Under the pieces are notes generated by a model that ran no database searches, was not told where the DNA came from, and saw only the letters and a list, made by a program, of their open reading frames with translations. Made by a program: the position numbers and the translations under genes. This document shows positions 1-58,454 of a DNA stretch of 58,454 bases, one piece after another. Origin of the DNA: an uncultured Candidatus Saccharibacteria bacterium (GTDB lineage: Bacteria > Patescibacteriota > Minisyncoccia > Phycocordibacterales > UBA918); contig CAYRMI010000002.1 in NCBI GenBank assembly GCA_964425625.1, forward strand, positions 1 through 58,454, in the 5' to 3' direction. Positions within the stretch are counted from its first letter, which is position 1. Each line of letters begins with the position of its first letter.

Positions 1-436
1 AGGTCGGGGGTGATGCCGTCAACTCCTCCTGGGCCGATGCTACCTACGAGTATGTCTACTCGCTGACCTCCCATAATGGCACCCTCTACGCCGGGTTAGG
101 CTCCACCGCTGGTGATGCCGAAGTCTGGGCCTATAACGGCAGTACCTGGAGCAAGGTCGGGGGTGATGCCGTCAACTCCTCCTGGGCCGATGCTACCTAC
201 GAGTATGTTTTCTCGCTGACCTCCCATAATGGCACGCTCTACGCGGGGCTTGGCTCTAATGCCGGTGATGCCGAAGTCTGGGCCTATAACGGCAGTACCT
301 GGAGCAAGGTCGGGGGTGATGCCGTCAACTCCTCCTGGGCCGATGCTACCTACGAGTATGTCTACTCGCTGACCTCCCATAATGGCACCCTCTACGCCGG
401 GTTAGGCTCCACCGCCGGCGACGCCGAAGTCTGGGC
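1..436 (+). repeat. 153-bp coding tandem repeat, about 2.85 copies visible
   Basis: AGGTCGGGGGTGATGCC recurs at 1, 154 and 307. 111-208 is identical to 264-361. Confidence 0.97.
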
Positions 437-2408
437 TTTCCCCACACCGACTATCGCTGGTACCTTAACCGGTAGTTCAGCTTTCAATAATTTCAATCTC
501 GCCGATGGCGCGCGGGTTTTTAGTAGCAGTGCTTCCACTTCTAACTTAACTATGGCTAGCTCCACGAGAATAGAAACCAACGCCAACCTTAGTGTGGCAG
601 GAACCCTAACCGCCAACCCCGGCACCACCCTCACCTTGGCCTCTGGCGCTACCACCACCGTCGGTACCCTAAACCTCCTTGGTGCCGCTAGTAGCACCAT
701 CACTCTTAATAGCACCGCCTCCGGCACACAGTCCAACTTTGTCCTCACTGGTTCATCAGCGGTGACATATACAACTATCAAAGACAACACTGCCTGTGGT
801 AGTGTCGGTGGTGTCATCGATGTATCGGGGGCTAATAACACCGATGGTGGCAACACCACCTGCTGGACCTTTGTGGCGGAAACAGGTTCTTCAAGTCTAG
901 CCTTAGCGCAGTCATATACTTTCTATACCGGAGAAGCCACCACCACCCTTGGTACTATCACTATCACCGACGCCCTGACCCCAACCATTACCGCGGCTAA
1001 CAACCTTCGCCTCACCATCGCCACTACGACCACCAACTTCCGGTTTGATACGGGGGTCACCACCCCGACCTTTGGTGGTAGTGCTTCCGGTAAAGTAGCG
1101 GGTACAGTTTCCTATGAAGACGGGGGAGCCACCCTCCTCATCGACGTCACAGAGAACTTCGCGGCTACCAATACGCTCACTATCGCTGGTATACAAGTCG
1201 GTAGCTTTGGCACTGTTTCTACCACCACCAGCCAGCTTCAGCTACACACCGATGGTAACAGTACCGGTACCCCAGCGGCACAATCAAACGAAACCTTCCG
1301 GATCACTGGCCTGCTGACACTAGCCAACCACGACGCCGGACAAGCCGATAACCAATTTAGTTACCAAAACCGGACTGAGGCTACCTTCTTTGCTTTCAAG
1401 CTTACCCCGACCGGAGAAACAGCCACCATGACGGATATGGTCGTGACCTTAAGTGGTATACAACCAGGGTTAACCACCGAGAAACTCCATACCTTCAAAC
1501 TCTACCGCGATAACAACAACGATGGACTACTAGATGGTGGTGATACACTGATTGATAGCAACGGTATCATGACTATCAATGGTCAACATGGCGCCATCAC
1601 CTGGAGCACCGACTTCCTCGCTACCACTACTTCTGACTACCTCATCATCGCCGACACGGTGGGGATTGATTTTGATGATGCGATTGTCTTCTTACTCCCC
1701 ACCACTGGTATCACCGCCACGGGTCAAACCTCAAACTACCAACCCACCATCAGCAGTACCGTCTCAGACATCCAACACCACCGTTTCCGCAGTGGTGGAG
1801 GCAAAAGCAACGCTGACCGGGTGGGTGGCGCACCACCAGCGGGGGGTAGTGTGGAGACTGGGGGTGAGAGTGGTGGCGGGAATCAGACTGGCGAAGTACC
1901 GGAAGGGGAGAACATCGTCGCTGATCCTGACTTTAGACAGCCTACTAACACCGGTACCCCAGACAACCAATGGACTAACCCGACTAACGCCTATAACTCC
2001 GATGGGGTCTACGCCACCGCTTCTTCCACCAACTTCAGTCAATCGTACTACAACTTCGGCTTTGGTATCCCCCAGGGCAACGCCATCAGTGGTATAGCAG
2101 TGAAGCTCGATGCTTCTGGTACTACCGCCGCGGGCACCATTGACGTTGCGCTCTCGTGGGACAATGGCAATTCATACACCACCGCCAAAGCCACCCCCAC
2201 CTTAAGTGGCGGCGACATTGTCTACACCGTGGGCGGGCCAGGCGACACCTGGGGACGAAACTGGAGCCAGAGTGAGTTTGCGAATGGTACCTTTATCCTG
2301 CGTATTAAGGCAGAGCCTTCAAGCAACACCCTTAAGCTCGATGCTCTCGAGGTACGCGTCCATCACCAAGCCACCGGTGGCGGGAGTGGTGGCGGGGGGA
2401 GGAGTTAG
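3..2408 (+). CDS. 3' part of a large secreted/surface protein (5'-truncated by window edge): 51-aa beta-propeller-like repeats, Thr/Gly-rich beta-sandwich domains, Gly-rich C-terminus
   Basis: Frame +3 is open from base 3 through the ORF-track start (552) to TAG 2408 (hand translated). Repeat unit KVGGDAVNSSWADATYEYVYSLTSHNGTLYAGLGSTAGDAEVWAYNGSTWS. Dx[DN]xDG-type motif DNNNDG. Ends GGGSGGGGRS. Confidence 0.85.
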   Translation, partial: VGGDAVNSSWADATYEYVYSLTSHNGTLYAGLGSTAGDAEVWAYNGSTWSKVGGDAVNSSWADATYEYVFSLTSHNGTLYAGLGSNAGDAEVWAYNGSTWSKVGGDAVNSSWADATYEYVYSLTSHNGTLYAGLGSTAGDAEVWAFPTPTIAGTLTGSSAFNNFNLADGARVFSSSASTSNLTMASSTRIETNANLSVAGTLTANPGTTLTLASGATTTVGTLNLLGAASSTITLNSTASGTQSNFVLTGSSAVTYTTIKDNTACGSVGGVIDVSGANNTDGGNTTCWTFVAETGSSSLALAQSYTFYTGEATTTLGTITITDALTPTITAANNLRLTIATTTTNFRFDTGVTTPTFGGSASGKVAGTVSYEDGGATLLIDVTENFAATNTLTIAGIQVGSFGTVSTTTSQLQLHTDGNSTGTPAAQSNETFRITGLLTLANHDAGQADNQFSYQNRTEATFFAFKLTPTGETATMTDMVVTLSGIQPGLTTEKLHTFKLYRDNNNDGLLDGGDTLIDSNGIMTINGQHGAITWSTDFLATTTSDYLIIADTVGIDFDDAIVFLLPTTGITATGQTSNYQPTISSTVSDIQHHRFRSGGGKSNADRVGGAPPAGGSVETGGESGGGNQTGEVPEGENIVADPDFRQPTNTGTPDNQWTNPTNAYNSDGVYATASSTNFSQSYYNFGFGIPQGNAISGIAVKLDASGTTAAGTIDVALSWDNGNSYTTAKATPTLSGGDIVYTVGGPGDTWGRNWSQSEFANGTFILRIKAEPSSNTLKLDALEVRVHHQATGGGSGGGGRS

Positions 2409-2462
2409 AGGGGCTAGGAGGGCGAGTGGTTGGGGTTGGCTTGTTTAACAACCTAAACCAAA

Positions 2463-2500
2463 TCCCCTAAATGTACCTGTTAACAGGTACATTTAGGGGA
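2463..2500. repeat. 38-bp perfect palindrome, family A copy 1
   Basis: TCCCCTAAATGTACCTGTT|AACAGGTACATTTAGGGGA. Same core at 30676 and 31124. Confidence 0.95.
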
Positions 2501-2526
2501 GGGTCATTGAAGATGGTCAAAAAAAG

Positions 2527-2557
2527 AGGTGGCAAAATCCGAAGGATTTTGCCACCT
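2527..2557. terminator. 14-bp hairpin, likely intrinsic terminator
   Basis: AGGTGGCAAAATCC-GAA-GGATTTTGCCACCT downstream of the large surface gene, preceded by an A-run. Confidence 0.55.
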
Positions 2558-2668
2558 TAGGCCACTACCTAATGGCACAAGTTATACACAATATAACTAT
2601 TAATAGGTAAAAATCTGGCAGTAGTTTGCTAAAATAGAACAGTAAAGTAATTATTAAAAAAACAAAAT

Positions 2669-3382
2669 ATGAACACACAAAATATTATTAATGCCACTTG
2701 GCAATCCTTAGTTGCTTCCACTCTAGCCATCGCTATAGTGGCGGTTAGCTTCTTTATTATTGAGCCTCAGATGGGTCAGGCAGCCACTAGTGGTCCATTT
2801 ACCATCAAGACTACTATTACCGATGAGATATCCTTTACCGCTAATGCTACCAACGTCACAGCGACTGGTTCTATTAATGGTATTACTGGAGGTACCGCTA
2901 ACGGTTCGACTAGTGTCACAGTGCGTACCAACAGCAACACTGGCTATAGTATGACGATTGCTTTTGCAAGCAACTCGACAGACAATGCCATGAAAGGAGA
3001 TGTGAGTGGTAGTACAGCAATTCACGACTATCCAGCAGTATCATCGACTACGCCAACCTTCCTGTTTTCCACCGCTAGTACCTCTTCGGTGTTTGGTTAT
3101 ACCGTGAGTGCGGATGCCGGTGCTACTGACTTGGCCCAGGCTTTCTTGGATGATGGAGCTGATTGTAATATTCCAATCGGTAGTGGTGGAGCTTACACCG
3201 CAGACCGCTGTTGGATGGAACCAATGACTAGTGCTTTTGAAATAATCGATCGAGGCACAGCGGCTGCTTCTGGCGCCACTAGTACGATCCACTTCCGCGT
3301 GCATGTACCAAACCTACCTAACCCATCGCTAGTAGCCGACACTTATACGGCCACGGCAACCTTGACAGCAGTTAACCAGTAG
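2669..3382 (+). CDS. Secreted WxL-like / pilin-like beta-sandwich protein (paralog 1)
   Basis: N-terminal hydrophobic signal ending near PQMGQA. Motifs GGTANGSTSVTV, GYSMTI and C-terminal TYTATATLTA resemble WxL-fold strands. One Cys pair. Confidence 0.6.
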   Translation: MNTQNIINATWQSLVASTLAIAIVAVSFFIIEPQMGQAATSGPFTIKTTITDEISFTANATNVTATGSINGITGGTANGSTSVTVRTNSNTGYSMTIAFASNSTDNAMKGDVSGSTAIHDYPAVSSTTPTFLFSTASTSSVFGYTVSADAGATDLAQAFLDDGADCNIPIGSGGAYTADRCWMEPMTSAFEIIDRGTAAASGATSTIHFRVHVPNLPNPSLVADTYTATATLTAVNQ

Positions 3383-3402
3383 CGATATTGTAGTCACATC
3401 TT

Positions 3403-4461
3403 ATGACTACAAAAATGTGTGTTCAATTTTGTATCTCTATTGTAGTAGCTGGTTTGGCCATAAGTTTTTTGCCTAACGTTGGTCTAGCCCAAGACAACAC
3501 CCCCACTTCTGATGAGGGTGTTGTTGCTAGTTCTACCGAAATAACTAGTCCAGTGGTGGTGGAGGAAATCCCTTGGTTTCGTATCGAGAAGTTGACGGGT
3601 GATAATCAAGCGATCGGTGACTTTGTGGTGGGGCCAGGGCGGGCGGAGATAGAAGTAAAGCCTGGTCAGACGGTGATTTATGAAATATCAGTCTCAAACC
3701 GAATTAGTGATAATCGCATCTTTGAGCTGACGGTGGAAGACGTGGCTGGTTCAAATGATGCCAGTCAAGCGGTGGTATTGCTCGGTGACGCGGTCGGACC
3801 ATACACGATTAAGGACTATATTTCTTTCCCTAAAAATACCTTCACCCTTCGCCTAGGGGAAAGAGCTCGTATTCCAGTAACGGTATCCATACCACCAAAC
3901 GCTGCTCCGGGTGGCTATTATGGTAGTGTGCTCGTGTCTACAGTGCAGGAAGAGCCCTTAAGTGAAGGACAGACCACTAGGTCACCTATTGTCGCTAGGG
4001 TGGGGACACTATTTTTTGTGACGGTGCCTGGGGAAATGAAATATGAAGGAGAAACCAAAGCTTTGACTCTAAAAAATAATCGTTTTTGGTATGAGAAAGG
4101 ACCGATAGTTTTAAATGTAATTTACGAAAATACTGGTTCGGTTCACCTTAATCCCTACGGCGAATTGCGCATCAAGAATCTGTTTGGTGAGGAGGTAGGT
4201 TTTGTTGAGTTGGAACCTTGGTTTGTTCTCCCTAAATCACTTCGTTCACGAGAAGTGACTTGGGATCGAGAATTGTTGTTTGGGCGCTATGTGGCTAGTG
4301 TCAGCATTAACCGTGGCTACGAGGATATAGTCGATGAGCAATCAGTGGTCTTTTGGGTCTTGCCGTGGAAAGTGGTAGCTGGTATTTTTGCTCTGGTATT
4401 TATCATCTTCTTTGGTTTTAGAATCTTCTTTAGAACGTTTGAGTTTAAACGCAAGACTTAG
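3403..4461 (+). CDS. DUF916/DUF3324-like (CscA-like) membrane-anchored protein
   Basis: Signal peptide; IPVTVSIPPNAAPGGYYGSVLVS...RVGTLFFVTVPG; NTGSVHLNPYGELRIKNLFG; C-terminal TM helix followed by basic tail FKRKT. Confidence 0.65.
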   Translation: MTTKMCVQFCISIVVAGLAISFLPNVGLAQDNTPTSDEGVVASSTEITSPVVVEEIPWFRIEKLTGDNQAIGDFVVGPGRAEIEVKPGQTVIYEISVSNRISDNRIFELTVEDVAGSNDASQAVVLLGDAVGPYTIKDYISFPKNTFTLRLGERARIPVTVSIPPNAAPGGYYGSVLVSTVQEEPLSEGQTTRSPIVARVGTLFFVTVPGEMKYEGETKALTLKNNRFWYEKGPIVLNVIYENTGSVHLNPYGELRIKNLFGEEVGFVELEPWFVLPKSLRSREVTWDRELLFGRYVASVSINRGYEDIVDEQSVVFWVLPWKVVAGIFALVFIIFFGFRIFFRTFEFKRKT

Positions 4462-4470
4462 CTTGTCTCT

Positions 4471-5238
4471 ATGACGCTTCGTTCCTTTACAATCTTGACA
4501 GCAGAAACTCTAGTCTTGACGGGAGTAATTTTGTCTATTTTGTTAGTTGGGGAAGCACAGGTACGGACTAGTACGAGCTATAAGTTAGAAAGTGATAGTA
4601 TCAACTTCGGTGGTGGTTTATCGTCTTCTTCCAACTATTCCCTAGAAAGTACCGGAGGGGAGATAGCAACCGGTAAGTCAGACAGTGCTTCCTATAGCTT
4701 GAGGGCTGGCTATCAGCAGATGCAAGAGGTGTTTATTAGTATGACAGCCCCTGGAAATGTAATAATGACGCCCAGTATAGGCGGTCTTACTGGCGGTACG
4801 GCTAATGGTTCAACTAGTGTGAATGTAATAACGGATAGTCCAAGTGGCTATTCACTAACCATCAGGGCTGAGAGTTCGCCTGCTATGCAAAAAGGGGCTG
4901 ATACTATAAATGACTACGTACCAGAAGCGTCACCCAATCCCGACCCGTCATTTATCACCGCTGCTACTGATGCCCACTTCGGCTTTTCGCCCCAAGGGTC
5001 TGATGTGGTTTTGCGATACCGAAATAATAGTTCAATTTGTAGTGCTGGTTCTCTTAGTACGGCAGAGGTTTGTTGGGATGGGTTTTCAACGTCAGAAAAA
5101 TTACTAGCCTCTGGGGGTGACAATCAACCCAGTGGCGCCACTACCACGCTTTACTTTAAGGTAGAACTGGGCGGTAATGTGACTAGACCGCCAGGAGCTT
5201 ATATTGCCACTACTACCTTAACTGCTTTGCCACTATGA
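4471..5238 (+). CDS. Secreted WxL-like protein (paralog 2) with extra Ser/Tyr-rich N-terminal segment
   Basis: Shares GGTANGSTSV, GYSLTI, a Cys pair, SGATTTLYF and GAYIATTTLTA with 2669-3382. Confidence 0.6.
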   Translation: MTLRSFTILTAETLVLTGVILSILLVGEAQVRTSTSYKLESDSINFGGGLSSSSNYSLESTGGEIATGKSDSASYSLRAGYQQMQEVFISMTAPGNVIMTPSIGGLTGGTANGSTSVNVITDSPSGYSLTIRAESSPAMQKGADTINDYVPEASPNPDPSFITAATDAHFGFSPQGSDVVLRYRNNSSICSAGSLSTAEVCWDGFSTSEKLLASGGDNQPSGATTTLYFKVELGGNVTRPPGAYIATTTLTALPL

Positions 5239-6815
5239 AATATGGTATTGTTTTGCTGTTAATTTTTGCCATATTTATCCCAAGCGCTACTTCGGCAGTG
5301 ACAAGTGATTTTAATATTAGGGCCTTTGTGGGGGATGATATAACTCCGCCCAGTACCCCAGCTTTACTGGCTGCTATGCCAGTGGCGCAAACTCAGATAG
5401 ATGTTGACTGGGGTACTTCAACCGATAACTGGATTTTGGGCGGGTACGTATTGCTGCGCGATGGTCTACCGATTGCGACCACTACTTTGACAAATTATAG
5501 CGATACTGGCTTGACCCCAGCCACGCTTTATAATTATGAGGTTTATGCTTTTGATACCGCCAATAATATTTCTTCCACCTCAAATAGCCTGGCGACCAGT
5601 ACTTTTGCCGTACCAGTTACTCCCACCACCACACCAGCGGTGAGTAAGCCACCGTCAGGTACACAGATACTGATGCTAGAGAATTTCTCGAGCACGGAGA
5701 ATGAGACGTCGGTAAATCTAGCCTGGGACACCAACATGCCGTCTCGCTTCACTCTGCGCTGGGGGCGAACTGATACTTATAATGGTGGTTATATTGAAAG
5801 TGATGTCTATCAGTTAAATCATAAGACAATCATTTCAGATTTGGAACCAGGAACAGTCTACCTTTTTGAACTAATCGGACACTCGGCGTTGGGGCGTACT
5901 GTGCTACTTAAAACGGGTGAATTTACAACTGCTACCAGAGAAGCTAATCGTATTGTACCAAACGTGGAGCGACTAGTGGCGGAAGTGGTCAAAACTGACG
6001 TCCGTTTACAGTTTGCTCTACCGGCTACTGAAGTCGGGGCGCGTGTGCGGGTTGTTAGGAGTCATTTTGGTTGGCCGGCTAGTCCTTATGATGGGGCAAT
6101 TATTTTTGAAGGTAATGCAAATGAAATCTGGGACAGGCAGGCCTTGCGTGATCATAAAGTCCAATATTATACCGTCTTTGTTATTGGCGAGGATGGTAGC
6201 CTTTCTTCCGGGGCAGTGGTGGTGGCCAGATGGGTGGCTGATACAGAAATGGGTACAGGGGAGGGAGAAGAAAAAGATGATAAAGTCGTTGTGCCGATAC
6301 AGCCAGAGCCAGAAATTCTCCTCCCGCTCTTAAGTGAAGATGAGATTGTTATTAAACAAGGAGATAATATCTTTACTTTTTTAACTGAAGCAATTGCACT
6401 CTCTTATCATGAACCATTCAGTATCAGTATTAGTAAAGACGCCTTACCTAAACACCTGAAGGTAATTATAGTGACCTTACTCGATCCAACCGATCAAAGA
6501 CAGAGTTACTCTTTCTTACTTAGGATTAACAAGGACGGGACAGCTTACGAAGCAATGATTGCTCCACTTGAGGTGGCTGGAACTTCACGCTTGCAAGTTG
6601 AAGTATTTGATTTTGAGCAGTTGGTAGTAGGCCGGTATCGTAAGCAAATAGATTTTGTTCTAACCGAAAAGATCACTCCAACAGTCGTTTTCCCGGATGC
6701 ACTAATTCAACCGTTCAAAAATACTTCTGGATTTATATTTGGGACAGGGGTGTTTGCGCTTTTTATTTGGCTATTTTTCTGGCGTCGCGGGCGTAAAACT
6801 GAGGATAAGCTCTAG
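5235..6815 (+). CDS. Fibronectin type III-like repeat surface protein with C-terminal membrane anchor
   Basis: FN3-like WGTSTDN...YSDTGLTPATLYNYEVYAFD and ISDLEPGTVYLFEL. Signal peptide; C-terminal TM plus RRGRK. ATGA overlap with the upstream stop. Confidence 0.75.
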   Translation: MKYGIVLLLIFAIFIPSATSAVTSDFNIRAFVGDDITPPSTPALLAAMPVAQTQIDVDWGTSTDNWILGGYVLLRDGLPIATTTLTNYSDTGLTPATLYNYEVYAFDTANNISSTSNSLATSTFAVPVTPTTTPAVSKPPSGTQILMLENFSSTENETSVNLAWDTNMPSRFTLRWGRTDTYNGGYIESDVYQLNHKTIISDLEPGTVYLFELIGHSALGRTVLLKTGEFTTATREANRIVPNVERLVAEVVKTDVRLQFALPATEVGARVRVVRSHFGWPASPYDGAIIFEGNANEIWDRQALRDHKVQYYTVFVIGEDGSLSSGAVVVARWVADTEMGTGEGEEKDDKVVVPIQPEPEILLPLLSEDEIVIKQGDNIFTFLTEAIALSYHEPFSISISKDALPKHLKVIIVTLLDPTDQRQSYSFLLRINKDGTAYEAMIAPLEVAGTSRLQVEVFDFEQLVVGRYRKQIDFVLTEKITPTVVFPDALIQPFKNTSGFIFGTGVFALFIWLFFWRRGRKTEDKL

Positions 6816-6883
6816 TGTTCTTTTACTGGTTTGTCGCTATAGTATTGGTAGTTATAATTTTTAGTAAAGAGCTTTACAAACAT

Positions 6884-7906
6884 ATGATTAAAGTAGCAAT
6901 TAATGGATTTGGTCGTATTGGTCGAACTTTCTTTCGTCTAGCCTATGGTAATCCTAACTTCGAAGTAGTGGCGGTGAACGATCTTGGTGATATAAATAAT
7001 TTAGCCTACCTTTTGGAATATGATTCAGTTTATGGTCGTAGTCCATTTACAGTGGCCGTTAAAGACAGCTCTTTGCAAGTTCAAGGCAAGACCGTAGCCT
7101 TCACGCAAGAGAAAGAACCAAACAACCTACCCTGGGGACAAATGGGGGTAGACATAGTGGTTGAATCGACTGGTTTCTTTACTAGCTATGAAGGAGCCAA
7201 GTTACATTTGGAAGCTGGGGCAAAGCGAGTAGTCATTTCAGCGCCAGTCAAAGGTGAAGCAGATCAAGCTGGGGTGGCTGGAGCAACGGTTTTGATGGGA
7301 GTAAATGAAGAGATGCTTGATTCTTGTCTTATCACTTCTAACGCCTCTTGCACCACCAACGCCACCAGCCCACTAATTGCTATTCTGAAGCAAGCAATCG
7401 GTATCGATAAAGCAGTTCTCAATACCGTTCATGCCTATACCGCTTCTCAGACTCTAGTTGATGCTCCTAGCAAGAAGGACTTCCGCGCTGGCCGAGCCGC
7501 TTCTCTAAATATTGTTCCGAGCACGACTGGGGCGGCGATTGCTACTACTCTGGCTCATCCGGAATTGACTAACAAATTTGATGGTATCGCCATGCGGGTA
7601 CCAGTACCAGTCGGTTCAATCGTGGATGTAACCTTTATTGCCAGTCGTAACACAACCGTCGAAGAGGTAAATAATGCACTTATAAACGCTAGCAAAGATG
7701 CTCGCTGGCGAAATTTATTTGCTGTGACTGATGAAGAGATTGTTTCCACTGACATTATTGGCTCTCGCGTCGGTTCGATTGCCGACCTGTCTTTTACAAA
7801 AGTAGTTGATGGTAATCTCGTAAAAGTACTGGCTTGGTATGATAATGAAACTAGTTACACTCAGACTTTAGTGGAGCATGTGCAGGCTATAGCTAGACGT
7901 TTGTAA
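6884..7906 (+). CDS. gap: Glyceraldehyde-3-phosphate dehydrogenase, type I
   Basis: KVAINGFGRIGR, catalytic SNASCTTN, AWYDNE. ATG 6884 preferred over GTG 6815. Confidence 0.97.
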   Translation: MIKVAINGFGRIGRTFFRLAYGNPNFEVVAVNDLGDINNLAYLLEYDSVYGRSPFTVAVKDSSLQVQGKTVAFTQEKEPNNLPWGQMGVDIVVESTGFFTSYEGAKLHLEAGAKRVVISAPVKGEADQAGVAGATVLMGVNEEMLDSCLITSNASCTTNATSPLIAILKQAIGIDKAVLNTVHAYTASQTLVDAPSKKDFRAGRAASLNIVPSTTGAAIATTLAHPELTNKFDGIAMRVPVPVGSIVDVTFIASRNTTVEEVNNALINASKDARWRNLFAVTDEEIVSTDIIGSRVGSIADLSFTKVVDGNLVKVLAWYDNETSYTQTLVEHVQAIARRL

Positions 7907-7913
7907 TATATTT

Positions 7914-8402
7914 ATGGCCAATTTGGCAATAATTAAAACTATTCATCTAGCGACTGACCATGCTGGACTAGAGCTCAAAGACGCTGTTGGAGCTTGGCTT
8001 AGCGAAGCAGGTTATAAAGTGTTTGATCATGGAGCCAAAACCTATGTTGCAGAAGATGATTATCCGGACTATATAAGTCAAGCCGCTAAGGCCGTAAGTA
8101 GCGCACCAGAAGGAGAGCGAGCGATAATTTTTGGTGGGTCGGGTAATGGTGAAGCGATGATGGCCAACCGCTATCCTAATGTCAGAGCAGCTGTTTATTA
8201 TGGTGGTGTACCAGAAATTGTCGCCCTCTCCCGCGAACATAATGATGCCAATATTTTGTCTATCGGGGCGCGTTTTGTAACTTTTCTTGAGGTCAAAGAT
8301 GTAATCTCTGTTTGGCTAAATACCGCGGTAGCGAAGGATGAGAAGTACGTGAGGAGAAACAAGAAAATCGAACTTTACACTAAGCAAATTCGCAATCTAT
8401 GA
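7914..8402 (+). CDS. rpiB: Ribose-5-phosphate isomerase B family
   Basis: ATDHAG, DDYPD, GGSGNGEAMMANR, SREHNDANILSIGAR. Confidence 0.93.
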   Translation: MANLAIIKTIHLATDHAGLELKDAVGAWLSEAGYKVFDHGAKTYVAEDDYPDYISQAAKAVSSAPEGERAIIFGGSGNGEAMMANRYPNVRAAVYYGGVPEIVALSREHNDANILSIGARFVTFLEVKDVISVWLNTAVAKDEKYVRRNKKIELYTKQIRNL

Positions 8403-9052
8403 TACCTATTGTACCGGCCGTAATACCTAGTTCAGCGTCTTTTTTGCGCGAACTATTACCGCAGCTCCATTTTTCCCCAGAGATACACGTTGATGTGGTG
8501 GATGGACAATTTGTACCCTTTACTTCTTGGCCCTATGAACCAGTCGGAGCGCCGGTAGAAACTAAGAGTGTGACTGACTCTTTTACTTTAGAAGTAGATT
8601 TGATGGTCAATAACCCGCTACAAGCCGGAAAGGATTGGTTGGAAGCCGGGGCCGATATGTTAGTATTTCACATTGAGACAATAACTTTAAATGACTTTAA
8701 AGAGTTTGCCGAGCAGACTAAAGTTTCGCTTGGAATTTCGGCTTTAAATGATACTCCGCTCGAGGATTTGTTCACCTACGCTGATTATGTTGATTATATA
8801 CAGTTAATGGGGATTGCTAAAATTGGTGCTCAAGGACAATCTTTTGATGAAAGAGTATTGGAGCGAATCGAGATAGTTAAGCGTCATTTTCCTAGGTTAC
8901 CAATCTCAGTTGATGGTAGCGTCAATAAAGATACAATCAAACGTTTAAGTCAGGCGGGGGTAGATCGACTAATTTGCGGTTCGGCTATCGTGAAGGCGAA
9001 GGATCCTAAGATTTCTCATTATAATTTGTCTCAACTTTTAACCACCAACTAA
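8399..9052 (+). CDS. rpe: Ribulose-phosphate 3-epimerase
   Basis: IHVDVVDGQFVP, LEVDLMV, ISVDGSVN, LICGSAI. Confidence 0.88.
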   Translation: MIPIVPAVIPSSASFLRELLPQLHFSPEIHVDVVDGQFVPFTSWPYEPVGAPVETKSVTDSFTLEVDLMVNNPLQAGKDWLEAGADMLVFHIETITLNDFKEFAEQTKVSLGISALNDTPLEDLFTYADYVDYIQLMGIAKIGAQGQSFDERVLERIEIVKRHFPRLPISVDGSVNKDTIKRLSQAGVDRLICGSAIVKAKDPKISHYNLSQLLTTN

Positions 9053-9103
9053 CAACTTAAGTCTACTTTGTTTTTCTTTAGCCTGTTATACTCTCTTAAG
9101 TAT

Positions 9104-10000
9104 ATGCATTACATTACATCGGCTGAGGTAACTGAGTTAGAATTAAAAGCCAATCAAATTCGGCAAAGTATTATTGAGATGCTGGTGGCAGCAGGCAGTG
9201 GACACACCGCTGGTCCGTTGGGGATGGCGGATATTTTTACGTTACTCTATTTTAAAGTGCTTCAGCACGACCCCAAAAACCCTCTCTGGGAAGAGCGTGA
9301 TCGAGTAGTGCTATCAAACGGCCACATTTGTCCGGTCTTGTATGCTACGCTGGCCCATGCTGGTTATTTTCCGATTGAGGAACTCATCACGCTAAGAAAA
9401 TTTGGTTCTCGCCTACAGGGACATCCACACCGTACGGCTTTGCCGGGGATTGAGACTAGTTCTGGTCCACTCGGTTCAGGTCTATCCCAAGCCGTCGGAA
9501 TGGCCTTAGCTGAACGGATTGATAATCCCTATTCATCAAAATATATCTATTGTTTGGCTGGTGATGGCGAATTAAATGAAGGACAAATCTGGGAAGCTGC
9601 CATGCTGGCTGGTAAGGAGAAGCTTCATAATCTAATTCTTATTATTGATCGTAATGGTATTCAAATTGATGGTTATACCAAAGACGTGATGCCCCTTGAA
9701 CCACTCGCAGAAAAATTTGAAGCTTTCAATTTTGATGTGCAGGAAGTTGATGGTCATAATATAAGAGCCGTAAATGATGCTATCGGCAAAGCTCAAGCAA
9801 TTTATAGTCAACCTTCAGTTATTATTGCGCATACAATCGCCTCTAAAGGGGTGGATGTGTTTGAGCGCGATTTTCGTTGGCATGGCAATCCACCTGGGAA
9901 AGGTCCAGAAGATAGGGTGCCAAAAGACAAACAAGCCGAAGTAGCTCTGACTAAACTCAGGACGTTGGCGGGACTTATTGCTAAAGAGAATATTGATTAA
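9104..10000 (+). CDS. tkt: Transketolase N-terminal (TPP-binding) subunit
   Basis: GSGHTAG, LSNGH, GSLG-like SGPLGSGLS, GDGELNEGQIWEA...DRN. ATG 9104 lies 11 nt after TGTTATACT. Confidence 0.93.
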   Translation: MHYITSAEVTELELKANQIRQSIIEMLVAAGSGHTAGPLGMADIFTLLYFKVLQHDPKNPLWEERDRVVLSNGHICPVLYATLAHAGYFPIEELITLRKFGSRLQGHPHRTALPGIETSSGPLGSGLSQAVGMALAERIDNPYSSKYIYCLAGDGELNEGQIWEAAMLAGKEKLHNLILIIDRNGIQIDGYTKDVMPLEPLAEKFEAFNFDVQEVDGHNIRAVNDAIGKAQAIYSQPSVIIAHTIASKGVDVFERDFRWHGNPPGKGPEDRVPKDKQAEVALTKLRTLAGLIAKENID

Positions 10001-10009
10001 ATATTGATT

Positions 10010-10996
10010 ATGAGAGCATCACACTTAGATAAAAATTTTGCTACCAAGGAAATGATCGTGTTGCCGAGTCGAAATGGCTATGGTGATGGTTTGGTGGAGG
10101 CAGGCAAACGAGACTCAAGAATCGTGGCTTTATCGGCTGACTTGACCGAGTCCACCCGTACCCTACCTTTTGCTGAGCTTTTTCCAGAACGCTTTGTGCA
10201 AGTGGGTATTGCCGAACAAAATATGGCCTCAGTAGCCTCTGGTATGGCCGCCATGGGGAAGATACCTTTTATTGCCTCCTATGCTATGTTCTCGCCAGGA
10301 CGCAACTGGGAGCAGATACGTACTACGATTGCTTACAATAATAGTAACGTGAAGGTGATTGGCGCTCACGCTGGGATATCAGTTGGTCCAGATGGAGCCA
10401 CTCATCAAGCGATAGAAGACTTAGCGATTATGCGAGTGATACCAAACATGATTGTGATTGCACCGGCTGATTTGCATGAAGCAAGAAAAGCGATTTTGGC
10501 AGCGGCTAAATACGAAGGCCCAGTCTATATCCGTGTTGGGCGTAGCAATACACCGGTGGTGACTACGCCGGAGTCGCCGTTTGAAATTGGTAAGGCAGAG
10601 ATAATGTATGCGCGTAAAAATGAAGCAAAGACAAACATCACTTTGGTGGTAACAGGGACGTTACTTTACAATGCCCTAAAAGCAGCCGAGATACTTGAGG
10701 AGGGTGAGCTGGGAGTGAGTGTTTTACATATGCCGACTATTAAGCCACTTGATACTGAAGCTTTACTAAAAGTAGCTAAGGAAAGTGCTGGTCTAGTAAC
10801 AATTGAAGAGCACCAAAAAATTGGTGGCCTGGGTAGCGCGGTAGCTGAGTATTTGGCGGAAGCGCATCCGACTAAGATTTTGCGGATTGGAGTAGATGAT
10901 CGGTTTGGCCAGTCTGGAGAACCGGAAGAATTGATAGAGCATTATGGCATGGGTGTATCTCATATTGTAGAGGCAGGGAAGAAGTTTCTAACTTAA
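10010..10996 (+). CDS. tkt: Transketolase C-terminal (pyrimidine-binding) subunit
   Basis: GIAEQNM, GPDGATHQ, IEEHQKIGGLGSAV, RFGQSG. Confidence 0.93.
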   Translation: MRASHLDKNFATKEMIVLPSRNGYGDGLVEAGKRDSRIVALSADLTESTRTLPFAELFPERFVQVGIAEQNMASVASGMAAMGKIPFIASYAMFSPGRNWEQIRTTIAYNNSNVKVIGAHAGISVGPDGATHQAIEDLAIMRVIPNMIVIAPADLHEARKAILAAAKYEGPVYIRVGRSNTPVVTTPESPFEIGKAEIMYARKNEAKTNITLVVTGTLLYNALKAAEILEEGELGVSVLHMPTIKPLDTEALLKVAKESAGLVTIEEHQKIGGLGSAVAEYLAEAHPTKILRIGVDDRFGQSGEPEELIEHYGMGVSHIVEAGKKFLT

Positions 10997-11030
10997 ACCA
11001 AAAATCGGCCAGCTGGCCGATTTTTGGTTT
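10995..11030. terminator. 36-bp perfect palindrome between convergent genes (bidirectional terminator)
   Basis: AAACCAAAAATCGGCCAG|CTGGCCGATTTTTGGTTT. Confidence 0.75.
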
Positions 11031-11045
11031 GAACGCAACTCTAAA

Positions 11046-12050
11046 TTAACTAACTTTTACTGCTTCATAAGAAGCGGGGCGGTTTTTGAGGTGCTCCAAT
11101 AAGGCACTTTCTGTCAGTAGTCCAGCTTGAGCACCGACGTACTGTACTACCGACATAGAATTGACTGGTCCCCAGGTGAGGGCTTCGGCCGGGGTCTTAC
11201 CTAAAGCAATAGCAGCGGTAAAAGTGGAGGCAAAGGAGTCGCCGGCACCGGTACGATCGACTGGTGGCTTAGGGTCAGGGTACATCGGCATAAACCAGGC
11301 CTGGTCATGCTCATCAACCACAAAAGCGCCATTTGGACCATCGGTGATGACTGGTAAAGTTGGTCCGAGTTTTTTAAATTCACGCAGTAGGGTAGGGACA
11401 TTTTGCTCAGTTGTCCTTAGTATTTCCTGCGCTTCTTCTTTGTTGCAGAAGAAGATTTCGGTGGCTTCGTAAAGATCTTTGAGCACTTCATGACCGAGTT
11501 TGATTTGGAAAGTACCGGGTTGAAAGACAAGCTTAGTATCGTTATGTTTTACATATTCTGCTATTTCATGGTGTAAGGGTAAGCCATGCTCGCCAATCGA
11601 GGAAAAATAGAGATAACGTGGAGCTACCGCAAAGTCAGGTAACGTATAAGGAAAAACCTCATGTTTGATCAGAATAGTGCGCTCTGGACCATAGCGCAGT
11701 ACGTAGTGATAATTAGTGGCTTTGCCTTCGTGTAATTTTACGTATTCGGTATTGACCCCTTCGGTGCGCAGGGCTTCGAGGCAATCTTTACCGTTACGAT
11801 CATGTCCGAGATTGGTCACGAGGGCAGTTTTAAGTCCCAGGCGATGGGCTGACACGGCGGCGTTTGGCGAATTGCCAACAGCGTTTACGATTACCACTTC
11901 CTCATAAGGTAGCTTGCTTCCAAAAGGCATGTGTAGAGTATAGCGACCGGTATCCATGTCCTGACTGACGTCAGCTGCGTCTTTGTTTAGTTGTATAAAA
12001 GCATCGACGACAATATCGCCGATGGCAACAAAATCATATTGTTCTGACAT
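11046..12050 (-). CDS. PfkB/ribokinase family carbohydrate kinase
   Basis: N-terminal AIGD..VD and GNSPNAAV; C-terminal VDRTGAGDSF anion-hole motif. Confidence 0.9.
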   Translation of the reverse strand: MSEQYDFVAIGDIVVDAFIQLNKDAADVSQDMDTGRYTLHMPFGSKLPYEEVVIVNAVGNSPNAAVSAHRLGLKTALVTNLGHDRNGKDCLEALRTEGVNTEYVKLHEGKATNYHYVLRYGPERTILIKHEVFPYTLPDFAVAPRYLYFSSIGEHGLPLHHEIAEYVKHNDTKLVFQPGTFQIKLGHEVLKDLYEATEIFFCNKEEAQEILRTTEQNVPTLLREFKKLGPTLPVITDGPNGAFVVDEHDQAWFMPMYPDPKPPVDRTGAGDSFASTFTAAIALGKTPAEALTWGPVNSMSVVQYVGAQAGLLTESALLEHLKNRPASYEAVKVS

Positions 12051-12151
12051 ATGTTAATTATCATAACATTTATACTAGCTGGCCTTGGTGGCTATTTTAC
12101 TTTTTTGGGGAGTAGTGCAGGCAGGGCTTTTGTGTGATATCTTGTTGGCAT

Positions 12152-12772
12152 ATGACAGCAACATTGCCAATCAAAAAACGTGTAAGTGAAGATAAAAACT
12201 TTGATTTAAAGGAATTAATACCAGCGGTTATTTATGGGCCAAAGCAGGACTCGGTATCAGTGATGGTAAACCGTAAAGAATTTGAGAAAATGTTTAAGGT
12301 GGTGGGAGAATCATCTGTGATTGAACTGACTGGTCTAGAAAAAACGATTACAACGCTGGTTAAGGACGTTACTTTTGCACCAATCAAGGGTGGAATTGTG
12401 CATATTGATTTTTATGCTTTGGAGAAGGGGAAAGAGGTTGTCACTCATGTCCCGTTACACTTCATTGGTGAGTCGGCAGCGGCTAAGCTTGGGGCGGTGG
12501 TGAATAAAGTCATGCACGAAGTGACCGTGACCTGTCAGCCAGCTGACTTACCGACTTATCTTGATATTGATTTGAGTTTAATTGATACCGTTGAAGCGAA
12601 AATTACAGTGTCTGATATTGTCTGTCCTAAGGGAGTCAAAATAAATGCTGAGCCGGCAGAAGTAGTGGCGCTGGCAGAAATAATAAAAGAAGAAATAGAG
12701 CCAGAGGTGGTAGTTGATATAAAAGATATTCCTGTGGAACAAAAAGGAAAGGAAGAGGAAGTTGTCGCCTAA
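12152..12772 (+). CDS. rplY: 50S ribosomal protein L25/CTC (long form)
   Basis: IPAVIYG, HIDFY, VPLHFIGES, LPTYLDIDLS. ATG 12152. Confidence 0.9.
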   Translation: MTATLPIKKRVSEDKNFDLKELIPAVIYGPKQDSVSVMVNRKEFEKMFKVVGESSVIELTGLEKTITTLVKDVTFAPIKGGIVHIDFYALEKGKEVVTHVPLHFIGESAAAKLGAVVNKVMHEVTVTCQPADLPTYLDIDLSLIDTVEAKITVSDIVCPKGVKINAEPAEVVALAEIIKEEIEPEVVVDIKDIPVEQKGKEEEVVA

Positions 12773-12787
12773 ACTTCACTCTAGACA

Positions 12788-12831
12788 GAAACAAAGACAC
12801 CTAGTCGGATACGACTAGGTGTCTTTGTTTC
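12788..12831 (+). terminator. 20-bp hairpin after rplY
   Basis: GAAACAAAGACACCTAGTCG-GATA-CGACTAGGTGTCTTTGTTTC. Confidence 0.75.
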
Positions 12832-12861
12832 GGTTGGGGTTTGGTATAATGATTTTTAATT

Positions 12862-14229
12862 ATGCAACAGATTGTTTTTTTGGTGAGCTTTGTTTTTATT
12901 GGTCTGTTCGTGTTTGTTTCGCCGATCATGGCTGAAACTGAAGCCGAACGAAGGACTCGGCTTGAGACAGAGCTACAAAACGTAGAGCGACAAATTTTGA
13001 CTCAGAGCCGGTTAGTAGAAGACAAACAATTGGAGCGTCGTTCACTCGAGCGAGACGTGTCAATTATTGAAGGTCAAATAAAACAAGCCCAGCTTGGTAT
13101 TCAGGCCCGAGCGGTAGCAATTATCCAGTTGGAAGACCAGATTGGTGAAAAGGCTATCACTATTAATATTCTCGAGGATAAATTGAAAAAGCAGAAAGAG
13201 TCATTAGCTGATTTGATAAGAAAATCAGTCTTGCTAGACAATTATTCTTTAGTGGAAGTGATGCTTAGTCGACAAAACTTCTCTGAGTTTTTTAGCGATG
13301 TAGCCACTTACCAGTCACTTAAAGAATCGCTAAATGAATCTTTGACCGTGTTGGAAGCGATTCATCGTGATACCTATGCGCAAAAAAGTCAGCTTGAGTC
13401 TAAACAGGAAACAGAAGCCGAAATGAAACGAATTCAAGAACTGCAAAAAGTTGAAATAGAACAAAAAGAGAAAGAAAAAGAGAGTATTCTTAAGGTCACT
13501 AAAGGAGAAGAAAAAGCCTATCAACAACTACTAGAATCACAACAGCGCACAGCTTCACAACTTCGAAACGCACTCTTCCAGCTTCTAGGCGGTGGTGGGG
13601 GCATTCCTTTCCCAGAAGCAGTTGAGTTAGCTAGTTATGCGCAACGCCAGACGGGGGTAGCAGCTTCGCTTATTTTGGCAATTTTGGAGCAAGAGACAAA
13701 CCTCGGCTCCAATCTTGGTAGTTGTGTTTATAACGATATCCGTGGTGGTAAGGTGGTAATGCATCCCGATCGTGATGCACCAATCTTCTTGGCCGTCTCA
13801 GCGGTTTTGGGTTTTGATCCAGTCACTCGTACCGTCTCTTGCCCGATTGTCAGTAACGGACAGCGTTATGGCTGGGGTGGAGCTATGGGTCCTTCGCAGT
13901 TTATTCCTTCAACTTGGGCTATTTACGGTGGAATTGTTAACCAGGGTAGTGGTTGGACTTATAACCAAGCGGATGATGCGATTAGACGGATTAATGGTAG
14001 TGGTTTGCCAGCCAATCCATTTAACAATCGTGATGCTTTTCTGGCGACGGCTTTACTATTACGTGATAACGGCGCTTCGGGTACTTATAGTAGCGACCGT
14101 TTAGCGGCCTTACGTTATTATGCTGGTTGGGGTGGAGCGACCAGTCCAGCCAATGCTTTTTATGGTGATCAAGTAATGAATCGTAAAGCCAGATTACAAC
14201 AAGAGATGCAAGTCCTCTTAGGAAGTTAG
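12862..14229 (+). CDS. Secreted coiled-coil protein with C-terminal lytic transglycosylase (SLT/lysozyme-like) domain
   Basis: Signal peptide; about 210-aa E/Q/K-rich coil; ILEQETNLG (putative catalytic Glu); GAMGPSQFIPSTW; ALRYYAG. Confidence 0.8.
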   Translation: MQQIVFLVSFVFIGLFVFVSPIMAETEAERRTRLETELQNVERQILTQSRLVEDKQLERRSLERDVSIIEGQIKQAQLGIQARAVAIIQLEDQIGEKAITINILEDKLKKQKESLADLIRKSVLLDNYSLVEVMLSRQNFSEFFSDVATYQSLKESLNESLTVLEAIHRDTYAQKSQLESKQETEAEMKRIQELQKVEIEQKEKEKESILKVTKGEEKAYQQLLESQQRTASQLRNALFQLLGGGGGIPFPEAVELASYAQRQTGVAASLILAILEQETNLGSNLGSCVYNDIRGGKVVMHPDRDAPIFLAVSAVLGFDPVTRTVSCPIVSNGQRYGWGGAMGPSQFIPSTWAIYGGIVNQGSGWTYNQADDAIRRINGSGLPANPFNNRDAFLATALLLRDNGASGTYSSDRLAALRYYAGWGGATSPANAFYGDQVMNRKARLQQEMQVLLGS

Positions 14230-14237
14230 CAAGAAAG

Positions 14238-14265
14238 TTGCTTTATTACGTAACTTTGCTATAGT
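14238..14265 (+). promoter_or_regulatory. sigma70 promoter of rpmE
   Basis: TTGCTT-16-TATAGT with TG extension, 11 nt before the ATG. Confidence 0.6.
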
Positions 14266-14276
14266 AGCCACCACAT

Positions 14277-14546
14277 ATGAAAGCTGATATTCACCCAAAA
14301 AATTATCGTCTAGTCATTTTTAAAGATAACTCAAGCAGTGAGCGATTTTTAATTGGATCAACTATAGAAACAAATAAGACCGATACCTGGACAGATGGCA
14401 AAGAGTACCCACTGGCTTCAGTGGAAATTTCTAGTGCCTCGCACCCATTTTATACTGGTCAAGAGAAAATTATGGATACCGCTGGACGGGTAGAGCGATT
14501 CAAGGCTAGAGCCTCAAAGGCCGCTACCGAAAGCAAGAAACGTTAA
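14277..14546 (+). CDS. rpmE2: 50S ribosomal protein L31 type B (Zn-free)
   Basis: [25 protein letters not shown]; no CxxC. Confidence 0.95.
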
Positions 14547-14682
14547 CCGAGCACCTTCTAGTTTGTTACAATCTAGAATATGATTTTGTTACCTTGTCAA
14601 TTCTCACTTGTTTTTTGACGTAGCTTGCAGAGAACGTGCTCGGCGGATTTTTGTATGGTCAAAAATAAGATATTATAAAGAT

Positions 14683-15669
14683 ATGGATTATAATGAAACA
14701 GAACTAGAGACCTTTAGAGAGAATCAAAAAACTCAATTTTTGGCCAGTCAATTTGATTTACTCTCAGCAAAGATAAAAGAATCTCTAGACCTAGGAGAAG
14801 CCGACCCGGCTTTAGCGGAAATGGCTAATGAAGAGGTTACTAAAATCGAACAACAAAGACAAAATTTATATACAGAGATGCAAAGAATCATGGAGGCTAA
14901 TAAGGAAGAGGAAGAGAAGCCATATGGAGTAATCTTAGAGGTTAGAGCCGGAGCTGGGGGTGATGAAGCAGCTCTTTTTGCCGAAGAGTTAGCGTCTATG
15001 TATTTGGCTTTTGCTGAGCGTAAGGGCTGGGCCTATTCTACCGAGCATGAGTCGCGTGGTCCTTCGGGTGGTTACAAGGAGGCAACGTTTGAAATTGTTC
15101 ATCCTAAGGTGTATGAAAATTTGCGTTACGAGACTGGTGTGCATCGAGTGCAACGTATCCCGGTGACCGAGAAAATGGGACGCATTCATACATCAACAGC
15201 GTCAGTGGCTATTTTGCCAATGCGACGTAAACCGACGATAGAGATTAACCCGACCGATATTATGATGGAGTTTTCCCGCTCTGGTGGGGCTGGTGGACAA
15301 AACGTAAATAAAGTAGAAACAGCGGTACGTTTGGTACACTTACCAACCGGTATTGAGGTGCGTAGTCAGTCAGAGCGTTCGCAGCTAAAAAATCGCGAGA
15401 AAGCGATGAGTATTTTGGTAGCCAAACTAGAAGCAGCTCATGAAGAAGAGGAAGCACGTTCCCATGCTTCTGAGCGTAAAAACCAAATTGGCACAGGTGA
15501 TCGCTCGGAAAAAATTCGAACTTACAATTTCCCACAAAACCGAATAACAGATCATCGAATAAAGGTTTCTTGGCACAATATGGAAGGGGTGATGGCTGGC
15601 GGAATTGAACCAATTATTGATGCTTTAGAAGCCTACGCTAGTGGGACGGAGGTGGTTGCGCCTGATTAG
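14683..15669 (+). CDS. prfA: Peptide chain release factor 1
   Basis: [18 protein letters not shown] (PxT anticodon motif), [20 protein letters not shown]. Confidence 0.95.
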
Positions 15670-15727
15670 CTAATATGATAGCATCACGGAGCTTAAGCGC
15701 AGTGCGCTTTTTTGCTTAGTATTCATT

Positions 15728-16495
15728 ATGTCAACACACACGAACAATTCATCACTTATCGAGCGCCTTTTTAATGTTGGTGCTCACTTTGGTTTTAAAA
15801 AGAGTCGACGTCATCCAACCGTCACACCATTTCTCTATGGTACAAAAGAAGGAAACGATATCTTCGATTTGGAAAAGACTTCAGATCTTATCGCGAAAGC
15901 TACTGAGGTAATAAAGGAGGCTGGACTTAGTGGTAAAACAGTTGTCTTTGTCGGGACCAAGACCGAAGTAGTTGATATCGTCACTAAAGCAGCCGAAAGA
16001 GTGGCTATGCCTTACGTGGTTAATCGTTGGATAGGAGGTATGCTGACTAACTTCTCAGAAATTAAAAAGCGTATTAACCGATTAGAAGAACTCCAGACTG
16101 GCACCGCTTCAGGTGAGTTAGAAAGAAAGTACACCAAAAAAGAACGCATGGTACTTAGTCGCGAGGCCACTAAGCTCGATCATAACTTTAAGGGTATTAG
16201 TAAGCTCTCACGTATTCCAGATTTGATGGTAGTAGTTGACCCTCGTCATGATAATATTGCAGTCAAAGAGGCTCGAAATATGAAAGTACCAATTATCGGA
16301 ATTATGAGTTCAGATTGCGATGTGTCACTGGTTAATTATCCCGTACTAGTCAACGACTCGCTAAAAGGTAGTGTAACGACGGTACTAGAGGAGTTAACTT
16401 CTGCCTTGGCTACTGGTCAATCGGCTTATGTGCCAAAACCAGCCACGCCAAGAACGATGGATGCTCGTCCGCGTCCACGTACTCCACGCCAATAA
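15728..16495 (+). CDS. rpsB: 30S ribosomal protein S2
   Basis: GAHFG, FVGTK, RWIGGMLTNF, AVKEA. Confidence 0.96.
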   Translation: MSTHTNNSSLIERLFNVGAHFGFKKSRRHPTVTPFLYGTKEGNDIFDLEKTSDLIAKATEVIKEAGLSGKTVVFVGTKTEVVDIVTKAAERVAMPYVVNRWIGGMLTNFSEIKKRINRLEELQTGTASGELERKYTKKERMVLSREATKLDHNFKGISKLSRIPDLMVVVDPRHDNIAVKEARNMKVPIIGIMSSDCDVSLVNYPVLVNDSLKGSVTTVLEELTSALATGQSAYVPKPATPRTMDARPRPRTPRQ

Positions 16496-16551
16496 GGATA
16501 GATGTTGCGATTAATTGTTCTTTAGTAAATCAATAAACTGGAAAATTATCT

Positions 16552-17136
16552 ATGGAAATAACTTCAACCCAATTAAAGGAACTACGCGATAAGACTGGTA
16601 TCTCGGTGATGCAGTGCAAGAAAGCGCTAGAAGAGGCTGACGGTGATATGGAGAAAGCAGTGATTATTCTCAAGCGTAAGCGTAGTGAAGCGGCTGACAA
16701 AAAGTCAGACCGTGAACTAGGTGCTGGTTCGATTGGTTCTTATGTACATAATACCCACGAAGTAGCGGCGATGGTACTACTGGCTTGTGAGACTGACTTT
16801 GTGTCTAAAAATGAGGAGTTTGTGGCGCTGGCGCGTGATATTGCAATGCATGTGGCGGCTACTAATCCAACCTATATTACTAAAGTTGAAGTACCAGCAG
16901 AGGTACTAAAGAAGGCAGAAGAAGTATTCTTACGTGAAGTAACTGATAAGCCAGCTGAGATGCAGGCAAAAATAATCGAAGGTAAGATGGCCTCCTATTT
17001 CAAAGAGCAAATTCTACTTGAGCAACCATTCATTAAAAATCCTGAAACTACTATTGGGGAAATGATTACTGGAGCGGTGCAAAAATTTGGTGAAAATATT
17101 TCGGTGGTTCAGATTTCTCGTCTGTCAGTAAAGTAA
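16552..17136 (+). CDS. tsf: Elongation factor Ts (short form)
   Basis: LRDKTGISVMQCKKAL, CETDFV, LLEQPFIK; follows rpsB. Confidence 0.95.
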   Translation: MEITSTQLKELRDKTGISVMQCKKALEEADGDMEKAVIILKRKRSEAADKKSDRELGAGSIGSYVHNTHEVAAMVLLACETDFVSKNEEFVALARDIAMHVAATNPTYITKVEVPAEVLKKAEEVFLREVTDKPAEMQAKIIEGKMASYFKEQILLEQPFIKNPETTIGEMITGAVQKFGENISVVQISRLSVK

Positions 17137-17145
17137 TGATCGTTT

Positions 17146-17586
17146 ATGTTTAGTGCTGGACCACTATTTTTAATCAGTGCCAGTTTGTTTGTTGTGTGGT
17201 CTTTCGTGACCAGGCAAGAACAAGTTCGAGGTAGCCGACTTTTTCTCTCTGGTTTAAGGGCTCGGTGCGATAGTGTTTTTGAAGCGGTGTATCTTTATTT
17301 ACGGGAACGAGTGAGACGAATCGTTCGTCATACCATCAAGCTTTCTTGGTACTATAGCCTTCATTCAGCTCTTCGAGCGATATTGACTATCCTAGTGAAG
17401 CTGTATGACAGCCTTGAACTAGTATTTATAAACAACCGTGAGAATGCCCGAAAACTGCGAGCGGAGAAAAGGGGAGTGACGGGAGTGAAAAGTCACTTGA
17501 CCATGATTAGCGAACATAAGGCTGAGTCGGCCTTGACGCCGAGCCAAAAAAAGAAATTGAAAGCTAAAAGACTGGCCGGGGAATAA
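17146..17586 (+). CDS. Hypothetical membrane protein
   Basis: N-terminal TM helix, basic C-terminus, 9 nt after tsf. Confidence 0.7.
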   Translation: MFSAGPLFLISASLFVVWSFVTRQEQVRGSRLFLSGLRARCDSVFEAVYLYLRERVRRIVRHTIKLSWYYSLHSALRAILTILVKLYDSLELVFINNRENARKLRAEKRGVTGVKSHLTMISEHKAESALTPSQKKKLKAKRLAGE

Positions 17587-17590
17587 GAAG

Positions 17591-17618
17591 TTGCGATTTT
17601 TTCAAAACCAGTCATAAT
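17591..17618 (+). promoter_or_regulatory. Putative promoter of the tRNA-Thr precursor
   Basis: TTGCGA-16-CATAAT. Confidence 0.5.
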
Positions 17619-17631
17619 AGCAGTCCAGAAC

Positions 17632-17919
17632 GCCACCTTAGCTCGGGCGGGAGAGTTGAAACAGTATGGGATATTGTTTCAAAGTTTTGTCAAAACCGTT
17701 GCTTACTTAGTGAAGTATGTGGTAGAAAGGTTGAGTAGTAAAAAAGTAAAGTATTGCCATCTTAGCTCAGTTGGTAGAGCAACGGTTTTGTAAACCGTGG
17801 GTCGTCAGTTCAAATCTGACAGATGGCTCCGAGTGAGTGGAGTAAAAAAGAGACACCACAGTGTTTATTTTTTATTCCCGAGCGAGGACCTTCTGTATGC
17901 TCTGCATACAGGTGGCTCC
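17632..17919 (+). other. tRNA-like outer 5' arm and 3' end enclosing the tRNA-Thr gene
   Basis: GCCACCT-TA-GCTC-GGGCGGGA-GAGT at 17632 and AGGTGGC-T-CCGA at 17910 form a perfect 7-bp acceptor-like pair. Confidence 0.45.
17756..17828 (+). tRNA. tRNA-Thr(TGT)
   Basis: Acceptor GCCATCT/AGATGGC; D-arm GCTC/GAGC; anticodon arm ACGGT-TTTGTAA-ACCGT; T-arm GTCAG-TTCAAAT-CTGAC; discriminator T; CCA not fully encoded (CCG). Confidence 0.96.
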
Positions 17920-18026
17920 GATTAATTACCAGGTTTGTGGAAAGAGATACTTAGGTGGGAGAGTTAAAACAGTCTGTTGAGGGCTTTATTTATAGTCATA
18001 ATGAGTATATACTCTGACTTAATCCT

Positions 18027-19589
18027 ATGAATGACTTAGATCAAGGGCATCTCTTGCCATACGCTCGACGACAGGATTTTCGAGTCGGTCGAGCGACTGA
18101 TTTGGCTGGTCGTCAGCGCCTGTTTTACCGCCTTTTGGAAATCTTACCAGGCGCTTTTTCTTGGCTTACCCTAATCGGGGTAGTGTTACTGTCTATTTAT
18201 GTTCCTTTTGTGGCGTCATATTTTGTGATTGCTTTTGCCTTATACTGGGTTCTGAAAACCGCCTTTCTCTCTTACCACTTAAGATATAACTGGAAAAGAC
18301 TTCGTCATCATATGTCACTTGATTGGCAAGGAATGATTGCGAGGTTCAATTATGATCACTTATATCACGTAGTAATTTTGCCTTTTTATAAAGAACCAGA
18401 TGAGGTGGTAGCGGCCAGTCTCGAGTCACTCGTGCGCGTACACTATGATAAAAAAAATATTATTATTGTGCTGGCTGCCGAAGAGAGAGCCGGAGAATCA
18501 GGTCTCAGGACCTTAGATAACATGAAGAATCGTTATGCATCGCAATTCGGTTTCTTTTTGACCACAATTCATCCGGCGGACCAGCCTGGAGAAATAATCG
18601 GTAAAGGCTCAAACGCCTCTTATGCTGCTGAACAGGTAAGGAAGCAGGTATTAGATGTGCATGGTATCCCTTACAGCGAAACCCTGGTCTCTATTTTTGA
18701 TATTGATACAGTTTTGTATCCAGATTATCTTAATTGTTTAGTGTGGCATTTTATGACGGCCGAAAGACCGCTCAAAAGTTCATTTCAACCAGTACCAATT
18801 TTTAATAATAATATCTGGGAGGCACCAGCCGTCTCACGGGTAGTGGCCATGAGTAGTACTTTTTGGGAGATGATCCAACAAGAGCGACCAGAGCGCATGG
18901 CAACTTTTTCATCACACTCGGTGAGCTTCCAGGCGCTCTATGAAGTGGGGTATTGGCAAACTAATATGGTTAGTGAAGACTCGCGTATCTTCTGGAACTT
19001 GCTGATTGCCAATAATGGTCAGTACGATGTAATACCGCTATCTTATCCGGTATCGATGGATGCTAATGCCACTTCGTCTTTATGGCGAACCCTGGTGCAG
19101 ATTTATAAGCAACATCGTCGGTGGACTTACGGCGTGGAAAATCTCTGCTATGTTATTTATCATTTCACCCAAAACAAAACCATTCCTTTAGCGCAACGCC
19201 TAAAGATAACCTTTCAACAGGCGGAAGGTTACTGGTCTCTGGTGACTAACCCTATCATGCTTTTTATTCTCGGCTGGGCACCAATATTTCTCGGTGGACA
19301 GGAGTTCCACCAAACTGTCTTGTCTTACAATTTACCAATTATGGTGCGTGACTTACTCATTCTTGCTATGTTTGGTTTGGTGATTTCCTCAATTATTTCA
19401 CTGTCACTAATCCCACCTCGACCAAATGGTGCTAGTCGTTTCAAATATTTGGTAATGGCGGTGCAGTGGGTGATGGTACCGGCGACTATGATTATCTTTA
19501 GTGCCATCCCGGGACTTGATGCTCAAACCAGATTGATGTTTGGCAAATATATGGGCTTTTGGGTAACTCCTAAAGAGCGAAAGCTGTGA
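18027..19589 (+). CDS. Membrane glycosyltransferase, family 2-like
   Basis: GKGSN, IFDIDT (DxD), SEDSR, QHRRW (QxxRW) and flanking TM helices. Confidence 0.88.
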   Translation: MNDLDQGHLLPYARRQDFRVGRATDLAGRQRLFYRLLEILPGAFSWLTLIGVVLLSIYVPFVASYFVIAFALYWVLKTAFLSYHLRYNWKRLRHHMSLDWQGMIARFNYDHLYHVVILPFYKEPDEVVAASLESLVRVHYDKKNIIIVLAAEERAGESGLRTLDNMKNRYASQFGFFLTTIHPADQPGEIIGKGSNASYAAEQVRKQVLDVHGIPYSETLVSIFDIDTVLYPDYLNCLVWHFMTAERPLKSSFQPVPIFNNNIWEAPAVSRVVAMSSTFWEMIQQERPERMATFSSHSVSFQALYEVGYWQTNMVSEDSRIFWNLLIANNGQYDVIPLSYPVSMDANATSSLWRTLVQIYKQHRRWTYGVENLCYVIYHFTQNKTIPLAQRLKITFQQAEGYWSLVTNPIMLFILGWAPIFLGGQEFHQTVLSYNLPIMVRDLLILAMFGLVISSIISLSLIPPRPNGASRFKYLVMAVQWVMVPATMIIFSAIPGLDAQTRLMFGKYMGFWVTPKERKL

Positions 19590-19601
19590 TAATGTATTTA
19601 T

Positions 19602-20747
19602 ATGCAACCAAAAGTTAAACCATTATCACTCTGGCGCCGAAAATTTGTGTTTGGCAGTTTACTACTAGCTTTTTTGGTTAGCCTGCCAGTTTTTATGTTT
19701 TATGCGACGGGGTACCGTTATGATTTTACTGCCAAAAAACCAACTTTCACAGCGACTGGAGCCTTCTATATTGTCGCTGATACGCCTGATAATGAGATTT
19801 ATTTAGACGATGAACTAGCCACCAATGTTCGTTCTTTTCGCAATGCCTTTTATCTGCAGGGGATAGAGCCGGGTATTCATAAAGTACACGTACAAGCTCC
19901 TTTGGTACATACTTGGGTAAAAGAATTACCCGTGGTTGCACATATCGTGACTGAAGTTAGTACTTTCAACTTACCGTTATTACCACAAGTTAGATTAATA
20001 CCAGAATATTTGTCAGTTAATAATGTCGCGGTGATTTTTGCAAAAAGTTCAACCACCCCCGTCTTGTCATATATCGGTACATCAACCCCTTTCTTAATGG
20101 CTACAACTACCGCTACTTCAACGTATCGTGTAAATCAAGAATACTCACTACTGCAAACTCTTTTTACCGAGCAAGCCTCCACAACTGTCGCGCGAATTTT
20201 ACAGCAAGAGGAGATACGTAATAATAACTTTGGCTTTTCTACTTCATCAAAAATCGATGTTGTAGAGGACCAGTTTGGTACCACCACTGTAGCCCATAAC
20301 AACGTCACTTTGTTTGAGAGGGGAGGAGAGGTCTTTGCTTTAGCTGAGCCGACAAGTTTCCGAGAAGTACCTTATTACTTTTGTACTCCAACTATCACCG
20401 AAGAAGATATAGTAGCTGATGCGACAGAGGCTGAGATCGAGTTAGAAGAGATGATTAGTAAAGAAGAAAATGTAGCAGAAGAAAACGGTACCTGTCGTGA
20501 GGAGATCAAAATCCACAGTCAAGGACAGACAGTGGTGGGTTTTAATTTCTTCCCCACTAATCCAAATTTGGTACTTTTACACTTAACCGATGGGGTGTAT
20601 GTAATCGAGATAGACGATCGGGCCTGGCAAAACGTTCAGCCACTATATTTAGGTAGAGACTTAGAAATGTTGATTTACCGTGATGGCATTTTTATAAAAG
20701 AACAAGGTTTAATCTTCGAGGTTTTGCCGGAAATTTTGGTAATTTAG
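19602..20747 (+). CDS. Membrane-anchored PEGA-like domain protein
   Basis: N-terminal TM followed by YATGYRYDF; TPDNEIYLDD...GIEPGIHKVHV. Confidence 0.6.
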   Translation: MQPKVKPLSLWRRKFVFGSLLLAFLVSLPVFMFYATGYRYDFTAKKPTFTATGAFYIVADTPDNEIYLDDELATNVRSFRNAFYLQGIEPGIHKVHVQAPLVHTWVKELPVVAHIVTEVSTFNLPLLPQVRLIPEYLSVNNVAVIFAKSSTTPVLSYIGTSTPFLMATTTATSTYRVNQEYSLLQTLFTEQASTTVARILQQEEIRNNNFGFSTSSKIDVVEDQFGTTTVAHNNVTLFERGGEVFALAEPTSFREVPYYFCTPTITEEDIVADATEAEIELEEMISKEENVAEENGTCREEIKIHSQGQTVVGFNFFPTNPNLVLLHLTDGVYVIEIDDRAWQNVQPLYLGRDLEMLIYRDGIFIKEQGLIFEVLPEILVI

Positions 20748-20887
20748 CAACCTTGAAAAAGCTTACCCTCCTTCAGGTTAATTTAGTAAATAGCCAATAA
20801 ATACTCTCATTCACTTAGTTATTTAGACAGACAAATAGGTAAAAATTTGCTATAATATCCGCATATTTTTTAGTAAGTAATTTCGGC

Positions 20888-22957
20888 ATGGCAGAAAAAA
20901 AAGATAAGAAAACGGGTAATTATGACGCATCGTCAATTTCAGTCCTTGAGGGATTGGATCCGGTACGTAAACGACCAGGTATGTACATTGGTACAACCGG
21001 TCCAGAAGGTTTACATCATTTGATCTGGGAGGTTTTCGATAACTCACGCGATGAAGCGATGGGTGGTTTTGCCAATCGGGTGGAGGTAATGCTTCTGCCT
21101 GACGGTTATGTGCGGGTGGTCGATAATGGTCGTGGTATTCCAGTTGACATGCATAAGCAGACTGGGGTATCGGCTCTGGAAACAATTCTTTGTACACTAC
21201 ACGCTGGCGGTAAATTTGGCGGTGAGGATAGTGGCTATAAAGTCTCAGGTGGTTTGCATGGGGTGGGTGTATCGGTAGTCAACGCTCTGTCAATTCACGT
21301 AATAGCGGAAGTACATCGTGATGGAGGTTATTTTATTCAGGAATACAATATCGGTAAACCAAAGGCTAAGGTTAAAAAAGTAGGCTCATCAAAACTACAA
21401 GGTACCATTATTACCTTCAAACCTGATCCTGCGATTTTTCCCGATACCACATTTGATTATAAAAAGATCGTCAACCATTTGCGTCAGCAGGCGTACTTAG
21501 TTAAGGCGATGCGGTTGTCAGTCCTTGATGCTCGTGATTTGGATGAAAAAGCGCAAAAAAGGCTCGACCTGCGAGGGGTTCAGTATGTCAGTGATTTACA
21601 CTTGGAAGTACCACAAAACCATTTTTATTTTGAGGGAGGTTTACGTTCACTCGTGGCCTTCAATAACCACTACCAGAAACCTGTTCATAAGAACATCTTC
21701 TACGTAGAAAAGAATGACGTAGACAAGGCTGTCTTATCAGTGGAAGTGGCTTTGCAGTACGTTGATGATATATCGGCTCGTATTTCCGCTTTTGCTAATA
21801 ATATCTACAACCCAGAGCAGGGGACTCATGTTACTGGCTTCAAAACCGCTTTGACGCGCACCCTCAATAACTACGCCAAGAAAAATAACTTCTTTTCGGT
21901 CAAAGAAAAAGATGCTGGTTTCACTGGAGACGATGTACTCGAGGGAATTACGGCAGTGATTTCGGTAAAGATGCCAGAGATACAATTTGAAGGTCAAACA
22001 AAGGCCAAGCTTGGTTCAGTCGAGGCACGGGGAGCGGTTGAGTCGGTTTTTGGTGAAGCTTTTAACAATTATCTGGAAGAGAATCCTGATGATGCCAAAG
22101 CTATCCTCAATAAAGTTATTATTGCGGTCAAGGCGCGTAAGGCAGCTAAGGCAGCCAAGGATAGTGTGCTACGCAAGGGAGCACTCGAAGGTATGTCGTT
22201 ACCGGGTAAGTTGGCTGATTGTCAGAGTAAGCGGGCCGAAGACTCTGAGTTGTTTATTGTGGAAGGGGACTCAGCCGGTGGCTCGGCCAAAATGGGTCGA
22301 GACCGAAAGACGCAAGCTATCTTGGCTTTACGCGGAAAGATTCTTAACGTTGAACGGGCCCGCATCGATAAGATGTTGGCCTCTGAGCAAATAAAGAATG
22401 TGGTAATTGCCCTAGGGACAGCCATTGGCGATGTGTTTGATATCGGTCGTTTGCGTTACCATAAGATTATTATTGCCACTGATGCTGATGTTGATGGAGC
22501 GCACATTCGTACTCTACTCTTAACTTTGTTTTATCGTTACTTCAAGCCACTGGTAGAAGCTGGTCACATTTACATCGCCCAGCCACCTTTGTATAAAGTG
22601 CAGTTTGGTAAAGAAATTCACTATGCTTTTAGTGACGAAGAGAAGTTTTCGGTGTTACGTGAATTAGGAGTTGAAACCACCGAGGAAGTGGAAGAGGAAG
22701 ATAATGCTGACGAGGAAGTAGAGGTGGTTAAGAAACAAAGTAAAGCACGCATCCAGCGTTATAAGGGTCTTGGGGAGATGAATGCTGATGAGTTATGGGA
22801 GACGACTATGAATCCGGAATTTCGAATCCTTAAACAAGTAACGATTGACGACGCGCTGTTAGCCGATAAAGTTTTTGATATTTTGATGGGAACCGATGTT
22901 TCTAGTCGAAAATCATTTATTCAATCAAATGCCCGGTTGGCAAACCTAGATATTTAG
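20888..22957 (+). CDS. gyrB: DNA gyrase subunit B
   Basis: VRKRPGMYIG, LHAGGKF, GGLHGVG, VEGDSAGGSAK, DADVDGAHI, QRYKGLGEMN, ELWETTM. Confidence 0.93.
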   Translation: MAEKKDKKTGNYDASSISVLEGLDPVRKRPGMYIGTTGPEGLHHLIWEVFDNSRDEAMGGFANRVEVMLLPDGYVRVVDNGRGIPVDMHKQTGVSALETILCTLHAGGKFGGEDSGYKVSGGLHGVGVSVVNALSIHVIAEVHRDGGYFIQEYNIGKPKAKVKKVGSSKLQGTIITFKPDPAIFPDTTFDYKKIVNHLRQQAYLVKAMRLSVLDARDLDEKAQKRLDLRGVQYVSDLHLEVPQNHFYFEGGLRSLVAFNNHYQKPVHKNIFYVEKNDVDKAVLSVEVALQYVDDISARISAFANNIYNPEQGTHVTGFKTALTRTLNNYAKKNNFFSVKEKDAGFTGDDVLEGITAVISVKMPEIQFEGQTKAKLGSVEARGAVESVFGEAFNNYLEENPDDAKAILNKVIIAVKARKAAKAAKDSVLRKGALEGMSLPGKLADCQSKRAEDSELFIVEGDSAGGSAKMGRDRKTQAILALRGKILNVERARIDKMLASEQIKNVVIALGTAIGDVFDIGRLRYHKIIIATDADVDGAHIRTLLLTLFYRYFKPLVEAGHIYIAQPPLYKVQFGKEIHYAFSDEEKFSVLRELGVETTEEVEEEDNADEEVEVVKKQSKARIQRYKGLGEMNADELWETTMNPEFRILKQVTIDDALLADKVFDILMGTDVSSRKSFIQSNARLANLDI

Positions 22958-22962
22958 TTTTA

Positions 22963-23018
22963 GCTTAAGTCACAAAAATACCTTTGCTTAAAAGCAAAGG
23001 TATTTTTGTTACTTAAGC
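22963..23018. terminator. Long hairpin between convergent genes
   Basis: ACAAAAATACCTTTGCTT..AAGCAAAGGTATTTTTGT extended by GCTTAAGT/ACTTAAGC. Confidence 0.75.
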
Positions 23019-23032
23019 GGTGTCAAATAAAC

Positions 23033-24163
23033 TTACTTAGACACCAACGCACTAGCTTTAAATGAGTTATTTCCATTATTGGCGTCAATCTGGGTATCAA
23101 CGACTACGCTGAAGTTTTCTAAGCGAGAGCTGGTAACCGCTGGGAACTCGATCGTTAAGACAGCCCTTTCATTAGGGAGGAGAGTCTTTTCATTACCACT
23201 CTGGTAATTATAGTCGCCCGGTAATTTGGCTTGGTATGACCAAACTTCAGAAGTTTTGTTGCCAATATTGTGTACTGAAAATTGGATAGCACCGACTTCT
23301 CCCGCTCTGATAGTGTTGGTCTTGGTAAAGACACCTGATTTTAAAGTTCCAACACCAAGATAAACAACGGCTAGATCGGGAGTTCCTTTAGGATTAGAAA
23401 CCGGTAACTCGTAGATATAGACGGGATTTGAATCAACGAAAGTCTCTACTGGTTTGGTCGGTTTAGTGTTGGTAGGTTTAGTGACTATATTTGGTGTTGT
23501 TGTGGCTACTGGCACAACTGTAGTTACTGGAGGCTTTACGTCTGGAGAGGTTGTTGCAACCGCTGGGGTAGTGGTAGCTACTCCAGCCACTTCAGGTGCT
23601 ATTGGTTTAGTGGTGGTACTGATTTCAGTCTCGATTGCAATCGAAGCGTTGACAATCGTGGTGGTGGCACTTTGACTAATAGTCGAGGAGGTACTATTGG
23701 AACGATAAAAATGTATAGTATACCCAACGTCAGTAAAACGCTCATTTTTTGTAATGATAGAAAGGTTAATCGACTCGACTGATCCTAAATCATACTTTTT
23801 CTCACATTCCAAGCTGGAGAAATTATTGCCGGAAGTTGAAAGATTTATAGAAGACACGGTGTCCTGATTACAGGCATAACTGAAGGCATAAGTGCCCCTG
23901 TTGTTTGATTTAGTCCAAGAAATAGAAAATGGCTGTCCGGAGTTAACTAAGGTAGCACTGGTATGTAAATTCAATTCGATGGTTTCTAGAGGATTGTAGG
24001 TATAGACGCTTCCGGCGATAGAGGCTAAGGAAGACAGGGCAGAAGGGAAGATGTTAACAATTTGGACTGCTAGCCAAGCGATTAAAATAATAACTCCAAC
24101 TAGGCCCGCTAAGGCCAAAGTCTTGATGACTGGTTGCTTTTGCTCGGGGGTAATATTATTCAT
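23033..24163 (-). CDS. Membrane-anchored surface protein, Thr/Pro linker, C-terminal CARDB-like Ig domain
   Basis: N-terminal TM; TTP-rich linker; PDLAV...FSVHNIGNK...VVVDTQIDANNGNN. Confidence 0.7.
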   Translation of the reverse strand: MNNITPEQKQPVIKTLALAGLVGVIILIAWLAVQIVNIFPSALSSLASIAGSVYTYNPLETIELNLHTSATLVNSGQPFSISWTKSNNRGTYAFSYACNQDTVSSINLSTSGNNFSSLECEKKYDLGSVESINLSIITKNERFTDVGYTIHFYRSNSTSSTISQSATTTIVNASIAIETEISTTTKPIAPEVAGVATTTPAVATTSPDVKPPVTTVVPVATTTPNIVTKPTNTKPTKPVETFVDSNPVYIYELPVSNPKGTPDLAVVYLGVGTLKSGVFTKTNTIRAGEVGAIQFSVHNIGNKTSEVWSYQAKLPGDYNYQSGNEKTLLPNERAVLTIEFPAVTSSRLENFSVVVDTQIDANNGNNSFKASALVSK

Positions 24164-24272
24164 AGTGGCTACCTTTTACCATAGATTAGATATTATGTCA
24201 ATCATAGTGAAAAGTTCGCTTGCTACTTATTGACTTTTTTGTATAGTGTGCTATTATTAAAAAACTTATATT

Positions 24273-24962
24273 ATGCAAGTAGAAACCTGGGATCAATTGA
24301 TAGATGCGTTGCTGTTGCGAAAAATATCATTCGTGGTGACATTTTTTGTGGTTTTTCTTTTGTCATATGCCTTATTATCGTGGTTAGATTGGTTACCTGA
24401 GCCAATCATAGAATCAGAGACAACAGTTGAAGAAAAAGTTTTAGAAACCGCTTTAATGATGGGGGTAGTTGACTCTTTAATATCAAAAGATGAAGAACAG
24501 CCAGTGATACTTCCAAGCAGACCATTATTTCCTGATACTATAGTAATAGATAAATTAGACAGGACAATTCCAGTACTAAATCCTACTTCAAAGACGGTTG
24601 AAGATCTGGACGCCTCGCTTCTCTATGGAGTAGTAAGACATCCTGATTCGGCGACACTCGAACAAATCGGTACAGTGTTTGTGCTAGGACATTCTAGCTA
24701 TCTACCTACCGTGCTCAACCGAAATTTCCAAGCTTTCAATGGAATTCAGAATTTACAATTTGGTGACACTATTCGTCTGCAGTCAGAAGAAGTCGAATAC
24801 GTATATCGAGTCGATCGAGTATATCGAGCCAAAGCTCAGGATGTAACTGTACCGATAGCCGGTGATGTCCAGCGCTTAGTTTTGGCCACCTGTAATAGTT
24901 TTGGTACTGTAGATGACCGCTATATTGTCGAGGCCGGCTTACTAGAGACGAAAACTCTCTAA
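24273..24962 (+). CDS. Sortase family transpeptidase
   Basis: N-terminal TM; GHSS (His); LVLATC (TLxTC-like Cys); DRYIVEA (Arg). Confidence 0.85.
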   Translation: MQVETWDQLIDALLLRKISFVVTFFVVFLLSYALLSWLDWLPEPIIESETTVEEKVLETALMMGVVDSLISKDEEQPVILPSRPLFPDTIVIDKLDRTIPVLNPTSKTVEDLDASLLYGVVRHPDSATLEQIGTVFVLGHSSYLPTVLNRNFQAFNGIQNLQFGDTIRLQSEEVEYVYRVDRVYRAKAQDVTVPIAGDVQRLVLATCNSFGTVDDRYIVEAGLLETKTL

Positions 24963-24991
24963 TTGACAAAATCGATATTATAAGATATCAT
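24963..24991 (+). promoter_or_regulatory. Near-consensus promoter for the large Ig-repeat gene
   Basis: TTGACA-17-TATCAT. Confidence 0.65.
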
Positions 24992-25150
24992 TTTACAAAC
25001 TTACTATTGTTCCTCCCGCCAAGCTAGTAGCTGGCAAGTCCTTTCTCTCCTCCTAATCAGTTTAAAAGTAAATCTAGGCTTAGACTCTAGGTTTAGTTCG
25101 TGGTTTTTATAACTCTTGCGTACATGGGTGTAGGTAGGGGTTCAAAAATT

Positions 25151-28100
25151 ATGAATAAAAGAAAAGACTATATGTTGTTTAATTACATTACAAAAAAAAT
25201 AGTATTAATACTAACCATCTTTTTCGTTGTGGCGGGGGCCTTTTCAGGCGACCTAGGCAACTTACAGAATGGTTCTACTTTATTTGTTCCCCAAACCGTT
25301 TCGGCCTTTGAGCTTACTCCGCCACCACTACCGGATCCGATTGTGCGGACTTGTGTAGTGACGGCTAGTGCCTATGAAGTACCAACTGGAGCAGATTTGG
25401 TAATTTCTTGGCAGACTACAGGCTATACTATCTATACGCTGAATGGTCAGACAATCAATGGACCAAGCGGATCTAAAACTTTCCACAACATTCAAGAAAG
25501 TGATTCCTACACCCTAGTGGCATCTGATGAAAGTGGTAATACCTGTACTTCAAAAGTAACTGTTTATTGTATACCAGTACCACCACCAACTTGTACGCTG
25601 ACCCCAACCACTAAAACAATTAACAGTGGTGAAGCGGTTACCCTAGCCTGGACTACTACCAATGCCAATAGTGCTACCTTGACTGATTTTGGTACGGTGT
25701 CACTCAATGGTTCACAAGGCACTGGCGCTCTAACCGCTAGCAAAACTTATGTCTTATCCGTTTTAGGTAAGAATGGTAATACTATTAGTTGTCAGTCAGT
25801 GATTACGGTAACTCCACCAGTCCCCACGTTCTGTGAATTGAGAATTACCAAGTCGGTTGATAAAACGTCTGCTCGACCTGGTGATGAAGTTAATTACTCT
25901 ATTTTTATAAAGAATATTGGTACAGGTAACTGTAGTGGAAGTGGTGTGAAGATTGTTGATGTACATGATTCACAACTGACATTTATTAGTGCCGGCCAGT
26001 CTAGCAATATACTCCCTGGCTACACTGATATTCCTCTCTACACTGCCAGTACTAGGACGATTGTCTGGAACGGTGACGTCTTAACACCAGGCGAAGAGGG
26101 AACCATGACCTGGAAAGCTCGAATAAATAGTCTGGCCTGTGACACTTCAAAGTTGGTCAAAAATACTGCTAAGGCTACGGCTTTGGAGTTGGGTAACTAT
26201 ACGCAGTGGGTAAATAGCAATATTGTCGAGACCACGGTTACGGCTAATGCTTGTCCGATTCCTGCTCCGACTTGTTCTATGACTCCAGCCAGTATTACTA
26301 TCAACTCTGGTGAAGCAGTGACTTTGACTTGGGTCACTACTAATGCTTCGACCACTAGCCTAACTAGCTTTAACACCGTCCCTCTTAATGGTTCACAAAA
26401 CACTGGTGCTCTAACCGCTAGCAAAACTTATGTCTTGTCGGTCTTGGGTAAGAATGGTAATACCATTAGTTGCCAGTCGGTTATCAATGTAAAAGATACT
26501 CCACCAGCTCCCTCTTGTGATACTTTTACCGCTAACCCAAGTACTATCTTAAAGGGAGGAACTTCGACCTTAGCTTGGACTACTAGTAACATTACTCGGG
26601 TAGTTATAGATAACGGAATTGGTGAAGTGAGAGCGACTGGTACTTTAAGCGTATCGCCACTGTCGACGATTGAATATACACTTAAGGCTTACGGTGTAAG
26701 TGGAGCAGAAGCAACCTGCAAGGCTAAAATTACGGTTAACGAAATACCAGTTATTCCATTACCAGAATGTCTTTCTTTTGTTGCCTCACCTAGTACTTTG
26801 CCAGTTGGAGGTGGAAATGTAGTATTAACTTGGACTACCAAAAATGGTATTAGCGCCTCAATCTTGCCAACGATTGGAGCTGTCAGTTTAAACGGTTCGA
26901 CCACGGTAGCGGTGGCCACTTCGACCAACTTTACCTTAACGGTGCTTGGTCAAAATAATAAGTCAGTGTCATGTGTGGCTCCTGTTATAGTGACTCCTCC
27001 GGTGCCTGTACCGTTTACTTGTGCTAATAACGTCAATTTCTCGGCCAACCCAACTAAGATTAGTCGTGGTGATAATAGTGTTCTTATTTGGACTACTAAT
27101 GGGGTTGATAGCTTAAGTTTAAATCAGGGAATTTCTGCCACTGGTTTAAGTAGCTCAGTGACAGTAGAACCACAAACTACTACTACTTATACACTAACAG
27201 CCAAAAAGGGATCTGAGACAATTTCATGTCCAGTGACAGTGGAAGTAACTACCGGTGGCGGGGGAGGCGGGTCATCATCTCCAACTTGTGAACTAACTGT
27301 TTCCAAGAATAAGATTAAGTCTGGTGATACGGTTACGTTGCGCTGGGATAGCAACCGAGCTACCAATCTAGAATTGATTGATTCAAAAAATAAAGTCTTG
27401 GTGACAACTAAAAACAAGCTAGCAGATGACAAGGACGAATTATTTGATGGTTCAATTAAGGTTTCACCTAAGTCTGATACTACCTATACTTTGACCGTAG
27501 AGCGTGGTTCACGCGATCGGGTGTGTAAAGTAAAAGTAGAGGTTGAGGATAAGCTCGTCGTGACACAGGTGAGAGAGCAAAAGCCACTTATTGCTGGTAT
27601 AGCTTTGACGCAAGTACCATACACTGGTTTTGCGGCTGGTCCAATTATGACCATGTCATTCTATCTGCTATTGATTAGTTGGGCACTTTACTTAGCTTAT
27701 GTACTGGTGATAAAGCGTGATGTGATTGGTGGTTACAAATTAGCGCCTTCTCACATTGTAGCCGAAGCACCAACCCCAGAAGAAATTAGACCGGAATTGT
27801 TTGTTGCTTCAGTTAAAACTCCAATAGCACCAACGTTGATGCATGTTCAACCAAATAATTTGCCGGTTGCTCAAGCAGTGGTCGGTTATGCCAAAAGCCC
27901 CGAAGTGGCTCAGCTGACAGTAGCTCCTACCGTGAAGAGTTTTTCTCAGCAAGCAACGGATGAGGTGGTTACAGCGATAGAAAACCATGCTCATGCTAAG
28001 CGAGCACTACTCTCGAGCGATGCTATTCGACAACTGATTGGTTCAACTAGCAGTTTTGAAGACAGTATCGCAACTCTCAATGAAGTAATTTTGGAAGCAA

Positions 28101-28534
28101 AATCCAAGTATCCATCAGAAGATGGTTGGGTAGTGATTAACGAGAAGCGAATGCATGAACTCTGTCTAAGTTGTAAGGCTAAGCCAGTACCTTCTAGTGT
28201 AGCGCCTTATATACCGACAGTTATACCAGATGGTTCTGGCTCGCTTGCAGAGGCGATTGTGACCGGTAATATTATAGCGGCTTACGAGATGATTGGTCAC
28301 CGACCGATGTTTGCTTTAGCTGACGCAGCTACTGATATGGACTCAGTTTATCGTTATCGTCGTGGTGAAAAAGAAGTTATCTCGGAGTTACTCCTTGAGG
28401 CGACGGCTAAATTAACCGATGATCAATTAAAGAAAATTATTGAAGCTTTAACCGGAGCCTTGGATGGTACTTATACCGATGAGGCGTCAGCGGTGAAGAT
28501 GGCGATTATGAAGGCGGTTAAGGTAGTAGCATAA
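25151..28534 (+). CDS. Large surface protein: Cys-bridged Ig-like repeats, DUF11-like domain, VPYTG motif, TM helix, about 270-aa C-terminal domain
   Basis: Repeated PTC.L...TL.WTT units; LRITKSVDK...PGDEVNYSIFIKNIG (DUF11-like); VPYTG at 27614-27628 then a hydrophobic helix. Start could be 25100, 25151 or 25172. Confidence 0.8.
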   Translation: MNKRKDYMLFNYITKKIVLILTIFFVVAGAFSGDLGNLQNGSTLFVPQTVSAFELTPPPLPDPIVRTCVVTASAYEVPTGADLVISWQTTGYTIYTLNGQTINGPSGSKTFHNIQESDSYTLVASDESGNTCTSKVTVYCIPVPPPTCTLTPTTKTINSGEAVTLAWTTTNANSATLTDFGTVSLNGSQGTGALTASKTYVLSVLGKNGNTISCQSVITVTPPVPTFCELRITKSVDKTSARPGDEVNYSIFIKNIGTGNCSGSGVKIVDVHDSQLTFISAGQSSNILPGYTDIPLYTASTRTIVWNGDVLTPGEEGTMTWKARINSLACDTSKLVKNTAKATALELGNYTQWVNSNIVETTVTANACPIPAPTCSMTPASITINSGEAVTLTWVTTNASTTSLTSFNTVPLNGSQNTGALTASKTYVLSVLGKNGNTISCQSVINVKDTPPAPSCDTFTANPSTILKGGTSTLAWTTSNITRVVIDNGIGEVRATGTLSVSPLSTIEYTLKAYGVSGAEATCKAKITVNEIPVIPLPECLSFVASPSTLPVGGGNVVLTWTTKNGISASILPTIGAVSLNGSTTVAVATSTNFTLTVLGQNNKSVSCVAPVIVTPPVPVPFTCANNVNFSANPTKISRGDNSVLIWTTNGVDSLSLNQGISATGLSSSVTVEPQTTTTYTLTAKKGSETISCPVTVEVTTGGGGGGSSSPTCELTVSKNKIKSGDTVTLRWDSNRATNLELIDSKNKVLVTTKNKLADDKDELFDGSIKVSPKSDTTYTLTVERGSRDRVCKVKVEVEDKLVVTQVREQKPLIAGIALTQVPYTGFAAGPIMTMSFYLLLISWALYLAYVLVIKRDVIGGYKLAPSHIVAEAPTPEEIRPELFVASVKTPIAPTLMHVQPNNLPVAQAVVGYAKSPEVAQLTVAPTVKSFSQQATDEVVTAIENHAHAKRALLSSDAIRQLIGSTSSFEDSIATLNEVILEAKSKYPSEDGWVVINEKRMHELCLSCKAKPVPSSVAPYIPTVIPDGSGSLAEAIVTGNIIAAYEMIGHRPMFALADAATDMDSVYRYRRGEKEVISELLLEATAKLTDDQLKKIIEALTGALDGTYTDEASAVKMAIMKAVKVVA
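25586..26485 (+). repeat. Two copies of a 219-bp Ig-domain unit (25586-25804 and 26267-26485)
   Basis: Offset 681 bp. GCTCTAACCGCTAGCAAAACTTATGTCTT is identical at 25727 and 26408. Confidence 0.9.
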
Positions 28535-28548
28535 CTCTTATTTTAGAA

Positions 28549-28593
28549 AAAACAAAAAGACCGTTCCCTTAATGGGAACGGTCTTTTTGTTTT
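28549..28593. terminator. Bidirectional terminator
   Basis: 20-bp stem AAAACAAAAAGACCGTTCCC-TTAAT-GGGAACGGTCTTTTTGTTTT between convergent genes. Confidence 0.8.
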
Positions 28594-28596
28594 ACT

Positions 28597-30366
28597 TTAA
28601 AGTTTCTTAGTCTCAATTTCGGTCAAAAGATGATTGCCTAACTTATGAAGGTCAATTTGTTTACTTTCTCCACTACGCGATTCTAGAGTGACATTTTTAG
28701 CTTCTACTTCTTGGTCACCAATTACAACAAAGTAAGGGAGTTTGGCTTGCTTAGCCGAACGTATCTTCTTACCCATTGAATCACGCGCATCATCAAAAGT
28801 GGCACGGATACCGACAGCCTTTAGAGCATGGTAAACTTCTTCAGCATAAGGCATATGCACATCAGCTACTGGAATAATCCGCACTTGTTCGGGCGCTAGC
28901 CAGAGTGGGAAGTGGCCGGCTAAGTGTTCAATCAAGACTGCACTAAAACGTTCAATTGAACCCATAATGGCACAGTGAATCATAACAATACGTTCTTTCT
29001 CTCCTTTCTCATTGATACAAGTCAGATCAAAGCGCTCAGGTAAGTTCATGTCAAGTTGAATAGTGGCAACTTGATGTTCACGACCTAGTGAGTCCTTGGC
29101 CATAAAGTCCAACTTTGGACCGTACATGGCGGCTTCTCCAGGAGCTTCGAAGTAATTAGCGTTTCTTTCTTTTGCAATTTCTCGTAATGAATTTTCAGCA
29201 CTGTCCCAAATCTCTTTTGTCCCTAAATATTTACTCAGCTCTGTTGGTTCGTGAAAGGAGAGGCGAACTCTAAGGTTGAAACCAAAGGTACTATAGAAAG
29301 TATCTATAATGTCCCAGATTTTGAAGAACTCCTCTTTTACTTGTGCATGACGACAGAAGACATGAGAATCATCTTGGGTAATCGAAAGAACACGAGTAAG
29401 TCCGCCTAGTTCGCCTGATTGTTCATCCCGGTAAACCATCGTAGTTTCGGCATAGCGTTGAGGCATGTCACGGTAACTGTGTGGTTGGCGGTCAAATATC
29501 TGCGTGTGATGGGGGCAATTCATGGGCTTGAGAGCGTATTCTTTGCCCTCTCTGGTAGTGATACGGAAAAGCTCATCAGCAAATTTTTCCCAATGACCAG
29601 ATGTAACATAAAGGTCTTTTTTTGTGATATGAGGAATTGTCACTCGCTGATAGCCATGTTTTTCTCGTAATTGCCAGATGTAAGTATCGAGTTGATGCCT
29701 AATCATGGTGCCTTTGGGTGTCCAGAGCGGAAGCCCAGCTCCGACGAGTTCTGAGAAGGTAAATAAATCATGTTCCTTACCAAGTTTGCGGTGGTCGCGC
29801 TTTTTTGCTTCCTCAATTTGATTAAGATAGGCATCGAGCTCGTCTTTTGAGTTAAAAGCCAGACCATAGATACGACTAAGCATAGGTTTTTTTTCATCAC
29901 CTCGCCAGTAGGCGCCAGCGACTTTGTCGAGCTTGAAACTATCGGCAGGAATTTCTTCATGCGGATTTTCGGTATGACCACCACGACAAAGGTCAATAAA
30001 TTCACTTTTACCGGTACCACAAGTGTAGAGGGTGATGGTTTCGTCCCGGCTAGCAATCTCGTCGATAAGTTCTAGCTTATAGGGGTTGCCAGCAAATATT
30101 TGTTTGGCTTCCTCTGGCGTTACTTCTTTATGAGACCAGGTAGTCCAAGTATTGAGCAGTTTTTTCATCGCTTTTTCTATATCTTTGAGACTATCATCAC
30201 CCAAGGTTGGGCCACCGGAGAAATCGACGTCATAGTAAAAACCAGTATCGATGGCTGGCCCTAAGGTAAGTTTGGCATGAGGATAGGCGTCTAGGATAGC
30301 TTTGGCCATTACGTGTGCTAGAGTGTGGCGCTTAAATTCTAGTGCTGGGTTTTGTTGACTGCGCAT
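28597..30366 (-). CDS. thrS: Threonine--tRNA ligase (lacks the N-terminal TGS domain)
   Basis: RHTLAH, DLCRGGH, RDHRKLG, KPMNCP, YRDEQSGEL, IQLD, HCAIMGSIERF. Confidence 0.96.
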   Translation of the reverse strand: MRSQQNPALEFKRHTLAHVMAKAILDAYPHAKLTLGPAIDTGFYYDVDFSGGPTLGDDSLKDIEKAMKKLLNTWTTWSHKEVTPEEAKQIFAGNPYKLELIDEIASRDETITLYTCGTGKSEFIDLCRGGHTENPHEEIPADSFKLDKVAGAYWRGDEKKPMLSRIYGLAFNSKDELDAYLNQIEEAKKRDHRKLGKEHDLFTFSELVGAGLPLWTPKGTMIRHQLDTYIWQLREKHGYQRVTIPHITKKDLYVTSGHWEKFADELFRITTREGKEYALKPMNCPHHTQIFDRQPHSYRDMPQRYAETTMVYRDEQSGELGGLTRVLSITQDDSHVFCRHAQVKEEFFKIWDIIDTFYSTFGFNLRVRLSFHEPTELSKYLGTKEIWDSAENSLREIAKERNANYFEAPGEAAMYGPKLDFMAKDSLGREHQVATIQLDMNLPERFDLTCINEKGEKERIVMIHCAIMGSIERFSAVLIEHLAGHFPLWLAPEQVRIIPVADVHMPYAEEVYHALKAVGIRATFDDARDSMGKKIRSAKQAKLPYFVVIGDQEVEAKNVTLESRSGESKQIDLHKLGNHLLTEIETKKL

Positions 30367-30394
30367 ATTTATGTTTTATTCTTTAATAATGTGA

Positions 30395-30596
30395 ACAAAT
30401 AAACGCCCGAGCGAAAATATGACAGGAGTCATATTTTCGCTCGGGCGTTCTTTTCCTAAGAAAGTCGCGGTTCCACCGAGTTTCCGGTCAGTAAATTGAC
30501 CGCTTCTAAGCTACAGATTAGGGAATTTTTTCTTCCAACAACCTTTCGGTTAACCGAAAGGTTGTCTAGTGTTTGGTAGACACCACAATCTCTGTT
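30395..30596 (-). ncRNA. T-box riboswitch leader of thrS
   Basis: Minus strand: CTCGG-TGGAACC-GCG...CGC-CCGAG antiterminator. Overlapping 22-bp terminator (30402-30449) followed by TTTATTT. Stem III CGGTCA/TGACCG precedes the T-box. Confidence 0.85.
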
Positions 30597-30602
30597 TTAA
30601 TT

Positions 30603-30630
30603 ATCGTATCATGCCCACCATTCCAGTCAA
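30603..30630 (-). promoter_or_regulatory. thrS promoter
   Basis: Minus strand TTGACT-16-TACGAT with TG extension, just upstream of the T-box leader. Confidence 0.6.
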
Positions 30631-30675
30631 CCAGTGCTTGCAGACGAAATGACCTTAAAAAAACCCAACTAACCA

Positions 30676-30715
30676 ACCCGCTAAATCTACCTGTTAACAG
30701 GTAGATTTAGCGGGT
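30676..30715. repeat. 40-bp perfect palindrome, family A copy 2
   Basis: ACCCGCTAAATCTACCTGTT|AACAGGTAGATTTAGCGGGT; contains the stop codon of the TrpR-like gene. Confidence 0.95.
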
Positions 30716-31111
30716 CTTGAATGCGCGATTATATATTCTGGACCTGGCTCGAGAACTTACTTTTGCGAGAATTAAGTCTTGTATTAGTTCCACAAATTCG
30801 TTTTTTTCTTTTTTGCTTAGACAGTTGAGTAGGTTGTCAAATTGTCCGTCTTCATATTGTTTATAAATTCTTTGTGCGGTTGAGATACTTACACCCAAAG
30901 CCAGGGCTGTGCGGTAGGTAGAGAAATCATCATTAAAAAGAAGTGCAGCAGCGAATCTTTTGATAATCATTATTTTTTCCGCTTCAGTAAAGAGATCATT
31001 GATAAATACAGAAGCAGTTTGGTTGTTAAGTTTTGAGATTAGCTGAACTAATTTCTGGTGGGCGTGTTTATAGTCAGCACTATCGATTTGCAATTTTGAG
31101 ACGTTGGTCAT
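30707..31111 (-). CDS. TrpR-like (YerC/YecD family) helix-turn-helix regulator
   Basis: LFTEAEKIMIIKRFAAALLF...STYRTALALGVSISTAQRI fits the TrpR-family LT..E...L..R......L....SY..I....G.S..TI.R pattern. Confidence 0.75.
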   Translation of the reverse strand: MTNVSKLQIDSADYKHAHQKLVQLISKLNNQTASVFINDLFTEAEKIMIIKRFAAALLFNDDFSTYRTALALGVSISTAQRIYKQYEDGQFDNLLNCLSKKEKNEFVELIQDLILAKVSSRARSRIYNRAFKTR

Positions 31112-31117
31112 TGTTTA

Positions 31118-31159
31118 AGTATACCCCTAAATCTACCTGTTAACAGGTAGATTTAGGGG
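31118..31159 (-). promoter_or_regulatory. -10 box (TATACT, 31118-31123) abutting 36-bp palindrome family A copy 3 (31124-31159); candidate operator
   Basis: CCCCTAAATCTACCTGTT|AACAGGTAGATTTAGGGG covers the spacer/-35 zone. The ATG is 6 nt after the -10 box. Confidence 0.7.
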
Positions 31160-31194
31160 ATAATTTTTTGTCGTCAGTATTTTTTAACGATTGA

Positions 31195-34100
31195 TTATTT
31201 TTGAGATTGAGGATTTGGGCTAGAGCTAAGGAGCTTAGCACGATCTATGGCAATCGAGGGTTCTTCGTTGCGGATGGTTAGTTTACCTTTGATAGCGATA
31301 CAACTGCCCAAAGTAAATAAAAGTTTTAGTTCAGTGTAGGTCTTGGGGAAGGCAACCATTTCGATTTGGTCATGAGTATCAGCTAACGTAACAAAGGCCA
31401 TTTTTTCGCCCTTTTTGGTAATGAGTTCGCGCACAGCCACCACCATTCCAGCGGTAACTAATTCACCCTTAAGACGAAGTATCGCCAGCTCATTTTTTTC
31501 GGTGACGGCACTTATAATTGAGCCGATACTGGGACGTTTGGCCAGTTCATCCATATAAGCATCAAGTGGATGTCCGGATACATAGACTCCTAGCAGATCT
31601 TTTTCCCAAGTGAGCATTTGGTTTTTGGGAATTGCTTCGGACGGAATCAGGTTTAATGTTTCCTCATTGTTAAGTCCACCAAAAAGTGAGACCTGAGATG
31701 ATTCTTGGCCGGCCATATGCTCCTTGTTAAAAGTCAGTAGCAAATCAAGATTGGCGTACATTGCTCCACGGTCATTAAGTGAGTCAAAGGCACCGGCCAT
31801 GATAAGGGCTTCGAGCGATTTTTTGTTTAAACTACGGTCATGAATGCGGGTGAGAAAATTGGAGAGAGAAGTAAAAGATCCTTTGGCTTTACGTTCGGCA
31901 ATAATTGCTTCTGCAATACCTTCACCAAAATTCTTGATAGTAGCCAGTCCGAATCGAATTGTTTCCTTGCCAGGTACAACCGTAAAGTCTGCAAATGATT
32001 CATTGATATCTGGTGGCAGTACTTCAATCCCCATACGCCCACATTCGCGGATAATTTCGGCGATTTTATCGTTATCGCCAGAGTCGGCCGTGAGGACGGC
32101 CGACATATACTCGACCGGAAAGTTAGCTTTCATGTACGCTGTCTGATAGGCTACGCGACCATAACTAGCAGCGTGAGCCTTATTGAAACCATAGGCAGCG
32201 AAGGGTTCAATTAGGCTCCAAAGCTTTTGGGCGAGATTTGGTGAAAGTTTGCCATACTCTATAAAGCCAGTAAGAAGTTTGTTTTTTTCGGCCGCCATTA
32301 CTTCAGGGATTTTCTTACCCATGGCTTTACGCAACATGTCGGCCTCGAGCCAACTATAACCAGCCAAGATGCGAGCAATAGCCATAACATCGTCTTGGTA
32401 GGTGACTACTCCATAAGAACGATTAAGGACATTCTCCAGCCTAGGGTCTAAATAGGTCACGAGCGTAGGGTTGTGTTTGCGTTCTATGTATTGCGGAATA
32501 GATTCCATTGGTCCAGGACGGTAAAGGGCTACCATGGCGTTTATATCGTGTATAGTAGAAGGCTTCAGTTGCTTGAGAAAGGCGGTCATACCTCCGCCGT
32601 TGAGTTGAAAGAGGCCCATAGTCTCGCCCCGGGCTAGGATGTTGAAAGTTTTTTGGTCATTAAGTGGAATGTTTTCGATATCGACTGCCACATTACGGAT
32701 TTTTTTTACTCGCTTGACGGCATCAGCCAAAATAGCTAAGTTTTTTATACCCAAAAAATCAAACTTAAGTAGACCAACACCATCTTCACCGACACTTTTC
32801 ATCTCATATTGAGTGATAAATTTACCGGACTTAGGGTCTGGTTGGATGGGTACGAATTTATTAAGTGGTTCCGGAGCAATCACTACACCAGCGGCATGCA
32901 CACCAAGGTGACGAACCCGACCCTCGATACGTTTAGCTAGGTCAATCACTTCCCGAGACTCAGCGTCTTTTTTGTAGAGTTCAGCGAGGTCTGGTTCTAT
33001 TTCTAGGGCTTTGGTGATGGTCATAGGGAAACCCTGACTACCGATGGGAATGAGTTTGGCTATGCGGTCGCCAGTGGAGTAAGGGTGACCAAGCGCGCGG
33101 GCCACGTCGCGCACAGCGGCACGGGCCATCATGGTACCAAAGGTACCAATTTGCGCGACCTTGTCGGCACCGTATTTTGTCTTGGCGTATTCAATTATTT
33201 CATCACGCCGATTATCAGCAAAGTCCATATCAATATCAGGTGCTGAAGGTCGCTCGGGATTGAGGAAGCGTTCGAAGGGAAGATTATATTCAAGTGGATC
33301 TACGTTGGTAATACCAAGTACGTAGGTAGTGAGAGAGCCGGCCACCGAACCGCGTATGGTAGTAAGGATACCGCGTTCGCGCGATTCACGGAGTAAGTCA
33401 CCGACTACTAAGAAGTATTTGGCGTAACCTTTGGTCTTGATCACACTAAGTTCATAATCAAGTCGGTCCTTAATGGCTTTATCATTTGGGTCTAGTTTGC
33501 GCCAAGTCAGACCAGAGTAGGCTGTGGCCATAAGTTCTTCGTCTGGATTTTTACCACTCTCAATCGGGTAATCAGGAAAATACCAATGTGTGCCAATTTC
33601 GATTTCAACCTGGCAAGACTCAGCAATTTTCACTGTATTGGACAAGGCCTCAGGGTTGTCCTTGAAGTACTCTTTGGCCTGCTCTTGGGTAATGAAGGAA
33701 AAATCTTCACCGGAGTCTATGTCGCTTGTGGTATCTACTACGCCACCGTTTTGGATTTTGATTAGTACCTCGCGAGCAATTCTATCGTCGGGCTTCAGGT
33801 AGTAGACATCGTGAGCAGCAACTAGTGGGGTGTTAGTTTGATCGGCTAAGTTAATAATTTTTGTTTGGATTTTTTGGTGGTCCAAGACTTCCGGGTGATG
33901 TGATATTTCCAAAAAGCAATTTTCACCAAAAACCCTTTTGTACCAATCGAGTCTTTCCGAGGCGTGCTCTGTTCGATCGTCTTTATAGGCTCTAGCTACT
34001 TCTCCGGCAAAGGAGGGTATGATGCAGACTATATCTTCCGCATATCGTTTTAGAAGTTCGTCATCGACCCGCGGCCGATAATAAAAACCTTCAAGGTTTG

Positions 34101-34443
34101 AGTCGGTGACTAACTTGATAAGATTTTGGTAGCCGGTAAATGTTTTAGCCAAGAGGACCAGGCGGGCTCGGGGCTTATCAATAGCTTCCTTGTTATGGCG
34201 GGTGCGGGGAGCTAAGTACGCATCAAGACCAATGATCGGTTTGATCCCTTCTTTGGTACAGGCTTTATAGAAATCAATCGCTCCGTAAAGAGCACCATTG
34301 TCAGTTAGAGCCAAGGCTGTTTGATTATCGGCTTTGGCCTCATGCGCTAGTTCCTTTGGGGTAGGGAGAGCGTTTAGAAGTGAGTAGTGCGAGTGTACAT
34401 GAAGGTGGACAAAGCTTGAGTTTAGGGGTTTCTGGTCAGACAT
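31195..34443 (-). CDS. dnaE: DNA polymerase III alpha subunit
   Basis: HLHVHSHYSLL (PHP), RGSVAGSL, FERFLNPER..PDIDMDF, KFDFLG, YGFNKAH, OB-fold KKGEKMAFV. Confidence 0.97.
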   Translation of the reverse strand: MSDQKPLNSSFVHLHVHSHYSLLNALPTPKELAHEAKADNQTALALTDNGALYGAIDFYKACTKEGIKPIIGLDAYLAPRTRHNKEAIDKPRARLVLLAKTFTGYQNLIKLVTDSNLEGFYYRPRVDDELLKRYAEDIVCIIPSFAGEVARAYKDDRTEHASERLDWYKRVFGENCFLEISHHPEVLDHQKIQTKIINLADQTNTPLVAAHDVYYLKPDDRIAREVLIKIQNGGVVDTTSDIDSGEDFSFITQEQAKEYFKDNPEALSNTVKIAESCQVEIEIGTHWYFPDYPIESGKNPDEELMATAYSGLTWRKLDPNDKAIKDRLDYELSVIKTKGYAKYFLVVGDLLRESRERGILTTIRGSVAGSLTTYVLGITNVDPLEYNLPFERFLNPERPSAPDIDMDFADNRRDEIIEYAKTKYGADKVAQIGTFGTMMARAAVRDVARALGHPYSTGDRIAKLIPIGSQGFPMTITKALEIEPDLAELYKKDAESREVIDLAKRIEGRVRHLGVHAAGVVIAPEPLNKFVPIQPDPKSGKFITQYEMKSVGEDGVGLLKFDFLGIKNLAILADAVKRVKKIRNVAVDIENIPLNDQKTFNILARGETMGLFQLNGGGMTAFLKQLKPSTIHDINAMVALYRPGPMESIPQYIERKHNPTLVTYLDPRLENVLNRSYGVVTYQDDVMAIARILAGYSWLEADMLRKAMGKKIPEVMAAEKNKLLTGFIEYGKLSPNLAQKLWSLIEPFAAYGFNKAHAASYGRVAYQTAYMKANFPVEYMSAVLTADSGDNDKIAEIIRECGRMGIEVLPPDINESFADFTVVPGKETIRFGLATIKNFGEGIAEAIIAERKAKGSFTSLSNFLTRIHDRSLNKKSLEALIMAGAFDSLNDRGAMYANLDLLLTFNKEHMAGQESSQVSLFGGLNNEETLNLIPSEAIPKNQMLTWEKDLLGVYVSGHPLDAYMDELAKRPSIGSIISAVTEKNELAILRLKGELVTAGMVVAVRELITKKGEKMAFVTLADTHDQIEMVAFPKTYTELKLLFTLGSCIAIKGKLTIRNEEPSIAIDRAKLLSSSPNPQSQK

Positions 34444-34468
34444 GGTTTTTAGATTATAGCATTCGCTC

Positions 34469-34619
34469 GGGATTGCCTCAAAAAAAAGACACAGATAAAA
34501 GCCCCAGCGGGCTTTTTCTTATGCTCGGCGACCGGTCCTGCCACAGCGCTTCGCGCAATTAAGGGGTGGCAGGCACCGGCTCCGGTCGCCTGCGCAATGT
34601 CTTTTTTTGAGGCAATCCC
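34469..34619. repeat. Structured dispersed repeat copy 1 (119-bp core 34486-34604 inside about 22-bp terminal inverted arms)
   Basis: Core is 118/119 identical to 35335-35453. Arms GGGATTGCCTC(A8)GACA / TGTC(T7)GAGGCAATCCC. Confidence 0.95.
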
Positions 34620-34633
34620 TCGCTCTTTGGTGG

Positions 34634-34670
34634 AAGTTTTTCTGTAGAGGCTTAGCCTCCGCAGAAACTT
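34634..34670. repeat. Imperfect palindrome, family B (core GAGGCTTAGCCTC)
   Basis: GAGGCTTAGCCTCC at 34647 is identical to 42052. Confidence 0.6.
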
Positions 34671-34717
34671 ATAAATAGCTGGTAGGAAAATTTTGCAGGT
34701 AAGGTATAATTTTTGAA

Positions 34718-35347
34718 ATGTCTAAAGCTAAATACCTGGTGGGAATTGACGAAGCTGGACGTGGGCCTTTGGCTGGGCCGGTGGCGGTGGGGGTGGTTTG
34801 TGTGCCGAGGGATTTTAATTGGCGGTTAATCCCGGGAGTGGGTGATTCTAAGCAAGTGAAGGAGAAAAATCGCGAAGCGATTTTTCTCCTAGCCAAAAGA
34901 CTAAAGCAGGAAAAAGTGTTTGATTACGCCGTGACACTGGTTAGTGCAAAAATAATTGACCAAAAGGGAATTAGTAAAGCAGTACAAATTGGTATCGATA
35001 AAGGTCTTAGGAAGTTGGCTCTGTCGGAGAATGAGGTGGAGGTGAAACTCGATGGTTTGTTGCAGGCCCCGGCAGAATACCGAAACCAAGAGACAATTAT
35101 TAAAGGTGATGATAAGGAGTTGGTGATTGGTTTAGCGTCGATTTTGGCCAAGGTAACGCGTGATACATATATGAAGAAGTTGGCCAAGAATAATGAGTAC
35201 TTGGCTTATGAATTTGCTACTCATAAAGGTTATGGGACGAAAATGCACCGGGAAGCTATCGTCCAAAACGGTCTATCCGGAGAACATCGTGTTAGCTTTT
35301 GTAAGAGTTTACTCGCTCTTGAGTACCTCAAACCAAGACACAGATAA
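34718..35347 (+). CDS. rnhB: Ribonuclease HII
   Basis: GIDEAGRGPLAGPV, DSKQ, IKGD, ASILAKVTRD, HKGYGT. The stop codon lies inside repeat copy 2. Confidence 0.96.
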   Translation: MSKAKYLVGIDEAGRGPLAGPVAVGVVCVPRDFNWRLIPGVGDSKQVKEKNREAIFLLAKRLKQEKVFDYAVTLVSAKIIDQKGISKAVQIGIDKGLRKLALSENEVEVKLDGLLQAPAEYRNQETIIKGDDKELVIGLASILAKVTRDTYMKKLAKNNEYLAYEFATHKGYGTKMHREAIVQNGLSGEHRVSFCKSLLALEYLKPRHR

Positions 35348-35466
35348 AAGCCCCAGCGGGCTTTTTCTTATGCTCAGCGACCGGTCCTGCCACAGCGCTT
35401 CGCGCAATTAAGGGGTGGCAGGCACCGGCTCCGGTCGCCTGCGCAATGTCTTTGTTTGCGGTGCTC
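35321..35466. repeat. Structured dispersed repeat copy 2
   Basis: Same 119-bp core; different, imperfect outer arms GAGTACCTCAAACCAAGACA / TGTCTTTGTTTGCGGTGCTC. Confidence 0.95.
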
Positions 35467-35566
35467 CTTCGCTATATAAATCGAAGCCCGTTTTGTAGAA
35501 GAAATTCTTAAGGAAAATCTGTAAGAGTCCATGATTGAGGTCTTTAATCTAATCCAGACAATTTAG

Positions 35567-35594
35567 TTGCTTTTTTGCAAGGATTTGCTATAGT
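35567..35594 (+). promoter_or_regulatory. rpmF promoter
   Basis: TTGCTT-16-TATAGT with TG extension (same boxes as the rpmE promoter), 9 nt before the ATG. Confidence 0.6.
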
Positions 35595-35603
35595 TTCCCC
35601 ACT

Positions 35604-35876
35604 ATGGTTATTCGAATGCGACATACGCGGTCACATACCGCCAATCGACGCTCACATCACGCTCTTAAGGCCCCTAATTTGGCTGTATGTAAGAATTGTG
35701 AATCAGAGCATCGTCCACACCACATGTGCTTAAATTGTGGTTATTACAAGGGCAGAGTAGTGATTGATTTGCTAGAAAAGAAAAAAGGTCGTGAGGCTAG
35801 ATTGCAAGCCAAGCGGGAAGCTATCCGTGGAGAAGTGGCGGTTGCACCAACCGAAACTCCAGCTAAGCAAAAATAA
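35604..35876 (+). CDS. rpmF: 50S ribosomal protein L32 with C-terminal extension
   Basis: RRSHHAL, CKNC...HHMCLNCGYYKGR. Confidence 0.93.
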   Translation: MVIRMRHTRSHTANRRSHHALKAPNLAVCKNCESEHRPHHMCLNCGYYKGRVVIDLLEKKKGREARLQAKREAIRGEVAVAPTETPAKQK

Positions 35877-35975
35877 ACTCTAGTGTAAGCCCCGTCTGGG
35901 GGCTTTGTGGATTTTGCACATTGTCAGTCTTGTTACGTGTTAAACTGTAAGCAGTAAAAGTTAGTACATTAAAAT

Positions 35976-36878
35976 ATGGCCAATCGACACGTTTCAAGAA
36001 GTATCGTTCTCCAATCACTCTTTGAGTGGGATTTAAATGCAATAGAAAGAAAAGCCGTTATTGAAGTTTTAGATAGAAATATTGAGGAGTTTGCGCCCAA
36101 TAAGACAGACCGACCATTTATGGAACGTCTCCTTGATGGCATTTTAGGCAAGCAAACAGAGTTGGATTTAGTTATTACCAAGGCCGCCCCAGAGTGGCCA
36201 ATTGAACGTATCTCACCGGTAGACCGTAATATCCTACGTCTAGGTCTCTATGAGCTTCTATTTGCTGACCGCTCTGAGGTGCCAGCCAAGGTAGCTATCA
36301 ATGAAGCGATTGAGTTGGCTAAGCAATTTGGTGGCGATAATAGTAGCCGTTTTGTTAATGGAGTACTTGGGGCAGTTTACAAGGAAATAGGTGAGCCCGG
36401 TAAGGAGGAAACCAGTAAGCGCAAGAAGCGAGAATTGCCATTTGACCAAATGCCAATTCAACGATTGGCAGGAGCGGTGGTTTACGCTGAGGAAAATGGT
36501 GAGATGTACTTGGCTCTGGTGCATGACATTTTTGGCCACTGGACGTTATCTAAGGGTAAAATTGAAGAAAACGAAAGTGTCGAAGCGGGCGCGGTCCGGG
36601 AACTCAAGGAAGAAATGGGTCTAGATGTCACGATTGAGGCGGAACTCGGCAAAAATGAATACGTAGCTTCACACCCAGAATTGGGCAAAGTGCGCAAGCA
36701 GGTTCACTACTATCTAGCTTCTTCTCCACACACCGAAATAACCCTAGAGCAAAAGGGAGGTTTGGATGATGCTCGGTGGTTTAGAGTAGCTGATATCCTG
36801 GAACTAAACTTCTACGAAGATATCCTACCTATCGTCACCAAGGCGGTGACTATGTTGGTTGGCAGACGCAGTAAATAA
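35976..36878 (+). CDS. nusB: NusB antitermination factor fused to a C-terminal NUDIX hydrolase
   Basis: NusB: DRNILRLGLYEL, VAINEAIELAKQFG, FVNGVLG. NUDIX box GKIEENESVEAGAVRELKEEMGL (36555-36623). Confidence 0.92.
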   Translation: MANRHVSRSIVLQSLFEWDLNAIERKAVIEVLDRNIEEFAPNKTDRPFMERLLDGILGKQTELDLVITKAAPEWPIERISPVDRNILRLGLYELLFADRSEVPAKVAINEAIELAKQFGGDNSSRFVNGVLGAVYKEIGEPGKEETSKRKKRELPFDQMPIQRLAGAVVYAEENGEMYLALVHDIFGHWTLSKGKIEENESVEAGAVRELKEEMGLDVTIEAELGKNEYVASHPELGKVRKQVHYYLASSPHTEITLEQKGGLDDARWFRVADILELNFYEDILPIVTKAVTMLVGRRSK

Positions 36879-36908
36879 TGGTACGCTCAAAGATAATTTA
36901 CTATCAGA

Positions 36909-37646
36909 TTGGCTAACGATTTTACTCCCATGTCTACCGAAGAAAACTTCCTCGCTCTGAACTTGACCGCCTTGGAAAAGATATTAGCAGTCACTTTTAA
37001 AGATAAAACATTGTTATTGTCGGCGATTACTCACCGTTCCTATTTAAATGAACACCGAGAGGCGACTTGGGAACATAATGAACGCTTAGAATTCTTGGGT
37101 GATGCGGTACTCGAACTTGTCGTTACTGACTATCTTTTTTCAAAGTACCCTGAAAAACCAGAAGGGGAACTCACTGCTATACGAGCAGCTTTGGTTAATA
37201 CTATTTCACTGGCTACTGCTTCAGAGGAGATGGCGGTAAATCAATTTTTACTCATGTCCAAGGGTGAAGCAAAAGATGAGGGTCGGGCCAGACAATATAT
37301 TCTCGCTAATGTGTTTGAGGCTTGTATTGGGGCCATCTACTTAGACCAGGGCTATGCTATGGCCCAAACCTTCATCGCCGATAGATTATTTAAAAACACT
37401 GAAGACATTGTGAAGATGCGTCTCTGGCAAGACGCCAAGAGTCGCTTCCAAGAGCTAGCCCAAGAGCATGCTTCGATTACGCCGACTTATGAGACAGTCT
37501 CGCAAGAAGGTCCAGATCATGATCGGGTATTTACGGTCGGGGTATATTTACGACATGAAAAAGTCGCCGAGGGTAAAGGCCGGTCTAAGCAAGAAGCTGA
37601 GCAAGAGGCCGCTAAGGCAGCGGTCAAGGCTAAGGGGTGGCAATAA
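36909..37646 (+). CDS. rnc: Ribonuclease III
   Basis: HNERLEFLGDAVLEL, ANVFEACIGAIYLDQG, dsRBD with GKGRSKQEAEQEAA. ATG 36930 is the likely start. Confidence 0.96.
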   Translation: MANDFTPMSTEENFLALNLTALEKILAVTFKDKTLLLSAITHRSYLNEHREATWEHNERLEFLGDAVLELVVTDYLFSKYPEKPEGELTAIRAALVNTISLATASEEMAVNQFLLMSKGEAKDEGRARQYILANVFEACIGAIYLDQGYAMAQTFIADRLFKNTEDIVKMRLWQDAKSRFQELAQEHASITPTYETVSQEGPDHDRVFTVGVYLRHEKVAEGKGRSKQEAEQEAAKAAVKAKGWQ

Positions 37647-37685
37647 GCCAAAATGAACTAATAAGTACGTGCTATAATTTTAGAT

Positions 37686-38300
37686 ATGTCTAGTATCGGC
37701 TATAACTATACCAAGGGTTTTACGTTAGTTGAATTATTGGTAGTAATCACGGTCATTGGGATATTAAGTACCGTGGCCATGATGAGTTTTCAGGAGGTGC
37801 GTGAGCAAGCCAGAGATAAGACCCGCATGGCGACTATCAAAGAAATTCAGCTGGCTCTTGCGTCCTATTTTGATTTGTATGGGGAATATCCTGAGCCTTG
37901 TGATTCCGATGTGGCAGATTGGTCTGGTAGTGTAAAAGCCGGGACATTTCAATGTGATGATCCTGACCAACCTTTCATCTTAGGTAATCCTGGAGCTGGT
38001 CGGCCGTTTGTCCCAACTTTTATGGAGCAAATGCCTAGAGATCCTTTGTATGAAACCCTGCCAGACAATTTTGGTTATGTTTACACTACTAATGCGACTC
38101 GGGATTCCTATAAGTTAATGGTCTACGGATCAGTTGAAGATGACTTAGTGGAGTGGAATGATCCGTTGGCAAGATGTCCCAAGGCTTGTGATGGTGAGGC
38201 TGGTACAGCTGATGTTTGCAATAACGGATCGGCTGAATTCACCGCCACCTTTGCTAGTACTTATGCCATCTATGCTGGATCGGCTATGTTATGCAAATAA
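37686..38300 (+). CDS. Type IV pilin / GspG-like prepilin
   Basis: KG^FTLVELLVVI class III signal, ARDKTR, C-terminal Cys residues. Confidence 0.9.
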   Translation: MSSIGYNYTKGFTLVELLVVITVIGILSTVAMMSFQEVREQARDKTRMATIKEIQLALASYFDLYGEYPEPCDSDVADWSGSVKAGTFQCDDPDQPFILGNPGAGRPFVPTFMEQMPRDPLYETLPDNFGYVYTTNATRDSYKLMVYGSVEDDLVEWNDPLARCPKACDGEAGTADVCNNGSAEFTATFASTYAIYAGSAMLCK

Positions 38301-38359
38301 ATTGACATAGCAATAGTATTTTGAGCCCCAGACTTTAAGGACATGATATAATTTAAAAA

Positions 38360-39142
38360 GTGAAAAAATTTACTCAAAAAATTAAAACTGGCTTTACCCT
38401 TATTGAACTTTTGCTAGTGGTGGCGGTGATTGGGATTTTGGTGACCGTAGTGACAATGAATTATAGCAACACTGCTGCGAATTCAAGAGACGCCCAGCGT
38501 CAGGCTGATTTACGCAATCTACAACAAACGCTTGAGGCCTACAAAAACCGTCATGGTCAATACCCTGAGCAATGTACACCAAAAGGTGGAGCAAATGGTT
38601 GGTCGGGCCAAATCGGCACGGACTATGAATGTGCTAATACAGACGAGCCGTTCATCTTAGGTAATCCTGGAGCTGGTCGGCAGTTTGTCCCTGATTTTAT
38701 GCCAGTCTTACCAACCGACCCCAAGCTACCAAGCGGGCGGACTGATGTTGGTTATGTCTATACGACTAACGCAGAGGGTTCAGTTTACAAAATAATGGCC
38801 ATGAATACCGTGGAGGCTGATGAAGGTCTGATTAGTGCTGGTGTAGGCGACAATAACCCGTACATGCATCCATTTAGAAGTTGTGATATGCAGGTTGGTA
38901 TTACCTCTAGTGGGGATGCTTCAGGTCTTCTTGGTTCGACTCTGTGTAGTGTTGTGTACACAGCACCAGCTGCGAGTTTCATCCCAGACTACTGCTTCTT
39001 AAATCATTCTCGTTTTAAAAGCTCCTATGCTCTCTGGGGTGGGGCAGCACCTATCTTAGGCGTGGTTCCTGATACTGATTTTGCTTTAAGTCCGGCTGAA
39101 AGGTATTCTGTGAAAGATACAGCCGCAATAGTGTGTAAATAG
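38360..39142 (+). CDS. Type IV pilin / GspG-like prepilin
   Basis: TG^FTLIELLLVV, SRDAQRQADL, LPTDP. Confidence 0.9.
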   Translation: MKKFTQKIKTGFTLIELLLVVAVIGILVTVVTMNYSNTAANSRDAQRQADLRNLQQTLEAYKNRHGQYPEQCTPKGGANGWSGQIGTDYECANTDEPFILGNPGAGRQFVPDFMPVLPTDPKLPSGRTDVGYVYTTNAEGSVYKIMAMNTVEADEGLISAGVGDNNPYMHPFRSCDMQVGITSSGDASGLLGSTLCSVVYTAPAASFIPDYCFLNHSRFKSSYALWGGAAPILGVVPDTDFALSPAERYSVKDTAAIVCK

Positions 39143-39150
39143 TAATAAAT

Positions 39151-39729
39151 ATGTTTAATAATAAATATTTAGTAGGATTTACTTTAGTAGAATTATTGGT
39201 AGTGATTAGTATAATAGGTCTCCTTTCCACTATTTTGTTTGCCAGTTTTGATGAGTCGAGAGCACAAGCTAGAGATAAAGCACGACTGGTGGCGCTAAAA
39301 GAGATGCAACTAGCAATTGAGCAGTATCGTTCTCAGACTGGTGAATATCCGCAAGCAAATTGTGGAAGTGCTACCGATGATTATAGTAGTAATTTCGCTG
39401 GTCCTGCTCCTGCGATATATGCAGGGGTACCAGACTTTTTAGAATGTGTAAGTAATGCTTATCGCGCTTTTTATATAAAAGGGTTGGTACCAGACTATAT
39501 CGCTCGATTACCCTTTGACTCCAAGTTTGAACTTGAAAATGATCGGGGGTTTTATTACCGTTCTGATAAATACTCCTACAAGCTGATGGCATATGATGTG
39601 GTGGAAGCTCTGACGGTAGACAGTTTTACGCATGAGTTTGCACGCTGTCCTAGCGCAATTGGAGCCTGTGCCGGAGGTGTACCGACCACTACCTATGCTG
39701 TTTATAGCCCAGGGGCGGAAGATTGGTAG
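39151..39729 (+). CDS. Type IV pilin / GspG-like prepilin
   Basis: VG^FTLVELLVVI, ARDKAR, G.YP. Confidence 0.9.
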   Translation: MFNNKYLVGFTLVELLVVISIIGLLSTILFASFDESRAQARDKARLVALKEMQLAIEQYRSQTGEYPQANCGSATDDYSSNFAGPAPAIYAGVPDFLECVSNAYRAFYIKGLVPDYIARLPFDSKFELENDRGFYYRSDKYSYKLMAYDVVEALTVDSFTHEFARCPSAIGACAGGVPTTTYAVYSPGAEDW

Positions 39730-39750
39730 TACCTGTTATAGTAGTGTGTA

Positions 39751-42018
39751 ATGTACCTTAAAGAATTATCCATCAACGGTTTTAAATCTTTCGCCAAAAA
39801 AAGCGAGCTGGGTTTTTCTGCACCGATTACGGCGATAGTGGGTCCCAATGGCTCCGGTAAGAGTAATGTCGCCGAATCCTTCCGCTTTGTGCTCGGGGAA
39901 CAGTCAGTCAAATCCATGCGTGGCAAGCGAGGCGAGGACCTGATTTGGGGTGGCTCCAGTAGTGTCTCTAGGGGTAATCGCGCTAGTGTGGTAGTGACGC
40001 TCGATAATACCAATCGAGTTTTCCCGCTTGATTTTAGTGAGATTATTATCGAACGAGTGGTACATCGTGATGGCCAAAATGACTATTTGCTTAACGGTTC
40101 TAATGTTCGACTAAAAGATATTCAAGAACTACTAGCCTCGGCCAATATTGGCTCGACCGGCCATCATATTATTTCTCAAGGTGAGGCCGACCGTATCCTT
40201 TCGGCTAATGCCAAAGAACGGCGCGAGATGATTGAAGACGCGCTTGGCTTAAAGATCTATCAATACAAAAAACAAGAAGCGGAACGCAAGCTAACTAAAA
40301 CACTCGAGAATGTGTCTCAAGTAGAATCGCTCCGGCGCGAAGCGGCTCCGCATCTGAAGTACCTAGAGAAGCAAATTCAAAAAATTGAAAAATCACTACA
40401 GGTACAAAGTGAGCTACGACTCACCTACGCCGAATACTTAAAGCGCGAGGATGTCTATATTGCACACCACCACGACCGCCTACAGACCGAAAGGCGAGTG
40501 CCCGAAGCTGAGCTAGAGCAGGTAAAGAAAGCCTTGCGCGAGGCTAAAGAGACCCTACAGGCATCCGAGACCAAGCAAGACTCAAGCGAGATCATCAATG
40601 CGCAAGAGGCCTTAGCTAAAGCCGTTCGGGAGAGACAACAGAGCGAACGCGAATATAGTAAGTGTGAGGGTCAGATAGTGCTACTGGCGCGCCGTATAGA
40701 GGAGCATGAGCGTAGAGCCAAGCAGGTAGAAGGTAAGCCGATACCGTACCAAGAGGTAAAGTCCTTAATCGATACGCTTGAGCAACAGGTAGAAAAAGCC
40801 ATCGCTCGAGCGGAGGTTTCCCATCTAGAACGGGCTTTAACTGACATTGTGCATCGGCTTAAGTTATTTTTGGAGCGTCGCGATGATGCCACTGATGACA
40901 CGACTCTGTTTGACCATGAGGAGCGCAATCGCCTACAAAAAGAATTAACGGAACTAGGTAAACGAGTAACTGACGCCACAGAGCTTGAAACCAAGGTTAG
41001 ACTAGCTTATGAGGCGATGGAAAAGGCTAGAGCGACCCAAGCCACCGAAGGTCGCGAAGCGGAACGGGCGGTCTTTCGTCTAGTCGGTGAGGAGCGTGAA
41101 TTAGAGAACAAACTGGAACGGATTGACCGGGAGTTGTCTATTTTAGATCGTGATCGCACTGAATTTAAGGAGGAGCTTCAAGAAGCTGTAACTCTGCTCG
41201 GACGTGGGGCGGCTGATTATTTTACTTTTGTCTTAAAGAGTGAGAGCGGGGCTGAGGTAATTGAGGCTGAAGTGGTAGGGGAGTCACGTGAAGTGCAAAG
41301 ACAGCGTCGACACAATTTGGAAAAGTTAAAAATTCGTCTGGAGGAACTGGGTATTGGAGCTACTGAAGATGTGATGAAGGAGCACAAAGACGCCAAAGAA
41401 CGCGATGAGTTTTTGGCTCATGAACTAGAGGATCTGACGCAATCCATCGCCAAACTACGAGAACTTATCACCGACCTAGAGGCCAAGCTCGATGAGCAAT
41501 TTGGCGTGGGTATTGAAAAAATCTCCACCGAGTTCAACCGCTTCTTTACTTTGATGTTTGGTGGTGGGGAAGCCGAGTTGGTGCGGGTTGTGATGAAGGT
41601 AGAGGAGGGAGATGAAGAGATGGAAGGTGAGAAAGCAAATAGTTTTGTACCCAACAGTAGTCGGGACGGTATTGAGTTGTCAGTAAAGCTACCAAACAAG
41701 CGAGTAAAGGGGCTAGAGATGCTTTCTGGTGGTGAACGAGCCCTGACATCCATTGCCCTCATCTTTGCCATGAGTCAGGTCAACCCACCACCGTTTATTA
41801 TTCTCGATGAGACCGATGCCGCGCTCGATGAGGCCAATAGCCGTCGTTATGGCGATATGATTGAGGCCTTGGCCAAGAAATCCCAACTCATCCTCATTAC
41901 TCACAATCGTGAGACAATGAGTCGGGCAGGCGTACTCTATGGCGTCACAATGGGTGGTGATGGTATCTCCAAGCTCCTTTCGGTCAAGCTCGATGAAGCG
42001 GTCGCTGTCGCCAAATAG
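39751..42018 (+). CDS. smc: SMC-family ATPase, short (755 aa), no recognisable hinge
   Basis: GFKSF, Walker A GPNGSGKSN, signature LSGGE, Walker B ILDETDAALD. Confidence 0.88.
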   Translation: MYLKELSINGFKSFAKKSELGFSAPITAIVGPNGSGKSNVAESFRFVLGEQSVKSMRGKRGEDLIWGGSSSVSRGNRASVVVTLDNTNRVFPLDFSEIIIERVVHRDGQNDYLLNGSNVRLKDIQELLASANIGSTGHHIISQGEADRILSANAKERREMIEDALGLKIYQYKKQEAERKLTKTLENVSQVESLRREAAPHLKYLEKQIQKIEKSLQVQSELRLTYAEYLKREDVYIAHHHDRLQTERRVPEAELEQVKKALREAKETLQASETKQDSSEIINAQEALAKAVRERQQSEREYSKCEGQIVLLARRIEEHERRAKQVEGKPIPYQEVKSLIDTLEQQVEKAIARAEVSHLERALTDIVHRLKLFLERRDDATDDTTLFDHEERNRLQKELTELGKRVTDATELETKVRLAYEAMEKARATQATEGREAERAVFRLVGEERELENKLERIDRELSILDRDRTEFKEELQEAVTLLGRGAADYFTFVLKSESGAEVIEAEVVGESREVQRQRRHNLEKLKIRLEELGIGATEDVMKEHKDAKERDEFLAHELEDLTQSIAKLRELITDLEAKLDEQFGVGIEKISTEFNRFFTLMFGGGEAELVRVVMKVEEGDEEMEGEKANSFVPNSSRDGIELSVKLPNKRVKGLEMLSGGERALTSIALIFAMSQVNPPPFIILDETDAALDEANSRRYGDMIEALAKKSQLILITHNRETMSRAGVLYGVTMGGDGISKLLSVKLDEAVAVAK

Positions 42019-42045
42019 AGGACTCTACTATGACAAGCTGTGCCG

Positions 42046-42070
42046 TTGAGGGAGGCTTAGCCTCCCTCAA
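42046..42070. repeat. Palindrome family B / terminator after smc
   Basis: TTGAGGGAGGCT-T-AGCCTCCCTCAA. Confidence 0.7.
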
Positions 42071-42146
42071 AATAGTTTGACAGAAACTAATTTCTGTTTA
42101 ATAATAATATGTCCGGCGATTTGACCGGACACTTAGAGGAGTAAAG

Positions 42147-42509
42147 ATGGAGAAGATTGAAAGAAAGATTGTCTGCCAACACACTGAGGTTGGTGCTCTG
42201 TCGGCAAGTGTGGTACTGGCGGAGGAAGTGGAGGTGAAGAAGGTCCAAGCCATGCGGAATCGTCTGCTTCGGCGCAAAGGGTCACCCTTTGTCGACGTGG
42301 CGTTGGTGCGTGATGAGAAAGATCCATCGTCATTTCGCTTGACGGCCGAACTTGGTCTTTATACCCCAGAATGCTGCTACTTTGAAGGCATTGGTCTGTT
42401 CCGTAACGAGGTGGAAAAGCTTCTTCGGGCACACTACTGCATCGACTGCAGTTTGCTCCATCAACCGCCACCGCGGCGCAAGCCTATACCTGCCCGTAAG
42501 GGAAAGTAA
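42147..42509 (+). CDS. Hypothetical protein (orphan, Cys-containing)
   Basis: GAGGAG 5 nt before the ATG, TTGACA upstream, hairpin terminator downstream; no family recognised. Confidence 0.6.
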   Translation: MEKIERKIVCQHTEVGALSASVVLAEEVEVKKVQAMRNRLLRRKGSPFVDVALVRDEKDPSSFRLTAELGLYTPECCYFEGIGLFRNEVEKLLRAHYCIDCSLLHQPPPRRKPIPARKGK

Positions 42510-42540
42510 ACGCTAAGACCGGAGTTTGTTCTTCAAGACC

Positions 42541-42567
42541 AAAAGGCTTGCCCCGGCGAGCCTTTTT
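42541..42567 (+). terminator. Intrinsic terminator
   Basis: AAAAGGCTTGC-CCCG-GCGAGCCTTTT with T-run. Confidence 0.65.
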
Positions 42568-42671
42568 GCTTACCTTCTTATAGGATGATTCGCCAAAGTC
42601 TAATGAAAAATTAAATAAAGTAAAAAATCTGTAACTTAGCGAAAACATCCAATCAATCGGATGTTTTTAGT

Positions 42672-42706
42672 TTCCCCTGAGTAAGGTCGAACCTTACTCA
42701 GGGGAA
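42672..42706. repeat. 16-bp perfect hairpin (core AGGTCGAACCT)
   Basis: TTCCCCTGAGTAAGGT-CGA-ACCTTACTCAGGGGAA. Confidence 0.8.
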
Positions 42707-42799
42707 TAAAAAGCGGACGGGCCATAGCAATGGACGTTCAAGCATTGGGTAGGGTTTGTCTAAGCAACGATCAATTCGTTGTTTAGACGATTATATCAC

Positions 42800-44737
42800 T
42801 TAGACGAGTTCAAAATCTAGCTGGCGTTCCTCTTTGTCGGCGCGCATCAGCTTAACCATCACCTTATCACCGAGCGAATAGGTCTTACCGGTCTTTTGAC
42901 CTTTAATACGGTACTTACTGGCTTCATGTTCAAAGTAATCGCTTTTGATAGTCGCTAAGCGCACCATACCGTCAGCCATACAAGTAGACTCCTGGACATA
43001 GATACCCCAGTCAGTCACACCAGTAATCACGCCGTCAAAAGTTTCACCGATGCGGTTCATGAGGTATTCGACTTGCTTGAATTTAATCGAATCACGTTCG
43101 GCTGTGACAGCTTCCATTTCCCGCTGGGAAGACTTGATACACATCTGTTCGTACTGTTGAAGTTCCTTTGGTCCAATATGTGAACCATCGAGGTGCTTGC
43201 GTAACAGGCGGTGAGCCATCAGGTCGGGGTAACGACGAATTGGGGAAGTAAAGTGAGTATAAAATTTGAAGGCCAGGCCAAAGTGCCCGATGTTTTTGGT
43301 GGAATAAACAGCTTTGGCCATCGAGCGGATAGTGGCGGTCTTGATGAGGTTGGCTTCTGGCTTACCCTCGATATCTTTAAGTAATTTGTTGATAGTGGTA
43401 GCTTTGACTGTACCTTTATGAACTTCAAACTCGTAGCCAATGGCGCGTAGGAAAATACCCAGTTCCTCTAGTTTGTCGGGATTGGGAGTATCGTGGATAC
43501 GATAAACGAAAGCTAAGTCCTTATTCTTGCTCTTCGCTAGGTCATAGATATGAGTAGCTACTTCGCGGTTGGCTAGCAACATGAAGTCTTCAATCATGAG
43601 CATAGTCTCAACTCGTTCTTTCACAAAAGCGCGAATTGGCGCCCCTCGCTCATCGAGTTCAAACTTAACTTCGGGTTGGTCAAAAGCAATCGCTCCTTGT
43701 GCATAACGCTTATGGCGTAGTTTGCGTCCCAGAGTCATTAGGGTAGTGAGGTCTGCTAGGTGTGGACCCTCTCCGGTATCAAGTACTTTTTGGGCTTCCT
43801 CGTAACTAAAACGCTTATCCGAATGGATAATAGTCTGACCATACCAGGCATTTACTATGTGGGCGTCAGGGGTGATTTCAAATACGGCGGAAAAAGCGAG
43901 TCGGTCCTCATTAGGGCGCAGCGAACAGAGGTCATTGGAAAGGACTTCCGGTAGCATGGGAATAACTCTGTCTACCAGGTAGACCGAAGTAGCCCGTTCC
44001 CGGGCTTCCTCATCAATACCGTCATGATCACGCACGTAGTGAGACACATCGGCAATATGAATACCAACTTCAATATTGCCATTAGGTAGAACAAGACAAG
44101 ACAGGGCGTCATCGAAGTCCTTGGCATCTACCGGGTCAATAGTCATTGTCATGACGTCGCGCATATCGCGACGTTTAGGGTCCTTGAGAGCGTCCGCAAA
44201 AATTTGTTCTTTGGTCTCATAGAGAGTATGGGCGGCTTGTTGAACCGATTCAGGAAAAGCTTTGGAAAAACCACCCGAGCGGATAATGGCCTGCATCTCG
44301 GTCTCATGATCACCCGCGTGACCAAGAACCTCAGTGATTTTGGCAATGGGGTCCATCAAGGGCTGGCTCCATTTGGTTATTTCTACCACTACCTTCATAC
44401 CGAGGTCGACCGGGTTGGCCTCAGGTAAGAGGGGACGGACGTGAATTCGGGAGTTGTCAGGAGCTAGGTATTTCATCATTTTGCCGTCAACCAGTTTTTC
44501 TTTGACAGTACCAATAAACTCACGGTAGGCGGCTTTGACAACTTCCTCGACCTTACCTTCTTGACGTCGGCCGGGGACTTTCTTTTTCAGGGAAATGCGC
44601 ACAATATCGCCATCGAGCGCAAAACCGAGGTTTTCGCGTTCGATAATAATATCCTCTTCATGACCCTCGGCCTTCACAAAACCAGTGCCCTTACCGCGCA
44701 CCATAATTGGTCCATCGAATGTAGTGTTATTTGACAT
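42800..44737 (-). CDS. rnr: Ribonuclease R (RNB family), without N-terminal HTH
   Basis: CSD KGTGFV, TIDPVDAKDFDDA, HFTSPIRRYPDL, C-terminal S1 domain. ATG at 44737. Confidence 0.93.
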   Translation of the reverse strand: MSNNTTFDGPIMVRGKGTGFVKAEGHEEDIIIERENLGFALDGDIVRISLKKKVPGRRQEGKVEEVVKAAYREFIGTVKEKLVDGKMMKYLAPDNSRIHVRPLLPEANPVDLGMKVVVEITKWSQPLMDPIAKITEVLGHAGDHETEMQAIIRSGGFSKAFPESVQQAAHTLYETKEQIFADALKDPKRRDMRDVMTMTIDPVDAKDFDDALSCLVLPNGNIEVGIHIADVSHYVRDHDGIDEEARERATSVYLVDRVIPMLPEVLSNDLCSLRPNEDRLAFSAVFEITPDAHIVNAWYGQTIIHSDKRFSYEEAQKVLDTGEGPHLADLTTLMTLGRKLRHKRYAQGAIAFDQPEVKFELDERGAPIRAFVKERVETMLMIEDFMLLANREVATHIYDLAKSKNKDLAFVYRIHDTPNPDKLEELGIFLRAIGYEFEVHKGTVKATTINKLLKDIEGKPEANLIKTATIRSMAKAVYSTKNIGHFGLAFKFYTHFTSPIRRYPDLMAHRLLRKHLDGSHIGPKELQQYEQMCIKSSQREMEAVTAERDSIKFKQVEYLMNRIGETFDGVITGVTDWGIYVQESTCMADGMVRLATIKSDYFEHEASKYRIKGQKTGKTYSLGDKVMVKLMRADKEERQLDFELV

Positions 44738-44785
44738 GTAGAGGAGAGTGTAGCATGGACAAGTAAAAGAGGCTATAACGTTCAC

Positions 44786-44814
44786 TTGACCGAAAGCTTG
44801 GCTTCTGGTAATCT
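44786..44814 (+). promoter_or_regulatory. rpsP promoter
   Basis: TTGACC-17-TAATCT with TG extension, 9 nt before the ATG. Confidence 0.55.
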
Positions 44815-44823
44815 TCTGCCACT

Positions 44824-45141
44824 ATGTTAATGATGCGTTTACAACGAGTGGGTCGCAAAAATGAGCCATCTTACCGCGTGGTGGTGGTGGACAAGCGAGC
44901 CAGTACAAAGGCTAATAAGAATATCGATAACCTCGGCTTTTATAACCCCAAGCTAGGTGTGATTGAGATTGATGGTGAAAAGGCTAAGCATTGGTTGGCT
45001 CAGGGTGTGCAAGCTTCCGATACTGTACATAATATGCTTGTAACCAAGAAAATCATTGATGCCAAGAAGATCAATGTTCTACCTAAAATGTCTAACCGCA
45101 AAGCCGAAGTTGCTCCAGAGACAGCTCCTGTGGCTGTCTAA
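44824..45141 (+). CDS. rpsP: 30S ribosomal protein S16
   Basis: MRLQRVGRKNEPSYRVVV, LGFYNP, GVQASDTV. Confidence 0.96.
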   Translation: MLMMRLQRVGRKNEPSYRVVVVDKRASTKANKNIDNLGFYNPKLGVIEIDGEKAKHWLAQGVQASDTVHNMLVTKKIIDAKKINVLPKMSNRKAEVAPETAPVAV

Positions 45142-45158
45142 CTCAACCTTTAGATATT

Positions 45159-45190
45159 CACAAAACACGTGCTTCTGCACGTGTTTTGTG
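45159..45190 (+). terminator. 14-bp hairpin after rpsP
   Basis: CACAAAACACGTGC-TTCT-GCACGTGTTTTGTG. Confidence 0.7.
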
Positions 45191-45287
45191 TTGACGGGAG
45201 ACTAAGGCTCTCGTACTATATGTATAGCAACGCCCACCCTAAGCGGTGTTGGTGTCTGCTTACCAGATTAGCTAAGAAAATTGATGT

Positions 45288-45641
45288 ATGGATACTCATG
45301 AAGATAAGCAGTTTCTCGAGACTTTAGTCAAAGCGCTCGTAGATCACCCGGAAAGTGTAAGAATTAATCGTACTGTCGATGAGATGGGGGTTCTCCTCAC
45401 TCTTGACGTACACGCTGAAGATATGGGTAAGATTATCGGTCGCTCAGGCAATACGGCCAAAGCCATCCGTACCTTACTCCGAGTGGTTGGTATGAAGCAC
45501 GATGCTCGAGTAAACCTAAAGATTAACGAACCAGAAGGCGGACGAGCAATGACCCAAGAGATGAGCGAGGCGATGCGGGAGGACAATCCGGTTTCGACGC
45601 CTAAGTCGCTAGACGAAGCTATCGAAGATTTGAAAATATAA
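45288..45641 (+). CDS. khpA: KH-domain RNA-binding protein (KhpA/YlqC)
   Basis: LVKALVDHPESV, DMGKIIGRSGNTAKAIRTLL; follows rpsP. Confidence 0.92.
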   Translation: MDTHEDKQFLETLVKALVDHPESVRINRTVDEMGVLLTLDVHAEDMGKIIGRSGNTAKAIRTLLRVVGMKHDARVNLKINEPEGGRAMTQEMSEAMREDNPVSTPKSLDEAIEDLKI

Positions 45642-45956
45642 ATTGACGATTCGCTTTGTTGCAGTTCAGTAAAATAATTCTCACCGTACTATACGTACGA
45701 CTTGCATTATTTTCTTCCTGCGTCTCGCGATTCATTCAATTTATTGTCTTCAAATAAACCTAAAGATTTAATACTGAAAAATTTCCTTGTTGGACTACAA
45801 GATTTTTCGGTCAAAGTACTATTCGTACATTTCTCTCAAAATTTTTGTCCGCCTCTAAATTTTCTCAGTCTTAAACTTTAGCAATTTGAAAATATAAACT
45901 AAGGCGTAGCCTACCAGAAAATTCTCAGCAGAATTTTCTTACGGCTTTTGCAACTG

Positions 45957-45994
45957 CAAAGTAAAGACCAGACATCCGTCTGGTCTTTACTTTG
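45957..45994. repeat. 17-bp perfect hairpin in a hairpin-rich intergenic region
   Basis: CAAAGTAAAGACCAGAC-ATCC-GTCTGGTCTTTACTTTG. Confidence 0.8.
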
Positions 45995-46149
45995 ACTGGC
46001 CGGTTGCTTGCAGATGTTCGTCGCCGGTCAATTGCTGATGCCTTCACTAAACTAAACAGAGTGCTACGCGCCTGGCTTTTTCTGTGCTAGGATTTTAAGT
46101 GATCTACACTATTAGCTTAGTTTATCTAATCAGTATAAGCAAATAAATT

Positions 46150-46503
46150 ATGTTTTTAACATTAAAACAATATAAATTTTTTAAATGTTTAGTTTTAGCA
46201 ATTGATATCCTCCCTCCCATTCTTTTCCTGTTACTTTTAGTGAGTGGTAACTCATGGCTGGCTATGGGTACTTTAGTTGGAATAGTGGCCCTTACTTCAA
46301 GTACTTTTGTTCCTGTGCCTATACTTTCAATTTTAAATATCATTATCATAGTAGTAACTGCAGCTATTTTAGTGAAGAGTAAAAAGTCTGTCGTTGAAGA
46401 AGGTTATCGCTCGGCATTAGTTTTGGGGGTGATACTTTTTAGCCTATTTACAGCTTTATATTTGTTTCTATTCTTTGTAAATCCAATTACACTATCTCAT
46501 TAA
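46150..46503 (+). CDS. Hypothetical AT-rich integral membrane protein
   Basis: Three to four hydrophobic segments; stop is 1 nt before the trmD ATG. Confidence 0.6.
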   Translation: MFLTLKQYKFFKCLVLAIDILPPILFLLLLVSGNSWLAMGTLVGIVALTSSTFVPVPILSILNIIIIVVTAAILVKSKKSVVEEGYRSALVLGVILFSLFTALYLFLFFVNPITLSH

Positions 46504-46504
46504 T

Positions 46505-47188
46505 ATGCATTTTCACGTTATTACATTATTCCCAGAGGTTTGCGAAGCGTACACGAGCGCGAGTATTTTGGGGCGGGCGCAAAAGGTAGAGAAAGGGAAG
46601 GGGGCTAAGGTAAAAGGGAAGCAGATAGATGTTTCTTACTACAATCCGCGGGATTTTTCGACCGATAAACACCACAAAGTGGATGAGCGTCCTTATGGTG
46701 GTGGTCCGGGTATGGTGATGATGGTGGAGCCGGTTTTGAAAGCTTGGGAAAAAGCGGTTGGTAAAAAGACCGCAAGCCTGAAGAAAGGGAAGGTGAAGAC
46801 ACTTATTATGTCGCCCCGCGGTACGCTTTTTACCCAAGCGCTAGCCAAAGAGTATGCAGATCAGTACGACCATCTCGTACTTATTTCAGGTCGCTACGAA
46901 GGCATCGATTCGCGGGTAAAAGAAATCCTTAGTGCCGAAGAGGTATCGGTTGGTGAGTACGTCCTGACCGGTGGGGAACTCCCAGCCCTCACTATTATTG
47001 ATGCCGTGGCGCGGAACGTACCAGGCGTGCTCGGAACTTTTGAATCACTAGAAGACGAGCGGGTCTCGAGCGGAGAAATGTACACGCGTCCCGAAGTCTT
47101 TGCTTACAAGAAGAAAAGATACTCCGTGCCAGAAGTCCTGCTTGGTGGTAATCACGCCGAGATAGAAAAGTGGAAGAAAGGCAAATAA
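46505..47188 (+). CDS. trmD: tRNA (guanine-N1)-methyltransferase
   Basis: ITLFPE, VDERPYGGGPGMVM, SGRYEGIDSR, SVGEYVLTGGELPA, VPEVLLGGNH. Confidence 0.96.
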   Translation: MHFHVITLFPEVCEAYTSASILGRAQKVEKGKGAKVKGKQIDVSYYNPRDFSTDKHHKVDERPYGGGPGMVMMVEPVLKAWEKAVGKKTASLKKGKVKTLIMSPRGTLFTQALAKEYADQYDHLVLISGRYEGIDSRVKEILSAEEVSVGEYVLTGGELPALTIIDAVARNVPGVLGTFESLEDERVSSGEMYTRPEVFAYKKKRYSVPEVLLGGNHAEIEKWKKGK

Positions 47189-47284
47189 TTTTGCCTTTCT
47201 TCCGACCCAGCTGAGAAGCTGGGATTTTCGATGTAAAAGACGAGAAAATAGGAGGGAAGCGAGTTTGTATTTATAATCCTGTGT

Positions 47285-47392
47285 TAATGGGTATAAGTCC
47301 GATATAATTTTGATTTATGTGGTGTAGTTATAAAAATCGCAACGGTAAATTACAGCACAAGAGTTGGCTAAATAACGGACTTATACCCATTA
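47285..47392. mobile_element. Putative 108-bp MITE-like element or invertible segment
   Basis: Perfect 17-bp terminal inverted repeats TAATGGGTATAAGTCCG / CGGACTTATACCCATTA around 74 bp; ends in TA. Confidence 0.45.
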
Positions 47393-47450
47393 TCAAGCAT
47401 TAATAGTTTGCTTTTGTCAACTAGACAAAAGTACTGCCAAGAGTTTGGAC

Positions 47451-47478
47451 TTGCGGTTTTTCTCAGGTTTGCTATAAT
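47451..47478 (+). promoter_or_regulatory. rpoBC promoter
   Basis: TTGCGG-16-TATAAT with TG extension; implies a leader of about 180 nt. Confidence 0.6.
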
Positions 47479-47662
47479 CCCGCCACATACGCAAAGGGTC
47501 TCGATTGTGTTTTGGGTGGGAGATTTTTGTTGTAGCGGAATAGTCACGCGCGTGATGCCGATATTAGCAAAATAAAACAGAATAAAATTCAGTAAACGCA
47601 ATTATTTGCGATTTTTGTCTTTTAGGCTGTTTTAGGGGGAGGTATAAGTTTTATATATTTAT

Positions 47663-50600
47663 ATGTCAGCAGCAAAAAAAGGAGGTGAGGCGACCGTGTC
47701 GGTTGGCAATATGCCACAGAAGTTTTTCCAAGTCAGTCGAGCGCCACAGATTCCACTACCCGATTTGATTGAGCCACAGCGCTTGTCTTACCGGTGGTTT
47801 GTGGAAACTGCGCTAAAAGAGATTTTCACTGAATTTTCACCGATCAGTGACTACTCAGAAAAAAAGTTCGAGCTTAAGTTCAAAAAGTACGAACTAGGTG
47901 CTCCTAAGTGTACCCCTGAGTTTGCCAAGGAAAATAAACTCACCTACGAAGCTCCACTACGGGCCCAAGTCATTCTCAAGAATAAGACTTTTGAGAGTGA
48001 GAAAGACCAGGAAATTTTCATGACTGACCTGCCGGTCATGACCGAGCATGGTACTTTCATCATCAATGGTGTAGAGCGAGTCATTGTCCCCCAATTAGCT
48101 CGTTCTTACGGTATCTTCTTCACCGCTGAAGAAACTAAGGGTCGCCAACTCTTTGGTGCCAAAATCATTCCAGCTCGTGGCGCTTGGATTGAACTAGAGT
48201 CTGAAGCCGATGGAGTAATTTATGTAAAAATCGACCGTAAGAAGAAGTTTCCCGTTTCTTCACTATTACGTGTGCTTGGTGTTGAAAAAGAAAAAGACAT
48301 GATTACCCTCATGAAGGGTGTAGAGCGTGGTGAGGAATATATGAAGGCAACTATTGCCAAAGATCCGGCCAAGTCAGTCGATGAGTCATTTGTTGAAATC
48401 TACCGCCGTCTGCGCGATGGTGATTTGGCGACTGTAGAAAACGCCCGGGAGTTTGTGCGTTCTATTTTTGCCCCTGAGCGTTACGATCTTTCTGAGATTG
48501 GTCGACATCACTTCAATGAGCGCTTTGGTCGTCCGATCGACGAGAAAGCAACTAGCGAAAGAACTATTTCAATTGAAGACGTTCGCCTTATCTTGACCCA
48601 CATCGTGACCCAAAATCACGAACCAGGAGCTTTACCAGACGATATTGACCACCTCGGCTTCCGTCGCGTGCGCTACTTTGGGGAAATGCTCCAACAGCGC
48701 GTTCGGGTGGGTATGACGCGCATGAAACGAAATATTCAGGACCGTATGTCGACTATCGAGGCGGAGACTAGTTTGCCAATGCAGATCATCAACCCTCGTC
48801 CGCTTCAGGCTGCAATCAAGGAATTTTTCAGCACCAACCAACTTTCGCAATTCTCCCAACAACAAAACATCCTCGCGGAAATCGAGCACTTGCGTACTCT
48901 ATCCGCTCTTGGACCCGGTGGACTCACCCGCGAACGAGCCGGCTTTGAAGTGCGTGACATTCACACTTCTCACTACGGACGCCTCTGTCCTATCCACACT
49001 CCAGAAGGACCAAACATCGGTCTGATTCTCCGTCTAGCGATGTACTCTAGAGTAAATCGCTTTGGCATTATTGAGACCCCTTACGCTAAAGTCGAAAAGG
49101 GTGTGGTAACCGGTGAGGTTGTTTACTTTAATGCTCATGAAGAAGAAAAGTTTAATATTGCTCATGCTGCGGTAGAGGTAGATGCCAACGGAAAAATTAA
49201 GCCAGAGATGGTAGAAGCGCGTCGCAAAGGTGATCCTTTTATCATTCCGCGCAAGGAGGTTGATTATATGGATATTGCTACCAATCAAGCTTTCTCGGTA
49301 GCTACTTCGATGATTCCATTCCTTAATCATGACGATGCTAACCGTACCTTGATGGGTAGTAACATGCAGAAGCAGGCGACTCCTTGTGTCATTCAGGAAG
49401 CCCCACTAGTGGCTACTGGAGTGGAAGGTATGGTAGCTCGTGATACTGGACGCGTAATCTACGCCACCGAAGCTGGTGAAGTGATTGAGTGTGATGCTAA
49501 GCATATCGTGGTCAAAAATAAAGATGGTAAGAAAAAAGACTACCCACTGACTTCTTTCCAACGAACCAACGATTTTTCTGCTTTCTATCATCGCCCATCA
49601 GTCACGATTGGTGACAAAGTAAAGACCGGTGATCTACTAGCTGATACCTCTTCTACCGACAACGGTCAAATCGCCGTCGGACAAAATGCTCTAGTGGCAT
49701 TTATGAGTTGGAATGGTGCTAACTACGAAGATGCGATCGTTATTTCTGAGCGCCTGGTGAAACAAAGCAAGTTTTCTACTATTCACCTTGATGAGCTAGA
49801 AGTTTCGGTGCGCGACACCAAGCTTGGACCAGAGGTTACTTCTTCGGATATTCCTAACGTGTCTGAGCTCAAGCTCCGTAACCTCGATGAGAACGGTATC
49901 ATCCGTATCGGTGCAGAAGTGCGTCCGGGGGATATTTTGGTCGGTAAAGTCACACCAAAAGGTGAGACTCAACTAACACCAGAGGAACGTCTACTACGCT
50001 CTATCTTTGGTGAGAAGGCTAAGGACGTAAAAGACACTTCATTGCGCCTCGAGGCTGGTAAGCGAGGACGTATCATTGGTGTAAAAATCTTCTCACGTGA
50101 GAACGGTGATCAACTGGAAAGTGGTGTGATTAAACGAATTCATGTCACTATCGCTCAAGTACGTAACGTATCAGTGGGTGATAAGCTTGCTGGGCGACAT
50201 GGTAACAAAGGTGTTATCTCACGTATTTTACCGGAAGAAGATATGCCTTATACCGAAGATGGTCGACCGATTGATATTCTGCTGACACCACTGGGTGTAC
50301 CGTCTCGTATGAACCTCGGACAGATTCTAGAACTACACTTGGGTATGGCCGCCAACACCTTGGGTTACCAAGCTATCGTACCACCGTTTGCGGGGGCAAC
50401 CGAAAATCACGTCAAAGCTGAACTCAAAGCCGCTGGTTTGCCAGAGGATGGAAAGATACAGTTACGTGATGGTCTGACTGGTGAGCAATTTGCGCAGAAG
50501 ACAGCGGTTGGTTACATGTACATCTTGAAGCTTCACCACATGGTAGAAGACAAGATCCACATGCGTTCAATTGGGCCGTACTCACTTATTACTCAACAGC

Positions 50601-50887
50601 CACTCGGTGGAAAGGCGCAAGTGGGAGGTCAGCGCTTCGGCGAAATGGAAGTCTGGGCGCTTCTTGGTTATGGTGCGGCTTACACTTTGCGAGAAATGCT
50701 CACTATAAAATCGGATGATATTGTTGGTCGTTCAGCCGCCTTCGATGCTATCGTCCGTGGTGAAAAAATTAGTCATCCTCATACACCAGCCGCCTTTAAC
50801 GTACTTATAAATCAACTTCGCGGTCTATCACTTGACGTTAAATTGGAAAAGGCCGATCGGGTGGAGCGCACTCGTCGTGAGGTTTAG
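47663..50887 (+). CDS. rpoB: RNA polymerase beta subunit
   Basis: FIINGVERV, RDIHTSHYGRLCPIHTPEGPNIG, GDKLAGRHGNKG, GGQRFGEMEVWAL. Confidence 0.98.
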   Translation: MSAAKKGGEATVSVGNMPQKFFQVSRAPQIPLPDLIEPQRLSYRWFVETALKEIFTEFSPISDYSEKKFELKFKKYELGAPKCTPEFAKENKLTYEAPLRAQVILKNKTFESEKDQEIFMTDLPVMTEHGTFIINGVERVIVPQLARSYGIFFTAEETKGRQLFGAKIIPARGAWIELESEADGVIYVKIDRKKKFPVSSLLRVLGVEKEKDMITLMKGVERGEEYMKATIAKDPAKSVDESFVEIYRRLRDGDLATVENAREFVRSIFAPERYDLSEIGRHHFNERFGRPIDEKATSERTISIEDVRLILTHIVTQNHEPGALPDDIDHLGFRRVRYFGEMLQQRVRVGMTRMKRNIQDRMSTIEAETSLPMQIINPRPLQAAIKEFFSTNQLSQFSQQQNILAEIEHLRTLSALGPGGLTRERAGFEVRDIHTSHYGRLCPIHTPEGPNIGLILRLAMYSRVNRFGIIETPYAKVEKGVVTGEVVYFNAHEEEKFNIAHAAVEVDANGKIKPEMVEARRKGDPFIIPRKEVDYMDIATNQAFSVATSMIPFLNHDDANRTLMGSNMQKQATPCVIQEAPLVATGVEGMVARDTGRVIYATEAGEVIECDAKHIVVKNKDGKKKDYPLTSFQRTNDFSAFYHRPSVTIGDKVKTGDLLADTSSTDNGQIAVGQNALVAFMSWNGANYEDAIVISERLVKQSKFSTIHLDELEVSVRDTKLGPEVTSSDIPNVSELKLRNLDENGIIRIGAEVRPGDILVGKVTPKGETQLTPEERLLRSIFGEKAKDVKDTSLRLEAGKRGRIIGVKIFSRENGDQLESGVIKRIHVTIAQVRNVSVGDKLAGRHGNKGVISRILPEEDMPYTEDGRPIDILLTPLGVPSRMNLGQILELHLGMAANTLGYQAIVPPFAGATENHVKAELKAAGLPEDGKIQLRDGLTGEQFAQKTAVGYMYILKLHHMVEDKIHMRSIGPYSLITQQPLGGKAQVGGQRFGEMEVWALLGYGAAYTLREMLTIKSDDIVGRSAAFDAIVRGEKISHPHTPAAFNVLINQLRGLSLDVKLEKADRVERTRREV

Positions 50888-50909
50888 TTCATAATTAGTA
50901 ATATAAAAT

Positions 50910-53900
50910 ATGTCAAACATGTCAACCTTCCAAAAGCCTCACGCCCCGACTGAATACACTGGTATTAGTCTGCGTCTAGCTTCACCGGATACTATCTTGG
51001 ACTGGTCTCACGGAGAAATCACAAAACCGGAAACCATCAACTACCGTACTCAGCGCCCTGAGAAGCATGGTCTTTTTGATGAAAGAATCTTTGGACCAGT
51101 GGAAGACTACGAGTGTGCTTGTAAGAAGTACCGTGGCATTCGCTACAAGGGAATTGTTTGTGAGAAGTGTGGAGTAGAGATCACTCGCGCTATCGTGCGT
51201 CGTGAGCGCATGGGTCATATCGATCTATGTATACCGGTCTCACACATCTGGTTCTTACGTGGTGTGCCAAGTCGCATTGCGATGATTTTGGGAATTTCCG
51301 CAGCGGATATAGAAAAAGTAATTTACTTCGCTGGGTACATTGTCACTAAAGTAAGTGAAGAGCATCGTAATCGGTTGCAGAGAGAACTTGAGGCTGAATT
51401 CAAATCTAAGCTTAAAGCCCTACAAAACGAAGATGCTAAAGAAGTATTGCAAACCCGCATGGAAGAAACCAAGAAAGAGATAGATAGTCTAAGGCCGGGA
51501 ACGGTGCTTGACGAGATGAGTTTTCACCGTTTTTCTATTAAGTACAGTACTCTGTTTGAAGCCCGCATTGGTGCGGAGGCAATCTACGATTTGTTTAAGG
51601 CTGTAAATCTTTCGGAATTGTTAACTCAGTTGGAAAAGAGTCGCGAGACAGCCGGAGCAATGGAGCGAGTGAAGCTTGATAAGAGAATGTCCCTGATCCG
51701 TGGAATGATAAACGCCGAAGTACGTCCTGAGTGGATGTTTCTCACTCGAATTCCGGTTATTCCGCCAGCCATTCGCCCGATGGTGGCACTCGAAGGTGGA
51801 CGTCATGCTTCCTCAGACCTAAATGACCTCTATCGTCGCGTCATCAATCGTAACAATCGTCTCAAGAAACTGATTGATATCATGGCGCCTGATGTGATCT
51901 TGCGAAATGAGAAGCGTATTCTCCAAGAAGCCGTTGATGCCTTGATTGATAACTCGATTCGTCATGGTGGTGGTGCTTACTCAGCGATGAGTCAGGCGCA
52001 ACGTCGACCACTAAAGTCTCTCTCAGATTACCTTAAGAGTAAGCAGGGTTACTTCCGCCAAAACCTACTTGGAAAACGAGTAGATTATTCAGGACGTTCG
52101 GTGATTGTGATTGGACCAGACTTGGCGCTAGATCAATGTGGTCTACCTAAGCATATGGCCCTAGAACTTTTCCGTCCATTTGTGATTGCGCAACTGCTCA
52201 AGCAAGAACTAGCTTACAACATTCGTGGCGCCGGCCGATTGATCGAAGATGGTGTGCCAGAAGTTTGGGCTATCTTGGAAGATGTGATTCGACATCGTCA
52301 TGTACTTCTCAACCGCGCACCGACTTTGCACCGTCAGGGTATACAAGCTTTTCGTCCAGTTTTGATAGAAGGTAATGCTATTCAAGTCCACCCACTCGTT
52401 TGTCGTGCTTTCAACGCCGACTTCGATGGTGACCAGATGGCCGTACACGTACCACTTTCAGATGAAGCGCAGATGGAGGCACGTGATATTATTTCCGCCA
52501 ACAAGAACATCCTCAAGCCGGGTTCGGCTGAACCGGTGGTATCAGAAAAGCTACTTGATATGGCCTTGGGTTCATATTGGATGACCAAGCTTATGCCGGG
52601 AGCAAAGGGTGAAGGAAAATACTTTGCTTCACCGAATGATGCTATTAATGCCTACGATCATGGCGTGATAGATTTCCGCGCCAAGGTAAATGTCCTCGCG
52701 ACTGATACGCCAAAGTACCAGCAATTTGAAGGTAAGCTGTTTGAGACCTCGGTCGGTCGTCTCATCTTTAACAGTGTGTTGCCAGCTGATCACATGTTCA
52801 TCAATGATGTGATTGTGCAGCGTACCCTTTTCTCAGTAATTATCGATATTATTGATTCTCGTGGTCCTGAGGCTGTGCCACCAATTGTTGACCGTCTGAA
52901 GAAGCTTGGTCTAAAGTATGCCACGATGTCTGGTACCACTTGGGGTATCGATGAAGTGAGTGTACCAAAGCAAAAACCAGCGATTATTGAGAAGTCACGT
53001 GGAGAAGAGAAAAATGTGATGGACGCTTTTGCTGAGGGTCTCATCTCTCGTGATGAACGTCGTCGTATGGTGGTGGAGATCTGGCACCGCGCCAAGACCG
53101 AACTAGAAAAAGTGCTACCGGAGACACTGGACCAGAATGGTTCAGCTTATGAAATGTGGAAGTCTGGCGCTCGAGGATCACTTGGACAGATTGCACAGAT
53201 GGCGGGTATGAAGGGACTTATTGTTAACACGAGAGGCGAGACAATTGAATTCCCAGTACTCTCATCTATGAAAGAGGGTATGACACCGTTGGAGTATTTC
53301 ATCACGACCCACGGTTCACGTAAGGGACTAGCTGACACCGCGCTCCAGACTGCCAAGGCTGGTTACCTCACTCGACGACTCTTCGTGGTGGCTCAGGACG
53401 CGATTGTGACTGAAGCTGATTGTAAGACTAAGCAAGGGGTTAATATTGGTCGAATTTCTGCTTCTGGTATTGAAATCGCTTTCTCGAAGGCTATCAAAGG
53501 ACGAATTCTGTCTGAAGACGCCGTTGATACTAAGGGTAATGTTATTTTCCCTAAAGGTCATTTGCTTAGTCGAAAAGACGCGATTGCTGTTGAGGAATCA
53601 ACTTGTGAATCAGTTGAGGTTCGTTCACCGATGACTTGTAAGACGCTACGTGGTGTATGTCAGTACTGTTACGGTATTGACCTGACGACCAATGAGATGG
53701 TGGATATTGGTGAAGCGGTTGGTACGGTGGCCGCCCAAGCGATTGGTGAACCAGGTACACAGCTAACGATGAACACCAAGCACGCTGGTGGAGCGGCTTC
53801 GGTTGGTGGTGACGTGACCTCTGGTCTACCGCGTGTAGAAGAAGTCTTTGAGAAGCGTGAACCAAAGATTCCGGCTGTTATCTCTCACTGCGAAGGTCAG

Positions 53901-54572
53901 GTGGTTGATATCCGCACTGAAGGCCGGGAGAAGGTGATTGTGGTGGCGCCAGACATGACCGCCAAGGGCGCACCAAAGAAGAAAGACAATATCGAGTATG
54001 AAGTAAATTACCGTCGCGTCGTGGCTGTCTCCAAGGGAGATACTGTCTACTCGGGTCAACTTTTGACCGATGGTTCGGCTTCACTACCGGAATTATTTAA
54101 GTACGGAAACCAAGAAATCACTCAGGACTACATCATTTCTGAAGTAAACAAGATTTACGAACTACAAGGTGTGACGATTGCACGCAAGCACATTGAACTG
54201 ATTGTCAAGCAGATGATGTCACGGATGAAAGTCACCGCTTCTGGCGACAGTCGATTCACTGTCGGGGAAGTGATTGAAGAATGGATTATTGCTGAGGAGA
54301 ATGCAAAGCTCAAGGCCGATGGTAAGGAGCCAGCCAAGGCTGATAGACTTATCTTAGGTATCACTGAGACCTCACTGTCTCGTAAGAGTTTCCTCTCGGC
54401 TGCTTCCTTCCAAAATACTACCCGCGTCTTAATCAATGCCGCGGTGAAGGGAAGTCACGATAATCTAGCTGGTCTTATGGAAAACGTCATCATCGGTAAA
54501 CTTATCCCAGCCGGCTCTGGCTTCAAGGGTAGTAAGAAGTACGAGATGATTGAGGAGTTGAACGGAAGATAA
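50910..54572 (+). CDS. rpoC: RNA polymerase beta' subunit
   Basis: Zn ribbon CACKKY..CEKC, NLLGKRVDYSGRSVI, NADFDGD, GEPGTQLTM, SAASFQ. Confidence 0.98.
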   Translation: MSNMSTFQKPHAPTEYTGISLRLASPDTILDWSHGEITKPETINYRTQRPEKHGLFDERIFGPVEDYECACKKYRGIRYKGIVCEKCGVEITRAIVRRERMGHIDLCIPVSHIWFLRGVPSRIAMILGISAADIEKVIYFAGYIVTKVSEEHRNRLQRELEAEFKSKLKALQNEDAKEVLQTRMEETKKEIDSLRPGTVLDEMSFHRFSIKYSTLFEARIGAEAIYDLFKAVNLSELLTQLEKSRETAGAMERVKLDKRMSLIRGMINAEVRPEWMFLTRIPVIPPAIRPMVALEGGRHASSDLNDLYRRVINRNNRLKKLIDIMAPDVILRNEKRILQEAVDALIDNSIRHGGGAYSAMSQAQRRPLKSLSDYLKSKQGYFRQNLLGKRVDYSGRSVIVIGPDLALDQCGLPKHMALELFRPFVIAQLLKQELAYNIRGAGRLIEDGVPEVWAILEDVIRHRHVLLNRAPTLHRQGIQAFRPVLIEGNAIQVHPLVCRAFNADFDGDQMAVHVPLSDEAQMEARDIISANKNILKPGSAEPVVSEKLLDMALGSYWMTKLMPGAKGEGKYFASPNDAINAYDHGVIDFRAKVNVLATDTPKYQQFEGKLFETSVGRLIFNSVLPADHMFINDVIVQRTLFSVIIDIIDSRGPEAVPPIVDRLKKLGLKYATMSGTTWGIDEVSVPKQKPAIIEKSRGEEKNVMDAFAEGLISRDERRRMVVEIWHRAKTELEKVLPETLDQNGSAYEMWKSGARGSLGQIAQMAGMKGLIVNTRGETIEFPVLSSMKEGMTPLEYFITTHGSRKGLADTALQTAKAGYLTRRLFVVAQDAIVTEADCKTKQGVNIGRISASGIEIAFSKAIKGRILSEDAVDTKGNVIFPKGHLLSRKDAIAVEESTCESVEVRSPMTCKTLRGVCQYCYGIDLTTNEMVDIGEAVGTVAAQAIGEPGTQLTMNTKHAGGAASVGGDVTSGLPRVEEVFEKREPKIPAVISHCEGQVVDIRTEGREKVIVVAPDMTAKGAPKKKDNIEYEVNYRRVVAVSKGDTVYSGQLLTDGSASLPELFKYGNQEITQDYIISEVNKIYELQGVTIARKHIELIVKQMMSRMKVTASGDSRFTVGEVIEEWIIAEENAKLKADGKEPAKADRLILGITETSLSRKSFLSAASFQNTTRVLINAAVKGSHDNLAGLMENVIIGKLIPAGSGFKGSKKYEMIEELNGR

Positions 54573-54590
54573 TTAAAGTAGGTTAAGAGC

Positions 54591-54637
54591 AAAGGCCACC
54601 GAGCACCTCCCCTTTGGGGAGGTGCTCGGTGGCCTTT
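54591..54637 (+). terminator. 22-bp perfect hairpin after rpoC
   Basis: AAAGGCCACCGAGCACCTCCCC-TTT-GGGGAGGTGCTCGGTGGCCTTT. Confidence 0.8.
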
Positions 54638-54914
54638 TGCGTGCTAGAAAAACAAAATAGGAAAACTTGATGCCGTGCCTCGCTCAACACGCGTTCATTT
54701 TTCCTCTCGAATTGTGTCTTAGGTCAAAATAAGAGATGGTCCCATATCTTGATTGGCAGCTCGCTACAGTCAGATTCTCTTTTGTAGGTCGAATCTGACT
54801 AAGCGCCTGCATCACCACAAGAGTATTTCCGTTTCTATATTCCTTTCAGTCATTAGAAACTAGGTCAAATTCGCAATAGTCGACGCGGTGCGTCTCTTTT
54901 GCTCAATTAACAAT

Positions 54915-54942
54915 CCCCGGCAAGCGCTAGGGCTTGCCGGGG
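54915..54942 (-). terminator. GC-rich hairpin after the orphan ORF
   Basis: CCCCGGCAAGC-GCTAGG-GCTTGCCGGGG, 9 nt past the stop. Confidence 0.6.
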
Positions 54943-54951
54943 GTATGGACT

Positions 54952-55173
54952 TCACGTCTTTTCATGAGCGTTGATCTGTTCCTGGGTGGGCGTGATCCAT
55001 TTGATGCCGTATTCCTTATAGGTACCCGGCCTTTTGAAGGACACGTGCCACATACCGTGCTCGTTCTCCTCGAAGGCGGTAGCTGGGATGGTGTGGCCGT
55101 CGACCTCGATATTTACAGGCCACGTCTTATGGTCGAGGGGGATCAGTTTGGCAAAGAAGGTAGCTAGGGACAT
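54952..55173 (-). CDS. Small hypothetical protein (73 aa)
   Basis: AAGGAG 6 nt before the ATG; promoter TTGCTT-16-TATAAT (55211-55238); downstream hairpin. Confidence 0.6.
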   Translation of the reverse strand: MSLATFFAKLIPLDHKTWPVNIEVDGHTIPATAFEENEHGMWHVSFKRPGTYKEYGIKWITPTQEQINAHEKT

Positions 55174-55286
55174 CTTTCTCTCCTTATGGCGGGTGATTGA
55201 ACCAACTTATATTATAGCACATTTTGCCAAGAAAGCAAAGTTTTGGGCAGTTCTTCAGTTTTGCCGTATACTAGAGCTAATTATTT

Positions 55287-57050
55287 ATGTCTGATGTGGT
55301 GCAACAAATAAAAGACCGTCTCAGTATTTTGGATGTTATTTCACCGTACGTGGAGTTGCATAAGGCGGGGAAGAGCTTTAAGGGTAAATCACCATTCACG
55401 AATGAGCGCACACCCTCGTTTTATGTTTCACCGGAGCGCGGGATGTACTACTGCTTCTCGACCAGCCAAGGTGGCGATATGTTCACTTTTATTCAAGTGA
55501 TGGAGGGAGTCGATTTTAAGGGGGCGTTGAAGATTTTGGCGGATAAAGCGCGGGTGGAGCTGGTCCCGGTTTCGCCGGAGAAACAGACTGAACGTGATCG
55601 TTTGTACGCGGTACTTGGTGCCTCGGCCAAGTTCTATAGTGAGCAGTTAAAGGAAGCGCCGGAGGCTTTGGCTTACTTAAAAAAGCGCGGAGTTAGCGAG
55701 GCGACTATGCAAAGTTGGCAGATTGGTTTTGCACCGGGGCCACCTCAATCTGGCTGGCGAGTAGCCAAAGAATATCTGCGTAGTTTGGGTTTTACTGATA
55801 CTGAACTAATAAAAGCCGGTTTGATTAAAGGCGGAGACCAGGGTAAGGAACACTACGACGTCTTTCGCAATCGCATTATGTTTCCACTGTTTGACCAGAG
55901 TGGTCGAGTGGTGGCTTTTTCAGGCCGGACGCTTGAGACGGGTCCGGATATACCAAAGTACGTAAATTCACCGGAGACTGAACTTTATAAAAAATCGGAG
56001 CTACTTTATGGTTATGATCGAGCCAAACATGGCATTCGTCACTTGGACTTTTCGCTTATTGTCGAAGGTCAATTTGACGTAGTAATGAGTCATCAAGCTG
56101 GCTATGTAAATACAGTGGCGGTTTCGGGAACAGCTTTTACACTACAGCACGTACAACTTCTAGAGCGTCTATCAAACAAAGTAGTATTGGCGCTCGATGC
56201 CGATAAAGCCGGTATTGCGGCGGCCAAACGGTCGGCCGATCTCATGTTGCGGCGTGGTCTGGATGTTAAGGTAGCCATGCTTCCTGATGGCAAGGACCCG
56301 GCTGATATGGTACTTGAAGACACTAAGGAATTTAAGCATATCATCGGGCAGTCAGTGCATGTGATAGAGTTTTTATTACAAATATTAATCAAGTCTGGGC
56401 TAGACCAAAGAACGCTTAAACTGAGGGCGAGGGAAGAAGTGATACCCTACATCCCTCTACTACCAAACAAAATAGACCAAGATCACTTTGAACAAGTGGT
56501 GGCCGATTTACTGAAGACCACCAAGGATGCGGTGCATTATGAAGTCGAGCGAAGTGCCGAACAGGGTTCCCAAAAAGAAAGAGAAATAAAATTAGTCTCT
56601 GTTACCAAGGATAATGAACAAAATCAGAGCGATGAAATCGGCAACCGCCGGGAAGTATTGTTGACCTATCTAATTGGAGTATTACCACTTTTTTCACCCG
56701 TCGTTGCGGATAAAATAAAAGTCGTACTTTCTGATATTACTGGTGTGTCATACTTTGAGTTGGAAAGTCAGGTATCAGTTTCCCAAAAAGCCGAGGTTTT
56801 ATTTAGAAATGAGACGATGGGGGAAACACAACCAAAACTAATTTTTGAAACAGAAGTGGTCCATGCCCTCAATCAGTTAAGGCAATTGATTGTCCGCTTA
56901 CGCCTCAAGGACGCCAAAGGCCTACTCCAGCAAGCTGAACTAGATAATGACGAAGAAGCCATCATGGCTCAGCTATCTGATGTGCATAAAAGCCAAAAGA
57001 CGCTGCAGATAGAACCTTATACGCTAGACTTGCTAAAAGAGAGTAGTTAG
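55287..57050 (+). CDS. dnaG: DNA primase
   Basis: Zn-binding region (SPF..ERTPSF..YYCFS), RIMFP, KYVNSPET, Toprim IVEGQFDV, LDADKAG, KDPAD. Confidence 0.96.
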   Translation: MSDVVQQIKDRLSILDVISPYVELHKAGKSFKGKSPFTNERTPSFYVSPERGMYYCFSTSQGGDMFTFIQVMEGVDFKGALKILADKARVELVPVSPEKQTERDRLYAVLGASAKFYSEQLKEAPEALAYLKKRGVSEATMQSWQIGFAPGPPQSGWRVAKEYLRSLGFTDTELIKAGLIKGGDQGKEHYDVFRNRIMFPLFDQSGRVVAFSGRTLETGPDIPKYVNSPETELYKKSELLYGYDRAKHGIRHLDFSLIVEGQFDVVMSHQAGYVNTVAVSGTAFTLQHVQLLERLSNKVVLALDADKAGIAAAKRSADLMLRRGLDVKVAMLPDGKDPADMVLEDTKEFKHIIGQSVHVIEFLLQILIKSGLDQRTLKLRAREEVIPYIPLLPNKIDQDHFEQVVADLLKTTKDAVHYEVERSAEQGSQKEREIKLVSVTKDNEQNQSDEIGNRREVLLTYLIGVLPLFSPVVADKIKVVLSDITGVSYFELESQVSVSQKAEVLFRNETMGETQPKLIFETEVVHALNQLRQLIVRLRLKDAKGLLQQAELDNDEEAIMAQLSDVHKSQKTLQIEPYTLDLLKESS

Positions 57051-57098
57051 ACCTTACCACTGGACATTTTTGGTTTTTTCTGTATAGTGTGTAGCACT

Positions 57099-58454
57099 AT
57101 GGCTACCAAAAAGGCCTCAAAAAAAGCAGTAAAAAAAGCGGTAAAAACCGTTACATCAAAGAAAAAACTACCCAAGACAACAAAAAAGTCAGTGGTAAAA
57201 AAAGCCGTGAAGCCTAAAAGTAAGGTAGTAAAGACTGTAGCTAAAAAAGCTGGGAAAACTGTAAAAACAGCTACTGTCAAGAAGAAAGTGCCAAAGACAA
57301 AGGCAGTTAAAAAAGCGGTGGTAAAAAAAGCCCCAGCCAAAAAGCTGGTTAGTAAGGTGGCTAAGAAACCGGTAGTACTAAAACCGACTACCTTAACCAA
57401 AAGTGAAAAAATACTTGAGCTAAAAGCGGCTGAGCTGATGAAGCTGGGTCGCGAGCGCGGGTATGTTACTTACGACGAGTTACTACGATCGTTTCCTGAA
57501 ATTGAAAAAGATATCGAGTATCTAGATGTTCTGTATGGACGTTTTGCGACGGCCGGTATTGATGTACTGCAAAGTGGCGGTATGCTCGGTGATGATCCAA
57601 GTATAGATATCATTGCGCAAAAGAACGCTTTCAAGCGTAGTGATAGTGGTTATGATTCAATTCAGATGTACTTACGAGAGATTGGTCAGTATCCACTTTT
57701 AAATGCTCACGAAGAAAGAGTTTTGGCTAAGCGCATTGTCGATGGCGATGAAGAAGCTCGTAACCTATTGGCTCGGGCTAACCTGCGTCTCGTGGTGTCA
57801 ATTGCCAAGAAGTACGTTGGTCGTTCACCAGATTTGACTCTACTTGACCTCATTCAAGAAGGGAACCTAGGTCTCTTTAAAGCGGTAGACAAGTTTGATT
57901 TTACCAAAGGCTTCAAGTTTTCCACTTATGCCACCTGGTGGATTCGTCAAGCTATCACCCGAGCTCTAGCCGATCAATCACGTACCATTCGTATTCCGGT
58001 TCACATGGTGGAGACTATGGCTAAGTATAAGCAAGTCTCGCGCCGTCTAGCCCAAGACTTGGGGCGCGATCCGATGCCAGAAGAAATTGCTACTGAGATG
58101 GGAGTGGAGGTAGAAAAAATCTACCAAATTGAAAAAATTAGCCAAGACACTATTTCACTGGAATTACCGGTAGGAGATGACGATGATCGTTCGCGACTAT
58201 CTGACTTTATTTCCGATGATAAAATAATTTCTCCTGATCAAGAAGTAGCGCACAGCATTTTAACTGATCAGATTACTGAAATTCTTGACACTCTGTCAGA
58301 GAAGGAACGAAAGATCCTAGAAATGCGACATGGTTTGCTCGATGGTACTTACCATACTCTAGAAGAGGTAGGGAAAGAGTTTGGCGTAACTCGCGAACGT
58401 ATTCGCCAAATCGAAGCGAAAGCTTTGGAGAAGATTAGACAACACGAGAAGGCA
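57099..58454 (+). CDS. rpoD: Primary sigma70 factor with Lys-rich N-terminal extension (runs off window end; absent from ORF track)
   Basis: Hand translation from ATG 57099: region 1.1-like [81 protein letters not shown]. Confidence 0.96.

Follow-up and report, generated by a model that had tools for sequence, protein, structure and literature searches.

A NusB–NUDIX fusion in Paceibacteria with a conserved putative nucleotide-binding pocket and drifting catalytic glutamates

Introduction

NusB is a core and well-studied factor of rRNA transcription, and to our knowledge no accessory ligand-binding domain on it has previously been described. Enzyme folds are nonetheless found beside nucleic-acid-binding factors in several systems. 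In NrtR, a NUDIX domain senses a ligand for the nucleic-acid-binding transcription-factor part to which it is coupled, and SuhB has the fold of an inositol monophosphatase. In Escherichia coli, SuhB is a subunit of rrnTAC and is needed for the stable integration of NusB/E (PMC6614801), while F122 of NusB is the residue that stacks on U8 of boxA (PMC3177189). CF Im25 provides a NUDIX fold inside an RNA-processing factor: it binds Ap4A (Kd 2.4 μM) as well as ATP without hydrolysis, which is absent because the glutamates of its NUDIX box are replaced (PMC2425470). In Ap4A hydrolases, adenine is stacked by a conserved loop-5 Tyr and a second Tyr or Phe, and K42, Y82 and K89 of human NUDT2 have been assigned to the P1 phosphate (PMC4734340).

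Here we describe a gene that joins NusB to a NUDIX domain in a 58,454-nucleotide stretch of bacterial DNA, hereafter the window. Full-text literature searches found no published description of a NusB-NUDIX protein.

Results

A single open reading frame with an ATG start, located at 35976..36878 on the forward strand of the window, encodes 300 amino acids that run from a complete NusB through a disordered basic linker into a NUDIX domain. The NusB domain (residues 1–140; 35976..36395, +) is recognized by PF01029 at residues 7–136 (E 2.4e-36, 125.5 bits against a gathering score of 23.1) and by the NusB equivalog TIGR01951 (130.7 bits against a cut-off of 88.35). The flexible linker (residues 141–162; 36396..36461, +) is characterized by low pLDDT and a pI of 9.55, and includes the stretch KEETSKRKKRE at residues 143–153. 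The remainder, residues 163–300 plus the stop codon (36462..36878, +), is a NUDIX domain of putative Ap4A/ApnA-hydrolase type, matched by PF00293 at residues 164–282 (E 1.2e-17, 64.6 bits against a gathering score of 21.1). Direct motif matching places its NUDIX box, GKIEENESVEAGAVRELKEEMGL, at residues 194–216 (36555..36623, +), where it fits GX5EX7REUXEEXGU exactly and is therefore canonical. Thirty nucleotides (30 nt) separate the stop codon from the TTG start of rnc (RNase III; 36909..37646, +), whose product scores 254.6 bits with TIGR02191 against a cut-off of 166. Pfam, TIGR01951 and the motif match hence bear out the earlier note, which had read, in one frame, a complete NusB domain, a short basic linker and a NUDIX domain whose box is canonical, with rnc as the next gene.

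Upstream lies rpmF, encoding ribosomal protein L32 (35604..35876, +; PF01783, E 4.4e-18). Between it and the fusion gene, a terminator-like hairpin with a T-run (35887..35905, +) was located by consensus match only; it reads AAGCCCC-GTCTG-GGGGCTT followed by TGTGGATTTT, and an RNA-run contig begins at 35940, downstream of it. BoxA-like sites with at most two mismatches numbered 3 in the window against 7.7 expected by chance, none of them above chance, and the 58-kb window contains no rRNA gene or operon. A search of the same 58 kb for a second NusB or a related NUDIX found none. The window also carries a 144-nt repeat, for which Rfam returned no match.

The fusion is a genuine gene that occurs widely among uncultured, ultra-small bacteria of one group. 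An assembly chimera or a frameshift artefact has a negligible probability, and this reading was rejected on the agreement of homologues, species genomes and independent DNA and RNA contigs. The fusion architecture is found in thousands of database proteins from NCBI, JGI, ENA and Logan, which are full-length homologues labelled simply 'NusB'. Both Pfam domains are present in 240/240 of the matches listed by two protein searches (53–100% identity to the query), and the architecture persists to ~30% identity. Relatives are encoded by 347 stretches in species-representative genomes, of which 80 were kept, and 80/80 are full-length matches. The fusion, which the earlier note had allowed might be unique to this assembly, thus belongs to a large clade whose carriers include at least 80 species-level genomes of Patescibacteria (Paceibacteria). 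A contig from run X1 shows 0 differences over 35500–37700, and contigs from runs X2 and X3 span the NusB-NUDIX junction, again with 0 differences. The junction, the linker and the NUDIX domain are also covered by RNA-run contigs, a sign of expression, and one such contig bridges 36751–36953, from the 3′ end of the fusion gene into the 5′ end of rnc. Searches of further RNA runs recovered the locus in one run only, as contigs of close relatives. Two apparent signs of split genes were discarded, since most of the 'standalone NUDIX' representatives are N-terminally truncated fragments of fusions, and the extra NUDIX gene in L082 is an unrelated gene.

The gene order around the fusion is conserved. 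rnc adjoins the fusion in 79/80 species loci and in 50/59 more distant loci, the other 9 contigs ending before rnc, while rpmF lies upstream in 78/80 species loci, the other 2 contigs starting too near the fusion gene. The order rpmF-nusB::nudix-rnc is kept to ~50% identity, and rpmF is also found upstream in more distant fusion loci and in standalone-NusB loci. Since sister lineages with a plain NusB share the order rpmF-nusB-rnc, the adjacency of rnc is a property of nusB and older than the fusion, and it is therefore uninformative about the NUDIX part. The synteny with rnc that the earlier note had singled out is real, then, but not special to the fusion, and we rejected it as evidence for a link between the NUDIX domain and RNase III. 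The fusion gene occupies the same position between rpmF and rnc as the standalone nusB of the sister lineages, with no second copy in the window. We therefore read it as probably the nusB of this organism, a positional ortholog within a conserved rpmF-nusB-rnc(-smc) cluster.

In the AlphaFold2 (AF2) model, seven helices over residues 4–138, predicted with high pLDDT, form the all-helical NusB fold of the N-terminal half. Foldseek comparisons of this part with 1tzv, 3r2d and 1eyv gave TM scores of 0.81–0.87, with 0.87 for T. maritima NusB (1tzv) and 0.85 (rmsd 2.0) for the Aquifex NusB-NusE-RNA complex (3r2d). F126 aligns to E. coli F122 and is invariant in both family alignments. The NusB part demonstrably retains the sequence hallmarks of a boxA/S10-binding NusB. 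RsmB models match residues 20–154 only, far below their cut-offs. A conserved GEPGK motif at residues 139–143 closes this half, its last residues overlapping the linker. The linker itself has pLDDT below 50 at residues 142–151 and is the least conserved segment of the fusion protein, ranging across the family from 7 to 41 aa with a mean net charge of +0.8. The pTM of the two-domain model is 0.70, a value that may reflect docking of the two domains.

By sequence and by predicted fold, the NUDIX domain is closest to the Ap4A/ApnA hydrolases. Many NUDIX structures match the predicted alpha/beta/alpha fold at a Foldseek probability of 1.00, the nearest being the Aquifex Ap4A hydrolase 3i7u (TM 0.88), with 9cxx, 1vc8, 4mpo, 1ktg and 4ijx as further matches; the nearest PDB sequences are 9cxx, 1vc8, 4ilq, 3i7u and 1kt9. 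This set of nearest structures includes the M. tuberculosis diadenosine polyphosphatase Rv2985 (9cxx), T. thermophilus Ndx1 (1vc8) and CT771, as well as the C. elegans and human Ap4A hydrolases. Alignment to human NUDT2 with hhalign, for which the NUDT2 sequence was checked against 3u53, gave a probability of 97% at 26% identity. The NUDIX domain of NrtR (3gz8), shown bound to ADP-ribose, is likewise among the top fold matches. An RppH assignment was rejected, as no RppH equivalog model comes anywhere near its cut-off (NF001936, 24.8 bits against 118; NF001938, 17.0 against 116; NF001937, 16.5 against 139). Of the subfamilies that the earlier note had offered, the Ap4A/ApnA-hydrolase neighbourhood is thus supported and RppH is not, and its alternative suggestion of Ap4A sensing fits this predicted placement. 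The NUDIX domain is also acidic (net charge -11), which argues against an extended RNA-binding surface.

The hhalign mapping pairs K193, Y229, K241 and Y280 with NUDT2 K42, Y82, K89 and F128, and E209 and E213 with E58 and E62; from the alignment, we read human Y82 and F128 as the adenine-stacking pair. Sequence-weighted conservation reaches 95% at each of W189, K193, W268 and Y280, 86% at Y229 and 82% at K241, whereas the box glutamates are conserved at 37% (E209), 64% (E212) and 78% (E213). Parsimony on 420 proteins, using a crude UPGMA tree of an unevenly sampled family, requires 3–4 changes at W189, K193, W268 and Y280 and 57 at the median site, but 66 at E212 and at least 89 at E209, which places the 'RE' glutamate above the median site. 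All three REUXEE glutamates are kept in 10/54 non-redundant representatives (50% clusters), in 23/74 species genomes of the window's own clade and in 227/420 redundantly sampled proteins, about half. The canonical box is a minority state in the family; degenerate boxes of natural orthologues include the 'RALKSE' and 'SKV...RAL.EE' types. In the 76 proteins that keep at most one box glutamate, the pocket is still 87–97% conserved, and non-canonical proteins have canonical neighbours that are up to 96% identical; the loss of the box, as read from these sequences, is recent and recurrent. RNase III served as a control: its catalytic E58, E61, D65 and E137 are invariant in 141/141 sequences, although rnc is more divergent overall.

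These comparisons of sequences demonstrate strong purifying selection on the NUDIX part. Selection falls on K193, Y229, K241 and Y280, which correspond to the phosphate-binding and adenine-stacking positions of Ap4A hydrolases, and also on W189 and W268, but not on the metal-binding box glutamates. For W189, W268 and possibly others, conservation may serve folding instead of ligand contact. E213, R208 and E200 are fairly well kept across the family, and E213 corresponds to the glutamate on which catalysis depends most in related enzymes. The structures 4ijx and 1xsa are of mutant forms in which alanine replaces E58 of NUDT2, the counterpart of E209. Because E213 and R208 are fairly well kept, many 'degenerate' members could retain slow hydrolysis.

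We consider it unlikely that NusB delivers an active NUDIX hydrolase to nascent pre-rRNA, where the 5′ pyrophosphate or cap (ppp, NAD or Np4N) would be removed co-transcriptionally and catalysis would be what is selected. Such an enzyme would suit the canonical box of the window copy and the retention of E213 and E200, and yet the three glutamates, complete in about half of the redundantly sampled proteins, persist in only a minority of the representatives and of the species genomes in the window's own clade, with E209 varying more than the median site. The fold matches do include decapping enzymes of the Dcp2 type as well as BdRppH; the RppH HMMs, however, give 17–25 bits where 116–139 are demanded, and free dinucleoside polyphosphates are the substrates of the nearest relatives. 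Similarly, the tether near the boxA site and the neighbouring rnc are in keeping with an RNA-processing theme, to which the acidity of the domain runs counter. Hydrolysis by the tethered domain, as the earlier note had envisaged it, is not supported as the conserved function, because the canonical box is a minority state and canonical and non-canonical pairs are up to 96% identical. Catalysis may nevertheless matter for the window's gene, since its protein is fully canonical, and hydrolysis is probably still present in this copy.

The same drift could be expected if the NUDIX domain worked without a ligand, as a structural or protein-interaction module within the rRNA antitermination complex, a reading that we rate as rather unlikely. 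The domain would then be an in-cis counterpart of a SuhB-like accessory subunit, stabilizing NusB/S10 on RNA polymerase or contacting NusA, S4 or RNase III, and the 'pocket' residues would be conserved for folding or for contacts with another protein. A domain that is strongly conserved while its catalytic residues drift agrees with this, and SuhB sets a precedent in E. coli (PMC6614801); ribosomal proteins, which are basic, or parts of RNA polymerase could be bound by the acidic surface. A pure protein interface would nevertheless predict otherwise than what is seen, namely that the best-conserved residues are the ApnA phosphate-binding and adenine-stacking positions. The pTM of the two-domain chain hints at a defined arrangement, which has to be set against a linker of such variable length.

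It is more doubtful still that the fusion is uncoupled, a housekeeping Ap4A or nucleotide-sanitizing hydrolase having become joined to nusB as part of a streamlined genome, with each half working on its own. The genomes of Patescibacteria are compact, the linker is flexible and poorly conserved, and the nusB-rnc adjacency is older than the fusion, all of which would be compatible with such an accident. A housekeeping enzyme, however, should keep its catalytic glutamates, as rnc does, and proteins with a decayed box still have an undegraded NUDIX domain with a conserved pocket. The whole fusion protein is also more conserved than rpmF, rnc or rnhB of the same loci, and the persistence of the architecture at low identity is equally at odds with independent halves.

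Discussion

With a pocket that is conserved and catalytic residues that drift, the NUDIX domain resembles a reader of nucleotides more than it does an obligate enzyme. We therefore favour, with middling confidence in the explanation as a whole, a nusB ortholog carrying a tethered module that would bind nucleotide polyphosphates, hydrolysis being optional. In this explanation, a C-terminal NUDIX domain from an Ap4A/ApnA-hydrolase-type enzyme would have been gained in one large clade of Patescibacteria (Paceibacteria/Parcubacteria) and joined to NusB through a flexible, variable and mildly basic linker. Its conserved job would be to bind an adenine-nucleotide-polyphosphate-like ligand, for which Ap4A/ApnA, ATP and a 5′-triphosphate or Np4-capped RNA end are candidates. 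Binding would take place beside the NusB-S10-boxA complex on nascent rRNA, and could link nucleotide or stress status, or the 5′ end of the transcript, to antitermination and then to RNase III-dependent maturation. Hydrolysis would be dispensable, serving where present to reset or remove the ligand.

A more specific proposal, which we put forward tentatively and regard as improbable though worth stating, is that the NUDIX pocket in Paceibacteria NusB acts as a built-in reader that gates or stabilizes NusB-S10-boxA and RNase III processing. The pocket might bind Ap4A-type alarmones, or the 5′-(p)ppA or Np4A end of the nascent rRNA leader, and might thereby replace SuhB-like accessory factors, with lineages toggling between hydrolysing and binding-only versions. 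If this were true, reduced genomes would possess a direct link from nucleotide and stress status to ribosome synthesis. The naturally occurring canonical and degenerate variants offer built-in controls for this hypothesis.

The fusion is fixed throughout a bacterial group that is very large, abundant in the environment and almost uncultured. A pocket that is kept while glutamates drift among near-identical relatives offers a clear case from nature of an enzyme fold becoming a binding module. Should the ligand prove to be Ap4A or an RNA 5′ end, the fusion would represent a new route from nucleotide signals to ribosome biogenesis.

Compared with known systems, the N-terminal half is the most conventional part of the protein. 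Its fold matches the NusB of T. maritima, Aquifex and M. tuberculosis, and the boxA-stacking Phe (F126) and the KFVNGVL helix are invariant in the fusion family. It differs from an ordinary NusB by ~160 extra C-terminal residues, comprising the linker and the NUDIX domain, and from E. coli NusB by an Asn at the position of D118, the same change as in the E. coli D118N mutant. The GEPGK motif and a charged tail are shared with the standalone NusB of sister lineages. The arrangement of a NusB-fold RNA-binding domain N-terminal to an enzyme-fold domain, in rRNA biogenesis, recalls RsmB/Sun. The fusion, however, has a NUDIX domain at its C-terminus in place of a methyltransferase domain, and its NusB part, unlike the N-terminal domain of RsmB, scores as a true NusB.

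The NUDIX half shares with the ApnA hydrolases (human NUDT2, the C. elegans enzyme, Aquifex aq_158, T. thermophilus Ndx1, Chlamydia CT771 and the Nudix domain of M. tuberculosis Rv2985/MutT1) the W-x-x-x-K-G entry into the box, but here the domain is attached to NusB and the family as a whole does not conserve the catalytic glutamates. With RppH it has the NUDIX fold in common, BdRppH being a distant fold match, whereas its nearest neighbours are the ApnA hydrolases and the domain is acidic. SuhB resembles the fusion as an enzyme-fold protein that stabilizes NusB/E within rrnTAC (PMC6614801), and it offers an analogy for a non-catalytic role; it is nonetheless a separate polypeptide of unrelated fold, without homology to the NUDIX domain. 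NrtR pairs its NUDIX domain with a DNA-binding winged helix and has ADP-ribose as its ligand, while the present domain is joined to an antitermination factor that binds RNA, and its pocket is like that of an ApnA hydrolase. CF Im25 (NUDT21), which acts in pre-mRNA 3′ processing, likewise places a NUDIX fold within an RNA-processing factor, although it is eukaryotic, belongs to another NUDIX subfamily (PF13869) and lacks a NusB partner. Loss of catalysis is a fixed trait of CF Im25, whereas in the NusB-NUDIX proteins canonical and degenerate boxes coexist among close relatives.

The fusion gene and its surroundings

The fusion is encoded by a forward-strand (+) open reading frame at 35976..36878, which begins with ATG and specifies 300 amino acids. 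Its NusB domain spans residues 7-136 (Pfam, E 2.4e-36) and scores 130.7 bits against the NCBIfam NusB equivalog TIGR01951, whose cut-off is 88.35. The NUDIX domain spans residues 164-282 (Pfam, E 1.2e-17), with a canonical box GKIEENESVEAGAVRELKEEMGL at residues 194-216. Between them lies a linker (residues ~141-162, including KEETSKRKKRE), the sole low-confidence stretch of the AlphaFold2 model (mean pLDDT 84.8, pTM 0.70; residues 142-151 with pLDDT <50). Across the fusion family this linker is mildly basic and varies from 7 to 41 aa, and the NUDIX domain is acidic, with a net charge of -11 in the window copy and a family mean of -7. These features show a protein composed of an intact NusB, a flexible tether of variable length and an acidic NUDIX domain.

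The rnc gene (36909..37646; RNase III, TIGR02191, 254.6 bits) begins 30 nt past the fusion stop. The earlier note's reading of the sequence, NusB, a basic linker and a NUDIX domain with a canonical box followed by rnc, was accurate. On the upstream side are rpmF (35604..35876), rnhB (34718..35347) and, on the opposite strand, dnaE; 3′ of rnc follow three type IV pilin-like genes, a short smc and an RNase R/II-like gene. The RNase III has Asn at N134, as in 138 of 141 related genomes, a position that we take to be that of the E. coli catalytic Asp D114 (motif D-x-x-E-A).

Several other features were observed in the window. A 144-nt direct repeat, 94% identical, lies on both sides of rnhB (34481-34624 and 35330-35473), its first copy inside an 18-nt perfect inverted repeat. 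It has a very stable predicted fold (-84 kcal/mol, z = -7.6), no match in Rfam and weak copies (~73% identity) in two related genomes (loci L020 and L041), and could represent a small RNA or a structured element between genes. The tandem pilin-like genes between rnc and smc (37686-39729) carry an N-terminal methylation motif, and the block is variable or absent among relatives; since two of them have a common 74-nt segment (37951-38024 and 38628-38701, 85% identical), they are paralogues. The SMC-family protein (39751-42018) has only 755 aa; typical bacterial SMC proteins are well over 1,000 aa. A gene of equal size follows rnc in a distant relative (locus L081). A 153-nt unit is present in three tandem copies, 86-93% identical, at 1-459, where the GC content of the window is highest (0.55 vs about 0.44 elsewhere). 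A sortase gene (24273-24962) stands just upstream of the gene of a 1144-aa DUF11-domain protein, in which a 226-nt repeat (25586-25811 and 26267-26492, 74% identical) probably corresponds to domain repeats of a surface protein.

Distribution of the fusion

Both Pfam domains are present in all of the best 120 database clusters (84-100% identical; sources NCBI, JGI, ENA and Logan), which are annotated merely as 'NusB'. Scanning a single genome for each GTDB species gave 347 stretches encoding a relative; the 80 kept are full-length and 76-92% identical, and their labels are of Patescibacteria type (Paceibacteria, Kaiserbacteria, Nomurabacteria, Parcubacteria). Among 50%-identity representatives, searched exhaustively, 155 proteins matched at E <=1e-30; the 150 best of these yielded 54 full-length fusion representatives, down to ~32% identity. 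Their profile matched at least 8000 further proteins at E <=1e-10, with NusB and NUDIX both present in 120/120 among the matches listed.

Contigs of three DNA runs show zero differences over the NusB-NUDIX junction. Metatranscriptome contigs from a run of another study span the linker and NUDIX domain (36405-36700) and join the fusion stop to rnc (36751-36953), their differences being mostly spaced 3 nt apart; this RNA evidence is thin, as the contigs come from close relatives and may reflect DNA carry-over. The survey of its distribution proposed in the earlier note thus finds the fusion clade-wide rather than confined to this assembly, and the species genomes, database clusters and independent junction-spanning DNA contigs leave an assembly or frameshift artefact with practically no probability.

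Three of the kept loci (L030, L052 and L071) have the typical Paceibacteria rnhB-rpmF-nusB::nudix-rnc arrangement, at 80-83% identity to the window, under implausible MAG labels (Acidimicrobiales, Azotimanducaceae, Patiriisocius), probably through mis-binning or mislabelling of those assemblies.

A full-text literature search found nothing relevant on a published NusB-NUDIX fusion, including in Patescibacteria/CPR, and a review of the Nudix clan leaves NusB unmentioned; domain tables of the databases do display the architecture, but under the annotation NusB alone.

Synteny and origin

The order rnhB-rpmF-fusion-rnc is kept in 79 of the 80 species loci, the exception being a contig that ends early; rpmF itself is visible in 78, as two contigs start too close to the fusion gene to show it. 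The fusion protein (76-92% identity) is more conserved than rpmF, rnc or rnhB of the same loci. In relatives at only ~50-60% identity, rpmF-fusion-rnc(-smc) is retained. NusB-only matches came from 24 metagenomic loci, including two cut ORFs, one of which runs into a NUDIX start; the majority with sufficient flank read rpmF-nusB-rnc. Since this order is common to both kinds of locus, the fusion gene appears to be nusB's positional ortholog, and adjacency to rnc is an older trait of nusB in this phylum. The placement directly upstream of RNase III emphasized in the earlier note is therefore kept in relatives, but it is not specific to the fusion. The standalone NusB of these sister lineages already ends in GEPGK and a variable K/E-rich tail, so the NUDIX domain seems to have joined a charged tail that was already there.

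Two standalone 142-aa NUDIX proteins (50%-cluster representatives P0241 and P0258) are 52-53% identical to the window NUDIX domain and have canonical boxes, at whose entry a MutT-like 'PGG' replaces the 'SKG/PKG' lysine; they may derive from gene fission, be chimeras or be related to the donor gene. One relative (L082/L083) has an extra standalone 198-aa NUDIX gene between rnhB and rpmF (3963-4559), unrelated in sequence to the fused domain.

No signs of decay were seen in the conserved residues and motifs of NusB. R4/H5/R8, at the N terminus, never vary in the family alignment, and the motifs DRNILR and KVAINEAIELAK are largely invariant; N122 occupies the E. coli D118 position. F126 lines up with E. 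coli F122, which stacks on boxA U8 and is required for function (PMC3177189), and does not vary in either family alignment.

The NUDIX domain is of the Ap4A-hydrolase type

The top PDB sequence matches are the M. tuberculosis Rv2985/MutT1 Nudix domain, T. thermophilus Ndx1 (an Ap6A hydrolase), Chlamydia CT771, and the Aquifex and C. elegans Ap4A hydrolases. Foldseek with the fusion model places the Aquifex Ap4A hydrolase best (TM 0.88), followed by Rv2985 ('Nudix diadenosine polyphosphatase'), MutT1, the NrtR NUDIX domain, Ndx1, CT771, and the C. elegans and human Ap4A hydrolases. Together with a profile alignment to human NUDT2 (97% probability, 26% identity; sequence confirmed against PDB 3u53), these matches show an Ap4A-hydrolase-type domain, in the Ap4A/ApnA-hydrolase neighbourhood. 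The RppH-type option of the earlier note falls away, the RppH equivalog models scoring 17-25 bits vs cut-offs of 116-139.

In the NUDT2 alignment, K193 corresponds to K42, Y229 to Y82, K241 to K89, Y280 to F128, W189 to W38, W268 to W116, E209 to E58 and E213 to E62. [quoted passage not shown] This mapping of the pocket (K193, Y229, K241, Y280) rests on 26% identity, and some of the conserved aromatics may be structural. PDB entry 4ijx names an E58A mutant, and the 1xsa chain likewise has Ala there.

The pocket is conserved while the box drifts

All three REUXEE glutamates (E209, E212, E213) are present in only 10 of the 54 representatives, one per 50%-identity cluster, and 31 have at most one; within the window's own clade (>=76% identity), 23 of 74 unique species-level genomes have all three. 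The canonical box of the window copy is thus a minority state. Sequencing errors do not account for box variants such as RALKSE, RSLKDE, RKIKEE and S-K-V...RAL.EE, since each was sampled in several to dozens of proteins. Non-canonical proteins have canonical-box neighbours at up to 96% identity.

Weighted conservation is 37% for E209 (rank 94 of 137 NUDIX positions), 64% for E212, 69% for R208 and 78% for E213, vs 95% for W189, K193, W268 and Y280, 86% for Y229 and 82% for K241. A UPGMA tree of 420 unique proteins, built with the box left out of the distances, gives by Fitch parsimony at least 89 changes for E209 and at least 66 for E212, against 57 for the median site and 3-4 for W189, W268, Y280 and K193. 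In the 76 proteins that retain no more than one glutamate of the box, pocket residues remain 87-97% conserved. In the adjacent RNase III, a more divergent gene (49-84% identity), catalytic E58, E61, D65 and E137 are invariant in 141/141 sequences. Although sampling is uneven and the tree crude, the order in which sites rank is robust, and the rnc comparison is a clean control.

These alignments show conserved pocket equivalents and catalytic glutamates that are dispensable across the family. With the pocket kept, a drifting box and invariant catalytic residues in rnc, the NUDIX domain is under strong selection, of which classical metal-dependent chemistry is not the target. Catalysis on pre-rRNA 5′ ends as its main function, along the lines of the earlier note, fits the canonical box of the window copy but not the drift elsewhere, and is rather unlikely. 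E213 and R208 are still fairly conserved, so slow hydrolysis is possible in members with a 'degenerate' box. A ligand-independent scaffold would tolerate loss of the glutamates but leaves the conserved pocket unaccounted for; we consider it unlikely. A housekeeping enzyme uncoupled from NusB would suit the flexible, poorly conserved linker, but given the drifting box and the clade-wide fusion it is very unlikely.

Proposed role and known systems

We infer instead that, close to the NusB-S10-boxA complex, the NUDIX domain would bind an adenine-nucleotide-polyphosphate-like ligand, with hydrolysis optional, although the window copy, which has an intact box, probably still hydrolyses. The ligand could be free Ap4A/ApnA or ATP, making the domain a sensor, or a 5′-ppp or Np4-capped RNA end, making it a reader; of these, a small ligand accords better with the acidic surface and the nearest relatives. 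The fusion is a conserved, clade-wide NusB with an accessory NUDIX module, which on this reading is changing from enzyme to binding domain.

The NrtR NUDIX domain, crystallised with ADP-ribose and a top Foldseek fold match of the fusion model, acts as a sensor. SuhB, which has an inositol-monophosphatase fold, offers a second parallel. In the E. coli rRNA antitermination complex it is a subunit stabilising NusB/E (PMC6614801), a precedent for such a partner of NusB. CF Im25, within an RNA-processing factor, binds Ap4A without hydrolysing it (PMC2425470), and is thus a precedent for the non-hydrolysing binding proposed here.
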